From: Naegleria gruberi
Lineage: Eukaryota
Assembly: GCA_000004985.1 (NCBI GenBank)
Contig: GG739618.1
Direction: 5' to 3' (one strand)
DNA: 1,013 nucleotides
In this document: positions 1-1,013 of the stretch, piece by piece
Numbering within the stretch: the first letter of the stretch is position 1
Layout of the letters: each line of letters begins with the position of its first letter
Made by a program: the position numbers and the translations under genes
Notes under the pieces: generated by a model
Database searches by the model: none
What the model saw: only the letters and a program-made list of their open reading frames with translations
What the model was told of the DNA's origin: nothing

Positions 1-43
1 GTGAAAACGTAGCTACGCGATACATTCATTGATTATGCAATTA

Positions 44-77
44 CGGAACCGTCTGAATCGCAGCCGTTCGGGAGTTG
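44..77 (+). repeat. 34-bp direct repeat, copy A (CGGAACCGTCTGAATCGCAGCCGTTCGGGAGTTG)
   Basis: Read directly. It matches 342-375 at 33 of 34 positions; the only difference is C49 versus T347. It contains the GGAACC, CTGAATCGCA and GTTCGGG sub-motifs. The flanks on both sides are unrelated. Confidence 0.9.
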
Positions 78-152
78 GGTACCTCAAAAAATTGATATTA
101 TTATATATCATTGTATAGTCAAATAACTATTATATCAAAAATGGCTAGAACC

Positions 153-169
153 CAGCCGTTCAAAAGTTG
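153..169 (+). repeat. Degenerate partial copy of the 3' half of the 34-bp repeat (CAGCCGTTC-AAA-AGTTG versus CAGCCGTTC-GGG-AGTTG)
   Basis: CAGCCGTTC at 153-161 and AGTTG at 165-169 keep the same spacing as 61-69 and 73-77 in copy A. The central GGG is replaced by AAA. About 14 of 19 positions match. Confidence 0.4.
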
Positions 170-180
170 ACAATGATTTT

Positions 181-212
181 TATGAATATATATCTATCTA
201 TTATCTATATAA
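181..212. repeat. TA/TATC-rich, low-complexity, microsatellite-like tract (TATGAATATATATCTATCTATTATCTATATAA)
   Basis: Read directly. There are imperfect TATC, TATCTA and TA repeats. A similar AT-only stretch lies at 97-140. Confidence 0.6.
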
Positions 213-252
213 CCTTTTGTAAAGATTTTATTTTATAGAAATTGATTTTTGA

Positions 253-279
253 GCATGTTTCAAAAACCCAAAAACATGC
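253..279. other. Hairpin-capable inverted repeat: GCATGTTT (253-260) and AAACATGC (272-279), perfect 8-bp stem, 11-nt loop
   Basis: The arms are exact reverse complements. The loop is CAAAAACCCAA. Function is unknown; an 8-bp stem in AT-rich DNA is only marginally above chance. Confidence 0.5.
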
Positions 280-341
280 ACTTCGGGTCTCTGACTTCAT
301 GGTTGTCTATTTTCGGAACTGTTGAGAAGTAGTTCGTACAT

Positions 342-375
342 CGGAATCGTCTGAATCGCAGCCGTTCGGGAGTTG
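342..375 (+). repeat. 34-bp direct repeat, copy B (CGGAATCGTCTGAATCGCAGCCGTTCGGGAGTTG)
   Basis: Read directly. It lies 298 bp downstream of copy A and is 33/34 identical to it. Its left half (348-360) is also the left arm of an inverted repeat whose right arm is 393-405. Confidence 0.9.
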
Positions 376-405
376 TCATTTACTTCGTAACTTGCGATTC
401 AGGCG
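348..405. repeat. Imperfect inverted repeat and potential stem-loop: arms CGTCTGAATCGCA (348-360) and TGCGATTCAGGCG (393-405), 32-nt spacer
   Basis: The reverse complement of 393-405 is CGCCTGAATCGCA, which matches 348-360 at 12 of 13 positions. The arms 351-360 and 393-402 are a perfect 10-bp match. So the CTGAATCGCA core occurs in both orientations within 60 bp. Confidence 0.75.
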
Positions 406-538
406 AAAATAAATATCAAAATATGACACAACAGGGGTATTCATTTTTCACGACTTTTTTAGGGTGACTTATGGACCTGTTGTGTCATATAAACAATTTC
501 GTATTTTTTTTAGGAGGCCTGGAAAAAATTTTGGAACC

Positions 539-561
539 AAAAAAAAAGAAAAAAAGAAAAA
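539..561 (+). repeat. A-rich tract A9-G-A7-G-A5
   Basis: Read directly. It produces the KKKKKRK run in the 471..692 ORF. Confidence 0.9.
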
Positions 562-640
562 TAATTATCGGATTGACTATAAACTCGAGGGGCCCAGGAA
601 CTAGCAATATTTTATTTTCCCGAAATTCGCAAGTAAAATT

Positions 641-650
641 TTCGATCGAA
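641..650. repeat. 10-bp perfect palindrome TTCGATCGAA
   Basis: It is self-reverse-complementary. It sits 5 bp downstream of AATTCGCAAGT (624-634), which is a degenerate copy of the AATCGCAAGT core. A second CpG palindrome, GCGATCGC, lies at 938-945. Confidence 0.8.
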
Positions 651-670
651 GGTTTTGCACTAATATTATT

Positions 671-719
671 TATTTACAATAAACTGGATTAAGAGAATCC
701 TCTGAATCGAAAGTCGGGG
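671..719 (+). repeat. Diverged direct repeat, copy C (…AAACTGGATTAAGAGAATCCTCTGAATCGAAAGTCGGGG)
   Basis: An ungapped alignment to 891-939 gives about 37 of 49 matches. The 681-719 versus 901-939 portion matches at 30 of 39. It shares an AACTGGATTAA block, a GAATC/GGATC element, the CTGAATCGAAAG core (compare CTGAATCGCAAG) and GTCGGGG (compare GTTCGGG in copies A and B). Confidence 0.6.
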
Positions 720-734
720 TGAGAGAAAAATTTC

Positions 735-749
735 GGGGGAAAAAAAAAA
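735..749 (+). repeat. Homopolymer pair G5 then A10
   Basis: Read directly (GGGGGAAAAAAAAAA). It produces the GKKK run in the 719..925 ORF. It directly follows a TTCGGG motif. Confidence 0.9.
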
Positions 750-780
750 TTTCAAAAGTATGGTTGTGTTATCAATATAA

Positions 781-795
781 CCCGACACTGTCGGG
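781..795. repeat. 15-bp perfect palindrome CCCGACA-C-TGTCGGG
   Basis: CCCGACA (781-787) and TGTCGGG (789-795) are exact reverse complements around a single central C. It is GC-rich, sits in an AT-rich context, and is flanked by AAC on both sides. The half-site GTCGGG is the same element seen at 713-719 and, as GTTCGGG, in copies A and B. Confidence 0.85.
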
Positions 796-890
796 AACTA
801 ATACAGCCCTACTTTTGCTTCAATCGCAGTATTTAACTTTTCGGAGGTGGTCATTTTTTAAATATCCAATTAAATTTGAGTATTCGGTAT

Positions 891-939
891 TAATTGTAAT
901 GAACTGGATTAACAGGATCGTTTAAATCGCAAGTCGCGA
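891..939 (+). repeat. Diverged direct repeat, copy D (…GAACTGGATTAACAGGATCGTTTAAATCGCAAGTCGCGA)
   Basis: It lies 220 bp downstream of copy C and is about 76% identical to it without gaps. It contains AATCGCAAGT, which is identical to the reverse complement of 389-398. It ends in a GCGATCGC palindrome at 938-945. Confidence 0.6.
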
Positions 940-1013
940 TCGCCGATTTTTGTTCCTTTCATCAAACAAAGAAAATGTATAGTCGGTTTACTATATAATA
1001 TCCTTTATGAAGT

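Follow-up and report, generated by a model that had tools for sequence, protein, structure and literature searches.

Short repeated control elements are common in the rDNA spacers of most eukaryotes, so a 34-bp repeat in such a spacer is otherwise an ordinary kind of feature. In Tetrahymena, whose rDNA is extrachromosomal, type I repeats of about 33-34 bp are distributed over the spacer upstream of the rRNA promoter, and their function in origin firing and fork pausing has been shown experimentally. Pol I enhancer and spacer-promoter repeats (the 60/81-bp repeats of Xenopus, the 240-bp repeats of Drosophila, and those of Acanthamoeba) form regular tandem arrays that often copy part of the gene promoter. 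Sites of the Reb1/TTF-I type (T0, the Reb1 site, Xenopus T3) lie about 150-250 bp ahead of the transcription start, and their motif is present a second time shortly past the 28S gene.

The closest described molecule is the circular extrachromosomal rDNA element (CERE) of Naegleria gruberi EGB (GenBank MG699123), whose spacer contains seven repeat families of "34 bp to 371 bp" and is 31% repeats (PMC5805870). The spacer holds a single replication origin (PMC13315211). Which sequences direct replication, origin licensing, and rRNA transcription on the Naegleria rDNA circle is stated to be unknown, and poor spacer conservation is stated to hamper the comparative search for control sequences (PMC13315211, PMC13398248). 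In N. fowleri, expression from a vector with a fragment reported to include the N. gruberi origin was only transient (PMC12845041).

The window considered here, a stretch of 1,013 nucleotides, is non-coding, non-ribosomal spacer (NRS) of an N. gruberi-type CERE. It has full-length homologues, at 96.9-99.5% identity, on metagenomic contigs that carry eukaryotic SSU, 5.8S, and LSU rRNA; the 99.5% match is to an environmental contig with ORFs that group with N. gruberi EGB proteins. The spacer ORFs of the matching contigs cluster with N. gruberi AUH25139, AUH25140, and BAF74738, and the His-Cys box endonucleases that these contigs encode resemble Naegleria proteins. One contig, L005, is a complete circle of 13,799 bp with ends that overlap by 127 bp. 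The GC contents of a related complete circle (40.7/36.4/46.6%) are close to those published for the N. gruberi EGB CERE (40.8/36.7/46.5%; PMC5805870). The window lies ~1.3-2.3 kb upstream of the 18S gene, with its strand antisense to rRNA transcription. It contains only short spurious ORFs and no transposase-like ORF, and an exact look-up of two of its ORFs gave no record. A tRNA/tmRNA search of the window found none, an Rfam scan by E-value gave only chance-level matches, and phage and plasmid BLAST, a viral contig scan, and two prokaryotic genome scans gave nothing relevant. Lineages compared below are A (the window type, including L003, L005, and L025), B (L001 and L002), C, D (N. andersoni-type, L009), and E-G. 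Features of the window are given in Table 1.

Table 1. The 34-mer, its relatives, and associated features in the 1,013-nt window
Feature	Position	Strand	Remarks
M1, full composite copy	44..77	+	Box L core CTGAATCGCA at 53-62; Box R CAGCCGTTCGGGAGTTG at 61-77; promoter-proximal full copy, antisense to the rRNA genes
M2, full composite copy	342..375	+	Box L at 351-360; Box R at 359-375; one substitution relative to M1
Partial copy, Box R only, "type 2" variant	136..169	+	CCCAGCCGTTCAAAAGTTG at 151-169; repeat and motif match
Solitary inverted Box L	393..402	-	CTGAATCGCA on the minus strand; repeat and motif search
Box-L-only family member within the 47-nt repeat D2	683..716	+	CTGAATCGAA at 702-711; CTGAATCGCA in close relatives
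Second D2 copy, degenerate Box L	903..936	+	TTAAATCGCA at 922-931; exact GAATCGTCTGAATCGCA in L003/L005
AT-rich interval separating M1 and M2	78..341	.	22-32% GC; contains the partial copy and a (TATC)n run at 187-208
Right-hand part of the 371-bp unit	1..265	.	Unit begins ~106 nt before the window; contains M1 and the partial copy
36-nt block	497..532	.	TTTCGTATTTTTTTTAGGAGGCCTGGAAAAAATTTT; 33/36 kept in lineage B

An earlier note on this DNA had described a 34-bp direct repeat with copies 298 bp apart and one substitution, and the repeat search bears this out: M1 and M2 are 34-nt direct copies, 97% identical, with starts 298 nt apart and a single difference (C49 versus T347). Their recurrence is non-random; the 28-mer CGTCTGAATCGCAGCCGTTCGGGAGTTG occurs exactly at 50-77 and 348-375, and none of 200 dinucleotide-preserving shuffles gave even one match. 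The same note was right that the sequence immediately outside each 34-mer is unrelated, that the intervening DNA is AT-rich with a TATC run, and that a partial third copy is present, since CAGCCGTTCNNNAGTTG is found at 61-77, 153-169, and 359-375 where none is expected; this partial copy begins 92 nt after M1. Family members that it did not list are an exact inverted Box L (393-402), a Box L with one mismatch (702-711), and a degenerate one (922-931). Substitutions specific to the window cluster in the second D2 copy (903-936). The inverted Box L and the Box L of M2 together form a 14-nt inverted repeat (347-360 / 393-406) with 93% complementarity, and the DNA fold of 336-412 has a z-score of -3.95.

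The 371-bp unit to which M1 and the partial copy belong is tandemly duplicated in L005, where self-BLAST returns 371 nt at 98.7% identity and also a 34-nt repeat at 97.1%. L003 and L025 show a single unit, possibly because of repeat collapse in short-read assembly. M2 is invariant across three close haplotypes, in which the difference between M1 and M2 is stable as well.

The 34-mer (59% GC) has a composite architecture, in which Box L (CTGAATCGCA) is fused to Box R (CAGCCGTTC-RRR-AGTTG). Each box is also found alone. Short boxes of this family populate the upstream spacer as GC-rich islands amid DNA of 22-32% GC, and among them the 34-mer is the two-box form that is best preserved. Both boxes are over-represented, 10- to several-hundred-fold, in the spacers of three to four lineages: CAGCCGTTC occurs 5, 3, 2, and 4 times in the spacers of lineages A-D versus 0.01-0.03 times in shuffles, and Box L occurs 9, 12, and 4 times in A-C versus about 0.3 expected. 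Box L is the commonest GC-containing 10-mer of the A and B spacers. Its orientation is biased (21/25 copies alike), a bias that may be a product of spread within larger duplicated units. Arrangement of the full copies varies among relatives; they are direct at all A-lineage loci, with a spacing of 298 or 373 bp, and the two full copies of lineages B and C are inverted, ~1.0 or ~1.7 kb apart. A fixed pairing at about 300 bp is not supported.

Position relative to the rRNA genes is more regular for the promoter-proximal full copy, which lies 1.17-1.41 kb upstream of 18S in lineages A, B, and C (M1 is 1,364-1,397 nt upstream in L025) and 430-510 nt upstream of the block TCGAGTTCATCGACCCCCC, which is conserved at the boundary between AT-rich and GC-rich DNA. 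If the transcription start corresponds to the aligned site of the initiator-like element of lineage D, M1 would be ~170-270 nt upstream of it, distances to the "promoter" here relying on inferred landmarks.

A 27-29-mer of the motif is identical in lineages A and B, and these are the longest exact words that the two spacers have in common when the last ~260 nt of the 5' ETS are set aside. At M1 lineage B matches the 27-28-mer exactly and lineage C matches exactly a 21-mer common to A/B and C (CTGAATCGCAGCCGTTCGGGA), both at the equivalent proximal site, 1.17-1.23 kb upstream of 18S. The region can be treated as colinear between A and B because it is anchored by the 36-nt block, at a similar distance from M1 in both (447 versus 471 nt). 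In this alignment 42 of 47 motif columns are identical versus 253 of 484 columns elsewhere (Fisher p = 3e-7), the flanking spacer being ~52% identical. M1 and the partial copy have the same 92-nt spacing in both lineages, and TGCGATTCAG, at the site of the inverted Box L, is kept at the aligned position in B. Lineage A and the N. andersoni-type lineage D have 16- and 20-mers in common. The 20-mer, from the partial copy (read on the other strand, AACTTTTGAACGGCTGGGTT), recurs unchanged in the N. andersoni-type circle L009, and a 40-nt match around it is the sole alignment between the two spacers above the last ~220 nt; blastn otherwise aligns few stretches of the lineage spacers. The comparison favours selection on a composite protein-binding site, one of two origins that the earlier note had offered for the repeat.

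The conservation is not uniform. M2 has no clear counterpart at the colinear position of lineage B, and six further bases (CGGAAY) common to M1 and M2 are not conserved there. The other origin proposed earlier, recent duplication or gene conversion, probably contributes to the pattern, as the CGGAAY bases of the A copies and the colinear gap at M2 suggest. The boxes were not found in the more distant Naegleria-type circles E, F, and G, of which F and G extend no more than 2.3 and 1.4 kb upstream; an equivalent motif was sought in these three circles and none was found, and an initiator-like element, TATAGGGG, is present there instead. The rRNAs of A, B, and C are 99-100% identical over the probes, so these lineages are close relatives, and a short identical tract could spread between their circles by recombination or gene conversion without selection.

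Identity of the core in lineages whose spacers have diverged indicates that the 34-mer is probably a protein-binding control site. That it is specifically a selected protein-docking element of a promoter/origin control region has, from comparison of sequences, about an even chance of being correct. The element would be double-stranded DNA on which one or two sequence-specific spacer-binding proteins dock. Purifying selection would keep the boxes amid an AT-rich spacer that changes around them through duplications, inversions, and substitutions, and the bound factors would act on the adjacent control region. The preferred mechanism is an upstream Pol I promoter element, which may be an enhancer, an upstream control element, or a promoter-proximal barrier of the Reb1/TTF-I type; a possible second role is that of an auxiliary element of the single replication origin mapped somewhere in the spacer. 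We infer protein binding, and any effect on transcription or replication, from the pattern of copies and their conservation. Action at the DNA rather than the RNA level is indicated by the occurrence of both orientations, the unremarkable fold of the 34-mer, and the lack of Rfam, tRNA, or ORF signals in the window. The repeat-rich nature of the spacer (PMC5805870) counts against a docking site. So do the lack of a colinear counterpart of M2 in lineage B and the absence of the boxes from E-G.

Alternatively, the boxes may bind initiator or auxiliary proteins of the single CERE origin, with the AT-rich intervals serving as unwinding regions; this is possible, if tentative. The idea likens the repeat to type I elements of ~33 bp, which in the Tetrahymena rDNA minichromosome lie in duplicated domains of the 5' spacer. 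A single origin has been mapped to a 2.1-kb spacer fragment of the N. gruberi CERE (PMC13315211), and a 636-bp piece serves as an "origin" in vectors (PMC12845041). The setting of the boxes would also suit an origin: they are GC-rich within AT-rich DNA, M1 and the partial copy lie inside a tandemly duplicated unit, the inverted Box L pair is able to form a 14-bp stem, and the core is kept between lineages as the spacer diverges. However, other spacer stretches are as AT-rich, the repeat has no sequence similarity to any known replicator, and the yeast-type ARS consensus is absent from the window, L005, and lineages A-D, with one copy elsewhere in L025. Most eukaryotic origins, to our knowledge, are not sequence-defined, which also counts against this explanation. 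It is doubtful that the two-box 34-mer itself acts on the Naegleria rDNA circle as a sequence-specific replicator or as the site where an initiator binds. If true, this would add to budding yeast and Tetrahymena a further eukaryote with a sequence-defined origin, would account for how the circle maintains itself autonomously at ~4000 copies, and could be put to use in stable episomal vectors for Naegleria.

The 34-mer could instead be a neutral repeat, formed by recent duplication and short-tract gene conversion in a fast-evolving, repeat-rich spacer and having no function of its own, though this is unlikely. The EGB spacer is rich in repeats across the same range of lengths, 34 to 371 bp, at 31% of its sequence (PMC5805870), and spacing, orientation, and copy number all differ among lineages; the extra bases of the A copies and the missing counterpart of M2 in lineage B fit neutrality too. 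However, concerted evolution homogenizes copies within a lineage and does not keep 21-29 bases identical between lineages whose flanks are ~52% identical. Neutrality also sits poorly with the identity of the partial-copy 20-mer in the N. andersoni-type circle, where little else upstream aligns, with the 92-nt spacing kept in A and B, and with the one M1/M2 difference that is stable in three haplotypes.

An element acting in RNA is improbable. The proximal copy would in this case lie at the extreme 5' end of the pre-rRNA, or within a spacer transcript, as a processing or regulatory RNA motif or as an initiator-proximal part of the core promoter. Read in the rRNA sense, M1 is directly preceded by a T-run and GAGGTACC in lineage A or TTTAGGGGGT in lineage B, and these flanks look like a candidate initiator of lineages D-G, CAYTATARGGGT, which occurs there at the AT-to-GC boundary or within spacer repeats. 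The T-run flank is absent from lineage C and from M2, so that the T-run with GGGG or GGTACC is only a low-probability candidate for the start site. Full copies occur in both orientations, significant structure is lacking, and the ~500 nt between M1 and the GC-rich ETS are AT-rich and poorly conserved. A structured RNA gene or known RNA family is unlikely, with only chance-level Rfam matches, no tRNA, and a fold z-score of +0.5 to +0.6 for the single-stranded 34-mer; by the same score a hairpin within the 34-mer is not significant.

Still less probable is a site-specific recombinase target, comparable to the 34-bp FRT site of the yeast 2-micron plasmid, that would drive amplification by inversion or resolve multimers of the ~4000-copy circle. 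Element length, the high-copy nuclear circle as carrier (PMC5805870), the inverted full copies of B and C, and a dyad in the A-lineage copy (GAACCGTCTG-AATCG-CAGCCGTTC) all invite the comparison. The dyad is imperfect, however, with a left arm that lineage B does not conserve, and the fold z-score of the 34-mer is not significant. No inversion isomers are seen, since two independent B haplotypes (L001 and L002, 94% identical) are fully colinear, and the circle lacks a tyrosine or serine recombinase gene and carries only His-Cys box endonuclease-like ORFs. An FRT-like site was rejected on these grounds.

Least credible of all is an origin as terminal inverted repeats of a small DNA transposon or MITE, or as fragments of an interspersed repeat, an idea that the inverted pairs of B and C invite and that is largely refuted by the direct copies of the window and of all A-lineage loci, by a proximal copy that is orthologous and stands alone in A, by the lack of any transposase-like ORF, by a search for a target-site duplication around the inverted pair of B that found none (the repeat itself, as noted earlier, is not one either), and by the absence of dispersed copies from the collections searched. 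Among 241 million metagenome records a 23-mer of the repeat is found on three contigs only, all three of them rDNA circles; outside rDNA circles it has no match in metagenome, viral, prokaryotic, phage, or plasmid collections. The interspersed repeat of thousands of copies that the earlier note had set against its own proposal is therefore not what was found.

The 21-29-bp core, present in several lineages at a regular upstream position, provides a concrete candidate control element, and a true origin or promoter element would aid the building of Naegleria episomal vectors. Novelty of the 34-mer itself is modest because the EGB announcement already lists NRS repeats of "34 bp to 371 bp", of which the 34-mer is probably the smallest. 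The announcement counts repeats and prints no sequence, assigns them no function, and makes no comparison between species; the match is made here through length, ORFs, and GC content. The molecule is of the same type, and the self-BLAST repeats of L005 are exactly 371 bp and 34 bp, the published extremes. This analysis adds the two-box architecture, the conservation seen in other lineages, and the regularities of position.

Comparison with other systems yields partial likenesses. Bacterial-type plasmid iterons do not fit, with spacings of 92-373 bp versus a period of ~20 bp, no rep gene, a eukaryotic context, and no plasmid or phage matches. Shared with FRT and loxP are a length of 34 bp, a high-copy nuclear circle as carrier, and, in some lineages, inverted copies, but the repeat is without conserved 13-bp inverted arms around an asymmetric core, a recombinase gene, or inversion isomers. 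Reb1/TTF-I-type sites are likewise short and fixed in orientation, bind protein sequence-specifically, and are found a few hundred bp before the point where Pol I starts, a likeness that is only a candidate one here; the invariant core GAACGG of the 34-mer contains the AACGG of Myb-type sites, which is a lead only. Downstream of the LSU gene the likeness ends: neither box occurs within the first ~3 kb past the LSU end in A-C, where a different repeat (CTCGACTTGGAAATTTTT) is found instead, the first Box L follows at 3.0-3.5 kb and Box R at a distance of at least 4.7 kb, and the sole exception is a sense copy of Box R 1.3 kb after the LSU in lineage D.

Like Pol I enhancers and spacer-promoter repeats, the 34-mer exists as several copies of a short conserved core located upstream of the gene promoter, it varies in copy number through unequal exchange (the 371-bp unit), and some of its copies are compatible with function in either orientation. 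The difference is that the copies here are dispersed at irregular spacing (92, 206, 298, and 373 bp, and ~1-1.7 kb) and have no demonstrable similarity to a defined promoter. The type I repeats of Tetrahymena have no sequence relationship to the 34-mer and are A+T-rich, compared with 59% GC; Naegleria rDNA is a monomeric circle rather than a linear palindrome. In organization the two are nevertheless alike. Both are elements of ~33-34 bp dispersed upstream of the rRNA promoter of extrachromosomal rDNA, both lie among AT-rich DNA inside a tandemly duplicated unit of a few hundred bp, and the interspecies conservation that marks type I repeats despite drift of the spacer is found for the Naegleria 34-mer as well.

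The earlier note's claim of a 34-nt direct repeat, CGGAACCGTCTGAATCGCAGCCGTTCGGGAGTTG, at 44-77 (M1) and 342-375 (M2) is confirmed at its coordinates by repeat search, and the match is far beyond chance. The two full copies lie 298 bp apart, differ by one substitution (C49 to T347), and have a 28-mer in common exactly; no match to it arose in 200 dinucleotide-preserving shuffles. A partial third copy, also claimed, is borne out: CAGCCGTTCNNNAGTTG occurs three times in the window (61-77, 153-169, and 359-375), with none expected, and the 34-mer aligns a third time at 136-169 (65%). The interval between the full copies is AT-rich as described (22-32% GC, with a short (TATC)n run), and the window overall is AT-rich and non-coding, with no convincing ORF, tRNA, or Rfam family. 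Comparison of all copies divides the 34-mer into two separable parts, Box L and Box R, which also occur singly (see table). Box L of M2 and the inverted solitary Box L pair up as an inverted repeat of 14 nt whose DNA fold is significant (z = -3.95); the 34-mer by itself has no notable fold (z = +0.5 to +0.6).

A 23-mer scan of metagenome contigs returned three contigs only, of which L003 matches the entire window at 96.9%. These contigs carry eukaryotic SSU, 5.8S, and LSU rRNA (Rfam) and, within the SSU gene, a GIR1 branching ribozyme beside a His-Cys box homing-endonuclease ORF (PF05551), the combination that makes up the twin-ribozyme intron known from Naegleria; named relatives of the endonuclease are from N. 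italica, N. philippinensis, N. gruberi, and N. andersoni. Further circles were obtained by protein-guided look-ups. L005 closes into a full circle of 13,799 bp (127-bp end overlap) with one rDNA cistron, 97.8% identical to the window. L025 is 99.5% identical, and two of its spacer ORFs cluster at at least 90% with N. gruberi EGB and NEG-M proteins (AUH25139, AUH25140, and BAF74738). The window is non-coding spacer of a Naegleria circular extrachromosomal rDNA element (CERE), a nucleolar plasmid of ~14 kb with ~4000 copies per cell (PMC5805870, PMC7714845). The rRNA genes lie on the minus strand of the window; in L025, window positions 2 and 1013 are 1,321 and 2,333 nt upstream of the 18S 5' end, and the 65-69% GC block between window and 18S gene is presumably the 5' ETS.

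The SSU intron is present in L003 and absent from L005 and L025 despite nearly identical spacers, whereas L003 and L001 have intron endonucleases 99% identical and spacers that are largely unalignable; this mismatch suggests that introns may be mobile or circles may recombine. Just downstream of 28S, a second PF05551 ORF is intact and conserved in other circles at 99%, 81% (N. gruberi EGB AUH25140), and 58%; it was described as a likely pseudogene in EGB (PMC5805870), but stays open across lineages.

Seven repeat families of 34 bp to 371 bp, with no function assigned, are described in the non-ribosomal spacer (NRS) of the N. gruberi EGB element (PMC5805870). Self-comparison of L005 gives a 371-nt tandem repeat (98.7%) and a 34-nt repeat (97.1%), and GC contents agree with the published values; these agreements make it very probable that the window 34-mer is the shortest of the published EGB repeats. 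The 371-bp unit, which contains M1 and the partial copy, begins ~106 nt ahead of the window and ends at position 265. L005 has this unit twice, hence three full 34-mers, and L003 and L025 have it once each (L005:12159-13660 compared with L025:865-2367), a difference among close haplotypes that is either real copy-number polymorphism or collapse in short-read metagenome assembly. The molecule is already known and its 34-bp repeat had been counted; new here are the two-box architecture, cross-lineage conservation, and positional pattern.

Spacers of seven circle lineages were compared in rRNA orientation: A (L005, N. gruberi-like, including the window), B (L001/L002), C (L017), D (L009, which encodes the N. 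andersoni endonuclease exactly), E (L013), F (L018), and G (L022). Among A, B, and C, rRNA probes are 99-100% identical, and little of the spacers aligns in blastn apart from the motif, the 3' ETS, and the ~1 kb immediately upstream of 18S. With the final ~260 nt of the 5' ETS set aside, the longest exact A/B spacer words are 27-29-mers of the motif, TCCCGAACGGCTGCGATTCAG (21 nt) is exact in A/B and C, and AACTCCCGAACGGCTG (16 nt) is common to A and D. The latter two also have AACTTTTGAACGGCTGGGTT (20 nt), from the partial copy, in common. When window 30-560 is aligned colinearly with lineage B, 42/47 motif columns are identical, against 253/484 of the others (Fisher p = 3e-7). CAGCCGTTC occurs 5, 3, 2, and 4 times in spacers A-D (0.01-0.03 in shuffles), nearly always 1.2-3 kb upstream of 18S. 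Box L, at one mismatch or fewer, occurs 9, 12, and 4 times in A-C (~0.3 expected), with 21/25 copies in one orientation, and ranks first among the GC-containing 10-mers of A and B. The spacers of E, F, and G contain neither box, F and G being covered for 2.3 and 1.4 kb upstream.

The proximal full copy lies 1,404 (A), 1,223 (B), or 1,193 nt (C) upstream of 18S, and 430-510 nt upstream of a TCGAGTTCATCGACCCCCC... block that A-D keep where AT-rich spacer turns GC-rich; the spacing from M1 to the partial copy is 92 nt in both A and B. The second full copy differs between lineages in place and in orientation, and a fixed pairing at ~300 bp is not supported: in A it is direct, at +298 (with a further copy at +373 if the unit is doubled), but it is inverted at ~+1.0 kb in B and ~+1.7 kb in C. 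Nothing in lineage B clearly corresponds to M2 at the colinear site. Because the flank TAGAAGAT is common to both, the inverted copies of B and C are orthologous to each other.

Boxes and neighboring elements (L numbers, metagenomic contigs or circles)
Feature	Sequence	Location	Remarks
Box L	CTGAATCGCA	window 53-62 and 351-360	comparison of copies
Box R	CAGCCGTTC + RRR + AGTTG	window 61-77 and 359-375	comparison of copies
Solitary Box R	variant AAAAGTTG	window 153-169	in partial copy
Solitary Box L		window 393-402	inverted
Solitary Box L		window 702-711	one mismatch; exact in L003/L005
Solitary Box L		window 922-931	degenerate; exact in L003/L005
Perfect 15-bp inverted repeat	ATATGACACAACAGG / CCTGTTGTGTCATAT	window 421-490	40-nt loop; DNA fold z = -5.6
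Candidate spacer element	TTTCGTATTTTTTTTAGGAGGCCTGGAAAAAATTTT	window 497-532	33/36 kept in lineage B, at similar distance from M1
PF05551 ORF downstream of 28S		L003:6341-7408 (-); L005:7861-8916 (+)	351-355 aa, His-Cys box
Repeat downstream of 28S	CTCGACTTG(G/T)(A/C)(A/C)ATTTTT	L005:9024-9160; L001:567-1120; L017:13220-13351; L009:883-1496	rRNA-sense
~60-nt boundary block	ATCTAC..TCGAGTTCATCGACCCCCC..GTCTGA..GTTCCTAACCTTGCGGAC	L005:571-640; equivalents in L001, L017, L009	in L005, 892 nt upstream of 18S
Initiator-like element	CAYTATARGGGT	upstream of 18S: L018, 582 nt; L022, 532 nt; L013, five copies, 934-2197 nt; L009, 1224 nt	always rRNA-sense

Other features of the spacers are recorded here in their own right. 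The stems of the 421-490 inverted repeat are invariant, both substitutions among close haplotypes falling in the loop; related arms occur in the L005 spacer at 9484 and 11404, and the repeat is not kept in lineage B. Window 916-941, inside the second copy of a 47-nt repeat (D2), has eight substitutions in 26 nt relative to L003/L005, with its Box L degraded, whereas divergence elsewhere in the window is only ~2%; the cluster looks like a patch of local conversion or relaxed constraint. The CTCGACTTG repeat, separate from the 34-mer family, lies downstream of 28S in A-D, 0.17-2.3 kb after the LSU 3' end, and is a candidate array of Pol I terminators; in A and B it forms tandem arrays with a period of 118-119 bp; the primer CTCGACTTTGAAATTTTG of an N. 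australiensis paper suggests a repeat of this type there too. The ~60-nt block is kept in A-D exactly where 25-30% GC spacer gives way to 65-69% GC, and is a candidate promoter, 5' ETS start, or first processing site.

The cores of the 34-mer are constant while their flanks have diverged or been replaced, and the proximal module keeps its positional regularities, which indicates that purifying selection is likely to act on a DNA element. Of the two origins that the earlier note had offered, selection thus gains support from constancy across lineages, and duplication or gene conversion alone does not; conversion probably explains why the A-lineage copies share 34, not 28, bases. Since both orientations occur, without structure or RNA-family signal, the data point to a candidate double-stranded protein-binding site. 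Enhancers, spacer promoters, promoter-proximal barriers, and other Pol I upstream elements usually lie in the upstream rDNA spacer, as does the replication origin in extrachromosomal rDNAs. We give about an even chance to the proposal that the 34-mer would be a selected docking element for one or two proteins in the upstream control region; within this proposal, we rate action as a Pol I upstream element or barrier somewhat above a role in the origin alone.

That the 34-mer is instead a replication-origin determinant is possible but unlikely; published work places a single origin in an NRS fragment of 2.1 kb (PMC13315211), and a piece of 636 bp is used as origin in vectors (PMC12845041). A neutral repeat is more doubtful: in its favor the second full copy varies in place, but against it the cores persist across A-D. 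A leader or core-promoter/RNA reading fits poorly with the mixed orientation and is improbable. A recombinase target is very improbable, as two B haplotypes of 94% identity are colinear and show no inversion; against an FRT-like site, the dyad, itself imperfect, is not kept in B, and the circle carries no recombinase gene. Least probable is a transposon or MITE: copies are direct in the window, the inverted B pair has no target-site duplication, and there is no transposase. The interspersed-repeat scenario is likewise not borne out in the collections searched: among metagenome contigs the 23-mer lies on rDNA circles only, and searches of phage, plasmid, viral-contig, and prokaryote-genome collections found nothing.

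Read as a protein-docking element, the 34-mer would belong among rDNA spacer control repeats, of moderate and niche interest, and offers a testable candidate in a spacer whose poor conservation has been described as an obstacle to finding such elements by comparison. Published reports describe the promoter, terminator, and origin sequences of the Naegleria circle as not yet defined (PMC13315211, PMC13398248). The initiator-like CAYTATARGGGT occurs once in F and G, at the AT-to-GC boundary, and in E as five repeats in 588-bp units, like spacer promoters; no equivalent was found in lineages A-C. This element resembles TATA(G/A)GGG, the Pol I start consensus of plants and some protists. A Reb1/TTF-I-type terminator was rejected for the 34-mer, neither of whose boxes lies in the first ~3 kb after the LSU in A-C: in Reb1/TTF-I systems the same motif is expected after 28S, whereas here a different conserved repeat, CTCGACTTGGAAATTTTT, occupies that place.

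Follow-up and report, generated by a model that had tools for sequence, protein, structure and literature searches.

The window, by which is meant the whole 1,013-nt stretch of DNA that was analysed, contains no rRNA gene. Its linkage to rRNA comes via a homologue, the 14,434-nt metagenome contig L003, positions 1337-2360 of which match the window with 96.9% identity. L003 carries a single 18S-5.8S-28S cistron, its position 1 is ~10 nt 5′ of 18S, and its rRNA genes are placed as follows.

L003 8006-11461, minus strand: LSU rRNA
L003 11609-11753, minus strand: 5.8S rRNA
L003 11787 onward, minus strand: SSU rRNA

The same contig has a GIR1 ribozyme (202.7 bits) and a His-Cys-box homing endonuclease (PF05551, E = 5e-37) whose best named matches are from N. 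italica (89% identity), N. philippinensis (86%) and N. gruberi and N. andersoni (82%). Since L003 has rRNA genes, GIR1 and a Naegleria-like endonuclease, the window belongs, by homology, to the non-ribosomal spacer (NRS) in a Naegleria extrachromosomal circular rDNA element (CERE), and the insect context that the initial annotation had implied is wrong. On the coordinates of L003 the window is placed ~1.35-2.37 kb 5′ of the 18S gene and, as given, is antisense to the rRNA. L003 ends without terminal overlap and, by comparison with contig L001, ~690 nt of the 5′ part of the 18S gene are missing between its ends, which is compatible with a circle of ~15.1 kb without being proof of it.

The GC content of the window is 33.6% and its CpG observed/expected ratio is 1.52. 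None of its ORFs exceeds 73 aa and there is no credible gene or transposase among them; an exact-protein look-up of the two longest found none on record. BLAST with the whole window gave one chance AT-rich match in a phage collection and none in a plasmid collection, and scans of viral contigs and GTDB genomes for the exact motifs found no occurrence.

What the initial annotation had singled out was an over-representation of three short words, TCGGG, AATCGCA and GGAACY. TCGGG is indeed present eight times (plus strand at 68, 283, 366, 714, 733 and 791, and as CCCGA at 619 and 781) and AATCGCA five times (plus strand at 56, 354, 822 and 925, and as the reverse complement at 393), and the variants AATCGAA at 705 and AATTCGCA at 624 are where they were said to be. 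GGAACY also has the five plus-strand occurrences claimed for it, with starts at 45, 315, 533, 597 and 794; 597 had been given correctly and the other positions (46, 316, 535 and 796) were off by 1-2. With 5000 dinucleotide-preserving shuffles of the window as the null, the counts are highly non-random and the over-representation stands. The shuffle means are 1.53 for TCGGG, 0.16 for AATCGCA and 0.02 for CTGAATCG, which occurs four times, and the observed count was reached in 0/5000 shuffles for each of the three; for GGAACY the mean is 0.68 (p = 0.0004). Across the 14.4 kb of L003, the 1 kb equivalent to the window holds six of the seven AATCGCA sites and all three CAGCCGTT sites, so these words are not k-mers that recur generally over the replicon. 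TCGGG by itself is frequent across the L003 spacer, at 3.9 per kb.

The over-represented words are pieces of a single interspersed element, ~26-34 nt long, that reads AACTYYYG-AACGGCTG-SGNTTYAG on the rRNA-sense strand. TCGGG complements its left flank and AATCGCA its right flank; GGAACY is tied to it loosely, and the invariant centre, AGCCGTT, had been missed. All five AATCGCA sites are inside copies of the element, as against three of the eight TCGGG/CCCGA sites (counting clear copies) and one of the five GGAACY sites. The fixed order that had been proposed for the words is strict in the copy at 44-77 only, as that at 342-375 has GGAATC instead of GGAACY. At least seven copies are present in the window and they fall into two subtypes, D1, which carries the AACGGCTG centre, and D2, which retains just the CGATTCAG module. 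The copies make up 32% of the window yet contain 25 of its 43 CpGs. They are given here, in window coordinates, together with an inverted-repeat region that lies between them.

44-77, minus strand: D1 copy A, the full element, nearest the rRNA genes (repeat family D1); window plus strand CGGAACCGTCTGAATCGCAGCCGTTCGGGAGTTG, rRNA-sense (window minus) strand CAACTCCCGAACGGCTGCGATTCAGACGGTTCCG
136-169, minus strand: copy B, module 2 only, plus strand CAAAAATGGCTAGAACCCAGCCGTTCAAAAGTTG; 92 nt from copy A
342-375, minus strand: D1 copy 2, which matches copy A over 34 nt with 97% identity (E = 2.7e-11), with unrelated flanks
385-418, plus strand: inverted partial copy, module 1, plus strand TCGTAACTTGCGATTCAGGCGA (inverted repeats I1, I2 and I10-I12; E = 0.003)
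421-532, no strand assigned: inverted repeat and palindrome between element copies (I6, I19)
670-722, minus strand: D2 copy a, a ~50-nt unit TTATTTACAATAAACTGGATTAAGAGAATCCTCTGAATCGAAAGTCGGGG that is module 1 followed by AAGTCG
801-853, minus strand: split or degenerate copy, TTCAATCGCAG, a 12-nt insert and TTCGGAGGTGGTCATTT (D9, D15; E = 0.009), a weak call
890-945, minus strand: D2 copy b, with AACTGGATTAACAGGATCGTTTAAATCGCAAGTCGCGATCGCC (E = 6e-6)

The copy at 385-418 is the sole one in the window in the opposite orientation. Two more copies of the D2 unit are present in L003, at 2017 and 4155. The D2 units have an 8-nt sequence, TCTCTTAA, in common with the LSU rRNA homing site of I-PpoI type, probably by chance.

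Between the window and L003 there are zero differences in copy A and zero in D1 copy 2, and the repeat boundaries are sharp with unrelated flanks; these boundaries and the lack of substitutions in the D1 and copy B cores argue for constraint. Seven of the 23 differences are clustered at 916-941, within D2 copy b, which in L003 reads as the consensus CGTCTGAATCGCAAGT, and on sequence this cluster looks like the result of gene conversion. As single strands the element copies have z scores between -0.9 and +0.9 and no hairpin potential, and the element is therefore regarded as a duplex-sequence signal. A structured RNA family was considered and rejected, as the copies fold no better than shuffles and the sole Rfam match at a permissive threshold, a sub-threshold miRNA model at 421-492 with 20 bits against a gathering threshold of 195 bits, is meaningless. 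Tandem satellite or low-complexity DNA was also rejected: TRF detected only short A/T-rich arrays at 91-117, 187-208 and 539-561, none of which includes the element, and there is no head-to-tail array of it.

The spacers of L003, L001 and L010 5′ of an ETS-like block align at the element only, with 96-100% identity over 24-29 nt. Copy A matches L001 over 27-29 nt with 100% identity and L010 over 24 nt with 96%, syntenic at -1.2 kb from 18S; copy B has an orthologue in L001 with the same 92-nt spacing from A and matches L007 with 87.5% identity over 40 nt, and AACTCCCGAACGGCTG is exact in L007. AACGGCTG had already been noticed before the unbiased 8-mer ranking was made; after correction for composition it ranks first among the 8-mers that occur in all five Naegleria spacers, which otherwise do not align, with 13 sense and 3 antisense occurrences against 0.26 expected. 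The contention that the words are more than low-complexity noise holds. CGATTCAG has 19 sense and 4 antisense occurrences. All sense copies are between -890 and -2810 of 18S, and for the shorter core AACGGC the last 3.08 kb in N. fowleri TY has 5 sense and 0 antisense. The spacing of the A-B pair is 92 nt in L003, 92 in L001, 90 in L010 and 90 in N. fowleri, and the proximal copy is 360-510 nt 5′ of an AT-to-GC (ETS-like) boundary in six CEREs. Inverted copies are found elsewhere, at -2228 in L001 and twice in L010. The exact core is absent from L013, which carries a related CAACTCCCGGACTTG repeat, and from the 2.26 kb of upstream sequence available for L011, and copy number and arrangement vary between lineages.

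The copies could in principle be non-functional spacer subrepeats, old duplications homogenised by gene conversion in a population of 4000 plasmid copies. Homogenised repeats are common in rDNA spacers, the differences between the window and L003 are concentrated in a conversion-like tract in the copy at 890-945, and the lineages differ in copy number and arrangement. Conversion within a lineage, though, cannot account for identical cores of 16-29 nt, nor for the shared orientation, A-B spacing and position, in spacers that are otherwise unalignable, and neutral repeats are accordingly rated quite improbable. The suggestion in the initial annotation that the words are transposon subterminal repeats fares worse still. 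Two perfect copies of 27-29 nt are in inverted orientation ~1 kb apart in L001 and L002, and several short subterminal-like repeats are present, as might be expected of the ends of a transposon or MITE. There is, however, no transposase or other convincing ORF and no tandem array, the inverted pair of L001 has dissimilar flanks and so no target-site duplication, and viral, plasmid, phage and prokaryote collections have no matches. Nor are exact copies dispersed: in a scan of 241 million metagenome records a 22-mer of the element was found in only three rDNA contigs, at a constant place relative to 18S, and the location is syntenic in all lineages. A mobile-element origin is thus exceedingly unlikely.

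Identical copies of an element in unalignable spacers are the pattern expected from selection on a protein-binding site. The homotypic cluster of protein-binding sites that had been proposed is to this extent upheld, as a cluster of a specific element with 27-29 nt identical between such spacers; that protein binds there is what we infer. With high confidence, the element is a functional cis-element of the CERE upstream spacer. The copies would be duplex-DNA sites for at least one sequence-specific nuclear (nucleolar) factor whose likeliest role, transcriptional rather than replicative as we infer it, would be in the control of RNA polymerase I transcription. The preferred reading, which is put forward tentatively, is that the element may be a Pol I promoter or upstream-enhancer element. 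The proximal A/B pair, with its two members 90-92 nt apart in the same orientation, could constitute a bipartite promoter or upstream control element, and the distal copies could be duplicates to which the same factor is drawn, in the manner of spacer promoters or enhancers. That the copies are 5′ of the transcription unit and mostly in the orientation of the genes fits what is seen with Pol I spacer repeats.

Several features sit less well with a role in Pol I transcription. The 5′ ETS-like conservation and GC-richness begin ~300-500 nt downstream of copy A, and if the start site is at this TCGACCCCCC / AT-to-GC boundary, copy A would be an upstream element and not the core promoter; the literature yielded no start site for Naegleria Pol I. 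Some copies are inverted, the copies are interspersed and not tandem as in classical enhancer arrays, L011 and L013 are without the exact core, and a role in replication origin function fits the same data. Contig ends were considered as indicators of where transcription starts and rejected, as the ends, which fall in GC-rich repeats at -370 to -590 or beside an inverted pair (L017/L018), look like assembly breaks.

Pol I terminator factors are Myb-like proteins, and the c-Myb core is YAACNG, to which the invariant AACGG of the element conforms. The copies might then recruit a Myb-like factor akin to Reb1 and TTF-I and serve, close to the promoter, as Pol I terminators or polar barriers, at which read-through polymerases or replication forks on their way round the circle are halted ahead of the promoter. 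The strong orientation bias, the location a few hundred nt 5′ of where the transcription unit presumably begins, and the circularity of the template, which makes read-through a real problem, are all in keeping with this. Where the main terminators would be expected, downstream of 28S, there is on the other hand no copy of AACGGCTG: between the LSU 3′ end and ~-2.8 kb C[AC]GCCGTT is absent from L001, L003, L004 and L010, and its single match in that interval of L007, at -5624, is in the opposite orientation. The place downstream of 28S is instead taken by another motif, a T-run with CGACTTGG in ~118-bp tandem repeats, and a density of at least seven copies per kb is far above that of known T0 sites. 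A terminator or barrier is unlikely on these grounds. The D2 box, CGACTTG, is at most weakly linked to the CGACTTGG box in the tandem repeats 3′ of 28S; the D2-like copies of L001 keep only ACTTGCGATTCAG.

The region at 421-532 has a perfect 15-nt inverted repeat, with arms at 421-435 and 476-490, and an A/T-flanked palindrome, TTTTTTTTAGGAGGCCTGGAAAAAA, at 497-532; folded as DNA the region has z = -4.5, and 497-532 matches L001 5758-5793 with 92% identity as an isolated conserved island. The copies could be replicator sites at which an initiator, or a factor associated with ORC, recognises the autonomous CERE; this is the leading alternative, if a rather doubtful one, and its nearest parallels are the type I elements of Tetrahymena rDNA and plasmid iterons. 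The N. gruberi CERE has, from the literature, a single origin in its NRS, within a 2.1-kb fragment, and a 636-bp piece serves as origin in vectors. An autonomous plasmid present in many copies must have a conserved replicator, and no other element was found to be conserved across spacers; the copies, moreover, flank very AT-rich tracts (18-24% GC) and have among them the strong cruciform-capable inverted repeat and the conserved palindrome. Against this, the yeast ACS gives one match with one mismatch where 2.63 are expected, and so is not in excess. A yeast-type ARS consensus, which has been reported for the NRS of N. gruberi, is no requirement for non-yeast origins. A transcriptional role, in addition, explains the sense bias and the constant distance to the ETS boundary at least as well.

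A more specific variant, for which the probability is very small, has the element as an rDNA-circle replicator recognised by a domesticated homing endonuclease, encoded by the circle, that would bind or nick the copies and so start or amplify replication. Free-standing (non-intron) His-Cys-box ORFs resembling I-PpoI are present in CERE spacers (L003 6341-7408, L001 1219-1983 and a weak one in L010). The sole hint of a pairing of endonuclease and element is that both are conserved within a fast-evolving spacer. If true, a nuclear plasmid of a eukaryote would have a system resembling that of iterons and Rep.

In Naegleria, including the brain-eating N. fowleri, all the rRNA genes are on ~4000 copies of a circular plasmid. 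The literature describes the NRS as repeat-laden and the promoter, terminator and origin sequences of the CERE as yet to be identified, and in recent papers poor spacer conservation is held to hamper the finding of control sequences by comparison and to block stable episomal vectors. Reported NRS repeats measure 34-371 bp in N. gruberi and, in N. fowleri, 35-2135 bp, and it has been hypothesised that the NRS contains regulatory domains (PMC5805870, PMC7714845, PMC10112140, PMC10586121, PMC11008152). The CERE reports (Mullican et al. 2018, 2020; Nguyen et al. 2023, 2024) describe repeats from single-species self-BLAST and an NRS poorly conserved between species; no cross-species NRS motif is given in those consulted, and the motif strings are absent from the Naegleria-mentioning papers in the literature searched. 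The element is a strong candidate for a promoter or replication-origin signal of the CERE. As a short, orientation-biased element whose conserved position is shared by six divergent CEREs, that of N. fowleri included, it offers a concrete target for mutation, a bait and a component for vectors. It does not represent a new kind of biology, as reiterated control elements of rDNA spacers are well known.

Among these, vertebrate Pol I systems have a UCE and core promoter, spacer promoters and, in Xenopus, 60/81-bp enhancers, the enhancers being in tandem arrays and their similarity to the promoter demonstrated. Like the UCE and core, the A and B blocks are two related sequences ~100 nt apart in the same orientation with more copies upstream, but the Naegleria copies are interspersed with a few inverted, and a likeness to the promoter has been shown for the vertebrate enhancers only. 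Promoter-proximal terminators are exemplified by mouse T0 (the Sal box and TTF-I), the yeast Reb1 site and the Xenopus T3 box. These too are orientation-dependent sites 5′ of a Pol I promoter, and AACGG resembles the Myb core; the element differs from the Sal box and Reb1 site in being absent downstream of 28S and much higher in copy number, and no sequence identity was found. The type I elements of the Tetrahymena rDNA 5′ spacer are reiterated in one orientation, are conserved between species while the spacer drifts, and have been linked to promoter as well as origin activity; they are A/T-rich, with part of their action in single-stranded form, and the rDNA there is a linear palindrome. As in Naegleria they are short and reiterated 5′ of the rRNA genes on amplified extrachromosomal rDNA, whereas the Naegleria element is G+C- and CpG-rich, on a circle, and without sequence similarity to them. 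With plasmid iterons the element shares multiple, mostly direct, sites of ~20 nt in a control region of an autonomous circular replicon; unlike them it is eukaryotic and nuclear, irregularly spaced and linked in position to the rRNA transcription unit, and no Rep-type initiator was identified. The repeat families described for the CERE NRS are on the same molecule and in the same region as the element, and while they rest on within-species self-BLAST, the element here recurs across species.

The over-represented CpG-containing words that drew attention to the window are distributed on it, by exact count and with + strand numbering, as follows:

68, 283, 366, 714, 733 and 791, + strand: TCGGG
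619 and 781: CCCGA, the complement of TCGGG
56, 354, 822 and 925: AATCGCA, with its reverse complement at 393
705 and 624: the variants AATCGAA and AATTCGCA, respectively
45, 315, 533, 597 and 794: GGAACY (n = 5)

The initial annotation had these in place except for GGAACY, four of whose five positions are 1-2 nt off. Its claim of enrichment holds: in this sequence of 33.6% GC, with a CpG observed/expected ratio of 1.52, TCGGG is found 8 times against 1.53 in 5000 dinucleotide-preserving shuffles, AATCGCA 5 times against 0.16, GGAACY 5 times against 0.68 and CTGAATCG 4 times against 0.02 (p <= 0.0004 for each). The words are not independent, being pieces of longer interspersed repeats whose copies make up 32% of the window length yet hold 25 of its 43 CpGs:

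44-77 and 342-375: 34-nt unit CGGAAYCGTCTGAATCGCAGCCGTTCGGGAGTTG (D1), the two 97% identical to each other
136-169: degenerate copy of the 34-nt unit (copy B)
670-722 and 890-945: ~50-nt unit (D2)
385-418: inverted partial copy
801-853: split copy, from copy alignment and profile scan

Alignment of 13 copies, from the window and the metagenome rDNA contigs L001 and L010, together with a profile scan, gives a modular element that in window orientation runs from RGRATYSY (module 0) through CTGAATCGCA (module 1) to GCCGTTCGGGAGTTG (module 2). D1 copies, of which that at 44-77 (copy A) is nearest the rRNA genes, consist of modules 1 and 2, copy B is module 2 alone (GAACCCAGCCGTTCAAAAGTTG), and D2 copies join module 1 to AAGTCG and have a further 25 nt as left flank. 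On the rRNA-sense strand, 30 copies drawn from seven spacers give the consensus AACTYYYG-AACGGCT-G-SG-NTTYAG; its information peak is AACGGCT and its YYYGA flank alternates between CCCG and TTTG. TCGGG is thus the complement of the YYYGA flank, and AATCGCA that of the CTGCGATT flank; the invariant centre of the element is not among the words first listed. GGAACY belongs to it at 45 alone, a related CGGAACTGT being present at 314. No folding potential was found for element copies as single strands, and searches of the window revealed no tandem array of the element, no credible ORF and no Rfam family. The TCGGG tally has two further local sources: a perfect palindrome, CCCGACA-C-TGTCGGG, at 781-795 supplies 2 of the 8 TCGGG/CCCGA counts and is the same in L003, a homologue of the window, and a 19-nt tandem duplication at 714-751, TCGGGGTGAGAGAAAAATT / TCGGGGGAAAAAAAAAATT (family D7), directly after D2 copy a, adds one more.

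Phage, plasmid, viral and prokaryotic collections yielded no matches to the window or motif, and a metagenome scan with the 22-mer CTGAATCGCAGCCGTTCGGGAG led to three contigs. L003 (14,434 nt) aligns at 1337-2360 with the entire window at 96.9% identity. Its minus strand encodes eukaryotic LSU, 5.8S and SSU rRNA, and the contig also has a GIR1 branching ribozyme adjoining a 254-aa His-Cys-box homing endonuclease (PF05551) whose closest named relatives are all from Naegleria (N. italica 89%, N. philippinensis 86%; 82% to N. gruberi and N. andersoni proteins). Naegleria rDNA is confined to a 12-16-kb closed circular extrachromosomal element (CERE), whose large non-ribosomal sequence (NRS) is described as repeat-laden and poorly conserved among species, with regulatory domains hypothesised in it; in N. 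gruberi a single replication origin has been mapped within it. As comparison with L001 puts L003 position 1 ~10 nt upstream of the 18S 5′ end, the window is at about -1347 to -2370 from 18S, with its + strand antisense to rRNA. Within L003, 6 of 7 AATCGCA sites and all 3 CAGCCGTT sites are in the window-equivalent kilobase, unlike TCGGG, which is frequent across the whole spacer.

The GIR1 and endonuclease are part of a twin-ribozyme group I intron inside SSU rRNA (L003 13282-14434, L001 8206-9727), and the endonuclease is 99% identical between these two contigs, their spacers differing. Free-standing spacer ORFs with a His-Cys-box/His-Me domain (PF05551), outside introns, are on the minus strand at L003 6341-7408, L001 1219-1983 and L010 13419-13985, and a related endonuclease pseudogene is reported downstream of 28S in N. 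gruberi.

Intron-endonuclease homologues led to further rDNA contigs, three of them (L004, L007 and L010) additional near-complete CEREs. The L003, L001 and L010 spacers are alignable in just two places. One, from 18S to about -900/-1080, is GC-rich (66-73%) and presumably the 5′ ETS. The other is the element, 1.2-1.4 kb upstream of 18S and in the same orientation in all three; L003 and L001 are 100% identical over 27-29 nt of it, and L010 matches at 96% over 24 nt. Copy B is orthologous and stands 92 nt from A in L003 as in L001; it is 87.5% identical over 40 nt to L007, where an exact AACTCCCGAACGGCTG is also present. In an unbiased, order-2 Markov-corrected ranking of all strand-specific 8-mers common to all five spacers, AACGGCTG comes first (13 copies on the sense and 3 on the antisense strand, where dinucleotide shuffles predict 0.26 per strand); module 1 (CGATTCAG; 19 sense and 4 antisense, against 0.45 expected) is confined to the L001/L003/L010 clade. 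Sense copies of the element are between -890 and -2810 from 18S, the proximal one being 360-510 nt from the AT-to-GC boundary in six CEREs. The N. fowleri TY CERE, machine-read from a PDF supplement (PMC13398248) so that small errors are possible, contains AACGGCTG five times and CAGCCGTT twice, always within the NRS; in the 3.08 kb upstream of its 18S, AACGGC occurs 5 times sense and 0 antisense, the two proximal copies are separated by 90 nt, and the nearer precedes the GC-rich block by ~470 nt. Even in the distant heterolobosean-like contig L017, AACGGCTG-SGAATT is present at about -1.1 kb as two copies in inverted orientation. In more distant Naegleria-type rDNA (L013 150-330), ~90-nt tandem repeats ~1.1-1.2 kb upstream of 18S carry CAACTCCCGGACTTGTCC, the element's left flank fused to a GACTTG box, with AACGGCTG replaced.

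The window and L003 are separated by 23 difference events, none of them in D1 or B cores. Seven are in a D2 copy (window 916-941, L003 2263-2288) where L003 has the family consensus, a cluster that suggests a gene-conversion tract between copies.

Very probably the element is functional, a cis-element of the upstream CERE spacer. Judged from sequence, its features are those that purifying selection acting on a recognition site in duplex DNA produces: repeat boundaries are sharp with unrelated flanks, 16-29 nt are identical between spacers otherwise diverged beyond alignment, position is fixed, strand is biased, pair spacing is conserved and there is no secondary structure. Neutral homogenised subrepeats would leave the cross-species pattern unexplained and are an improbable source. 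The transposon origin initially entertained is contradicted by the lack of target-site duplications, of a transposase among window ORFs and of dispersed copies in the 22-mer metagenome scan, and by syntenic position in every lineage compared; it is now very hard to credit. A promoter-proximal terminator or barrier of Myb-like type (AACGG core) is an unlikely role for the element, weakened by the finding of no copies downstream of 28S in the CERE contigs scanned.

What does occur downstream of the 28S 3′ end is ~118-bp tandem repeats (L003 5649-6301; L001 736-1126; L010 near -7140 and -7254 from 18S; L007 -5978). Their sense-strand box, GGGTTTTTTTTTT...TTTTYCRATCT-CGACTTGG-AAATTTTT, is common to four CEREs and resembles the Xenopus T3 box, GACTTGCNC; they are candidate Pol I terminator repeats. 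Exactly at the AT-rich/GC-rich switch upstream of 18S is a conserved block, TCGAGTTCATCGACCCCCC-N5-GTCTGATCTTCAGTTCCTAACCTTGCGGAC (L003 ~890-960, at -902; L001 -720; L010 -760; L007 -974), which may instead be where Pol I starts or where early ETS processing takes place. In the window itself a perfect 15-nt inverted repeat with a 40-nt loop, ATATGACACAACAGG ... CCTGTTGTGTCATAT (421-490), is followed by a palindrome, TTTTTTTTAGGAGGCCTGGAAAAAA (497-532), the latter standing alone as a conserved stretch, with 92% identity to L001 5758-5793. Folding of this region as single-stranded DNA gives z = -4.5; candidate readings are a cruciform or origin feature and a factor site.

As a class, control elements reiterated within rDNA spacers are familiar. 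What appears undescribed is this particular element, with its modular build and its conservation among Naegleria species: accessible papers give CERE spacer repeats species by species and stress lack of conservation (PMC5805870, PMC7714845, PMC10112140, PMC10586121, PMC11008152), and the motif strings are absent from the searchable literature mentioning Naegleria, a scope outside which two key subscription papers fall. The element makes the question of CERE promoter and origin directly testable, in N. fowleri included.

Control of Pol I transcription is tentatively preferred as its role. The A/B pair consists of two related blocks ~91 nt apart, in gene orientation and just upstream of the transcription unit, and distal copies may be spacer-promoter or enhancer duplicates. 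The layout of the pair resembles that of a UCE-plus-core promoter. The main rival, a replicator element, is a somewhat doubtful possibility to which several features point: the single origin is located in the NRS, a multicopy plasmid requires a conserved replicator, and AT-rich tracts, the strong inverted repeat and the conserved palindrome (421-532) are interspersed among the copies. Its closest analogue is the type I elements of Tetrahymena, which serve both origin and promoter roles.
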